48,208 bases of DNA, from contig JABDQW010000023.1 of the NCBI GenBank assembly GCA_013042055.1, positions 1-48,208 on the forward strand, read 5' to 3'. The DNA comes from Gammaproteobacteria bacterium. Lineage in GTDB: Bacteria > Pseudomonadota > Gammaproteobacteria > SZUA-229. Each line of letters begins with the position of its first letter. Position 1 is the first letter of the stretch. The position numbers were made by a program, and so were the translations under genes. The notes below the pieces were generated by a model. That model saw nothing but the letters and a program-made list of their open reading frames with translations, had not been told where the DNA came from and made no database searches. This document shows, piece after piece, positions 1-48,208 of this stretch.

Positions 1-1
1 G

Positions 2-505
2 GCCGCTGCAATTATGATTGGATATCAACATTGCATCAACCAGTCCATCAAAATAGTGGTGCAGCTGCAGGGCGTTCAACGCCGGTTTTTTTCCCGCGGG
101 ATTGGCGCTGGTGGAAACCAGCGCGTGGTCTAGGCTGTCGCATAACTCGATCACCAGCGGATGTGTGCTGATGCGGATGGCCACCGTCTGGTGCCTACCA
201 GTGATCCAGCGTGGTGCACACGCCCTCGCAGGGACGACCCAGCTGGTCGGTTGTCGTTCGCCAACAATGGCGGCGCGGTCATCAGGATCCGCGACTTCTA
301 TCAATGCATCGAGTTGTTGCAAGCGGGAAGCGAGCAATATCAATCCCTTGCTGGCGTCTCTGCCTTTGAGAATGTTAATCGCATTGACGGCCGCCGCGTT
401 CAGTGGATCACAACCCAGTCCGTAAACGGTTTCAGTGGGGTAGGCAATAATTCCACCGCGTCGGATGCAGTGGGCTGCGTGTCGAATGGCGAAATCAGTG
501 GCCAT
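2..505 (-). CDS. tsaC: Threonylcarbamoyl-AMP synthase TsaC/Sua5/YrdC (3' end runs off the window)
   Basis: Not in the ORF track. Manual translation from ATG at 505 gives MATDFAIRHAAHCIRRGGIIAYPTETVYGLGCDP, with the YrdC motif AYPTExVYGLGCDP. It follows topA. Confidence 0.92.
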   Translation of the reverse strand, partial: MATDFAIRHAAHCIRRGGIIAYPTETVYGLGCDPLNAAAVNAINILKGRDASKGLILLASRLQQLDALIEVADPDDRAAIVGERQPTSWVVPARACAPRWITGRHQTVAIRISTHPLVIELCDSLDHALVSTSANPAGKKPALNALQLHHYFDGLVDAMLISNHNCSG

Positions 506-523
506 GGTAGCCTTAGAGGACGC

Positions 524-3010
524 CTAGGCTTTTTTCTTCACGGATTTTTTCTTTGCCGTTTTCTTTTTGCTAGCCTTTTTCTTGGCGGCTTTCTTTTTCA
601 CCGTTTTCTTTTTCGGCGCTGCCTTTGCTGCGGCTTCTTTCTTGACCGCCTTTTTTTTGCGACCTTTACGCTCGGGTGCGGCTGCGAGCAGTTCTTCACA
701 TTCTTGCAGGCTGAGATCCTTGGGCTCTTTATCCTTGGGGATTTTGGCGTTTTTCACGCCATCGGTGATATATGGACCAAATCGCCCATTGAGCACTTCG
801 ATGTTCGTTCCCTCAAACGACTTGATGAACTTGTTAGCGTCAAACTCTTTCTTTGCCTTGACCAGTTCCATCGCCTGCTCATGTGTGATGTTGTAGGGAT
901 CAATCCCCTGATCCTGGTATGCCTTATTGATAGAGACGAATTTTGTGTCGTACTTGACGTACGGACCGAAGCGACCATAGTTCGTGCTGAGCTTCTCGCC
1001 CTCAGGTGTTTCGCCGAGGTCTCTGGGCAGCACAAACAGGTCAAGATAGTTGTCCTCGGTGACATCGCTCATCTTCATGCCAGGGCGTAGGCTGGCAAAT
1101 TGCGGCTTTTCTTCATCATCTTTGTCGCCAATCTGCACAAATGGTCCATAGGGGCCCATACGGACGCTGACCGGCTTGCCGGTTTTCTTGTCTGTGCAGA
1201 TGAGTTTGGCTTGAGCGACCTCGGCGCGGCTGACATTGGCGTCCTTGTCTTCCACTTGTTTGATGAAAGGTTCCCAAAAATTACGCATCAACGGAATCCA
1301 GTCTTCTTCGCCACGCGAGACGTTGTCGAGTTCGTCTTCCAGGTTGGCTGTGAATTCGTAGTCTACGTATTTCTTGAAGTGCTCCGTCAGGAAACCATTA
1401 ACGATGCGGCCTATGTCCGTCGGAGTGAAACGCCGGCTCTCCAGCTCGACGTAGTCGCGATTGACCAGAGTCGAGATGATGCTGGCATAGGTCGATGGGC
1501 GGCCGATACCGTACTCCTCCAGCGTTTTGACCAGGCTGGCTTCGGTGAATCGTGGCGGCGGTTGGGTGAAATGCTGATCACTGCGGATATCGAGCAGCGT
1601 GATGCGTTCGCCTTCGTCCAATTCAGGCAGGATTTTGTTCCTGTCTTCACCCCGTCTGTCGTCATCGATATCTTCGGTATACACCTTCATGAAACCCGGG
1701 TGTTTAATCGTCGAGCCGTTGGCGCGGAAGTTGTTGCCATCGCCGCAGCCGAGATCAATGGTCACGGTATCCATGGTGGCGTGTATCATCTGGCAGGCCA
1801 TGGTACGTTTCCAGATCAGCTCGTAGAGGCCGAATTGGTCTGGCGTCAGATGCGATTTGATATCGGCCGGTAGATGACGCACCGATGTCGGACGAATCGC
1901 TTCGTGCGCTTCCTGCGCATTCTTGGATTTGGTCTTGAATGTGCGCGCTGACTCAGGCAGGAAATCAGCGCCATACAGCTGACCGATCAGTTCGCGTAGT
2001 TCAGTCAAGGCCTCGTTGGCCAGGTGGACTGCGTCAGTACGCATGTAAGTGATCAGACCGACGGTTTCGCCGCCGATGTCGATGCCTTCATAAAGCTGTT
2101 GTGCCGTGCGCATCGTGCGCTGTGCCGAGAAGCGCAGCTTGCGGGCGGCTTCCTGCTGCATGGTCGAGGTGGTGAACGGTGGATTCGGATTGCGCCGGGC
2201 TTCCTTTTTCTTAACCTGGTTGACGGTGAGCTTGCCACTCGCCGTTTCGATCAAAGCGTCTCTGGCCGCCAAGGCTTCGGATTTATTAGTGAAAGTGAAC
2301 TTGGTCTCTTGTTCGGCTTTCTCTCCTTCCCTCTTGATGGGTTTGTCGATGACCTTGTCATGATCAAATACCGTAAGCCGAGCGATGAATGCCTGCTTAT
2401 CTTTTTCGACGTCGGCCGCGATGGTCCAGTATTCGACTTCCTTGAATCGTTCGATTTCTTGCTCACGCTCGACAATCAATCTCAGAGCAGGGCTTTGTAC
2501 CCGTCCAGCAGATAGGCCGCGTTGGACTTTTTTCCACAACAGCGGCGATAGGTTAAAACCGACCAGGTAATCCAGGGCGCGCCGGGCCTGTTGGGCGTTG
2601 ATCAGGTCATTGGATAGCCCACGAGGATTATTTATCGCCTCCATAATGGCGGGCTTGGTGACTTCATTGAAGACGACGCGGTGTACATCTTTTTGTGCAA
2701 GCACGCCATCATTTTTGAGCAATTCGTATAAATGCCAGGAAATCGCTTCACCTTCGCGGTCCTGGTCAGTCGCCAGGTAGAGGGAATCAGCTTTTTTCAG
2801 GGCTTTCTTGATCGCATTGATATGTTTTTCGTTTTTTTCGATGACCTCGAATTTCATTGCGAAGTCTTGTTCGGGGTCGATCGCACCTTTTTTCGGTACC
2901 AGATCGCGCACATGACCGTACGATGCGAGTACCTTGAAGTCCTTGCCGAGGTATTTCTCGATAGTTTTCGCTTTTGCGGGAGATTCGACGATAACGAGAT
3001 TAGTGCTCAT
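524..3010 (-). CDS. topA: DNA topoisomerase I (type IA) with C-terminal repeats and a Lys/Ala-rich tail
   Basis: LVIVESPAKAKTI TOPRIM start, SAGRVQS, GLITYMRTD active-site Tyr, GIGRPSTYA, three G(R/P)(F/Y)GP(Y/F) repeats. Confidence 0.98.
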   Translation of the reverse strand: MSTNLVIVESPAKAKTIEKYLGKDFKVLASYGHVRDLVPKKGAIDPEQDFAMKFEVIEKNEKHINAIKKALKKADSLYLATDQDREGEAISWHLYELLKNDGVLAQKDVHRVVFNEVTKPAIMEAINNPRGLSNDLINAQQARRALDYLVGFNLSPLLWKKVQRGLSAGRVQSPALRLIVEREQEIERFKEVEYWTIAADVEKDKQAFIARLTVFDHDKVIDKPIKREGEKAEQETKFTFTNKSEALAARDALIETASGKLTVNQVKKKEARRNPNPPFTTSTMQQEAARKLRFSAQRTMRTAQQLYEGIDIGGETVGLITYMRTDAVHLANEALTELRELIGQLYGADFLPESARTFKTKSKNAQEAHEAIRPTSVRHLPADIKSHLTPDQFGLYELIWKRTMACQMIHATMDTVTIDLGCGDGNNFRANGSTIKHPGFMKVYTEDIDDDRRGEDRNKILPELDEGERITLLDIRSDQHFTQPPPRFTEASLVKTLEEYGIGRPSTYASIISTLVNRDYVELESRRFTPTDIGRIVNGFLTEHFKKYVDYEFTANLEDELDNVSRGEEDWIPLMRNFWEPFIKQVEDKDANVSRAEVAQAKLICTDKKTGKPVSVRMGPYGPFVQIGDKDDEEKPQFASLRPGMKMSDVTEDNYLDLFVLPRDLGETPEGEKLSTNYGRFGPYVKYDTKFVSINKAYQDQGIDPYNITHEQAMELVKAKKEFDANKFIKSFEGTNIEVLNGRFGPYITDGVKNAKIPKDKEPKDLSLQECEELLAAAPERKGRKKKAVKKEAAAKAAPKKKTVKKKAAKKKASKKKTAKKKSVKKKA

Positions 3011-3050
3011 GCATTCTTATCATGTCGTCCTGAAAAAACTGTTTTGTAAT

Positions 3051-3530
3051 TTAATGTATATAGTCTACATTTTCGTCAAACATGATACTTTCCATCCAGG
3101 CATAGGCATTTTCTTCGCCGGGGTGGCTGTGTAGAACGATCAATACGACCCATTTGAGTTGTTCCGTATCAAGTTCATTATCCAGCGCAATGATGCGGTC
3201 CAGCACCAGTTCACGCGTTACCGGTGTCAATATTCGCGCCTGCTCTAGAAAGACCAGAAAGCCCAGTGAATCGTCATTGAGCAGCGCTTTCTCTTCATCG
3301 CTGAAGACGCGCATGCTCGACTGCTTCACGGGCACATAATGGGCACCGTCCTGGATGCAAGCAAGATCCTCTAACCAATTGAAAGCCTGATTAATTTCCT
3401 TGTTTTGAAAGCCCATTTCCTCTAGTCTGCTTGCGATTTCTTCGCGCTCATTGAGGGATTCGTTTTCATCACCCAGAACGCGTTCAAACAAAAACATCAG
3501 AACGTCAACAGCGGATTGTTTGATAATCAT
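3051..3530 (-). CDS. smg: Smg / DUF494 protein
   Basis: DVLMFLFE...GF...I.QAF.WLE...LKWVVLIVL pattern; canonical position between dprA and topA. Confidence 0.9.
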   Translation of the reverse strand: MIIKQSAVDVLMFLFERVLGDENESLNEREEIASRLEEMGFQNKEINQAFNWLEDLACIQDGAHYVPVKQSSMRVFSDEEKALLNDDSLGFLVFLEQARILTPVTRELVLDRIIALDNELDTEQLKWVVLIVLHSHPGEENAYAWMESIMFDENVDYIH

Positions 3531-3595
3531 TATTAAATAAAAACCTGTATTAGAGAATCCTTGAACATTCCATCGCTGGATCCTGAAAGCGGCTA

Positions 3596-4693
3596 TTATG
3601 CCACACGCGTATACCTGCCGCTTTCACTGACGACACAGCCCTCGAGCTCCAGTATCAGCAGCATGGATGCTACTTCCGCGGCGGTATAACCGCTGCGATC
3701 AACCAGTTCGTCGATGCGCATGGGTTCGTATGCGAGGCATTTGAGCAGTTTTTGGTGATCCGGGTCAAGTGCCTGAGATTGTGGTTTTTCGGGCGCGCGC
3801 GCGTTCCGAGTGGGCAGATCGGTCGGTAGTAAGGCGTATAATTCCTCCAGAATGTCGTCGGCGGTCTCCACCAGCTTGGCACCCTGGCGGATTAAACGGT
3901 GGCAACCGCGTGCCAGTGGGTTGTGTATCGAGCCTGGAATTGCAAAGATTTCCCGGCCTTGTTCCAGCGCGTGTCTTGCCGTGATCAGCGAGCCGCTGTT
4001 GAGCGCGGCCTCGACTACCAAGGTGCCCAGGGAGAGTCCGCTGATGATGCGGTTACGGCGCGGAAAATAGGCCCTGAGCGGTCGTGTACCCAGTGGGTGC
4101 TCTGATACAACTGCGCCATTGCGGGTAATCCTTTCTGCCAGTTTCTGATGGGCCGACGGATAAACAATATCGAGACCGTGTGCGACTAGAGCCACTGTGC
4201 CGGCGATACCCTCTAGTGCCCCCTGGTGACAGGCCGCATCGATACCCCGCGCCAGACCACTGGTGATTGTGATGCCTGAGCTTGATAAAAAACGGGCGAA
4301 CTCGGTCGCGGTTTGACGTCCAGACGCCGTAGGTGTTCGGCTGCCAACCATGGCCAGCTGTGGCAGCTGCAAATAGTCAGGGTCGCCCCGAACGAATAGC
4401 AGAGGTGGTGGCGTCGAGATCGTCTTCAGCCGCTCGGGATAGCGGATGTCATTGAACGTGATCAGGTGATGATTCGGTTGTTGCAGCCATTCCAGATCGG
4501 GCTCGATCAGGTTTCGAGGTGGATCCAGAATGGCGCTGACCAACTCGGAATTCAGGCCGATTTTGCCAAGCTTGGCCGCACCGGCAGCAAACACCCTGTC
4601 CGGTGTGCCAAAGACGTCGAGTAGTTGGTGGTAGGTATCCGGCTTCATGCCGGGTACTCGCACAAGTGCGAGCCAGCTGTCGATCATATTCAT
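3596..4693 (-). CDS. dprA: DNA-processing protein DprA (Smf)
   Basis: LAMVGSR, ITSGLARGID, FPRRNRIISGLS, VVEAALNSGSLITA motifs. Confidence 0.97.
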   Translation of the reverse strand: MNMIDSWLALVRVPGMKPDTYHQLLDVFGTPDRVFAAGAAKLGKIGLNSELVSAILDPPRNLIEPDLEWLQQPNHHLITFNDIRYPERLKTISTPPPLLFVRGDPDYLQLPQLAMVGSRTPTASGRQTATEFARFLSSSGITITSGLARGIDAACHQGALEGIAGTVALVAHGLDIVYPSAHQKLAERITRNGAVVSEHPLGTRPLRAYFPRRNRIISGLSLGTLVVEAALNSGSLITARHALEQGREIFAIPGSIHNPLARGCHRLIRQGAKLVETADDILEELYALLPTDLPTRNARAPEKPQSQALDPDHQKLLKCLAYEPMRIDELVDRSGYTAAEVASMLLILELEGCVVSESGRYTRVA

Positions 4694-4710
4694 CCCTGAA
4701 CATTGTAACT

Positions 4711-5922
4711 TTATTTCGGTGTTCGAACTATATCGTGATTATGGATAACCCGTGTCGATTCAAGTACCAGGCCATAGCTGACATGGTCGAAGGTGCGAAA
4801 AATCATAATCAGACCACTGCGTACATCTGGCAGTACGAGCTCCACTTTCTTACCTTTGTTGTGGTGATCATATACCGATTTTCCCTTGGTATAAACTGCC
4901 AGCAGATTTCCACTCTCAAGGCCCTCGCGGCTGCCCCGGTTGACAACCGCCACTTGCAGTTTGGCAACACCGAACAAGGCATCGGGTAAGTGGATGACGC
5001 GTCCTTGGATATCCCGGTCTGGTAGCCTGGGGAAGAAAAGATTGTCGATTTTGCTCTTATCGGTTGGCAGCAGGCGGTCACCATAAAGTACTTCGCGTTC
5101 CGTAAAAGTCAGTTCACCCGTGGCTGGATCACCGTATGAGGTAATCAGCGTCTCGCCCGCGTATATCGCTTCGTAACCCAGCACTTCTTTAGTATCAGGA
5201 TCGACCAGTTCGGCGCCTTTGCGCACGACCGTGTAACGCACGCGTTCTTTGTCTATTTCGCCGCGAATGAAAATCTGATTGCCCTGACCCAGGATTAAAT
5301 GCTCATCGTCGCTACCTAGTATATAGGGCGCAGTTTGCAGTTCCTCTTTGGCGATCACACGCGGTTTGGTCAGGAACTGACGAATGGCGTCACCGGGGAT
5401 GGTATCGATGCTGGCTTCAATAGTTTTTGTACGTATGGATGGCGAAAGTTTGACCACTGGAACCGGTCCGGCGGCATCGGATACCACGGTTGTGGTTCCT
5501 CGCTGTCCGGGTTTGCTGACGACAATACGCGGCTGGCCATCGACGTAAATCAGGCTCAAAACATCACCCGGATAGATCAGATGGGGATTTTTCACCTGTG
5601 GATTCTGGTACCAAATTTCGGGCCAGAACCATGGATCTTTCAAAAACAGGTTGGCAATGTCCCACAAGGTATCACCCGCCTTGACAATGTACTGGCGCGG
5701 GTGAGCGACTCTGACGCTAGCTGCCACCGCCTGTTGCGTGTTGACCATTGCGTTCGGCTCATTGGCGGTAACGATAGTACCGGTTTCTTGCTCAGGTTCA
5801 ACATAGGCCGTATCTTCGCGTGTCGCAGACGATGAGCAACCGTATAGCACGGCGACCAGCAACAGGGTTACAATGGATGTTCGAATTTTGTGAATGCGGT
5901 CAGGAGTGACGGATATTTTCAT
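4711..5922 (-). CDS. LysM peptidoglycan-binding lipoprotein (TsaP-like)
   Basis: Lipobox-like LYGC; LysM YIVKAGDTLWDIA...WPEIWYQNPQVKNPHLIYPGD; usual gene between def and dprA. Confidence 0.88.
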   Translation of the reverse strand: MKISVTPDRIHKIRTSIVTLLLVAVLYGCSSSATREDTAYVEPEQETGTIVTANEPNAMVNTQQAVAASVRVAHPRQYIVKAGDTLWDIANLFLKDPWFWPEIWYQNPQVKNPHLIYPGDVLSLIYVDGQPRIVVSKPGQRGTTTVVSDAAGPVPVVKLSPSIRTKTIEASIDTIPGDAIRQFLTKPRVIAKEELQTAPYILGSDDEHLILGQGNQIFIRGEIDKERVRYTVVRKGAELVDPDTKEVLGYEAIYAGETLITSYGDPATGELTFTEREVLYGDRLLPTDKSKIDNLFFPRLPDRDIQGRVIHLPDALFGVAKLQVAVVNRGSREGLESGNLLAVYTKGKSVYDHHNKGKKVELVLPDVRSGLIMIFRTFDHVSYGLVLESTRVIHNHDIVRTPK

Positions 5923-6060
5923 TATTATTGTTATCCTTATGGATAATCCGTGGTTTTCAATAGTCTAGTTGATAAAATTCCATTTTGAAGCAAGCATGAA
6001 CTGATTGTAGCAGAAATAGCTAATATCGCTGTTTCCGCAGAAATTAACATCGAGATTGAT

Positions 6061-6570
6061 ATGGCGATACGAGACATACTGCATTATCCCGACAAACGGC
6101 TGCGTACCGTCGCCGAGCCGGTCGACGTGGTCGATGAGTCGATACGTAGCTTGGTTGATGATATGTTTGAAACCATGTACGCCGCCCCCGGTATCGGGCT
6201 TGCAGCGACGCAGGTCGATGTACACAAACGGATCATCGTCATCGACCTTAGTGCCGAAAAGAATCAGCCGCTGTGTCTAATCAATCCCGAGATTCGCAAA
6301 TCCGAGGGCGTCGAACAGACCGAAGAAGGCTGCCTGTCGGTACCGGATATTTTTGAGACAGTGGAACGTGCCGAGCGTATCGAAGTCAAGGCGCTGGATC
6401 GTAACGGCGAAGAATTTACACTCGAAGCCGACGGTTTACTTGCGGTGTGCATTCAACATGAGATCGACCATTTGCAAGGCAACCTGTTTGTCGACTACCT
6501 GTCTCCGTTAAAGCAGATGCGCGTCAAGAAAAAAATCCAAAAGGCGCGCCGACAGGCCACCATCATTTAG
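6061..6570 (+). CDS. def: Peptide deformylase
   Basis: [13 protein letters not shown] and QHEIDHL motifs. Confidence 0.98.
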
Positions 6571-6587
6571 CCCGCGGTCAGATCACT

Positions 6588-7538
6588 GTGGCTCAGAAGC
6601 TCAGCCTCGTATTTGCAGGCACACCCGATTTTTCTGTAGCGACTCTGCAAGCCTTGATCGATCAAGGCTACGACATCGTTGCCGTCTACACCCAGCCCGA
6701 CCGACCAGCAGGCCGCGGCCGCGAGTCCAGGCCGTCAGCGATCAAGCAGCTTGCGCTCGAGCATGGCTTGAAAATCTTTCAACCAGCGTCGCTCAAACAG
6801 CAAACAGAGCGACAGCAGCTGCAGGCGCTACGACCAGACCTGATGATTGTAGTGGCCTATGGCTTGCTGCTGCCGCAAGCGGTGTTATCGATTCCGCGTT
6901 TGGGCTGCATCAATGTGCACGCCTCATTATTACCACGATGGCGGGGCGCTGCACCGATTCAGCGTGCCATCCTGGCCGGCGACAAACAGACCGGTATCTC
7001 GATTATGCAGATGGATCAGGGCCTGGATACCGGCGATGTACTGGCTCGGGCCAGCTGCGAGATCAGGGATGACGATACCGGTTCGTCGCTACATGACCGT
7101 CTGATGCAGCTCGGTGCCGACACCTTGATCGCTTGCCTACCGGCCCTGCAGCAGGGTGCGTTGAAGCCTGAATCCCAGGATGACAGCCAGGCAACCCATG
7201 CCACCAAGCTCAGCAAAAAGGAAGCCGAGATCGACTGGAGTCTGGATGCGGAACAGCTCGAGCGCTGCGTTCGTGCCTATAACGCTTGGCCGGTGGCTTA
7301 CACCTTCTGGCAGAGAAAAGGCAAGACCGAGAACCTGCGCATATGGCAGGCGCAGGCGATCGAGCTTGCGCACAGCGAACAACCCGGCAAGGTATTGAGC
7401 AGTTCCGCGAACGGTATCGATGTGGCTGCGGGTAAGGGCGTGCTCAGGTTATTGCAGGTACAGTCGGCGGGTGGTCGCAGGATGACGGCATCGGAATTTA
7501 TCAATGCGCATCCCCTTGAGGGTGTTCAGTTGGGGTGA
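6588..7538 (+). CDS. fmt: Methionyl-tRNA formyltransferase
   Basis: FAGTPDF, TQPDRPAGRG and NVHASLLPRWRGAAPIQR motifs; follows def. Confidence 0.98.
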   Translation: MAQKLSLVFAGTPDFSVATLQALIDQGYDIVAVYTQPDRPAGRGRESRPSAIKQLALEHGLKIFQPASLKQQTERQQLQALRPDLMIVVAYGLLLPQAVLSIPRLGCINVHASLLPRWRGAAPIQRAILAGDKQTGISIMQMDQGLDTGDVLARASCEIRDDDTGSSLHDRLMQLGADTLIACLPALQQGALKPESQDDSQATHATKLSKKEAEIDWSLDAEQLERCVRAYNAWPVAYTFWQRKGKTENLRIWQAQAIELAHSEQPGKVLSSSANGIDVAAGKGVLRLLQVQSAGGRRMTASEFINAHPLEGVQLG

Positions 7539-8896
7539 AGGCGTCCTCGACAAAAACACGGCGAAACAAAACAGCTGATGGAAAGGAGTTGAATGCTCGA
7601 TATGCTGCATTGAGGGTATTGGAAGGTGTTCTTGTTAAACGGCGCTCTTTGACGACAGCTCGACTTCTGCTCAACGAGATACCGCTACCAGCCCGGCAAC
7701 GAGCGCTGGCGATGGAGCTGGTCAACGGGGTATTGCGCTGGCGCTTCAGATACGACGCCCTGCTGGCACGGCTACTGAGCAAACCGTTGCGAAAAAAGGA
7801 CTACGATTTACAGTTGGTTTTGCTGATTGCGTTACATGAACTCAATGAGCTGAGCACGCCGGACTATGCCATCGTCCACGAAGCCGCAAGTCAGGCGCAG
7901 CGCCTCGGCAAGAAGTGGGCAACGGGTCTGATCAACGGCGTTCTGCGCAGTTACTTACGAGACCGAGAGCAATTAGCCAGCTCAATCGACGAGGATCCGG
8001 TCGCGCGCTTTGCCCATCCGCAATGGCTGATCGATCGTTTGCAACAGGATTGGCCCGAGCAGTTCGATCAGGTATTGCGAGCTAATAACCAACGCCCGCC
8101 CTTATGGCTACGGGTGAATCTGAGCAAGATCTCTGTTGACGACTATTTGCAGCAACTTGGATCGCACCAGATGACTGCCGTCCGGCACAGTCATGCGCTT
8201 GCTGCGCTGAGGCTCGATACACCAATGGATGTCGGTCAGATACCGGGTTTTGTAGACGGGTTGGTATCGGTGCAAGATGCTGCGGCCCAGATGGCGGCTC
8301 AACTACTCGCTCCCAAAAATGATGAACGAGTCCTGGATTTGTGTGCCGCGCCAGGTGGCAAAACCTGTCACCTTCTCGAATTGGCTGGCACGATAGAGTT
8401 GATGGCTGTTGAACTCAACCCCATACGCATGCAGCAAGTACAACAGAATATAGAGCGTTTGAACTTGCAGGCACAACTGATCGTCGCTGATGCAACCGAT
8501 ACGCAGAGCTGGTGGGATGGTCGTTCATTCGACCGCATACTGGTCGATGCGCCGTGTTCTGCCAGCGGCGTCATACGCCGTCACCCCGATATCAAAAGTC
8601 TGCGCCAAGCGGGTGACCTGGTCGAGCTGACCGAGATACAACAGCAAATCCTGCAGCAAGCTTGGTGTATGCTCAAGCCCGGTGGTACGCTGGTCTATGC
8701 CACCTGTTCGGTTCTAAAAATGGAAAATGAGCAGCAGATCGAAAGCTTGCTACGTTCCAATGTCGATGTTGAAGAAGTCATGATCGATCCGAACTGGGGT
8801 GTTGCATGTCGTTACGGACGTCAACTATTGCCGGGTACTGAAGACAGCGACGGCTTTTATTATGCACTCCTGAAAAAGATGGAACGGCGCCACTGA
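7535..8896 (+). CDS. rsmB: 16S rRNA m5C967 methyltransferase RsmB
   Basis: NusB-like N-terminus; VLDLCAAPGGKT, DAPCSASG and YATCS motifs; GTGA overlap with fmt. Confidence 0.95.
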   Translation: MKASSTKTRRNKTADGKELNARYAALRVLEGVLVKRRSLTTARLLLNEIPLPARQRALAMELVNGVLRWRFRYDALLARLLSKPLRKKDYDLQLVLLIALHELNELSTPDYAIVHEAASQAQRLGKKWATGLINGVLRSYLRDREQLASSIDEDPVARFAHPQWLIDRLQQDWPEQFDQVLRANNQRPPLWLRVNLSKISVDDYLQQLGSHQMTAVRHSHALAALRLDTPMDVGQIPGFVDGLVSVQDAAAQMAAQLLAPKNDERVLDLCAAPGGKTCHLLELAGTIELMAVELNPIRMQQVQQNIERLNLQAQLIVADATDTQSWWDGRSFDRILVDAPCSASGVIRRHPDIKSLRQAGDLVELTEIQQQILQQAWCMLKPGGTLVYATCSVLKMENEQQIESLLRSNVDVEEVMIDPNWGVACRYGRQLLPGTEDSDGFYYALLKKMERRH

Positions 8897-9027
8897 TCCG
8901 GCTTTGGGGGCTAGCTGCATTTCTCACCAGGAGGGCTAACATCAATATACAAACAGGATACTGCAATCAGACACTGAAAGGCGTAAACTTTGCGCCATTG
9001 GATGCGTAAATACGAAAGATTCATGTA

Positions 9028-10404
9028 ATGAAAATCCTGATTCTGGGCGGCGGTCAAGTGGGGTCTACGGTTGCAGCTAATCTCGCATCTGAGGCTAATG
9101 ACATCACCTTGGTCGATACCAATATCAGCCTGCTCAACGATTTGCGCAGTCGTCTCGATATCCAGACCGTTGCTGGGCACGCATCTTTTCCGGAGGTGCT
9201 CCGGCGTGCAGGTATCATCGATACCGATATGTTGATCGCGGTGACCAACAGTGATGAAACTAACATGCTCGCCTGTCAGTTCGCACACTCGTTGTTCCAT
9301 ACTCCAACCAAAATCGCTCGTATTCGCGCGCAGGAATATCTCGAACATGAACATATTTTCTGTCATGAGGCTGTACCTGTGGATGTCATCATCAGCCCCG
9401 AGGAGATCGTTTCCAAATATGTACAACGTTTGATCGAATATCCGGGAGCGTTCCAGGTGCTCGATTTCGCCCATGGGCGTGCTCAGCTCGTTGGCGTAAA
9501 GGCGTATTATGGTGGGCCCCTGGTTGGGCATGAGATCAGGACGCTCAGAGATCACATGCCAACTGTCGATGCACGCGTTGCCGCTATCTACCGCCGGGGC
9601 AAAGGTATAACGCCGAAAGGTAGTCGCGTAATAGAGGCCGATGATGAAGTTTTTTTCATCGCTGCGAAAAAGGATATCCGCGCTGTCATGAGCGAACTGC
9701 GCAAACTGGATAAACCTTTTAAGCGCATCATGATCGCCGGGGGTGGCAATATTGGCAAACGCCTGGCAGAAGCCCTGGAGGACGACTATCAGGTCAAGTT
9801 ACTGGAATGCGACCCCGAGCGTTCGGAGCTGCTCTCGCACGAATTGAACAGAACGATCGTGTTGCTGGGTGACTCGGCAGATGAGGATTTGTTGCTGGAG
9901 GAAAATATCGATCAGATGGACGTATTCTGTACCGTTACCAACGATGATGAGGCCAATATCCTCTCATCCATGTTGGCGAAGCAGTTGGGTGCAGGTAAGG
10001 TGATGTCCTTGGTCAATCGCCACGCTTATGTCGACCTGATTGAACAGCAGGCGACCATCGATGTGGCGATATCACCGCAACAGGTGACAATCGGTGCTTT
10101 GCTGACTCATGTGCGGCGGGGGGATGTTGTTGCTGTACACTCGTTGCGGCGTGGTGTGGCTGAAGCCATCGAAGCTGTCGCGCACGGCGATGCCAGAACG
10201 TCGCGTGTCGTGGGTCGACGCATCGAACAGATTCCGCTACCCGAAGGTGCGACCATAGGAGCAATCGTACGCGGAGAGAAGGTCATGATGGCGCATCACG
10301 ATGCCTTGATCGAAACCGAAGACCATTTGATACTATTCATACAGGACAGGCGCACCACACCTGAGGTGGAGAAGTTATTCCAGGTGAGCTTCACCTTCGT
10401 GTAA
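9028..10404 (+). CDS. trkA: Trk potassium uptake protein TrkA
   Basis: Two RCK domains (GGGQVG, GGGNIG), AVTNSDETN, HSLRRGVAEAIE. Confidence 0.97.
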   Translation: MKILILGGGQVGSTVAANLASEANDITLVDTNISLLNDLRSRLDIQTVAGHASFPEVLRRAGIIDTDMLIAVTNSDETNMLACQFAHSLFHTPTKIARIRAQEYLEHEHIFCHEAVPVDVIISPEEIVSKYVQRLIEYPGAFQVLDFAHGRAQLVGVKAYYGGPLVGHEIRTLRDHMPTVDARVAAIYRRGKGITPKGSRVIEADDEVFFIAAKKDIRAVMSELRKLDKPFKRIMIAGGGNIGKRLAEALEDDYQVKLLECDPERSELLSHELNRTIVLLGDSADEDLLLEENIDQMDVFCTVTNDDEANILSSMLAKQLGAGKVMSLVNRHAYVDLIEQQATIDVAISPQQVTIGALLTHVRRGDVVAVHSLRRGVAEAIEAVAHGDARTSRVVGRRIEQIPLPEGATIGAIVRGEKVMMAHHDALIETEDHLILFIQDRRTTPEVEKLFQVSFTFV

Positions 10405-10446
10405 CCCGCATTTATCAGCAGGCGACGTAGAACATTGATAAGGAAT

Positions 10447-10657
10447 TGCTTTTCGCTCCAGAGCGGCGCTAGCCCAAATGCCTTACCAGGGGACGAGATG
10501 ATCACACCGAGATTTGGATTGATGAAATACATCCCAGTATTTCACCCCTGCGGGGTCGTCTTGCGGTCCAAATCCGTTTCAGACGGATTTGTCACAGCGG
10601 ATTTTGCGAAGAAGGGGAATAAGCTTGTGTATTGCCGACTGAGCAAAATCCGCTGTG
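10447..10657. repeat. Cluster of palindromic repeat fragments between trkA and trkH
   Basis: 10447-10470 matches 40793-40816 at 23/24 nt. Hairpins at 10523-10544, 10544-10556 and 10569-10591; perfect 15-bp inverted repeat 10593-10607/10643-10657. Confidence 0.7.
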
Positions 10658-10755
10658 GATTCAATTATCAAGTGAGGGCTTGTCCATCTGGTGAGACATG
10701 CGGGCTCCGGCCTGCTCCCGCGATCCTGATGAGAAATACGGTTTAAGACTGTATC

Positions 10756-12207
10756 ATGCACGCCGCCATTATCCTGCGACTCATCGGGCAACTTCTCATG
10801 CTGTTCAGCATCACGCTGCTGCCGCCGGTGATTATCGATATTTTCTATCGTGAAGATGCAGGGCAGGCGTTTTTCTACAGCTACTTGTTGCTATTGGTCA
10901 CCGGTTTCCTATTGTGGCTGCCAGTAAGTAACAAAAAGGCAGAGCTGCGTCTACGCGATGGTTTCGTCGTGGTCGTCATGTTCTGGACGGTGCTGGGACT
11001 TGCCGGCTCGTTGCCATTTTTGCTCTATGAGCCGTTAACGGTTTCGGTATCCGACGCGGTGTTTGAATCGATTTCAGGTCTGACGACCACGGGTGCAACA
11101 ACTCTGATTGGTCTTGACGAGCTGCCCCACAGCATCTTGTTCTATCGACAGGAGCTGCAATGGCTGGGCGGCATGGGCATTATCGTATTGGCTGTTGCTG
11201 TGATGCCGATGCTGGGCGTCGGTGGTATGCAGTTGTATCGGGCTGAGGCGCCGGGGCCGGTCAAGGACAGCAAACTCACCCCGCGCATTGCTGAAACCGC
11301 GAAGGCGCTCTGGTATATCTACCTCAGCCTGACTATCGCTTGTGCGCTGGCGTACTGGATTGCCGGTATGGGGCTGTTTGACGCCATATGTCACAGCTTT
11401 TCAACTGTCGCAATCGGCGGATTCTCGACTCATGACGCCAGTATCGGCTATTTCAACAGTGCGGTTATCGAGGCTATCGCGATCGTTTTCATGTTTCTTG
11501 GCGGCATGAATTTCGCGCTGCATTTCGTGGCTGTGCGCACGATGGATATCAAGCACTATTTGGGCGATTCCGAGCTGAAGCTGTATGTCGGCGTGCTGTT
11601 GTTCGTATCGACAGCGAGCATTGCCTACCTTTATTTGCACCATGATGTGCCCGATTTTCTCGATGCGATTCGACAGGGGCTGTTCCACGCGGTATCCATT
11701 GGAACGACCGCTGGCTTTGCGACGACCGACTTTTATGCCTGGCCGACATTTGTTCCAGTGATGTTGCTGTTCGCGAGTTTTGTCGGGGGGTGTGCGGGAT
11801 CAACCGGTGGGGGCATGAAGGTGATTCGTGTGTTGCTGCTGATCAAACAAGGCCAGCGTGAGATGATGCGCCTGATCCATCCCAATGCCCAGGTCGTGGT
11901 CAAGGTCGGCCGGCAACCGGTCAATAACGCGGTTATCAACGCTGTCTGGGGATTCTTTGCGGCATACGTGGCCTGTTTCGTCATTATGATGTTGTTGCTG
12001 ATGTTGGATGGCTATGATCAGATCACCGCATTCTCTGCGATAGCGGCGACGATCAATAATCTTGGGCCAGGTCTGGGTGAGGTCAGTGCTAATTACGCCG
12101 GTATTGATAATTTTTCCAAATGGCTGCTATGTTTCTCGATGCTGCTGGGCCGCCTGGAAATCTTTACGTTGTTGGTGATGCTGATGCCGTCATTCTGGCG
12201 TAAGTAA
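10756..12207 (+). CDS. trkH: Trk potassium uptake membrane protein TrkH
   Basis: FESISGLTTTGAT, QWLGGMGIIV, GGCAGSTGGGMK, MLLGRLEIFT motifs. Confidence 0.96.
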   Translation: MHAAIILRLIGQLLMLFSITLLPPVIIDIFYREDAGQAFFYSYLLLLVTGFLLWLPVSNKKAELRLRDGFVVVVMFWTVLGLAGSLPFLLYEPLTVSVSDAVFESISGLTTTGATTLIGLDELPHSILFYRQELQWLGGMGIIVLAVAVMPMLGVGGMQLYRAEAPGPVKDSKLTPRIAETAKALWYIYLSLTIACALAYWIAGMGLFDAICHSFSTVAIGGFSTHDASIGYFNSAVIEAIAIVFMFLGGMNFALHFVAVRTMDIKHYLGDSELKLYVGVLLFVSTASIAYLYLHHDVPDFLDAIRQGLFHAVSIGTTAGFATTDFYAWPTFVPVMLLFASFVGGCAGSTGGGMKVIRVLLLIKQGQREMMRLIHPNAQVVVKVGRQPVNNAVINAVWGFFAAYVACFVIMMLLLMLDGYDQITAFSAIAATINNLGPGLGEVSANYAGIDNFSKWLLCFSMLLGRLEIFTLLVMLMPSFWRK

Positions 12208-12239
12208 GCCGATTGTGAGAAATGCGGGCTAGCTGTGAT

Positions 12240-13193
12240 ATGAGTGTCAAGCAGTCCAATTTACACTTGTACCGATTTCGGATGGAATTGTTGCATCCGA
12301 GACATTGGCCTACCTGGGTGGGTTTGGGTGTTTACTTCGTTTTCACGTTGTTGCCAATGACCGTGATCGATTGGGCGGGCTGTCGACTGGGTGACTATGT
12401 TGCGAAGAAAAACAGGAAACGATTCAATATTGCCTGCGTCAATCTGGCGCTCTGCTTTCCTGACAAGAGCAAGCTCGAGATCGATCACCTGGTGATCGAG
12501 CATTTTCGTGCGCAGTTGCGTACCGCAATGCATTTGTTCATCGTCTGGTGGCGGCCGGTATTCATGGTCAGAGCCAGGATTGTTCGGCAAGGCTTTGAGC
12601 AGATCGATTATTTCAAGGCACAGGGAAAGCAAGTCATTGTCTTACTCAGCCACAGTGTCGGGCTGGATTTTGCAGCGGCAGCGGTTACGATGGATTACAA
12701 TACCAATGGTGTGTATAAGCCAATGCGAAATGAAGTAATCGACTTTATGTTCAGCCATGGACGTACGCGGTTTGGCGCCAAGTTTGGCGGTAAATTGTTT
12801 ACCCGGGACGATGGATTGCGCCCTTTGATCCGGGAAACCCGGGCGGGCAAGGTGCTGATCTATATCGCTGATGAGGATCTGGGAAAAGAGAACTCGGTGT
12901 TTGCGCCTTTTTTCGGTGTGCCCAAATCGACCATACCGGTGCTTGGACGGATGACCAAAGCCTGTAATGCAGTGGTTCTGCCCTGCGTCAGTTGCTATGA
13001 TCCAGCCCGTAAGAAATACCGCGTCAAATTGTACCCCGCGCTCGAAAACTTCCCCAGTGGCGATGATCAGGTTGATGCGACCGCTATGAACAAGGCGATC
13101 GAAAACACCATTCTCGAGTGCCCGCCGCAGTATTTGTGGACGTTCCGGTATTTCCAGACCCGACCTGAGGGCGAGGCGCCGGTTTATGAATAG
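12240..13193 (+). CDS. Lipid A late acyltransferase (LpxL/LpxM family)
   Basis: LLHPRHWPTW N-terminus, NLALCFP, SVFAPFFG, PPQYLW..R.F.TRP. Start taken at MSVKQ. Confidence 0.88.
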   Translation: MSVKQSNLHLYRFRMELLHPRHWPTWVGLGVYFVFTLLPMTVIDWAGCRLGDYVAKKNRKRFNIACVNLALCFPDKSKLEIDHLVIEHFRAQLRTAMHLFIVWWRPVFMVRARIVRQGFEQIDYFKAQGKQVIVLLSHSVGLDFAAAAVTMDYNTNGVYKPMRNEVIDFMFSHGRTRFGAKFGGKLFTRDDGLRPLIRETRAGKVLIYIADEDLGKENSVFAPFFGVPKSTIPVLGRMTKACNAVVLPCVSCYDPARKKYRVKLYPALENFPSGDDQVDATAMNKAIENTILECPPQYLWTFRYFQTRPEGEAPVYE

Positions 13194-13270
13194 TGCCTCA
13201 GTTTTCGAGGGGGAAGCAGGGATTGACTCGAGATTCCCTGTTTGACGTGCGTGCGGTTATGACGGGCATT

Positions 13271-13295
13271 AAAAAACCCCCGGTTGCCCGGGGGT
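13271..13295 (-). terminator. Rho-independent terminator of the Csr/Rsm sRNA
   Basis: Minus strand ACCCCCGG-GCAA-CCGGGGGT followed by a U tract. Confidence 0.85.
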
Positions 13296-13459
13296 ACGCA
13301 AACGTCCTTGCTAGGTGATCGAGCCTCGCGCTAGTGCAGTTCCATTACAGCCTGTTGTTCCATCCGGGAGTATGTCATCCTTGGGTTCCGTTTCCCGTAT
13401 CCGTGTGATACTGCAGTTATGTCCTTATGTCCCTGTTCGGCTCATTCCCTGTGTCCTGT
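13271..13459 (-). ncRNA. CsrA/RsmA-sequestering sRNA (RsmY/RsmZ/CsrB type), about 190 nt
   Basis: 12 GGA motifs (AGGA, AGGGA, ACGGA, AUGGA) on the minus strand, a strong terminator, -10 CATAAT at 13465-13470, and an upstream GacA-type palindrome. The 5' end is estimated. Confidence 0.85.
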
Positions 13460-13514
13460 AATGAATTATGCAGCGGTCGCGGCAATCAATCTATCAGGAG
13501 GAATTGACATTGTG

Positions 13515-13532
13515 TGTAGGAAAAATCCTACA
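13515..13532. promoter_or_regulatory. GacA/UvrY/LetA-type upstream activating sequence
   Basis: 18-bp palindrome TGTAGGAAAAATCCTACA resembling TGTAAG-N6-CTTACA, centred about 65 bp upstream of the predicted sRNA start. Confidence 0.75.
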
Positions 13533-13568
13533 AATGGTATAATTCATTGTAAATTCAGTTAGTTAATC

Positions 13569-14006
13569 ATGATCGCTTTATTGCAACGAGTCATATCCGC
13601 TTCGGTTACCGTCGAGGATGAGCGTATTGCCGACATCGGGCAGGGGCTGCTGGCGCTGATTGGCGTTGAGAAAAACGATACCGTGGCCAAGGCCGAGCGA
13701 CTGGCGGAGCGCATCCTGGGATACCGGGTATTTGCCGATGAGCGTGACAAAATGAACCAGAATGTCTGTAATGTCAACGGGAGTGTTTTGCTCGTGCCGC
13801 AGTTCACCCTGGCTGCGGACACCCGCAAGGGCATGCGGCCGAGTTTTTCCAGTGCCGCCGATCCCGAAACAGGAAGGATCTTGTTCGATCAACTTGTTGA
13901 TATAATGCGGAAACGAACTGACCGGATTCAAATCGGCAGATTTGGCGCCGATATGGCGGTAAAGTTGGTGAACGATGGTCCGGTGACGATTTGGTTGCGA
14001 GCCTGA
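13569..14006 (+). CDS. dtd: D-aminoacyl-tRNA deacylase
   Basis: MIALLQRV, VPQFTLAADTRKGMRPSFS, LVNDGPVT motifs. Confidence 0.97.
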   Translation: MIALLQRVISASVTVEDERIADIGQGLLALIGVEKNDTVAKAERLAERILGYRVFADERDKMNQNVCNVNGSVLLVPQFTLAADTRKGMRPSFSSAADPETGRILFDQLVDIMRKRTDRIQIGRFGADMAVKLVNDGPVTIWLRA

Positions 14007-14149
14007 ACGGGATTTTCGATCGTTCTGGTGAGCCATATGATTTTTATCGAATATAATAGCGACCTCGGACGCTTTCCTAATACCTTGAGCACACAAGCTG
14101 TAACGCAAACAAACAAAATAGTCAGATTCATGTTCATCGGAGATACACA

Positions 14150-14743
14150 ATGAGCCAGCGCACGGCGGAGGTTGAGCGTAAAACCAGTGAGACACAGATC
14201 CAGGTGAGCGTCAATCTGGATGGAAATGGGCATTGCAAGCTCGAGACCGGCGTGCCATTTCTAGAACACATGCTTGACCAAGTGGGTCGTCATGGTTTGA
14301 TCGACATCGAGATCGTCGCGCAAGGCGATCTGCACATCGATGCTCACCACACCGTAGAAGACATAGGCATTACGCTCGGGCAGGCGGTCGCTAAGGCGGT
14401 CGCAGACAAGACCGGCATCGTGCGCTATGGTCATTCGTATGTGCCACTGGATGAGGCCTTGTCGCGCGTTGTCATCGATTTCTCGGGACGTCCGGGCCTT
14501 GAGTATCACGTTCGATATTCACGCGCGATGATCGGCGAGTTTGATGTCGATTTGTTACACGAATTTTTTCAGGGATTCGTCAATCATGCCGGTGTTACCC
14601 TGCATATCGATAACATACGAGGTGTCAACGCCCATCACGTCGCCGAGACCGTTTTCAAGGCTTTCGGGCGTGCCCTGCGCATGGCATTGTCGTACGATCA
14701 GCGGATGGAAGGCATGATGCCGAGCACAAAGGGGGCCTTGTAG
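14150..14743 (+). CDS. hisB: Imidazoleglycerol-phosphate dehydratase (monofunctional)
   Basis: [10 protein letters not shown] and NAHHVAE motifs; ends PSTKGAL. Confidence 0.98.
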
Positions 14744-14748
14744 TAACG

Positions 14749-15396
14749 ATGTCGATGATCGCTGTCGTTGATTACGGCATGGGAAATTTGCGCTCGGTTG
14801 ATAAGGCGTTGGAGCATGTCGCCCAGTCCGGCCAGCATGTGCATATAACCTCGAAGGCCGAGGACATAGTGTCAGCAGATCGAGTCGTTTTCCCAGGTCA
14901 GGGAGCAGCGCGCGACTGCATGCGTGAATTGACCGAGCGACACTTGATCGAGCCGGTGTTGCAAGCTGCCAGGGAAAAGCCGTTTCTCGGCATCTGTATG
15001 GGCTTGCAAGTGCTGATGTCTCGCTCTGAAGAAAACGACGGCGTTGATTGTATGGGCTTGTATCAAGGCGAAGTCCGCTTCTTTGGCAAGGAATTGAACA
15101 AGGATCAGTCCATCGAACCGTTAAAAATTCCACATATGGGTTGGAATAATGTTACGCAGACCATATCCCACCCACTTTGGCACGGTATTAAACAAGGCAG
15201 CCGTTTCTATTTTGTGCATAGCTACTATGTCGATCCAGTGAACGAAGCCATCGTCGCTGGGGAAACCAGCTATGACATCGTGTTCACATCGGCAGTCGCT
15301 TGCGATAATGTATTTGCGGTACAGTTTCATCCTGAAAAAAGTGCTGTCGACGGTTTACAGCTATTGAAAAACTTTACTCTGTGGGATGGACAATAA
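14749..15396 (+). CDS. hisH: IGP synthase glutamine amidotransferase subunit
   Basis: DYGMGNLRSV, GICMGLQ, PHMGWN, YFVHSYY, QFHPEKS. Confidence 0.98.
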   Translation: MSMIAVVDYGMGNLRSVDKALEHVAQSGQHVHITSKAEDIVSADRVVFPGQGAARDCMRELTERHLIEPVLQAAREKPFLGICMGLQVLMSRSEENDGVDCMGLYQGEVRFFGKELNKDQSIEPLKIPHMGWNNVTQTISHPLWHGIKQGSRFYFVHSYYVDPVNEAIVAGETSYDIVFTSAVACDNVFAVQFHPEKSAVDGLQLLKNFTLWDGQ

Positions 15397-15419
15397 GCAT
15401 TTATGGAGCTTGAAAAATC

Positions 15420-16175
15420 ATGTTATTGATCCCAGCGATCGACCTCAAAGATGGTCAATGTGTGCGCCTGCGTCAGGGCAATATGAACGACGACACGGTT
15501 TTTGCTGATGATCCGGTGGCGATGGCAGGGCACTGGGTTGCAGCCGGAACTAAAAGGCTGCATATCGTCGACCTTAACGGTGCATTTGCCGGGAAGCCGC
15601 AAAATGCTGATGTGATCAACGAAATTGCCAGTCGTTATCCCGATATCGATATCCAGATCGGTGGCGGTATTCGTGACGAAGACACCATCGTCGCCTATCT
15701 CGATGCCGGTGTTCACTACGTCATTATCGGTACCAAGGCGGTGACAGATCCACACTTTATCAATGAAGTCTGCGTCGAGTTCCCTAACCGCATTATTGTG
15801 GGGCTGGACGCAAAGGATGGTAAGGTTGCCGTAGATGGTTGGTCCAAAGTTTCTAAGCACGATGTCATTGATATGGCGCAGCGATTCGAGGACGACGGCG
15901 TTGAAGCCATCATCTATACCGATATATCCCGTGACGGCATGATGCAGGGTTTGAATATCGATGCGACGGTGAAGCTGGCTCAGTCGATACACATCCCGGT
16001 GATTGCGTCGGGGGGGATCACGACGATGGATGATATCAAAGCGCTGAATGAGGTTGCCGACGAAGGCATCATCGGCGCCATCACTGGGCGCGCGATTTAT
16101 GAAGGCGGCATCAATCTCGCCGAGGCCCAGCGCTGGCTCGCCGAGCACAGCAGTGATTTCGGTGACGTCTACTAA
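15420..16175 (+). CDS. hisA: ProFAR isomerase
   Basis: [34 protein letters not shown]. Confidence 0.98.
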
Positions 16176-16192
16176 ATTTGCCCGCATTTCTC

Positions 16193-16966
16193 ATGTCACT
16201 CGCTAAACGTATCATACCCTGTCTCGATGTTGATAACGGGCGCGTTGTCAAAGGCGTCAAATTTGTCGATATTCGTGATGCCGGTGATCCGGTCGAGGTC
16301 GCCCGGCGTTATGACAAGGAAGGCGCCGACGAAATCACGTTTCTCGATATCACGGCGAGTTCGGACGATCGCGATACGATCGTGCATGTTGTCGAGCACG
16401 TAGCAGAGGAGGTATTCATACCGCTGACCGTTGGCGGTGGTATCCGCAAGCTTGAGGATGTCCGTACCATGCTCAACGCTGGAGCGGATAAGGTCGCTAT
16501 CAATACCGCCGCTGTGTTTAATCCCGATTTTGTCAAAGAGGCGAGCGACAGGGTGGGTTCACAATGCATTGTAGTAGCGATTGACGCCAAGCAAATCAGT
16601 GCAGACGGTGAGCCACTGCGATGGGAGATTTTTACTCACGGTGGGCGCAAGCCAACTGGGCTCGACGCGGTTGAGTGGGCACGTAAAATGGTCGAATACG
16701 GTGCCGGCGAAATACTCTTGACCAGTATGGATCGTGACGGTACCCGCATGGGTTTCGATATTGCGTTGACGCATACCATCGCAGAGGCGGTCTCGGTGCC
16801 CGTGATCGCATCCGGTGGTGTTGGCAATCTCGAGCATCTCGCTGAGGGCGTTCTACAAGGCATGGCTGATGCGGTATTGGCGGCGAGTATTTTTCATTTT
16901 GCTGAATTCAGTGTGCATGATGCCAAGGCGTACATGGCCGGGCGCGGCATCGAAGTGCGTCTGTAA
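16193..16966 (+). CDS. hisF: IGP synthase cyclase subunit
   Basis: [27 protein letters not shown]. Start moved to MSLAKR. Confidence 0.98.
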
Positions 16967-17007
16967 TTTTCCCCGTTAACCTATACTCTACCTTAGTGGG
17001 TTTCAGA

Positions 17008-17397
17008 ATGATGTCGGAAAACTGGTTGGATCAGATTCGCTTTAATGCCGAAGGCTTGATCCCAGCAATCGCCCAGGACGCCGCTAGCGGCAGGGTCTTG
17101 ATGATGGCGTGGATGAATCGAGACGCCCTAAAGTTGACGGCCGAGAAAAATGAGGCCGTTTACTGGTCGCGATCTCGGGGGAAGCTCTGGCACAAGGGAG
17201 AACAATCGGGGCACGTGCAGCAGGTGCAGGAAATACGCTTTGATTGTGATGAAGACGTGATTCTGCTAAAAGTGGAACAGAAGGGCGGAATTGCGTGTCA
17301 TACTGGTAGGGAAAGCTGTTTTTATCGTCGCCTGCAGGGTGATCGGTGGGTTGAAGTCGATCAAATCGTCAAGGATCCAAACGACATCTACCGTTAA
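17008..17397 (+). CDS. hisI: Phosphoribosyl-AMP cyclohydrolase
   Basis: [29 protein letters not shown]. Confidence 0.96.
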
Positions 17398-17427
17398 GCG
17401 ATTACAACGAGCGAATATTGGGGCGCC

Positions 17428-17739
17428 ATGACAGATACTCTCACACGGTTGGCAGACGTTCTGGAGCAGCGAAAACAGGCAGAGGCGGAGACTTCCTACG
17501 TTGCCAGCCTGTACGCGAAAGGATTGGATGCTATCCTTAAGAAGATAGGGGAAGAAGCCACTGAGGTTGTAATGGCCGCAAAAGACGGCGATGATGAAAA
17601 AGTGATACATGAAACCGCAGATCTTTGGTTTCATTGTCTGGTATTGCTGGCACACAAAGGACTTGGGCCAGATGATGTTATACAGGAACTCAGCCGACGC
17701 TTCGGTGTGTCGGGCCATGACGAAAAAGCTTCACGCTAG
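17428..17739 (+). CDS. hisE: Phosphoribosyl-ATP pyrophosphatase
   Basis: SYVASL...KKIGEEATE...ETADLWFH. Confidence 0.97.
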
Positions 17740-17775
17740 GACTTTTTTGCCCGGTGTGAGAACGGAGAATGAATA

Positions 17776-18003
17776 ATGGGTATTAGTATCTGGCAATTGT
17801 TGATTGTGCTTGGCATCGTGATCCTGCTGTTTGGTACCAAGAAATTACGTAATCTCGGCGGCGATCTTGGGTCGGCTGTCAAAAGCTTCAAGGGCGCGAT
17901 TAAAGAAGGGGCCGAAGACACAACCATGAAGAAGGAAATCGAGCAAGACGACGGAAATGTCATTGATGCCGAAGTTGAATCCAAAGATAAAGACAAAGCT
18001 TGA
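17776..18003 (+). CDS. tatA: Twin-arginine translocase TatA
   Basis: [11 protein letters not shown]...[16 protein letters not shown]. Confidence 0.97.
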
Positions 18004-18039
18004 GTGCAGTCAGGCACTCCCTCACCTGCCTAATCCAGC

Positions 18040-18384
18040 ATGTTCGATATCGGTTTCTGGGAACTGTTTGTAATTCTGATCCTGGCCTTGTTAGTTGTCG
18101 GGCCGGAGCGGCTACCCCAGGCGGCGCGCACCGTTGGCTTTTGGTTGGGAAAAGCGCGTCGCTATGTTGAGGGTGTCAAGGAAGAAGTGGCGAGTGAGTT
18201 TGATGTCACGGAACTCAAGCGCATGGTTCACAACCAGGAAGTGCAGATCAACGAACTACAGAGCCAGCTGAAGGAGACAGTATCACTTGATGATACATCG
18301 CCGGAGACGCCTGAACCAGAATACGAAATAATTGAGGAAGAACCCGCGCCAGCCGAAGAAACGCGCCCGAAAGCGACGGATTAA
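18040..18384 (+). CDS. tatB: Twin-arginine translocase TatB
   Basis: MFDIGFWEL...LVVGPERLP. Confidence 0.97.
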   Translation: MFDIGFWELFVILILALLVVGPERLPQAARTVGFWLGKARRYVEGVKEEVASEFDVTELKRMVHNQEVQINELQSQLKETVSLDDTSPETPEPEYEIIEEEPAPAEETRPKATD

Positions 18385-18386
18385 CC

Positions 18387-19268
18387 ATGTCGGCCGATAG
18401 TCAGAACACCAGCCAGCATGCTGACGGTAAAGAACAAAGTCTGCTCGAACATCTGATCGAACTGCGCGACCGCTTATTGCGTATGGTGGTCGCGGTTCTG
18501 ATTCTGTTTCTAGTGCTGTTTCCTTTTTCCGAACAGATATTCACCGTTGTTGCAGAGCCTTTGCTGGCGTTGATGCCGGAAGGGACCTCTATGATCGCGA
18601 CCAGTGTGACATCACCTTTCCTGGTGCCGTTCAAGCTCGTCTTGCTGTTGGCAGTGTTGCTCGCGGTGCCCTATTTATTGCATCAGCTATGGGCCTTTGT
18701 CGCGCCGGGATTATACAGCCATGAGAAAAGACTGGCTGCACCCTTGTTGATATCCAGTGTGGTGCTGTTCTACTGCGGTATTGCCTTTGCCTATTTCGTG
18801 GTTTTCCCGTTGCTTTTTGCTTTTTTCATTGCGATAGCCCCTGAGGGTGTCGCTGTGATGACCGATATAGGTCAGTTTCTCGACTTTATTATTGCGATAT
18901 TCTTCGCGTTTGGAATTGCGTTCGAGGTGCCGGTCGCAACGTTTCTGTTGATTCTGGCCGGTGCTACGACCGCAGATAGTATGGCCAAAAAACGGCCCTA
19001 CATCATCGTCGCTGCCTTTGTGATCGGTATGATGCTGACACCCCCCGATATCATTTCGCAGTCCTTGCTGGCACTGCCAATGTGGGCGTTGTTTGAAATC
19101 GGCCTGATCATGTCTCGCGTATTTATCAAGCCAAAGCCGCGCGATGAAAGCCACCCGGACTATCAGTTCCACGACGATAGCACTGACGACCCGAGTGAAG
19201 CGGAAATGGATGCGATGCTCGATCGCATGGAGCAGGAAGAAGAAGAGAATCTGCGACGACCGGACTGA
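18387..19268 (+). CDS. tatC: Twin-arginine translocase TatC, with an acidic C-terminal tail
   Basis: HLIELRDRL, FVAPGLY.HEK, FEVPV, LTPPD.ISQ. Confidence 0.97.
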   Translation: MSADSQNTSQHADGKEQSLLEHLIELRDRLLRMVVAVLILFLVLFPFSEQIFTVVAEPLLALMPEGTSMIATSVTSPFLVPFKLVLLLAVLLAVPYLLHQLWAFVAPGLYSHEKRLAAPLLISSVVLFYCGIAFAYFVVFPLLFAFFIAIAPEGVAVMTDIGQFLDFIIAIFFAFGIAFEVPVATFLLILAGATTADSMAKKRPYIIVAAFVIGMMLTPPDIISQSLLALPMWALFEIGLIMSRVFIKPKPRDESHPDYQFHDDSTDDPSEAEMDAMLDRMEQEEEENLRRPD

Positions 19269-19296
19269 CATTACTCAGCTGGATCACGGCAGAAGC

Positions 19297-19317
19297 GTAG
19301 GGTGCGCTGTGCGCACC
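19297..19317 (+). repeat. GTAG-type REP
   Basis: GTAG followed by the hairpin GGTGCGC-TGT-GCGCACC; a degenerate copy lies at 30873-30893 (17/21 identical). Confidence 0.65.
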
Positions 19318-19437
19318 GCGTATCTTCAGTTTGTTGAACTGCTCCGGTGCTGACAAATCACAGCTAGAATGAGTGTAGAATGCCCGCCCCCCGACGACGA
19401 AACCTCGTGAACACACAGACTGAAGATTGAGAAATAG

Positions 19438-20976
19438 ATGGGTGAAGCCAGAAAAGTCCCGCGAAAACCGACACTACTAATTATTTTAGACGGGTTTGGA
19501 GTGAACCCGAGCCGCATCAACAATGCAGTACTGGAGGCCGAAACCCCGCGCCTCGATGAGTATTTTTCCCGGCATAGCCACACCACGCTCGATGCGTGCG
19601 GCAGTGCCGTGGGCTTGCCTGATGGCCAAATGGGTAATTCTGAAGTAGGTCATATGACGATGGGCTGCGGCACGATCATGCGCCCGGACCTGGTGCGGAT
19701 CAATGACGAAATCGCCAATGGCAAATTCTTTCAAAATGCCGCATTGGTTGCTGCAGTCGAGGACGCGGCTGAACGGCAGCGGTCGCTTCACCTGGTCGGC
19801 TTGGTTTCCGATGGTGGTGTGCATAGCCACATCGATCACCTAGTCGCGCTGATTGATTTATGCAACCAACACAAGGTGAAGCCCATTGTTCATATGATCA
19901 CCGATGGCCGTGATACAGCTCAGATGTCTGCTCTGGTTTACCTGCATCAATTTGAGGACAAGCTGGCAGAAGCCGACGGTTGTATCGCGACCCTGTGCGG
20001 TCGATACTATGCGATGGATCGTGACCACCGTTGGGACCGAACCGAACTGGCCTGGAAAGCCATGGTAAAGGGTAAGGGTCGCGAGTCCGAAAATGCTTTA
20101 TATGCGATTGAAGAGGCCTATGCTCGCGGAGAAACCGACGAGTTCATCAAGCCAACGGTGTTGGAGGGCTGTGAGCAGATAGCGGCGGAAGATAGCGTCA
20201 TTTTCTTTAATTTCCGCGATGACCGGCCGCGCCAGCTAGCTGCGGCATTAAGCCAAGCGCATTTCAAGAAGTTTAAAAGGGGCAAATTTCATGGTGCCAA
20301 TGTCACCTGCTTGACGGAATATGATCCTAAATTTCTGTTGCCGATCGGGTATGCGCCAGAGCGGCCACAGCATACCCTCGCGTCTGTCGTCAGCCGCGCA
20401 GGTTATATGCAGTTTCATTGTGCTGAGACAGAGAAGTACGCCCATGTGACGTATTTCTTCAATGGGGGTAAGCAGAAGCCGTTTGCCGGTGAAGATCATG
20501 TCATGGTACATTCTCCGGACGTTGCAACCTACGACTTGAAACCCGAAATGAGTGCAGCTGAGGTGGCTAATAAGGCCATTAAAGCGCTGCGGTCACATAA
20601 ATACGGCTTTATTCTGGTCAATTTTGCGAATGGCGATATGGTGGGTCACACGGCGGTTCGCGAGGCGATTATCGCTGCCGTCGAAGCCTTAGACACGCAT
20701 GTCGGTCGTGTGTTGGATGCGGCTGTTGAATCGGGTTATTCGGTGCTGTTGACTGCTGATCACGGCAATTGTGACGAAATGGTCGATCCGGTTACCCAGG
20801 AACCACACACTCAGCACACGCTATATCCTGTGCCCTGCATGATTATCGATGAAACCAACTGGCATCTGATGCCGGGTGGGGACCTCAGCTCCGTGGCGCC
20901 GACGGTGCTGCAGTTAATGGGCTTGCAACAGCCTTCAGAGATGACTGGTAAAAGTCTGTTGAGAAAGAAGTATTAA
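19438..20976 (+). CDS. gpmI: 2,3-bisphosphoglycerate-independent phosphoglycerate mutase
   Basis: LIILDGFG, GQMGNSEVGH, SDGGVHSH, ETEKYAHVT, DMVGHT, ADHGN. Confidence 0.97.
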   Translation: MGEARKVPRKPTLLIILDGFGVNPSRINNAVLEAETPRLDEYFSRHSHTTLDACGSAVGLPDGQMGNSEVGHMTMGCGTIMRPDLVRINDEIANGKFFQNAALVAAVEDAAERQRSLHLVGLVSDGGVHSHIDHLVALIDLCNQHKVKPIVHMITDGRDTAQMSALVYLHQFEDKLAEADGCIATLCGRYYAMDRDHRWDRTELAWKAMVKGKGRESENALYAIEEAYARGETDEFIKPTVLEGCEQIAAEDSVIFFNFRDDRPRQLAAALSQAHFKKFKRGKFHGANVTCLTEYDPKFLLPIGYAPERPQHTLASVVSRAGYMQFHCAETEKYAHVTYFFNGGKQKPFAGEDHVMVHSPDVATYDLKPEMSAAEVANKAIKALRSHKYGFILVNFANGDMVGHTAVREAIIAAVEALDTHVGRVLDAAVESGYSVLLTADHGNCDEMVDPVTQEPHTQHTLYPVPCMIIDETNWHLMPGGDLSSVAPTVLQLMGLQQPSEMTGKSLLRKKY

Positions 20977-20986
20977 AGCGGGCTAG

Positions 20987-23170
20987 CTAATGTGTCCGAT
21001 GTCGACCGCTGTGCATGCCTCCTGGATTCGCGTCGGGAACGGCATAGGGTTCCTGCATTAACAGTTGAGCGATGACATCGGCTGGCAAGGGTTTACAGAA
21101 CAGAAACCCCTGCGCTTCGTTACAGTCAATTTCCTGCAGATAATCCAATTGCTGCTGGGTTTCAACACCTTCGGCAATAACGTTCAAGTTTAAACCCTTG
21201 CCCATCGCGACGATGGTGTTGATGATAGACTTGCCGGTATGCTTCATGTTCACTTCCTTTATGAAGGTACGGTCTATTTTTAATGTGTGAATTGGTAGTT
21301 TGTGTAAATAGCTCAACGAGGAATAACCGGTACCGAAGTCGTCAATCGCTATATATACGCCTCTTTTACTGATGTTCTTTAGTTTGTGTATGATGCTATC
21401 CATGTCGCTCATAATTGTATTTTCGGTGATTTCGATTTCAAGGCAGTGACCTGGAATACCATTATCCCTGAGAACATTGGAGACGTATTTGATAATGTTT
21501 TTATCGGCAAGCTGACGAGCCGACATATTGATTGACATACGTATCTCTGGAAGACCAGCATCTCGCCATCTTTTCAGTTCAGCGCAGGCGTTGCTCAGCA
21601 CCCAATGGCCGACGTCAACAATCATGCCGGTCTCCTCGGCAAATGGGATAAACTCCGCGGGAGTGATGAGTCCGTGTGCCGGATGATTCCAGCGTAACAG
21701 CGCCTCGACGCCAACGATGTCACCTGACTTGATATTGATTTGCGGTTGATAAACTAGCTGAAATTCATTATTTTCCAGTGCCTTGTGGATGCCTGTTTCC
21801 AGCGAAAGATTCTGGAAATAGGGTGTTGTCATATCAGTGCTGTAGAACTTGAAATTGTTTTTACCTGTATCTTTGACATGATACATGGCGACGTCGGCGT
21901 GTTTGATCAATGTGTCCATATCCTTGCCATCGCGCGGAAATATCGATATGCCAATGCTGGCGCTGACATAAAGTTCGTTACCGTTGATGATGAATGGCCC
22001 TTTTAAGACTTCATTGATTTTTCCGGCAATTTTGCTGATATCTTCCTTGCCATTACCTATTTTTGGAAGCAACAGCGTGAATTCATCACCTCCGAAACGA
22101 GCAAGCGTATCACCTTCTCTAATACAGCTTTTCAAGCGTGTGCTGACTTGTTGTAGCAATTCATCACCAATAACATGACCCAGCGAATCGTTTATATTCT
22201 TGAAGCGGTCAAGATCAAGAAACATCACGGCCAGCATCTCCTGTTCACGTTTTGCTTGTGAAATCGCGAGACCAAGGCGGTCTCTTAACAGGGCGCGGTT
22301 CGGCAGGTTGGTCAGCAGATCATGATGTGCTTGAAAGTTGATGGTTTCCTCGGCGATCTTGCGCTCAGTGATATCGCGCGCTACGCCGTAAGTGCCTGCG
22401 TAGCTTTTTTTTCTCGAATCGCTCTCACTTGTATACATGCCCACAGAACTGAGTTCAACGGGTAGTGTGCGCGTATCAAAAATATGTTGTGAGCTTTCGT
22501 CTTTGTATTTCAAGCGTATCTCGACGTTACGCGATGCGCGCTCACCAACACGTCGTTCATTGAAGATATAGCGGGCAGCCTCGAGATCTGTTTGGTATAC
22601 CAGGTATGAATAGTGTTTTCCGATGAGTTCCTTGGGGTTATAACCCAACAGTGTTTCAATACGGTCGTTAATGAAAGTGAAATGCCCGTCGCGGTCGAGC
22701 ATATAAATGATGTCGGGCGAGGTATTGACTAAATATCGGTGAAGGCGCTCGGACTCACGTAATTGATCTTGTATTAGTGTGTTTTGTTTTTGCAGATGGA
22801 TTTCATTTAGCGCATTGTTGATTGTAATGATCAATTCGTCAGTGGCATACGGTTTGCGCAAAAAATCATAAGCGCCCTGTGAGCAGGCGTCTCTGGCTGC
22901 TTCGAAAGATGTCTCGCCACTAACGACAATGACGGATGCGCTCATCTGCTCTTGTTTGATGTGACGCATCACGTCATGGCCATTGACATAAGGCATTTGC
23001 AGATCCAGCAACACCAGGTCGTATTCTTTCTGGTCAAGGCAGACGATGGCTTCACGACCGCCGATAGCCGTATCGGCATCAATGCCACGTAAAGCGAGCA
23101 GGTCTCTCAGGCTCTTTAGTACTATGGGGTCGTCGTCGACGATGAGGATATTCTGTTCATTATGGCTCAT
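20987..23170 (-). CDS. REC-PAS-GGDEF-EAL c-di-GMP response regulator
   Basis: ILIVDDD...LLDLQMP receiver; PAS domain; REGD I-site five residues before an intact GGDEF; VEALLRW, DDFGTGYSS and EGVE in the EAL domain. Confidence 0.93.
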   Translation of the reverse strand: MSHNEQNILIVDDDPIVLKSLRDLLALRGIDADTAIGGREAIVCLDQKEYDLVLLDLQMPYVNGHDVMRHIKQEQMSASVIVVSGETSFEAARDACSQGAYDFLRKPYATDELIITINNALNEIHLQKQNTLIQDQLRESERLHRYLVNTSPDIIYMLDRDGHFTFINDRIETLLGYNPKELIGKHYSYLVYQTDLEAARYIFNERRVGERASRNVEIRLKYKDESSQHIFDTRTLPVELSSVGMYTSESDSRKKSYAGTYGVARDITERKIAEETINFQAHHDLLTNLPNRALLRDRLGLAISQAKREQEMLAVMFLDLDRFKNINDSLGHVIGDELLQQVSTRLKSCIREGDTLARFGGDEFTLLLPKIGNGKEDISKIAGKINEVLKGPFIINGNELYVSASIGISIFPRDGKDMDTLIKHADVAMYHVKDTGKNNFKFYSTDMTTPYFQNLSLETGIHKALENNEFQLVYQPQINIKSGDIVGVEALLRWNHPAHGLITPAEFIPFAEETGMIVDVGHWVLSNACAELKRWRDAGLPEIRMSINMSARQLADKNIIKYVSNVLRDNGIPGHCLEIEITENTIMSDMDSIIHKLKNISKRGVYIAIDDFGTGYSSLSYLHKLPIHTLKIDRTFIKEVNMKHTGKSIINTIVAMGKGLNLNVIAEGVETQQQLDYLQEIDCNEAQGFLFCKPLPADVIAQLLMQEPYAVPDANPGGMHSGRHRTH

Positions 23171-23246
23171 TTTCTCTTTACTCTATGGTGCAGTGCGCCC
23201 CAGTCTTTCGCGTTCTCTATTGATCAGCAAATACCAGGATAAGCGC

Positions 23247-25376
23247 TTATTCTTGTATATTTCGTGGCAGTAGTATGTGAAAACTCGTGCCTTTATCGCT
23301 GCTCCTGCAGCTGATAGAGCCGTGTAGTTCATTCACAAGATTTTTTACGATTGTAAGCCCCAAACCTGCATGTCCCTCACCTTTTGTTGTTGTTACTGGT
23401 GAGAACAGATCAGGTAAAATCTTGGCTGGAATACCCGGCCCGTCGTCGGCAACACAGATCTCAAAGTGTGCTTTTCCATCGACGTTTACCTGGTCTTGAG
23501 TGTAGACCATAATCTGGCCCTCTGCAGGAAGTGCCTCAACTGCATTTTTTACCAGGTTCGTATAGATCTGTTTTATCGCGTCCGCGTTGGTCGAGATCGG
23601 CGGCATACTTTCATCGAGATTGAGACTGATATCAATGTCATGCGCACCGAACAGGGACGTCTGAAACATGTGCGATAAGTCAGCGATCAGCCCATTGACA
23701 TCAACCGGAACGCTCTCGCTAATATCGGCCTCAACCGAGATGGGCTGCGCGAGATTTTCAAGCATCGTACTGATGCGCTGGATCTCGGCGCGGATAGTTG
23801 CCAGATCCTGTTGCGCTGGGTCATCACCTTCGAGCTGGATGCCAAGTATTTCCAGGTAGTTGTTGATGATAGTCAGAGGGTTACGTACCTCGTGTATGAC
23901 TTCTCTGGCGCGGGCTTTGAGGAATTTTTCCGGGTCGATTCCCATGTGATCCTCGCGCTGGTTACGAAATTCGGCAAGTGAGGTACTGATGGTGCGCGCT
24001 ATCTCATTAGCAAAGCGTTTTAACAACCCTTGTTGGTTCGATAACGCGGGTAATTGTGCTTCATCGATTCCCAGCAGCAACGTCCCTATTGCGGCGTTGT
24101 GTACGATTAGTGGCATGCAAAACAAACCTTCCTTATTGTTCAGGTCGATCAACTGGCAATCGAGAATGGAGAGATTGTCCGGGTCTTTATTGAATGAATG
24201 AATAGCGCGCATTTCCAGCAGAGCATCAGTCACAATGCTGCGACCCGGTTCGAGCGGTATGCTAATGTGTTGCAAGTGGGGATCGTTTTCAGTCGTCGAC
24301 GTTGCTTGAATCTTGTCATCAGCGGCGTCGTACAGGAAAAGTATACAGTCATTGATCCCGAATAAGACTGCTATATTCTGCTGTAGTGCTTTCAATAGGG
24401 CGCGTTTGCCGTCGATGCGTGAGAAGTGTTGGTGAACGCCGTCAAGCATCGCGATATCGCGAATTTGCTCGGCCAGCTTGACCTGCTTCAACTGGTCAGT
24501 GGACATGATTTTGTCGATGGTTTCGTTATCGATGTTAATATCGCGTGTTGCGATCCCGAACTTTTCGGCGATTTTTCCGATTTTCTCGTCGCAATTAGCC
24601 CGTATCTTCTCTATCAAGTCTGCAGGAAGTCCAAATAACTGTCGCGCGGCATTGTGTGCTTGCTCGGTATTGTCTCTATAGTTGTCATGGCTTATCAGGT
24701 TGGCCAGGTTAATGATCTTGACTAATGGATGTGCATCGAGGATTTTAGTGATGGGCTCGTGGTGGTACATGATGGCGTCGGCGAGGAACGGATGGCCATC
24801 GCGTAGTACGAACAGTTGAGCACCAACATGGCAGTGGGTGGTGTCGAGCTGATCGCTTTCCATCGTGTGTACATTTTCGTCTTCATCGACGTGAGTTAAC
24901 TCGGCGGTGTATCTATCCGGGTAGGCAGATTCCATAACCAGCTGACCCGCGTCGTGCAACAGGCCCGCAAACCAGGCTTCGCCGGTATGTTGGTAGTCCG
25001 TGAGTTGAGCGAGCTGCTCTGCAACGCAGCCACAATAGATCGAGTGGCGCCAGTGTCGCTTGAGAAAATCCATGCGCTGCTGGCTGCTGCGTGAAAAAAA
25101 CTGATGAACTGCTGAGGTTATCGCAATGCTTTTGATGGTATTGATACCCAGGCGCGACAGCTGTTTTTCAAGATTTTTCAGGCTTGTGCATTCGTTACCA
25201 CAAGAAGAAATCACCTTCACGCAGAGAGCGGGATCGTTTTGAATGATGTTGGCCAGCTTGTCGAACGACACGTTCTCATCTTGGCAGGTCTCGAGCAGTT
25301 GCACTAGCACGTGCGGCAAGGTAGGCAGTTTATGAATATCTGTCTTCTGAAGTAGTCGTATTGCTTGTTTATGCAT
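23247..25376 (-). CDS. HDOD-GAF-HisKA-HATPase cytoplasmic histidine kinase
   Basis: LPTLP...DPAL...WRHS...AGLLHD (HDOD); IHEVRNPL H-box; NLVKNAVEA, DDGPGI, GLGL. Start taken at MHKQ. Confidence 0.9.
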   Translation of the reverse strand: MHKQAIRLLQKTDIHKLPTLPHVLVQLLETCQDENVSFDKLANIIQNDPALCVKVISSCGNECTSLKNLEKQLSRLGINTIKSIAITSAVHQFFSRSSQQRMDFLKRHWRHSIYCGCVAEQLAQLTDYQHTGEAWFAGLLHDAGQLVMESAYPDRYTAELTHVDEDENVHTMESDQLDTTHCHVGAQLFVLRDGHPFLADAIMYHHEPITKILDAHPLVKIINLANLISHDNYRDNTEQAHNAARQLFGLPADLIEKIRANCDEKIGKIAEKFGIATRDINIDNETIDKIMSTDQLKQVKLAEQIRDIAMLDGVHQHFSRIDGKRALLKALQQNIAVLFGINDCILFLYDAADDKIQATSTTENDPHLQHISIPLEPGRSIVTDALLEMRAIHSFNKDPDNLSILDCQLIDLNNKEGLFCMPLIVHNAAIGTLLLGIDEAQLPALSNQQGLLKRFANEIARTISTSLAEFRNQREDHMGIDPEKFLKARAREVIHEVRNPLTIINNYLEILGIQLEGDDPAQQDLATIRAEIQRISTMLENLAQPISVEADISESVPVDVNGLIADLSHMFQTSLFGAHDIDISLNLDESMPPISTNADAIKQIYTNLVKNAVEALPAEGQIMVYTQDQVNVDGKAHFEICVADDGPGIPAKILPDLFSPVTTTKGEGHAGLGLTIVKNLVNELHGSISCRSSDKGTSFHILLPRNIQE

Positions 25377-25967
25377 CTGGCTGGTGTTTATGTGTTGTCC
25401 AGGTATACCCGGAAAAATGGTTGGTAGGCGAACGATGTGATCATGCGTATCTGATGAGCGCCGGAGATTTACATTTTTACTTTTCGATTTTGAATATGCA
25501 AGAAACATGTAATATTTTGTAAAAAATAAAACCCGATGGCTTGCAATTTTCTTTAAATTTCAGGCCAGTAGAACTATCAGCCATCGCTACTACCAGGCGA
25601 TGATTGTAATTTTTGATCGCGCTCACTGGCAGCTGATCAATGCCTGGAGCATTGAAATAAGTTGCTTTTGGGCAGAAAATGACGCCTGGCGCGCATGCCG
25701 CGAGAAGGCAGACGCGCACCGCTGTCTGTTTTATTTGATGTTATTTCAGTCAGGTGAAGATAAATCAGCCGGGCTAGCTTGCTGGTAAAATTCAGAGCCT
25801 TCATGCAACATAGGGACTAGCGGTGCCATATTGCGTTAAATCCGGTCGTGTTAATCAATCATAGCAGGCAACGATTGGGCCTGAATATTGGCCAACGACT
25901 GCATTTGTGTTTCGACACGGCGATGAAGATAACATATTTAAACATGCACATAGCGTAGGAGAGCAAA

Positions 25968-26816
25968 TTGAAACATCTATACACATATAAGGTTTGGCTT
26001 TTCATGGCATATATCATGATGGTCGCTGCTAAGGCCCACGCGTACACCGACGATGAGCTGGGTTTTTCAATTGATATCGATGAGAGCTATCAGTTATCGA
26101 GGCAGTATGATGTGATCCGATTCCAGTCGGCAGGCAGTGACAATGTTGTCATTATCAAGAACTGGCCAGGCCTTACTGAGGAAATGGCCAAAGACTATCT
26201 GTTGGGCGGTTACCAAGATGACGTGATTGCCGTTGTTGCTAGCGGTGACGTAAGCAAGCAGGAAGTCGAAAATGGTTCGGGCTTGTTGGTTGATGTAATG
26301 GCGATTGTCCAGCGAAAACTGACGAAAGGTTTGGCTGCGGCTTTTATCGGCAATGATGGTCAGGGTATGGTGCTGCTGGCTGTTGCGGCCGAGAGTGAGT
26401 GGGACCAATTTAGATCTGAGGCTAAACAGATTGCATCGAGCGTAGTATTCAAGCAACCTAGTGCCGGCCCTGATGCACGCGATTGGTACTATATGCTGGC
26501 AGGAAAAAGCTTGGTATTCCGTGGCGAATCCAGCGATACGAGACGCAAGGAAATTCTCCATCTCTGCGGCGACGGCGGTTTCATGCATCGCCTGGCCACG
26601 TCCTCGATGCAGGATTCGGGTACCGGCTCAGCGTTCGGGTTTTCATCGAAGTCCAAATCGGGATCCTGGGAGGTTGTCGATGTTGATGGTGTAAGTCGCT
26701 TGGTATTGCACTACGGTGATGGAAGCGAGGAGTCTGCCGCGATTGAAGACAGGGACGGTCGCTTTTCTCTCGATGGGCGAAGATACATCATAGCGAGAAC
26801 TCGACATTGTCGCTGA
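25968..26816 (+). CDS. Hypothetical exported protein
   Basis: 282-aa ORF with TTG start after AGGAGA and a signal peptide ending AHA; no family recognised. Confidence 0.7.
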   Translation: MKHLYTYKVWLFMAYIMMVAAKAHAYTDDELGFSIDIDESYQLSRQYDVIRFQSAGSDNVVIIKNWPGLTEEMAKDYLLGGYQDDVIAVVASGDVSKQEVENGSGLLVDVMAIVQRKLTKGLAAAFIGNDGQGMVLLAVAAESEWDQFRSEAKQIASSVVFKQPSAGPDARDWYYMLAGKSLVFRGESSDTRRKEILHLCGDGGFMHRLATSSMQDSGTGSAFGFSSKSKSGSWEVVDVDGVSRLVLHYGDGSEESAAIEDRDGRFSLDGRRYIIARTRHCR

Positions 26817-26940
26817 GCCGGCAGATCAGCCAATCCATTAATACGGCGGCCGGGTAAACCCGGCCGCTGTCTCTTGATCGTAGCATCACAGCTGCTTTTA
26901 AGCCGGCATAGCCCGGATGGGCAAATGTTGTTCGAGCAGA

Positions 26941-26996
26941 CCTGTCGCGCTTCAGGCTGGTCTTCGTGTCCGTAAGCTTTTTCTTCCTCAAACCGT
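26941..26996. repeat. Truncated copy (left arm) of the hairpin repeat at 40725-40826
   Basis: 29-nt exact match TTCAGGCTGGTCTTCGTGTCCGTAAGCTT (26951-26979 = 40735-40763) inside a ~56-nt alignment. Confidence 0.8.
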
Positions 26997-27127
26997 GGTG
27001 ACAGCGTTTATTTGTCATCATGACGTTGACAAGCGGAGTGATCACCCCAGGAGCCCAGAAGAATCCGCTGTGGGAATCGATCTATAAATTATGCATTTCT
27101 TTACATATCGATTGATTAGACCAATAG

Positions 27128-27141
27128 TTGATACCCGTCAA
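27128..27141 (+). promoter_or_regulatory. FNR/Anr-type box, class II geometry
   Basis: TTGAT-ACCC-GTCAA (one mismatch to TTGAT-N4-ATCAA). A -10 TAAAAT at 27163-27168 puts the box centre near -41. Confidence 0.65.
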
Positions 27142-27217
27142 GTCTGCTAAATTAGAGCATAGTAAAATACTAATTGAGTAGGTTGATGAATATTTTTATT
27201 GGTATCTGGGGGTATCT

Positions 27218-27349
27218 ATGAAAGAGTGGTTAGACTTGTTATTTGGAAATGCCAGTGGTTTGATGAGTATGATTGTCATCTTTGGGACGATTGCAGTTGC
27301 GGCCTTTCTCGTAACAATGCTGGTGGTTAAATCAAGCCAAGAAAAGTAA
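27218..27349 (+). CDS. Small membrane protein, DUF3149-like (43 aa)
   Basis: Manual translation MKEWLDLLFGNASGLMSMIVIFGTIAVAAFLVTMLVVKSSQEK. The WLDLLFGN..GL.SMIVIFG pattern matches DUF3149 as recalled; GGGGG SD-like sequence; absent from the ORF track. Confidence 0.8.
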   Translation: MKEWLDLLFGNASGLMSMIVIFGTIAVAAFLVTMLVVKSSQEK

Positions 27350-27442
27350 GTTTGTTGATATTGGCGAGTGAGAAGTAGCAAGGGAGGGGCTGGCTTATCG
27401 CAATTTGGGTAGAACTTTCTCCCTTGCTGCATTTTCGCTTAT

Positions 27443-27797
27443 TGGTGGGCCTGGAAGGACTCGAACCTTCGACCAATGGATTCACTTGTCCCCGGTATTT
27501 CTATCGGGAGCGGACTATCTCATCACCCTCAGCTGCCCCATTTTTCAGAACCACTGTTAGAGTGCGGGACGCTTGAACCTGTTATTAAGAACACTCGGTA
27601 TCTAAACCAGTTCTCAGGTAGTCTCTGCACCTTCCGGAAGTGTACTCCCGGTTTGGCTCAGGGTTGCCAGCAGTCGAATCTTTACTGAGACTGGCTGTTA
27701 AGGTTTCCCTGAATTCATCCCGTTCATCTCATTTCTTTCGAAATGAGCGCACCTTTTTTGATGAGTCCACTGCTCTAACCAACTGAGCTACAGGCCC
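27443..27797 (-). tRNA. ileX: tRNA-Ile2 (CAU, lysidine type), intron-containing; exons 27797-27761 and 27482-27443
   Basis: Spliced sequence GGGCCTGTAGCTCAGTTGGTTAGAGCAGTGGACTCAT/AATCCATTGGTCGAAGGTTCGAGTCCTTCCAGGCCCACCA forms a full cloverleaf with CCA. G1-C72 argues against fMet; C4-G69 and C5-G68 are TilS determinants; it lies downstream of rpoD. Confidence 0.93.
27483..27760 (-). ncRNA. Group I self-splicing intron (IC3-like), 278 nt, no ORF
   Basis: P1 CAU|C-AAAAAA-GGUG with U.G at the 5' splice site; P2 with GAAA loop; P3 CGGGAU/GUCCCG; P4 UUCAGGG/CCCUGAG; R GUGCAGAGACUA; S AGAUAGUCC; P9 with GAAA loop; terminal omega-G at 27483. Confidence 0.92.
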
Positions 27798-28037
27798 AAA
27801 AGAACATAAAGTCATCGATGTAACGCAGTGTCGTTGATCGCTCTATTTTTATCCTATGCGCTCACATGCGTGATGATAGCGTATTGGACTGAGCGCTAAC
27901 GCGCACGCAACGAATTATATATGAAACTTTTTAGGCAATCATGAAAAATTCGACATTAGGTTTAAATATACGGGCTGCTGTGGGGTATGGCAACACCCGG
28001 AGCCTGATGTCATACTCCGGATGTCGAGCCGTACAGA

Positions 28038-29888
28038 TTAATTGTTGCTGTCATCGCCGAGGAAGCTGCGCAGGTGTTCCGCTCGGCTTGGATGACGCAG
28101 TTTGCGTAGAGCCTTGGCTTCGATCTGACGAATGCGTTCACGCGTCACATCGAATTGCTTGCCGACTTCTTCCAGTGTGTGATCGGTGTTCATGTCGATG
28201 CCGAAACGCATACGCAAGACCTTGGACTCGCGTGCGGTCAACGTCGTCAAGATATCTTTGGTTGATTCACGCAATGACTCGCTGGTGGCGGAGTCGTCAG
28301 GTGACTGGATATTTAGGTCTTCGATGAAGTCGCCCAGATGTGAATCCTCATCATCACCAATAGGCGTTTCCATCGAAATTGGCTCTTTGGCGATTTTTAG
28401 CACCTTGCGTACCTTGTCTTCCGGCATTTCCATTTTTTCGGCCAGTTCTTCCGGTGTAGGTTCACGGCCCATTTCCTGTAGCATTGCTCGGAAGATGCGG
28501 TTCAGTTTGTTGATCGTTTCGATCATGTGGACGGGAATACGGATAGTGCGTGCCTGGTCTGCGATTGAACGCGTGATTGCCTGGCGTATCCACCAGGTCG
28601 CATAAGTTGAGAATTTATAGCCGCGGCGGTATTCGAATTTATCGACGGCTTTCATCAGGCCGATATTGCCTTCCTGAATCAGGTCAAGGAATTGCAAGCC
28701 GCGGTTGGTGTATTTTTTCGCAATCGAAATGACCAATCGCAAGTTGGCTTCGACCATTTCCTTCTTGGCGCGGCGAGCTTTGGCTTCGCCGATCGACATT
28801 TTGCGGTTGATTTCCTTAATTTCGGAGATTCCGAGGCCGTACTCTTTCTCCAATGCAGCGAGTTTTTGCTGTGTCAGCTTGATCTCGGGTGCCACTTCGG
28901 CGAGCGCGGGTGAATATTCGTGGCCCGTGCAGTATTCGTCTATCCAGTCGACATTGGTCTCGTTCTGGGGGAAGGTCGTTATCATGATCTTGCGCGGCAT
29001 ACGTGCACGATTAACAGCCAAATCAAGAACATGGCGTTCCAGCATGCGAACGCGTTCGATCGTTTTGTGCAGATCGATCGTTAATCGAGACACCGTGGGT
29101 GGTGTGTACTTGAATCCAAGGAACGCAGTGGCCATCGCATGACGCGCCTTCAAGACCGCCTCACGATCGCCTTTGGTGATGGTGTTGGCGGTTCGGGTGT
29201 GAGCGCGCCTGATCTTAGAAAACAGCTTTTTTACGTCCTCGGGATCGAGACCGATATCGACGGGTTCGGTTTTTTCGCTGGCTTTTCCAGCAGCGGCAAG
29301 TTTGGCTTCCTTGGCCGCGTTTTCCAGAGCTTCGGCTGCCAGGCGGTCGAGTTCCTCGTCGCTTTTGTGAAAGTCAGCCACCAAGTCGCTGAGTCGGTTG
29401 TCTCCGGCTTCAACGCCATCCCACATGTTTAGGACGGTGGTGACCGTGTGTGGATTGGTTGCCAACGCTTCCAGAACCTGCTTCAGGCCCTCTTCGATAC
29501 GTTTCGCGATCTCGATTTCACCTTCGCGTGTCAGCAGTTCGACGCTGCCCATTTCGCGCATGTACATGCGCACCGGGTCGGTCGTGCGACCAAGCTCGGT
29601 TTCGATCGATGCGAGTGCCGCTACCGCTTCCTCGGTCGTATCGTCATCCGCTTCACTGACTGAACTGTCACTCAGGATCAGCGACTCGCCTTCCGGGGCG
29701 GTTTCGCACACGTTGATGCCCATGTCGTTGATCGTGTTGATGATATCCTCGACCTGGGAGGGGTCCACAATGCCTTCGGGTAGGTGATCATTGACCTCGG
29801 AATAAGTCAGATAACCCTGCTCTTTACCTTTTGCAATAAGCAGTTTTAAGCGTGATTTCTGTTCTTTTTCAGTTACTTGTAATGCCAT
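28038..29888 (-). CDS. rpoD: RNA polymerase primary sigma factor RpoD
   Basis: Region 1.1 [64 protein letters not shown]. Start taken at MALQV. Confidence 0.98.
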
Positions 29889-29965
29889 TTGATTGCTGCC
29901 AAGCGTGAATGCAATTATTAAACCCAATCGAAAATTTTAACATTTATCGTTCATGAGATCCATCT

Positions 29966-29994
29966 ATGTGGTGATGCTGGTGACGGTTTTCAAG
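29966..29994 (-). promoter_or_regulatory. Possible sigma-32 promoter for rpoD
   Basis: Minus strand CTTGAAA-N16-CCACAT, compared with the consensus CTTGAAA-N13..17-CCCCAT. Confidence 0.45.
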
Positions 29995-30266
29995 TGCCTT
30001 CGATACATGTTGAAAGACGCAATCTATTCTTGCTCATCCTAGCTTTACTCCAAAGGGTCAATGGATCCCCCGTATTTTTCGCCGCCTGACGAGAGATACG
30101 GGTAAAGATCATGACTATACCAGACCGTTTCTCGATATAATATGACTGTTCGATGCCCATTCAGTTCTGATAATCGGTCAGTAACCGATCAGCGGCGTTC
30201 AGGTGCCGGGATTCCGGTATGGATTCATCATTGCGATGGTGGTCGCGCAAAGAGAGAGAGAAAATT

Positions 30267-30830
30267 ATGGTCAGTCTGGAAACACCTGTTTGTGAGTTTG
30301 ACAATGATATTGTCGATTTTTCCCTACCGGGCGTCGACGGAAAGACGTGGGACGTTGAATCATGTCGTGGAGAGAACGGCCTACTGGTAATGTTTATTTG
30401 CAACCACTGTCCCTACGTGAAAGCGATACGCGAGCGCATCGTGCGCGATACGCGTGAGCTGATGCAGATGGGGGTCAACAGTGTGGCGATCATGTCGAAC
30501 AATCCAGAGGAGTACCAGGAGGATTCGTTCGAGAATATGAAGCTGGTCGCTGAACAGTACGATTTCCCCTTTCCCTATTTAATCGATGAATCGCAGGATG
30601 TGGCTAAGGCCTATGGTGCCGTCTGTACGCCCGATTTCTTCGGTTACAACAAGGACTTGAGGCTGCAATACCGCGGCCGTCTCGATGCCAGCCGCAAGCA
30701 AACAGCGGAAGGCGACGTCAGGCGAGACCTGTTCGAAGCCATGAAACAGGTCGCCAAGACCGGGCATGGTCCTGAAGAGCAGATCCCCAGTATGGGTTGC
30801 TCCATCAAATGGAAGAGCGAAGCGGCCTGA
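30267..30830 (+). CDS. Thioredoxin-fold / AhpC-TSA family protein
   Basis: MFICNHCPYV, YGAVCTPDFFG, YRGRLD, PSMGCSIKW. Start taken at MVSLETP. Confidence 0.92.
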   Translation: MVSLETPVCEFDNDIVDFSLPGVDGKTWDVESCRGENGLLVMFICNHCPYVKAIRERIVRDTRELMQMGVNSVAIMSNNPEEYQEDSFENMKLVAEQYDFPFPYLIDESQDVAKAYGAVCTPDFFGYNKDLRLQYRGRLDASRKQTAEGDVRRDLFEAMKQVAKTGHGPEEQIPSMGCSIKWKSEAA

Positions 30831-30836
30831 AAAAAT

Positions 30837-31065
30837 GGTCCGCAAATGAACGCAAATGCGCGCGAATGTTTTGTGGGGTGCGCCATGCGCGCCACGCAAC
30901 GTGTCCGGATCTTGAATGAATTGTTCGTTTTGTCTAGAGTTGTAATGGCGAGTGTTGCTCGCCGTTTCGCCGCGTGCGCGTTATCTAAGCCAGCATTTCG
31001 CTTGGGGCTCATGCGCTGCATGAGCCCCAGCCATCATTAGCGTTATTTGCGTTCATTTGCGGACC
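30837..31065. repeat. Inverted-repeat element with phased CGC-triplet arms and nested hairpins
   Basis: Perfect 21-bp IR GGTCCGCAAATGAACGCAAAT (30837-30857/31045-31065); internal REP-like 30873-30893 and a 12-bp hairpin at 31003-31029. Confidence 0.8.
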
Positions 31066-31318
31066 CTCTTGAGAAAGTAAAACAGGCCACTCTCCGTCAC
31101 TCCCTTGCGATAGATCAACTCCTTTGCTTGCCCATTCGGGTGAATTGAGGGAAAATACGCGCCTTTCGCCGCGTCGGGCACGGTAAGATCGCGCAGTTGG
31201 AGTGTCTGGCCTGTCGTTTTTATTAAGAATAATCTAAGAATTTCAGCTCCTGAGCAGGGCTTCTATCAATATGCTCAGGATACATAACAGTTTCAAAACT
31301 TTTTAAATGGAGAGCACA

Positions 31319-33301
31319 ATGCCTTCACGCAGAGAGCTGGCTAACGCCATTCGCGCCTTAAGTATGGACGCCGTCCAACAAGCCAATTCAGGTCACCCCG
31401 GGGCGCCGATGGGTATGGCTGATATCGCCGAAGTCCTCTACAACGACTTCATGAAGCATAACCCGGCCAATCCCAAATGGGTCGATCGTGATCGCTTCAT
31501 TATGTCCAATGGTCATGGTTCCATGCTGCCCTACTCGTTGTTGCACTTGACTGGGTATGACATGCCATTGGATGAAATCAAGAACTTCCGGCAATTGCAT
31601 TCGAGAACACCGGGTCACCCTGAGTACGGTTATGCGCCCGGTATCGAGACCACGACGGGTCCGCTGGGCCAGGGTATCAGCAACGCTGTGGGTATGGCGA
31701 TCGCGGAGCGTGCGCTGGCTGCACGTTTCAACCAGGATGGGCATGACATCGTTGACCACAACACTTATGTGTTCCTTGGAGACGGTTGCCTAATGGAAGG
31801 CATTTCGCACGAATCTTGTTCGCTTGCCGGCACGCTGGGTCTGGGCAAGCTGATTGCAATCTACGATGACAACAACATTTCGATCGATGGAGAGGTCGAG
31901 GGCTGGTTCACCGATGATACACCGGGGCGCTTCACTGCCTACGGTTGGCATGTCGTGCCTGATGTGAACGGTCACGATGCCGATGCGGTCAAGGCGGCGA
32001 TCGAACAGGCACGCGCGGTAACGGATAAACCTTCGATCATCTGCTGCAAGACGACGATTGGTTTCGGATCGCCGAATAAGGGTGGTAAGGAAGAGTGCCA
32101 TGGTGCGCCGCTGGGTGCCGATGAAATCGAACTGACCCGCAAGGAGCTGGGCTGGTCTCACGATGCCTTTGTAATTCCCGATGACGTCTATGCTGGTTGG
32201 AATGCCGCTGATAAAGGTGCTGCGGCGGAGGCGGCGTGGAATGAGAAGTTCGCTGCCTATAAAGCGGCTCACCCCGAATTGGCTGCTGAATTCGAGCGCC
32301 GCACGGCTGGTGATCTGGCAGCAGATTGGGAAAGCCAGGCCGATGCATTCATCAAATCAGTGGCAGAAAAGGGCGACTCAATCGCCAGTCGCAAGGCGTC
32401 GCAGAATGCGATCGAAGGGCTTTCTGCCTTCACCGATTTCATGGGCGGTTCTGCTGATTTGGCCGGCTCCAATCTGACCATCGTTTCGCGCTCGGTACCT
32501 ATGCGTAGGCAGACTGCTGATGCCAACTACCTTAACTACGGCGTGCGCGAATTCGGCATGGCCGCGATTGTCAACGGTATTTCGCTGCACGGTGGTTTCG
32601 TTCCCTACGGCGCGACCTTCCTGATGTTTTCTGAGTATGCGCGTAATGCCCTGCGTATGGCAGCACTGATGCAGATCCAACATATCGAGGTGTTCACGCA
32701 CGATTCAATTGGTCTGGGTGAAGACGGGCCGACGCATCAGCCGGTCGAGCAGACGGCGACACTGCGTATGATGCCACGGATGTCGGTATGGCGTCCCTGT
32801 GATGCCGTTGAAACAGCGGTAGCCTGGAAAGCGGCGGTGATGAAAAAGAACGGACCGACATCGCTGGTTTTGTCGCGCCAGGGGCTGCCCCATCAGGATC
32901 GTACCGATGCCCAGATTGCCGATATCGGCAAGGGCGGCTATGTGTTGAAAGATAGTAACGGTGACCCCGACGTCATTGTTATCGCCACCGGTTCAGAAGT
33001 CGCGCTAGCGCTAGAAGCCGCCGCGGCATCGGGTAAAAACGTCCGCGTCGTGTCGATGCCATCAACGGATGCGTTCGATGCTCAAGACGAAAGTTACCGG
33101 GAATCGGTACTGCCGTCCTCGTGCACGGCTCGCGTGGCTGTAGAAGCCGGTGTGACCGGTTTCTGGCGCAAATATGTCGGCCTCGATGGCGCTGTGATCG
33201 GTATTGACACGTTCGGTGAATCAGCCCCAGCGGGTGATCTGTTCAAGCACTTCGGTTTTACCGTGGACAAGGTCGTTGATGCGATAAACAGCGTGGCATA
33301 A
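31319..33301 (+). CDS. tkt: Transketolase
   Basis: [43 protein letters not shown]. Confidence 0.98.
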
Positions 33302-33308
33302 AGCATTT

Positions 33309-33334
33309 TGTCCGCCCTGTGTATCGGGCGGACA
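33309..33334 (+). terminator. Stem-loop between tkt and gap (weak terminator or mRNA stabiliser)
   Basis: 9-bp stem TGTCCGCCC/GGGCGGACA without a strong U tract. Confidence 0.45.
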
Positions 33335-33338
33335 GTGA

Positions 33339-34373
<1,035 letters not shown>

Positions 34374-34499
34374 TCTAAGCGGATCTTTTGTCCGGGAGCG
34401 GCGTTGCGGCCCGAATTTGAAATGCTCATGTGCTCGTCTGCACACTCCGCTTTCAAAACCGAGCCGCGCCTTGCTCGCGAGCAAAATCTCTCGCTTAGA
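34374..34499. repeat. ERIC/RPE-like 126-bp palindromic element at the gap stop codon
   Basis: Terminal IR TCTAAGCG/CGCTTAGA and a long imperfect hairpin; minus strand CAAGGCG...GGAG-stem-loop-TGA...CAACGC layout. Confidence 0.72.
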
Positions 34500-34520
34500 A
34501 AGTAATTGATAGAGTCTAAG

Positions 34521-34554
34521 CCAGCCCGATTTTGTACGTCGGGCTGGTGTTTTT
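34521..34554 (+). terminator. Rho-independent terminator after gap
   Basis: CCAGCCCGA/TCGGGCTGG stem followed by TGTTTTT. Confidence 0.7.
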
Positions 34555-34634
34555 AAAGTCAGTGGCAACGAGTGTTGTTCGTTAAGTAGAAAAACTTAAC
34601 AAACATCATTCAAAAAGTATTCAGGAGTTTCAAA

Positions 34635-35816
34635 ATGTCCTTCATCAAACTCACAGATCTCGATTTGGCGGGCAAGCGCGTTTTGATCCGCGCTGACCTC
34701 AATGTGCCGGTTAAAGACGGCAAAGTAACTTCAGATGCGCGAATTGCCGCGTCTATGCCGACCATTGAACATTGCGCCAAGGCGGGTGCCAAGGTCATGG
34801 TGATGTCACACCGCGGCCGTCCGGAAGAAGGCAAGGTAGACGAAGAGAACTCGATGCAACCGATTGCAGATGATATATCTGCCAAACTCGGAAAGGACGT
34901 GCGTCTGATCAAGGACTACCTCGATAGTGTTCCCGAGGTTGCCGACGGCGAAGTGGTACTGTTCGAAAATGTACGCTTCAACGCGGGTGAAAAGAAAGAC
35001 GACGAGGCGCTTTCGAAGAAGTACGCCGCTCTGTGCGACGTATTTGTGATGGATGCTTTCGGTACTGCGCATCGCGCCCAGGCGTCGACGCACGGCGTCG
35101 GTGTCTTCGCACCGGTGGCCTGTGCCGGTCTGTTGCTGAGCGACGAGTTGGATAATCTGGCCAAGGCATTGGCGGAGCCGGCGCGTCCGATGGTCGCAAT
35201 CGTCGGTGGTTCCAAGGTATCGACCAAGCTAACCGTGCTCGAAGCGCTGTCTGAGAAAGTCGACCAACTGGTCGTCGGTGGCGGTATCGCCAACACTTTT
35301 CTGAAGGCCACGGGACACAACGTCGGCAAATCGCTGTGCGAAAACGACCTGGTTGACACGGCGAAGGCGCTGATCGATAAGATGCAGGCGCACGGCGCAA
35401 CCATTCCGATCGCGACCGATGTGGTTTGCGGCAAGGAATTCAGCGAAACTGCCGAGGCCACGCTGAAATCCGCCGATGCTGTAGAAGATGACGATATGAT
35501 CTTCGATATCGGTCCGGATTCTGCCAACGAACTGGCGGATATCATCAGCAAGGCCGGTACGATTGTCTGGAACGGCCCGGTCGGTGTGTTTGAGTTCGAT
35601 CAGTTCGGTGAAGGCACCAAGATCGTTTCGATGGCGATAGCGAATTCCGACGGTTTCAGCTTGGCCGGCGGTGGTGACACCATTGCTGCGATCCAGAAGT
35701 ATGACATCTACGACAAGGTGTCCTATATTTCCACAGCCGGCGGCGCTTTCCTCGAATATCTCGAAGGCAAAACCTTGCCTGCAGTGGCGATGCTGGAAGC
35801 GCAGGCTGAGAAGTAG
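34635..35816 (+). CDS. pgk: Phosphoglycerate kinase
   Basis: [42 protein letters not shown]. Confidence 0.98.
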
Positions 35817-35907
35817 AGCGAGCTGCGACGGGTGATTGGTTAGTGAGACAGGATAATCAGGTGCGAATTTTATTCAAGCCGCGTCGCTAGCCACTCGAAA
35901 CCAAACC

Positions 35908-37335
35908 ATGCGCAGGACCAAGATAGTCGCGACGCTGGGCCCCGGCTCGTGTTCGCCCGATGTGATCGAAGCAATGATTCGTGCGGGCGTAGATGTGTTT
36001 CGTCTTAATTTTTCTCATGGAACACACGAGGAACAACGCCAACGCCATGCATTGATACGTGCGTGCAGCGAAAAAGTCGGCCGCGTCGTCGGTGTGTTGG
36101 CAGATTTGCAGGGCCCGAAAATACGCACAGGCCGTTTCGTCGATCGGCGCGTGCAACTGATTCGCGGTGAGCGTTTTATTCTGGATGCAGATCTGGGTGA
36201 TGATGAAGGCACGAACGAGCGTGTTGGCATCACCTACAAGGATCTGCCGAAAGACGTCAGGCCCGGCCATCTGTTGTTACTCGACGACGGTCGGGTCGAG
36301 CTCGAGGTCGTCGAGGTCCAGGGCAATCAGATTCACTGCGTTGTCGGCTACAGTTGTGAATTGTCCGACAACAAGGGCATCAACCTGAAAGGTGGCGGGC
36401 TGTCAGCGCCGGCTCTGACTGACAAAGACAAGCAGGACATCAAGGCGGCGGCAGCGCTTGGTGTCGACTATGTTGCATTGTCGTTCGCGCGTTCGGCAGA
36501 GGATGTGCATCGTTGCCGTGATTATGTGCGTAAGGCTGGCAGTGATGCCGGCATCGTCACCAAGGTCGAGCGTGGCGATGCAATCGACAACATCGACGAG
36601 ATCATCGTCGCTTCGGATGTGATCATGGTGGCGCGTGGTGACCTCGGTGTAGAACTCGGTGATGCCGAGTTGCCGGCAATACAGAAGAGCTGTATCAAGA
36701 AAGCGCGTGACCTGAACAAGGTTGTGATCACGGCGACGCAGATGATGGAATCGATGATCGACAATCCGATTCCGACGCGCGCCGAAGTGTTCGACGTGGC
36801 CAATGCCGTGCTGGACGGGACCGACGCGGTCATGCTGTCCGGTGAGACGGCGGTCGGTCGCTACCCCGTCAAGGTGGTGCAGGCGATGAGCCGTATCTGC
36901 GAGCACGCCGAGCAGCAGTCCGCAGCGCGATTGTCGGATCATCGCGTTCACCTTATGTTCGGCAGGGTTGATGAGGCCATCGCGATGGCTACAATGTATA
37001 CCGCGAATCATCTCGATGTGGCGGCGATCGCTTCATTGACGGAATCAGGCGCTACCGCGCTGTGGATGTCGCGCATCAGTTCGGGTATTCCGATTTATGC
37101 GCTGACCCGGCACCACAAAACGCAACGCAAGGTGGCTCTGTACCGGGGAGTTTATCCGGTCAACATCGAGAACAACCGGATTGGGCCGATTAATGTGACC
37201 CAGAGCGTCATCGATGTGTTGTTGAGCAGGGATATCGTATCCAAAGGTCAACGGATCATTATGACGCGCGGTGACCTGATGGGCGAAAAGGGGGCGGGTA
37301 CCAATGCGATGAAGATCGTGGATATCCCTGCGTAG
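35908..37335 (+). CDS. pyk: Pyruvate kinase (PykA-like)
   Basis: [46 protein letters not shown]. Confidence 0.97.
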
Positions 37336-37393
37336 AAAAATTTCAACGGTATTAATATCAAGCGTAAAACTACCAAATTTTAGGAGAACTAAA

Positions 37394-38431
37394 ATGGCTT
37401 TAATTTCAATGAGACAATTGCTGGACCACGCCGCCGAGAACGACTACGGTATGCCGGCATTCAACGTAAACAACATGGAGCAGGTGCATGCGATCATGCA
37501 GGCTGCCGATGAAACCAACAGCCCAGTGATCATGCAGGGTTCAGCGGGTGCACGTTCCTACGCGGGCGAGCCGTTCCTGCGCCACCTGATCAGCGCCGCT
37601 ATCGAAATGTATCCACACATCCCGGTGGTCATGCACCAGGATCATGGTTCGGAGCCGGCTGTATGCCTGCGTTCGATCCAGTCCGGTTTTAGCTCGGTAA
37701 TGATGGATGGCTCGCTGAAGCCAGACATGAAGACACCATCGAGTTACGAATACAACGTCGAAGTGACCCGCAAGGTGGTTGACATGGCACACGCCGGCGG
37801 TGTTTCCGTCGAAGGCGAGCTCGGCTGCCTGGGTTCACTCGAAACCGGTGAAATGGGTGAAGAAGACGGCCACGGTGCCGAGGGCAAGCTGGATATGGAT
37901 ATGTTGCTGACAAGCGTAGACGAAGCAGCTGACTTCGTCGAAAAGACCGGCGTCGATGCACTGGCGATCGCGATTGGAACCTCGCATGGCGCCTACAAGT
38001 TCACAAAGGAGCCGACCGGTGAAATACTGCGCATCGACCGCATCCGTGAAATCCATGCGCGCATTCCCAACACCCACCTGGTGATGCACGGTTCATCCTC
38101 GGTACCGCAGGACTGGTTGGAAGTTATCAACAACTACGGCGGTGATATGGGCCAGACCTATGGTGTACCGGTTGAAGAAATTCAGGAAGGCATCAAAAAC
38201 GGTGTCGCCAAGGTCAACATCGATACCGACCTGCGCATGGCCTCAACCGGCTCGATCCGCAAGCATCTGTCCGATAATCCGTCCAACTTCGACCCGCGCA
38301 AGTTCCTGAAGGAATCGACCGCCGGCATGAAGGAAATCTGCAAGGCCCGCTACGAAGCTTTCGGTTGTGCCGGTAATGCATCCAAGATCACACCGGTCTC
38401 GCTGGAGAAAATGGTAGGGTTCTACCAATAA
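37394..38431 (+). CDS. fba: Fructose-bisphosphate aldolase class II (CbbA/Fba type)
   Basis: [39 protein letters not shown]. Confidence 0.97.
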
Positions 38432-38454
38432 GACCTGTGGCGTGATGCACACTG

Positions 38455-38480
38455 AAAGAGGGGGCTTATGCCCCCTTTTT
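38455..38480 (+). terminator. Rho-independent terminator after fba
   Basis: AGGGGGC-TTAT-GCCCCCT followed by TTTT. Confidence 0.8.
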
Positions 38481-38536
38481 GCTTCCAGTGATATGCTCAG
38501 GTTGCAGTTTAGATCATCAATAAAAACAACAACGAG

Positions 38537-38732
38537 AGTCCGCAAATGAACGCAAATAAACGCAAATATTTTTTTGGTTTTGCTGCGCAATAGAAAAACT
38601 CAAACATTCACAAGCCATTAGCGTGCGTAGGCGTTAATTTTCGGATTGGAAAACACGATTGAAGCCATAGCACCTTAGTGTTTCAGATGCGCAGCATCAA
38701 AGCTCAGAATTATTAGCGTTTATTTGCGGACT
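38537..38732. repeat. Inverted-repeat element with phased CGC-triplet arms
   Basis: Left arm AGTC-CGCAAATGAA-CGCAAATAAA-CGCAAATA shares 20 nt with the 30837 arm. Right arm 38711-38732 has two units; a degenerate extra arm lies at about 38616-38647. Confidence 0.78.
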
Positions 38733-38738
38733 AACAAC

Positions 38739-40091
38739 ATGATTGAAACGATAACCGAATTTACCGGCACGTTAGCTGGTTTTCTGTGGAACAATGGCGT
38801 GACCATGTTGATTCTGGTCGGTACCGGTCTGTATCTGACGATACGCCTGCGTTTCGTGCAGCTGACCGGCTTTCGTCATGGCTGGGTGCTGATATCAGGC
38901 AAACTCAGTCGCGATAGCGATAGCGGCGAGGTCAGTCATTTTCAGGCCCTGTCAACAGCGCTGTCGGCCACCGTCGGTACCGGAAATATCGCCGGCGTCG
39001 CGACGGCGATTTCGCTGGGTGGTCCGGGCGCGTTGTTCTGGATGTGGGTGACCGCATTCGTTGGTATGGCGACCAAGTTTACCGAAAGCACGCTGGCGTT
39101 GAAGTTCAGAGAAGTGGATGCGGACGGCACCATCGCCGGCGGACCGATGTACACCTTGCTGCACGGCCTGAAGATGAAACGCACGGCGGCCCTGTTTGCC
39201 GTGTTCGCGTTAGTCGCGTCGTTCGGTATCGGCAACCTGGTGCAAGCGAATTCGGTGGTCGATGGTCTGACCTATATTTGGCCTGATTTTAAAGCCCATG
39301 GCTGGGTAATCGGCACCGTGCTTTCGCTGCTGGTGGGTTCGGTGATCATTGGTGGCGTGCATCGCATCGCGGTCGTTGCCAGCGCCATCGTTCCATTTAT
39401 GGTGATCATCTATGTCGTATCGGCGCTGGCGGTATTGATCCAACACGCCGCTGAGATACCCTCGGCGCTGCTGACAATATTCAATCTTGCCTTGAATCCC
39501 TGGGCCGCGGGGGGTGCCGCCGTAGGAGAGGCGATACGCTGGGGAGTGGCGCGCGGACTGTTCTCCAATGAGGCCGGGTTGGGCTCATCGCCGATGGCGC
39601 ATGCGGCTGCGCGCACCAACGAGCCTGTGCGTGAAGGCCTGGTTGCGATGATGGAGCCGTTTATCGACACCATTGTGATCTGCACGATGACCGGATTGGT
39701 TATTGTATTAAGCGGTGCCTACCTGACAGCCGATGATGGCATCGTCGGCGCCGCACTAACGGCCTACGCGTTCAATCTGAATTTCGGTGATTTTGGCGCT
39801 ATGATCGTCGGCTTCGGCTTGTCATTGTTCGCTTTTTCGACGATGATTGCCTGGTCCTACTATGGCGACCGTTGCGCACGCTTTTTGTTCGGCAAGAAAG
39901 CGGTGTTGTACTATCGCATCGTCTTTACGCTGGCTATCATCGTCGGCGCTGCTGTGCCGCTTAAGCTGGTTTGGAATATCGCCGATATTACGACCATACT
40001 GATGGCGTTGCCGAACCTGCTCGCGCTGTTCTTGCTGGCAGGTCTGGTACAGCGCATGAAATCGGACTATTTCGGTCGTCTGCAGGGATGA
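38739..40091 (+). CDS. Alanine/glycine:cation symporter (AGCS/AlsT family)
   Basis: ATVGTGNIAGVATAI..GGPGALFWMW, GGPMY, RGLFSNEAGLGS, FIDTIVICTMT. Confidence 0.95.
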   Translation: MIETITEFTGTLAGFLWNNGVTMLILVGTGLYLTIRLRFVQLTGFRHGWVLISGKLSRDSDSGEVSHFQALSTALSATVGTGNIAGVATAISLGGPGALFWMWVTAFVGMATKFTESTLALKFREVDADGTIAGGPMYTLLHGLKMKRTAALFAVFALVASFGIGNLVQANSVVDGLTYIWPDFKAHGWVIGTVLSLLVGSVIIGGVHRIAVVASAIVPFMVIIYVVSALAVLIQHAAEIPSALLTIFNLALNPWAAGGAAVGEAIRWGVARGLFSNEAGLGSSPMAHAAARTNEPVREGLVAMMEPFIDTIVICTMTGLVIVLSGAYLTADDGIVGAALTAYAFNLNFGDFGAMIVGFGLSLFAFSTMIAWSYYGDRCARFLFGKKAVLYYRIVFTLAIIVGAAVPLKLVWNIADITTILMALPNLLALFLLAGLVQRMKSDYFGRLQG

Positions 40092-40116
40092 GCACAGTAA
40101 CCGATTGATTTCATTT

Positions 40117-40255
40117 AACCGCAGAGGCGCAAAGACGCAGAGGATTAATTTTTTGTGTAGGAGCGGCTTCAGCCGCGAATCGCTGGTTTTCGCGGCTGAA
40201 GTCGCTCCTACGATTTTACACTCAAATAACTCTGCGCCTTTGCACCTCTGCGGTT
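40117..40255. repeat. Inverted-repeat element with 8-nt-phased CGC arms enclosing a REP doublet
   Basis: AAC-CGCAGAGG-CGCAAAGA-CGCAGAG (40117-40142) is 24/26 identical to the reverse complement of 40230-40255. Confidence 0.8.
40157..40211. repeat. GTAG REP doublet (REPIN-like)
   Basis: GTAGGAGCGGCTTCAGCCGCGAA ... TTCGCGGCTGAAGTCGCTCCTAC, inverted with one mismatch. Confidence 0.85.
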
Positions 40256-40282
40256 GGTCATATTTTTAACAGTTAATAGGAG

Positions 40283-40627
40283 ATGCTCATGATCCAGATC
40301 GCAGAAGGCCTGGAATACGAAGATCAGATCACCGGCGACGGTGACGAGGCAGTGCCGGGCAAGACGGTCGAAGTGCACTACACCGGCTGGCTGACCGACG
40401 GTAAAGAATTCGATTCCAGTCATAGACGCAACGACACCTTCAGCTTCAAGCTGGGTGGTGGTCAGGTGATCCAGGGCTGGGACCAGGGTGTCGCCGGTAT
40501 GAAGGTCGGTGGTGTACGCAAACTGACCATCGCCCCCGAGTTTGGATACGGTGCCCGTGGCGCCGGTGGCGTAATACCGCCGAATGCAACACTGATATTC
40601 AAGGTGGAACTGGTCAGCGTGAGTTAG
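40283..40627 (+). CDS. FKBP-type peptidyl-prolyl isomerase
   Basis: VHYTGWL.DG..FDSS, VIQGWDQG..GMKVGG.R.L.I, IPPNATLIF.VEL. Confidence 0.97.
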   Translation: MLMIQIAEGLEYEDQITGDGDEAVPGKTVEVHYTGWLTDGKEFDSSHRRNDTFSFKLGGGQVIQGWDQGVAGMKVGGVRKLTIAPEFGYGARGAGGVIPPNATLIFKVELVSVS

Positions 40628-40724
40628 CCGGCATTTCTCATCAGGCGGCGTAGAGTGCTAATAAGACATTGGCTCTTTTGATAAAGCTCGGATGATCGTA
40701 AATACAGTGTGTTTTTCAGGCATG

Positions 40725-40826
40725 CCTGTCACGGTTCAGGCTGGTCTTCGTGTCCGTAAGCTTGCTCTTCACTCAAACCGTAGCTATTGCTATGCTTTTC
40801 GCTCCAGAGCAGCGCTTACGAACACG
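40725..40826. repeat. Long hairpin repeat (fullest copy of the family with fragments at 10447 and 26941)
   Basis: Stem CGTGTCCGTAAGC (40749-40761)/GCTTACGAACACG (40814-40826); apical TAGC-TATT-GCTA. Confidence 0.75.
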
Positions 40827-40863
40827 GGCGAGTCGTTCCAATACACGAAGGGGTTCGGGCGCA

Positions 40864-40933
40864 TGCAGGAGCGACTTTAGTCGCGATTTCGGCCGAAATT
40901 CGCGATTAAAGTCGCTACAGACCCTCTCCTGCA
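40864..40933. repeat. REP doublet (GCAG variant) with an 11-nt insertion in the right arm
   Basis: TGCAGGAGCGACTTTAGTCGCGA, a palindromic spacer, then TCGCGATTAAAGTCGCT[ACAGACCCTCT]CCTGCA; related to 40157-40211. Confidence 0.75.
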
Positions 40934-40953
40934 AATCGTATGTGGATTCATTG

Positions 40954-41640
40954 CTACAACGTTCGAGTAGCGATCGCGTCGATTAGTGCGTCCGACAACT
41001 GACTGCGATTGAATTCCTGAAGATAAACGCCACAGTCGAGCTGTTCCCTCAGGTCGGTCGCATTGTCCATCTGTCCATCCGGGTCGTCATTCAGCTTGTT
41101 GAGTACAATGCCGGCGAGTTCGAGGCCGCGCGTCCTGATCGCCTCGACATTCAGCAAAACCTGGTTCAATACACCCAGCGTGTTTTCGGCAACCAGCAGC
41201 ACCGGCAGCTGTAACGCCACGGCCAGATCGGCGTTCAGTCCGTCCCCGGTTATTGGCGAATAGAAGCCGCCGGCGCCTTCCACCAGCAGGAAGTGGCCTT
41301 CGCTGTTATCCAGGCATGCGTCAACGAGCTGTTCAGTAGTAAGCTGCGTATGGGCCAATCGGGCCGCGCGAGCCGGTGAAATTGGCGGTTGAAAGCGGTA
41401 CGGACAGACATCCGCCAACGTGCCGCCGTATGCAGCGGCTTGCATCAAGGCCTGCGCGTCGCTCGGCAACAGCTCACCCTGCACGAAGTCGCAGCCCGAT
41501 TCGACCGGTTTGCGCGGTACAACCGGAAACTGTTTTTCTGTTAGTGCTTTTGCCAGCAGCACGCCGATATAGGTTTTACCGACACCGGTGCTGGTACCGG
41601 TGATGAAGATGCCTGGCAGCGATGGCGTTTGCCTGATCAT
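40954..41640 (-). CDS. bioD: Dethiobiotin synthase
   Basis: IFITGTSTGVGKT P-loop, KPVESG, LVEGAGG, LGVLNQ.LL. Confidence 0.95.
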   Translation of the reverse strand: MIRQTPSLPGIFITGTSTGVGKTYIGVLLAKALTEKQFPVVPRKPVESGCDFVQGELLPSDAQALMQAAAYGGTLADVCPYRFQPPISPARAARLAHTQLTTEQLVDACLDNSEGHFLLVEGAGGFYSPITGDGLNADLAVALQLPVLLVAENTLGVLNQVLLNVEAIRTRGLELAGIVLNKLNDDPDGQMDNATDLREQLDCGVYLQEFNRSQLSDALIDAIATRTL

Positions 41641-41876
41641 CCTAGATTCCGCAGTTGAACACAGATTTAACGCTGCACCGCTAGCGTCAGGGCAAGGCGC
41701 GACTTGCAGCTAATGGCCGTCGTCCTTGGCAAAAGTTGCAACGCCGCCATGGCGCTAGCGGAGCGGCGATAAACTGTGTAGCGACTCACCCGTTGGGTGA
41801 ACGTAAAATACTGCATAACTTTTCGAATAATCATAGAGTTGACTAGAAGTAATAGCGATCAACTGCGGAATCTAGG
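41641..41876. mobile_element. 236-bp MITE with 18-bp TIRs and a 5-bp target-site duplication
   Basis: TIR CCTAGATTCCGCAGTTGA (41641-41658) / TCAACTGCGGAATCTAGG (41859-41876), perfect; direct repeat ATCAT at 41636-41640 and 41877-41881; no transposase. Confidence 0.88.
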
Positions 41877-41884
41877 ATCATGCG

Positions 41885-42769
41885 TTACTCGATCAACAGC
41901 TTTCTCGCCTGTTGGTATTTCGCCGCGGTTTTTTCGGCAATATCGGTGGGCAATTCCGGTCCGGGAGCGGTCTTGTTCCAATCCAGCTGCTCAAGATAGT
42001 CGCGCACGAACTGTTTATCGAAGCTGACCGGGCTGGTACCGGGCTGATACGCGTCGACCGGCCAGAAACGAGAAGAATCCGGGGTCAGTACTTCATCGAT
42101 CAGCGTTAAGGTCCCGTCCCGGTCGAGGCCAAATTCAAATTTGGTGTCAGCGATGATGATACCGTGCTCGCGGGCGTAATCGGCTGCTTCGCGGTAAAGG
42201 CGCAGGCTGGCATCGCGCACCTGAGCAGCAATCTCTGTGCTGAGCAATGTTTCAGATGCGGCGAAATCAATATTCTGATCGTGTGAGCCGACACTGGCTT
42301 TGGTCGAGGGTGTATAAATGACCTCGGGCAAGCGATCGGCGATTGTTAGGCCGGGCGGCAGCGCAATACCGCAGACGGCCCCGGTTTGTTGATAGTCTTT
42401 CCAGCCTGAGCCGATCAGATAACCGCGGACGATGGCTTCGACTGGTAGTGCCTTGAGTTTTCTAACAATCATCGCGTGATGCTCGACTTCAGCGCGTTCA
42501 GCTGCGTCGGGTAGCGCTTGCTCGAGTGGCATGGTGCTGAGATGGTTAGGGATAATATGCGCCAGCTTTTGCATCCAAAAGCGGGTGACCTGGTTCAGGA
42601 TCATGCCTTTGCCCGGGATGGGCGTCGGCATGACGACGTCGAAAGCGGAGATGCGATCGGTCGTGACGATCAGCATATGACGGTCATCGATATCGTAGAT
42701 ATCCCGGACTTTGCCTTTGTGCAGCAGTGGCAGGCTCTTGATGTGACTTGTGTATAGCGCTTTTGGCAT
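41885..42769 (-). CDS. purC: SAICAR synthase
   Basis: [52 protein letters not shown]. Confidence 0.98.
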
Positions 42770-42837
42770 AGTGATGATTTAAGATGCGTGTCTGATCAGT
42801 ATTTAATGGAAGAGCGTTATTCTACGCGGAGTTACAG

Positions 42838-43590
42838 ATGACAACAAAGCAATCCGAGTCGGACCGTGATGGCATAAAAAACGTCAGCGTCGTCACACAC
42901 GTCAGCTTCGAGAACCTGGGGAGCTTCGAACAAATCCTCAGAGAAGCTGGATACACGATCAACTATATCAGTGCCAGCAGTGGGGGCTTGACCGAAATCC
43001 GGCCGCAATCGGATGACTTGCTGATCATTCTAGGCGGACCGATCAGCGTCAATGATGTCGATGCGTATCCGTTTCTGCGAGCCGAACTCGAGCTGCTCAA
43101 TGAGCGCTTGTCTGTAAATAAGCCAACCCTGGGCATTTGTTTGGGCGCCCAGTTGATTGCCAAGGCGCTGGGGGCAGCGGTGTATCCCGGTTCCGTGAAG
43201 GAAATCGGTTGGTCGCCGATTCAGTTGAGCGATGGTGGTAGCCGCTCTGCGCTGCGACATCTCGTCGGTGAAGATGTCTGTGTGTTGCACTGGCATGGCG
43301 AAACTTTCGATCTGCCCGATGATGCTGGACTGTTGGCATCCAGCCAAAGCTATCCTCACCAGGCATTCGACTACGGCAATACGCTGGCCTTGCAGTTTCA
43401 TCCGGAAGTGACGCAACGCGGGCTCGAACCGTGGTTTGTCGGCCATGCCGTCGAAATTCAACAGACCGACGGTATCTCCGTGTCCCAACTGCGTGCTGAC
43501 AGCGCGCGTTATGCCGATACTCTACAGGCACGTGGCTACCGCTTTCTGCTGGAATGGCTCGACGATGTGTCCGAACAAGCCTCCGCGTGA
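42838..43590 (+). CDS. Class I glutamine amidotransferase (GMP-synthase-like, stand-alone)
   Basis: LIILGGP, LGICLGAQ nucleophile elbow, HWHGETF, LQFHPE. Confidence 0.92.
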   Translation: MTTKQSESDRDGIKNVSVVTHVSFENLGSFEQILREAGYTINYISASSGGLTEIRPQSDDLLIILGGPISVNDVDAYPFLRAELELLNERLSVNKPTLGICLGAQLIAKALGAAVYPGSVKEIGWSPIQLSDGGSRSALRHLVGEDVCVLHWHGETFDLPDDAGLLASSQSYPHQAFDYGNTLALQFHPEVTQRGLEPWFVGHAVEIQQTDGISVSQLRADSARYADTLQARGYRFLLEWLDDVSEQASA

Positions 43591-44306
43591 ACGCCCGCGC
43601 GATCAGCAAGCAATTGAGAACACTTGCTGATGCCGAGATTGCGTGCCATTCGCAAGGTTTTTTCAAGACAGGCAAGGGCGAATACGGTGAAGGCGACCGT
43701 TTTTTAGGTATACGCGTCCCGGAATTGCGACGATACATCAGGCAGTTTCGTGACGTTGCACTCGATGAGGTGTTGCGCTTGCTCGCTTCTGACTACCACG
43801 AAGAACGTCTGTTCGCATTGCTGTTGTTGGTCGATCAGTTCAAACGGGGCCCGGACCCGCAGCGGCGCTGGATATACCAGCACTACCTGGCCAATACGCA
43901 CCACATCAACAACTGGGACCTGGTCGACTGTTCCGCCGACAAGATCGTTGGGGTCTGGCTGCAGCAACGCAGTCGTAAGCCGTTGTATCGATTGGCCAGG
44001 TCGACATCGCTGTGGGAGCGGCGGATCGCGATAATGGCAACATTCCATCTGATTCGGCAACACGACTTCGAAGATGCGTTAGCGATTTGCGAATTGTTGC
44101 TCAACGATGAGGAAGACCTGATTCACAAAGCCGCGGGGTGGATGTTACGTGAGATCGGCAAGCGCGATACCGCCGTGGAAATGGCGTTCCTCGATGTCCA
44201 TTACGCCGTCATGCCGCGCACGATGTTGCGTTATGCGATTGAACGCTTGCCGGAAGCCGACCGGCGCGCTTATCTGATCGGAAAAAGGGCTTCCCCTGAT
44301 TACTGA
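43587..44306 (+). CDS. AlkD-like DNA alkylation repair protein (HEAT-like repeat glycosylase)
   Basis: FFKTGKGEYGEGD.FLG, INNWDLVD, LWERRIA, HKAAGWMLRE.GK, MPRTMLRYAIE; GTGA overlap with the upstream stop. Confidence 0.92.
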   Translation: MNARAISKQLRTLADAEIACHSQGFFKTGKGEYGEGDRFLGIRVPELRRYIRQFRDVALDEVLRLLASDYHEERLFALLLLVDQFKRGPDPQRRWIYQHYLANTHHINNWDLVDCSADKIVGVWLQQRSRKPLYRLARSTSLWERRIAIMATFHLIRQHDFEDALAICELLLNDEEDLIHKAAGWMLREIGKRDTAVEMAFLDVHYAVMPRTMLRYAIERLPEADRRAYLIGKRASPDY

Positions 44307-44317
44307 CAGGGGTAATG

Positions 44318-44394
44318 AGTCCGCGAACAACGCAAATAACGCCAATAAGTCTTTATCATTAGCATTTTTGCGTTAGTCGCGTATTTCGCGGACT
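44318..44394. repeat. Short inverted-repeat element with 9-nt-phased CGC arms
   Basis: Left AGTC-CGCGAACAA-CGCAAATAA-CGCCAATA; right arm (reverse complement) AGTC-CGCGAAATA-CGCGACTAA-CGCAAAAA. Confidence 0.72.
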
Positions 44395-44569
44395 AAATTA
44401 TCATGATCTGTTGGCAGATCGTCCAGGCGATTTGAATGACGGATGTCCCTGATTTTCCCGTCCTTTTCTTTATCAAGCGCTTTCGCTAAAATAATATGCC
44501 TTGTCCGCAGTTTGAGCTGACATCTGGCGTGCGGCAACAAGGTGTCAGTATTCTGAGATAGTCTATTTA

Positions 44570-44582
44570 AATCAGTTGGTTA
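44570..44582 (+). promoter_or_regulatory. Possible IHF site upstream of gltB
   Basis: AATCAGTTGGTTA fits WATCARNNNNTTR. Confidence 0.4.
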
Positions 44583-44613
44583 GTCCGGCTGTTCGGATAA
44601 TTTTGGGTAAAAA

Positions 44614-47600
44614 ATGAGCACCACACAAGATCTGCAGATTCGTTACGGTTTACCTGAGAAACAGGGCCTGTATGACCCAGCGATGGAAAAGGACAGTTGC
44701 GGTGTCGGGTTCGTGGCGCAAATCAAAGGCCTTGCCAGCCACCAGATACTTAGAGATGCGAACCATATTCTACAACGCATGGTGCACCGCGGCGGTTGTG
44801 GATGTGAACCCAATACGGGTGATGGTGCCGGCATCCTGACCAGTTTGCCTTACGAATTCCTCGGGCGTGTGGCGCGCGACGATTTGGGCGTCGCATTGCC
44901 GCAAAAGGGTCGCTTCGCTGCCGGCAATGTTTTTTTGCCTGTCAACGAGGCATCCCGCGCGCATTGTAAAAAATTCGTCGAGCAGATGATCGCCGAACAG
45001 GGGCAGCAGCTGTTGGGCTGGCGTCAGTTGCCCATCGATACCGACGGCGCCGATGTCGGCCCGACCGCGCGTCAGTCGCAGCCGCACATGGAGCAGCTTT
45101 TCATCGCTGCTGCCAATGGGATCGAGGGCGATGCCTTTGAACGCCAGCTGTACATCATTCGCAAGCGCAGCACGCACGCGCTACGCGGCGATAAAAACAT
45201 CGAACAGAGTAAGTTGTTCTACATCTGCTCGCTGTCGACCAAGGTGATCATCTACAAGGGCATGCTGACCGCACACCAGGTCAAGCCTTTTTACACCGAC
45301 CTGCAACAAAACGACTACACAGCCCATTTGGCGATGGTGCATTCGCGCTTCAGCACCAATACCTTCCCGTCGTGGGACCGCGCTCAACCTAACCGCTTCA
45401 TGAGTCACAACGGTGAAATCAATACGCTGTTGGGCAACAAAAACTGGATGGCGGCGCGCCAGGGTGTGGTTGAATCAGACCTGTTCGGCGACGACATCAA
45501 GAAATTGTTCCCGATCGTCGAAAAAGACTGCTCCGATTCCGGCACTTTCGATAACGTACTCGAATTTCTATTGATGTCGGGTCGAACGCTGCAGGAAGCG
45601 GTGATGATGATGGTGCCCGAGGCCTGGCAGCAAGACGTCAATATGGATGAGTCCAAACGGGCTTTCTATCGTTTTCACTCGGCTCTGATGGAACCTTGGG
45701 ACGGTCCTGCATCGATCGCCTTCACCGATGGCCGTTACATTGGTGCGGTGCTCGATCGCAATGGGCTGCGCCCGAGCCGTTATTACCTGACCCACGATGA
45801 CCGCGTTATCATGGCGTCGGAGGTCGGTGTGCTCGAGGTCGATCCCGCCAACGTCAAATTCAAAGGCCGTTTGCAGCCCGGCAAGATGTTCCTGATCGAT
45901 TTCGATAAGGGTGAGTTGATCTCGGATGAGGTCCTCAAAGGCGATTTTGCCGCGCGTCTCCCCTACACCGAATGGCTCAAAAACCAGGAAATCAAGCTGG
46001 CAGACCTGAAGCCAGAGCAGGAGCCGCATGGCTTCCATCCCGAAACCCTGTTGGAGCGCATGCAGGCCTTTGGCTATACCGTTGAAACCATGCAGTTCAT
46101 GTTGATTCCTCTGGTGCAGGAATTGCGCGATCCGGTCGGTTCGATGGGTAACGATACCGCGTTAGCCTGTCTGTCCGATAAACCGCGCATGATCTACGAT
46201 TATTTCAAGCAATTGTTCGCGCAAGTCACCAATCCAGCGATCGATTCGATCCGTGAAGAGGTCGTGATGTCGCTGGAGTGCTATATCGGGCCGGAAGCGA
46301 ACCTGCTCGACACCACCGAGCAACACGCAAACCGGCTGCGTGTGCCGCATCCGATCCTCAACAACGAGGAACTGGAAGCGCTCAAGCACATGAATTATCG
46401 CGACTGGCGCAGCCTGACGATCGATATTACCTACGACAAGTCGGAAGGTCCCGACGGACTGTCCAAAAGCCTGGAAAATATCTGCTTCCAGGCAACCGAG
46501 GCCATCAATGACGGTTACAGCTTGATTGTGCTGTCCGACCGCAATCTCAGTGAGGATCGCGTCGCGGTGAGCACGCTGCTGGCCGTCGGCGCAGTGCACC
46601 ACCATCTGGTCGATAACCGGCTGCGTACACGCATCGGTATCGTCGTCGAAACCGGCGAGGCGCGCGAGGTGCACCACCACTGCCTGTTGGTGGGCTATGG
46701 CGCCGATGCGATCAATCCCTACCTGGCCTTCGAAGCCCTGTTCCAGGCCAAACGTGACGGTCTGTTGTCGGCGGATGAATACCCCAATGATGAATCCATC
46801 GTCGCTGATTACCGCAAAGGTGTGGTCAAAGGGATGTTCAAGGTCATGGCCAAGATCGGTATCTCGACCTTGCAGTCCTACAAGGGAGCGCAGATTTTCG
46901 AAGCGGTCGGCCTCGGTGAAGGCGTTGTCGATCGCTGCTTCAAAGGCACCGTCAGCCGTATCAAGGGCGTTGAACTCGATGTGCTCGCCGAAGAGGCCTT
47001 GCGCCGTCATGAACTGGGCTATCCCAGCCGAGATGTCGTGCGTTTGCCAGTGCTGCCCAACCCGGGTGATTTTCATTGGCGTTCCGGCGGCGAGTTGCAT
47101 ATGTGGAATCCCGACACGATCGCCAATCTGCAGGCAGCGGCGCGCACCAACAGTAGAGACGCGTATCAACGCTTTGCCGATTTCGCCAACAACGAAGCCA
47201 CCCGACGTGCGACTCTGCGCGGCTTGCTGAAGTTCAAGGAGGGCGCTAATGGTGGACCGATAGCGCTCGATGAAGTTGAACCGGTCAAAGAGATCGTCAG
47301 GCGCTTTTCGACCGGCGCGATGAGCTTCGGCTCGATCTCCGCAGAGAGCCATGAGACGCTTGCAGTGGCGATGAATCGTCTCGGCGGCAAATCCAACACC
47401 GGTGAAGGTGGTGAGGATTCGGAACGCTTTGCTCCGTTACCGAATGGCGATTCCAAACGTTCTGCGATCAAGCAGGTCGCATCCGGTCGTTTTGGTGTTA
47501 CCAACTGGTATCTGACGAATGCGGATGAATTGCAGATCAAGGTTGCACAGGGCGCCAAGCCTGGTGAGGGTGGCGAACTGCCGGGCGGCAAGGTCGACGT

Positions 47601-48207
47601 TAATATCGCACGTATCCGTCATTCGACACCGGGTGTTGGCCTGATCAGCCCGCCGCCTCACCATGATATCTATTCGATCGAAGACCTGGCGCAGTTGATC
47701 CACGATCTGAAAAATTCCAACCCGTCGGCGCGCATCAGCGTCAAGCTGGTGTCTGAAATCGGTGTGGGTACAATTGCGTCGGGTGTTGCCAAGGCCTATT
47801 CCGACCATATCGTGATCGCCGGTCACGACGGCGGCACCGGGGCGTCGCCGCTGACTTCGGTCAAGCACGCCGGTTTGCCGTGGGAGCTGGGCGTGGCTGA
47901 AACGCATCAGACCCTGGTAATGAATGATCTGCGTTCTCGCGTTGCGCTGCAGACCGATGGCCAATTGAAAACGGGCCGCGATATCACGATTGCCGCGTTG
48001 CTCGGTGCCGAGGAGTTTGGCTTTTCCACCGCGCCGCTGATCACGCTGGGCTGTATCATGATGCGCAAGTGTCACTTGAACACCTGCCCGGTCGGCATCG
48101 CGACGCAGGATCCGGATCTGCGTAAGAAATTCAAGGGCGAACCCGAGCACGTGGTCAACTATCTGTTTATGGTGGCTGAGGAAATGCGCGGTTACATGGC
48201 CCAGCTG
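44614..48207 (+). CDS. gltB: Glutamate synthase large subunit (3' end runs off the window)
   Basis: Not in the ORF track. Manual translation [35 protein letters not shown]; downstream [59 protein letters not shown]. Confidence 0.97.
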
Positions 48208-48208
48208 G

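Follow-up and report, generated by a model that had tools for sequence, protein, structure and literature searches.

A group I intron beside the anticodon of a gammaproteobacterial tRNA-Ile2(CAU) gene: host, structure and relatives

Introduction

On the minus strand of a 48,208-nt stretch of DNA from a gammaproteobacterial genome assembly (the whole stretch is called the window here) lies a tRNA gene that is split directly after its CAU anticodon by an insert of 278 nt. The locus raises the question of whether this insert is an intron that leaves a usable tRNA behind and, if it is, which tRNA is concerned and whether the cell depends on its removal. The answer to which our analyses lead, and which on sequence comparison we regard as very probably correct, is that an uncultured gammaproteobacterium has a tRNA-Ile2 gene (CAU, made specific for AUA by lysidine) into which, between nucleotides 36 and 37, a compact, ORF-less group I intron of 278 nt is inserted, of the Ile2.5Ug type and IC3-like in its subgroup.

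Boundaries of the intron and detection of the gene

The gene occupies 27797..27443 (minus strand) and comes to 77 nt without the insert. Its 5' exon of 37 nt (27761..27797, minus) comprises the acceptor strand, the D arm, the 5' side of the anticodon stem and CU plus CAU, ending in GUGGA-CU-CAU. The 3' exon of 40 nt (27443..27482, minus) starts with AA-UCCAU (AAUCC) and continues through the 3' side of the anticodon stem, the variable loop, the T arm and the acceptor strand to a terminal ACCA, the last three letters being CCA. Between them, the intron (27483..27760, minus) begins with C and ends in GUG, with the omega-G at 27483, and contains no ORF on its own strand. A preliminary description of this DNA had reported a 278-nt insert after CAU with an internal guide sequence (IGS) GGUG, core motifs and a terminal G, and all of these were found in their places, on the minus strand, which had been left unstated. 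The proposal that a group I covariance model would match was also borne out. The Rfam family Intron_gpI (RF00028) covers 27772..27491 (minus), from position 1 to 253 of its 253 model positions, with 78.8 bits (E 1.8e-18) against a gathering score of 50. This is the sole Rfam family match in the 48-kb window and the only group I match in the 3.5-Mb assembly.

Detection with a tRNA caller was less straightforward. The default settings of ARAGORN yield no tRNA for the window. Once introns are permitted, the program recovers the gene with its 278-nt intron, but sets the intron 2 nt too far towards the 5' side and names the gene tRNA-Gln(CUG). The earlier expectation that standard callers may miss the gene therefore held. 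Within 4 nt of the ARAGORN register, one alone has a U before the 5' splice site together with a G ending the intron, and it gives the anticodon loop CU-CAU-AA. The names that ARAGORN gave, Gln(CUG) in the window and Arg, Ser and others in relatives, were dropped in favour of this U(-1)/omega-G register. As default callers miss or misname the gene, genomes from this and many further gammaproteobacterial groups will seem to be without an AUA decoder, and wrong inferences on completeness or codon capacity follow.

Using the 355-nt stretch as query, we searched 41 genomes, namely that of the window (G000) and 40 relatives. Full-length, intron-bearing matches were obtained in six of them: G000 itself, G001 (90%) and G002 (85%) of the same genus, and, from other families in the class, G026 (75%), G030 (73%) and G038 (66%). 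In G010, G005 and G007 of the same genus and in G012 of the same family, query nucleotides 1-37 and 316-355 adjoin with nothing between them and with 100% identity, the two exons thus matching nucleotides 1-37 and 38-77 of these intronless alleles. Because the exon halves abut there (CAT|AA), the intron is exactly query nucleotides 38-315, and its insertion after the third anticodon base, as first described, is confirmed. The intronless alleles read CUCAUAA, and the CAU register is therefore the correct one. Over the 11 genomes of the genus, G000 included, the intron is present in three and abutting halves are found in five (G003, G005, G007, G009, G010); G004, G006 and G008 (completeness 93, 84 and 69) have partial matches only. 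This presence/absence polymorphism at an orthologous locus within one genus is possible material for work on intron loss and on the function of peripheral elements.

A fragmented, metagenome-type assembly might in principle join a foreign intron to the halves of a tRNA gene, and one intron-bearing locus of the scan presented below, on a 2-kb contig, does carry an improbable phylum label. Against such an assembly or binning artefact, the same arrangement with rpoD and DUF3149 neighbours recurs in G002 and, within a contig of 745 kb, in G001, and contigs with 99-100% identity span both splice junctions in independent public sequencing runs. The stretch or part of it is contained in 20 listed runs from 12 studies, eight of the runs being recorded as RNA. 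We consider that an artefact is scarcely credible, and the intron is taken as a genuine part of the gene in what follows. The gammaproteobacterial context of the original description also stands, given that a record 100% identical to the locus of G002 is labelled Gammaproteobacteria.

Identity of the host tRNA and genomic setting

A CAU anticodon alone cannot distinguish tRNA-Met from tRNA-Ile2, and the host could then be an elongator tRNA-Met or, following the ARAGORN call, a tRNA-Gln(CUG) whose intron would be placed two bases nearer the 5' end. Overall similarity is of limited help here: the best match of the intronless allele to an annotated tRNA-Ile of E. coli has 81.8% identity and a rare E. 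coli tRNA-Lys variant is slightly above it at 83.1%, so that overall identity alone cannot settle the host. The single E. coli tRNA-Ile match for which the annotated region was inspected lies away from rpoD.

Individual positions are more telling. The spliced tRNA would carry C4-G69, C5-G68, G27.U43, G30-C40 and U44. According to the portion of PMC2500205 that we drew upon, C4-G69 and C5-G68 of E. coli tRNA-Ile2 are positively recognised by TilS and G27.U43 blocks the Met-specific acetylase (TmcA), whereas elongator tRNA-Met has U4-A69, A5-U68, C27-G43 and G44. The other CAU tRNA of G000 (contig C174) has U4, A5 and C27-G43, as in elongator Met. Distinct tRNAs are present for Gln(CUG), Gln(UUG) and elongator Met, and in G001 for the initiator as well. 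The Gln register, in addition, has C and not U before the 5' splice site, and it conflicts with the sequence of the intronless alleles.

The setting of the gene is in agreement. The sigma-70 gene rpoD (28038..29927, minus; Pfam Sigma70 regions 1.1 to 4) lies 240 nt upstream of the tRNA on the same strand, and it is found just upstream of the tRNA in nine of the 11 loci of relatives, intron-bearing and intronless alike; a small DUF3149 gene is downstream of the tRNA in five of the 11. The tRNA locus is therefore orthologous across the relatives, with or without the intron. In E. coli K-12, ileX, an annotated tRNA-Ile(CAU), is located downstream of rpoD on the same strand, and the gene of the window occupies the corresponding position. 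The TilS determinants, this ileX-like position and the separate elongator and initiator Met tRNAs in the genus together point to tRNA-Ile2 as the host, in agreement with the preliminary description, and we judge a Met or Gln host to be highly improbable.

Other features of the neighbourhood can be mentioned briefly. The DUF3149 gene of the window (27218-27349, plus; Pfam E 3e-13) encodes a membrane peptide of 43 aa, below the 60-aa limit of the ORF list, and converges on the 3' end of the tRNA. Downstream of the tRNA region, 20987-25508 (minus) encodes two ordinary signalling proteins, one of the response-regulator/PAS/GGDEF/EAL type and the other an HDOD/GAF histidine kinase, which have no evident tie to the tRNA intron. 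The ORF overlapping the intron on the plus strand (27476-27688, 70 aa) has only a sub-threshold Pfam match (16.8 bits against a cut-off of 25) and the nearby ORF 27196-27432 (minus, 78 aa) has no Pfam match. A homing endonuclease was considered for the ORFs overlapping the intron and discarded for want of a Pfam match above the cut-off. The promoter and terminator scan of 27150-28150 found no terminator-like site and two promoter-like sites against 1.5 expected, a number near chance; one of the two lies between rpoD and the tRNA on the minus strand (27993..27965, 10 of 12 matches). When introns are permitted, a further ARAGORN call, a tRNA-Asn(GUU) interrupted by 14 nt, falls at 43408-43495 (minus). 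Its acceptor and D stems are mismatched, no Rfam tRNA match was obtained at that position, and the call is probably a false positive.

Structure of the intron

The structure was examined in an alignment of the window copy and 60 other Ile2-hosted introns with 12 nt of exon on each side (61 sequences). The counted structure was named from the window sequence itself. Standard pairs fill 95.4% of 4136 cells, against 36.9-46.2% when the 3' partners are slid by one to three columns, a comparison in which a structure derived from one of the aligned sequences is favoured over its slid versions. Changes on both sides occur in 38 of the 70 pairs, and none of 500 shuffles reaches any of five measures. 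The size of the compensatory signal in P2, P6a, P8 and P9 is not accounted for by the origin of the structure in one sequence.

P1 (27750..27763, minus) is formed by the exon CAU and the first intron base C (27763..27760) with the IGS GGUG (27753..27750), leaving a U.G pair at the 5' splice site. Its pairs CG, AU and UG are the same in 61 of 61 sequences and the fourth covaries (CG in 55, AU in 6). The omega-G, G290 of the aligned stretch, is an invariant column; the U(-1).G pair and terminal G first noticed in the single sequence extend to the whole alignment. P2 (27728..27747, minus) is a hairpin with a GAAA loop in which all eight pairs show changes on both sides, with compensatory changes even within the genus (G000, G001, G002).

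In the core, the 5' strand of P3 (27716..27722, minus) pairs with its 3' strand (27571..27565, minus), 97.5% of cells being paired and three of seven pairs compensatory. The P4-P5-P5a domain (27658..27712, minus) has helices that are 99.5% and 100% paired, P4 being at 99.5%; in our reading the register of distal P5a is ambiguous in the window copy. In P6-P6a (27629..27657, minus), P6 is invariant, and P6a is 96.2% paired with five of six pairs compensatory. The 5' strand of P7 (27619..27625, minus), the guanosine-binding helix with its bulged A, pairs with the 3' strand AUAGUC... (27517..27512, minus). Each of the six P7 pairs is the same throughout the 61 sequences and 100% paired, which is conservation and not covariation and is hence silent on the pairing. 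P8 (27524..27564, minus), in which a basal CNC:GGG helix is followed by an asymmetric UAA loop, is 87.9% paired with four of six pairs compensatory, and the P9 hairpin (27491..27508, minus), with a GAAA loop, is 84.3% paired with six of seven pairs compensatory and one A.C mismatch in the window copy. The predicted group I core with a P3/P7 pseudoknot is thus supported by compensatory changes in P3, P4, P6a and P8. The window copy retains every core position that is invariant across the 61 aligned sequences.

Inspection by eye gave no convincing P10 pairing of the 3' exon with the guide region. The anticodon stem, inside which the intron lies, is 100% paired, with GC, UA, AU and CG all occurring as its second pair, and it is taken to align the exons in place of P10. 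The subgroup appears to be IC3-like. Support for this is indirect and comes from a core that can be aligned with the short tRNA-Ile introns, from the class of Williams 2020 to which the intron belongs, and from P8, whose CNC:GGG helix and asymmetric loop in our reading resemble the IC3 GNRA-receptor motif described in PMC2275092.

An additional hairpin between P7 and P3

The window intron has an extra hairpin of 41 nt (27578..27618, minus), placed after the 5' strand of P7 and before the 3' strand of P3. It consists of an outer helix of 4 bp, an inner helix of 5 bp, a 6-nt bulge on the 3' side (UAAUAA in the window) and a variable distal tip or extension; across the introns the bulge is mostly UAAUNA or UGAUNA. 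The hairpin is present in 55 of the 61 aligned introns, where its helices are 100% and 97.8% paired with four of four and three of five pairs compensatory. The six introns that have no such hairpin are all of about 204 nt; five are labelled Betaproteobacteria (Neisseriaceae, Propionivibrio, Rubrivivax, Pseudoduganella, Sterolibacterium) and one "Proteobacteria" only. Using a stricter pattern test on the scan matches listed, the hairpin was found in 50 of 57 Ile2-hosted loci. Among the matches listed, 11 of 63 other loci pass the helix test and only three of these have a UAAUNA-type bulge (L097, L120 and L007), none of the three being Leu(UAA)-hosted.

The hairpin with its UAAUNA bulge may be a peripheral brace of the P3-P8 domain. 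In the literature that we searched, which did not extend to subscription journals and so is not proof of absence, no description was found of a hairpin between P7 and P3' or of gammaproteobacterial tRNA-Ile introns. The hairpin-bearing architecture, with its dominance among the gammaproteobacterial copies sampled, is the sole aspect of this intron that may be undescribed.

A probable requirement for splicing

The preliminary description had reasoned that self-splicing would be essential if this gene were the only AUA-decoding tRNA, and had proposed a count of other tRNA-Ile2 copies. The assembly G000 is 92% complete, in 312 contigs with 27 uninterrupted tRNAs (ARAGORN), and its missing part may hold another Ile2 gene that lacks the intron; the absence of a second Ile2 copy was therefore judged in G001, a member of the same genus that is 99% complete in 10 contigs. 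All 39 Rfam tRNA matches of G001, which are uninterrupted, were typed. Only two have a CAU anticodon, one elongator Met and one initiator, and none of the 39 is a UAU tRNA. The sole Ile2 candidate in G001 is the intron-bearing gene. TilS is encoded in G000 (173.5 bits against a cut-off of 93.6), and the share of ATA among the Ile codons of 759 long ORFs is 14.7% (9.3 per 1000), with four ATA codons in rpoD itself. Because the Ile2 gene is the sole one in the congener, TilS is present and AUA is this frequent, splicing is probably required for AUA decoding and probably essential; the conditional argument is thus supported for G001 and extends by inference to the fragmentary G000. This would be a further case in which translation of a sense codon, here about 15% of Ile codons, appears to depend on RNA self-splicing.

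From the conserved structure, the pathway can be proposed as follows. The gene would be transcribed downstream of rpoD and the intron would fold into P1-P9 with the P3/P7 pseudoknot, the IGS GGUG pairing with the exon CAU so that U36 is held in the U.G wobble. Free guanosine bound in the invariant P7 pocket would attack after U36, and the terminal G (27483) would then enter the same pocket. The exons, held by the anticodon stem of the tRNA itself, would be ligated to give CU-CAU-AA, and TilS would then convert C34 to lysidine.

Contigs from four metatranscriptome runs (X1, X8 and X10 of one study and X17 of another) were compared with the window over 27350-27900. They cover exons and intron in unspliced form, with mismatch-free pieces spanning each splice junction, and DNA may be present in libraries of this kind. 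Over that interval these contigs gave no reported joint across the intron, which says nothing for or against splicing, and contig depth in the RNA runs cannot rank exons against intron. Loose ends at 27482 and 27761, which look like a spliced junction, are on pieces with two or three mismatches and were read as tRNAs of other organisms.

The insertion might alternatively be decayed and unable to splice, the gene being a pseudogene and AUA being read by another tRNA that is missing from the assembly. The fragmentary state of G000, with its few uninterrupted tRNAs, the lack of a spliced joint in the RNA contigs and the A.C mismatch in P9 would all be compatible with decay. A decayed insertion would not be expected to retain every invariant core position or to show compensatory changes within the genus, nor a dead gene to keep exons 100% identical to the intronless alleles of its congeners, and the near-complete G001 has no other Ile2 tRNA or UAU tRNA to take over. 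We therefore think decay very unlikely, and the RNA of the window locus presumably does splice.

Distribution and descent

A collection of genomes from 185,579 species was scanned with a three-block core pattern built from the first six copies, and at least 119 loci were matched. At least 57 of the 119 matches listed are of the Ile2.5Ug type, CAU-hosted with the intron after loop position 5; these figures are what is left of 63 among 125 after the removal of five loci from genomes already searched and one false match (L026). The pattern was built from this intron lineage; the proportions among the matches listed are therefore biased and the counts are lower bounds. The labels of the 57 or more loci listed are Gammaproteobacteria or its families for 44, Betaproteobacteria for nine, "Proteobacteria" or "Pseudomonadota" only for three and Verrucomicrobiales for one. 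Labels were taken from record titles, with six lineages checked; the tree output gave family names for many rows and the phylum for scan rows, and the remaining carrier families are presumed to belong to the classes in which we placed them. The preliminary description had regarded bacterial tRNA group I introns as known mostly from cyanobacteria and a few alpha- and betaproteobacteria. This is out of date, with at least 44 of the 57 listed Ile2.5Ug loci labelled as gammaproteobacterial, and the rarity that it implied is unsupported, the same class being found in at least 57 loci among the matches listed. Named isolates are among the carriers (Lysobacter daejeonensis, Luteimonas aestuarii, two Rhodanobacter species, Dyella mobilis and a Granulosicoccus), and the hairpin-bearing lineage thus has cultured carriers that could serve as study material.

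A quick maximum-likelihood tree was calculated from the 61 sequences (266 columns, 24 of them exon columns) and rooted at the midpoint, with a warning for long branches. Subject to that root and that warning, its deepest split sets the 55 introns with the hairpin apart from the six short ones, with SH-aLRT 100 on both sides. The hairpin group clusters largely by host family (Lysobacteraceae/Rhodanobacteraceae, most Woeseiaceae-labelled copies, K189A and several Steroidobacteraceae groups), and the three copies of the genus of the window form a clade with support 91. This pattern would fit mostly vertical descent with losses.

Several loci merit separate mention. The Ile2 intron of L085, a 2-kb contig labelled Verrucomicrobiales, nests among Woeseiaceae introns in the tree, and the contig is probably mis-binned. 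The same core pattern also matches introns assigned by ARAGORN to tRNA-Asn(GUU), at a site following loop position 4, in L017 and L078 (DPANN archaea labels) and in L025, L029, L061, L068, L084 and L089 (labels of Patescibacteria type and others). Williams 2020 (bioRxiv 10.1101/2020.01.27.920355) suspected mis-binning in a comparable "Pacearchaeota" case.

In G038, the locus L007:1501-1814 (minus) carries an intron of the hairpin lineage (Rfam 78.8 bits, 66% identity to the stretch of the window) after loop position 5 of a tRNA with the anticodon CUU, within a Pro-Arg-His-Lys tRNA cluster resembling contig C81 of G000. By eye, the guide sequence UGAG of this intron fits CUU plus G, one of the pairs being a U.G wobble. 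An uninterrupted CAU tRNA (L165) is present in G038 as well, and the anticodon arms of tRNA-Ile2 and tRNA-Lys differ by one base. L007 suggests that the intron has moved between tRNA-Ile2 and tRNA-Lys genes.

A second contig of G026 (L164:~620-796, plus) has only the 3' part of an intron (P3' strand, P8, P7' strand, P9 and omega-G) with the 3' exon, 86% identical to that of the window and joined to unrelated AT-rich DNA, with no Rfam match at the gathering score. The same genome carries a complete intron-bearing gene (L005). The L164 copy could be a duplicated target left by an element that integrated into the tRNA gene.

These observations can be joined in a wider reading, which we offer tentatively and would not be surprised to see fail. 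In it, the covarying hairpin with its UAAUNA bulge would define a distinct and possibly undescribed intron lineage, the dominant gammaproteobacterial form in our sample, inherited largely along host lines with repeated loss. At least once the intron would have moved from tRNA-Ile2(CAU) into tRNA-Lys(CUU), whose anticodon arm is nearly the same, and its guide would have changed to match (G038), and the 205-nt Azoarcus form would be a minority, stripped-down relative.

Comparison with known tRNA introns

The finding leaves the current understanding of group I introns unchanged. Its place is best seen against the survey of Williams 2020 (bioRxiv 10.1101/2020.01.27.920355), which mapped 5292 such introns in about 80,000 genomes and recognises four classical settings of bacterial tRNA introns, each of them reported as IC3, with Ile2.5Ug among the four. 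The window intron has the features of that class, namely insertion after anticodon-loop position 5 (nucleotides 36/37) of tRNA-Ile2, U at -1 and G at omega, and it shows the same ARAGORN mis-registration that the survey describes. It is a new member of this classical and widespread class, and not a rare one. A 2014 review, in the part on hosts that we consulted, names only cyanobacteria and alpha- and betaproteobacteria (PMC4033280), in agreement with the background given in the preliminary description.

The Azoarcus tRNA-Ile intron, known here by description, is among the closest published counterparts. The two share the host tRNA, the anticodon loop, a 40-nt 3' exon, a P1 on CAU with its U.G pair, and GAAA loops in L2 and L9, whereas the window intron is 278 nt long and that of Azoarcus 205 nt by its published length (in the part of PMC13168695 used here, which describes a construct with a 40-nt 3' exon). 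The P3-P8 core of the window can be aligned with the six introns of about 204 nt, five of them labelled as betaproteobacterial, whose length is close to the 205 nt of Azoarcus. Compared with this short form, the window intron has the extra 41-nt hairpin between P7 and P3' and longer P5 and P8, and its first base is C, which pairs with the IGS, where the short form has A. The six short introns are taken by us to be Azoarcus-like in sequence.

The tRNA-Leu(UAA) intron of cyanobacteria and plastids (Leu.3Ug) is likewise a compact, ORF-less intron of group I within the anticodon loop of a tRNA, but it follows loop position 3 and interrupts another host tRNA. Related Leu(UAA)-hosted introns of alpha- and betaproteobacteria are matched by the same core pattern, and the UAAUNA-bulge hairpin is in none of the Leu-hosted loci among the scan matches listed. 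In subgroup IA introns, for example td of phage T4, the peripheral helices P7.1/P7.2 sit between P7 and P3'. The hairpin of the window has only this position in common with them, the subgroup and the core being different.
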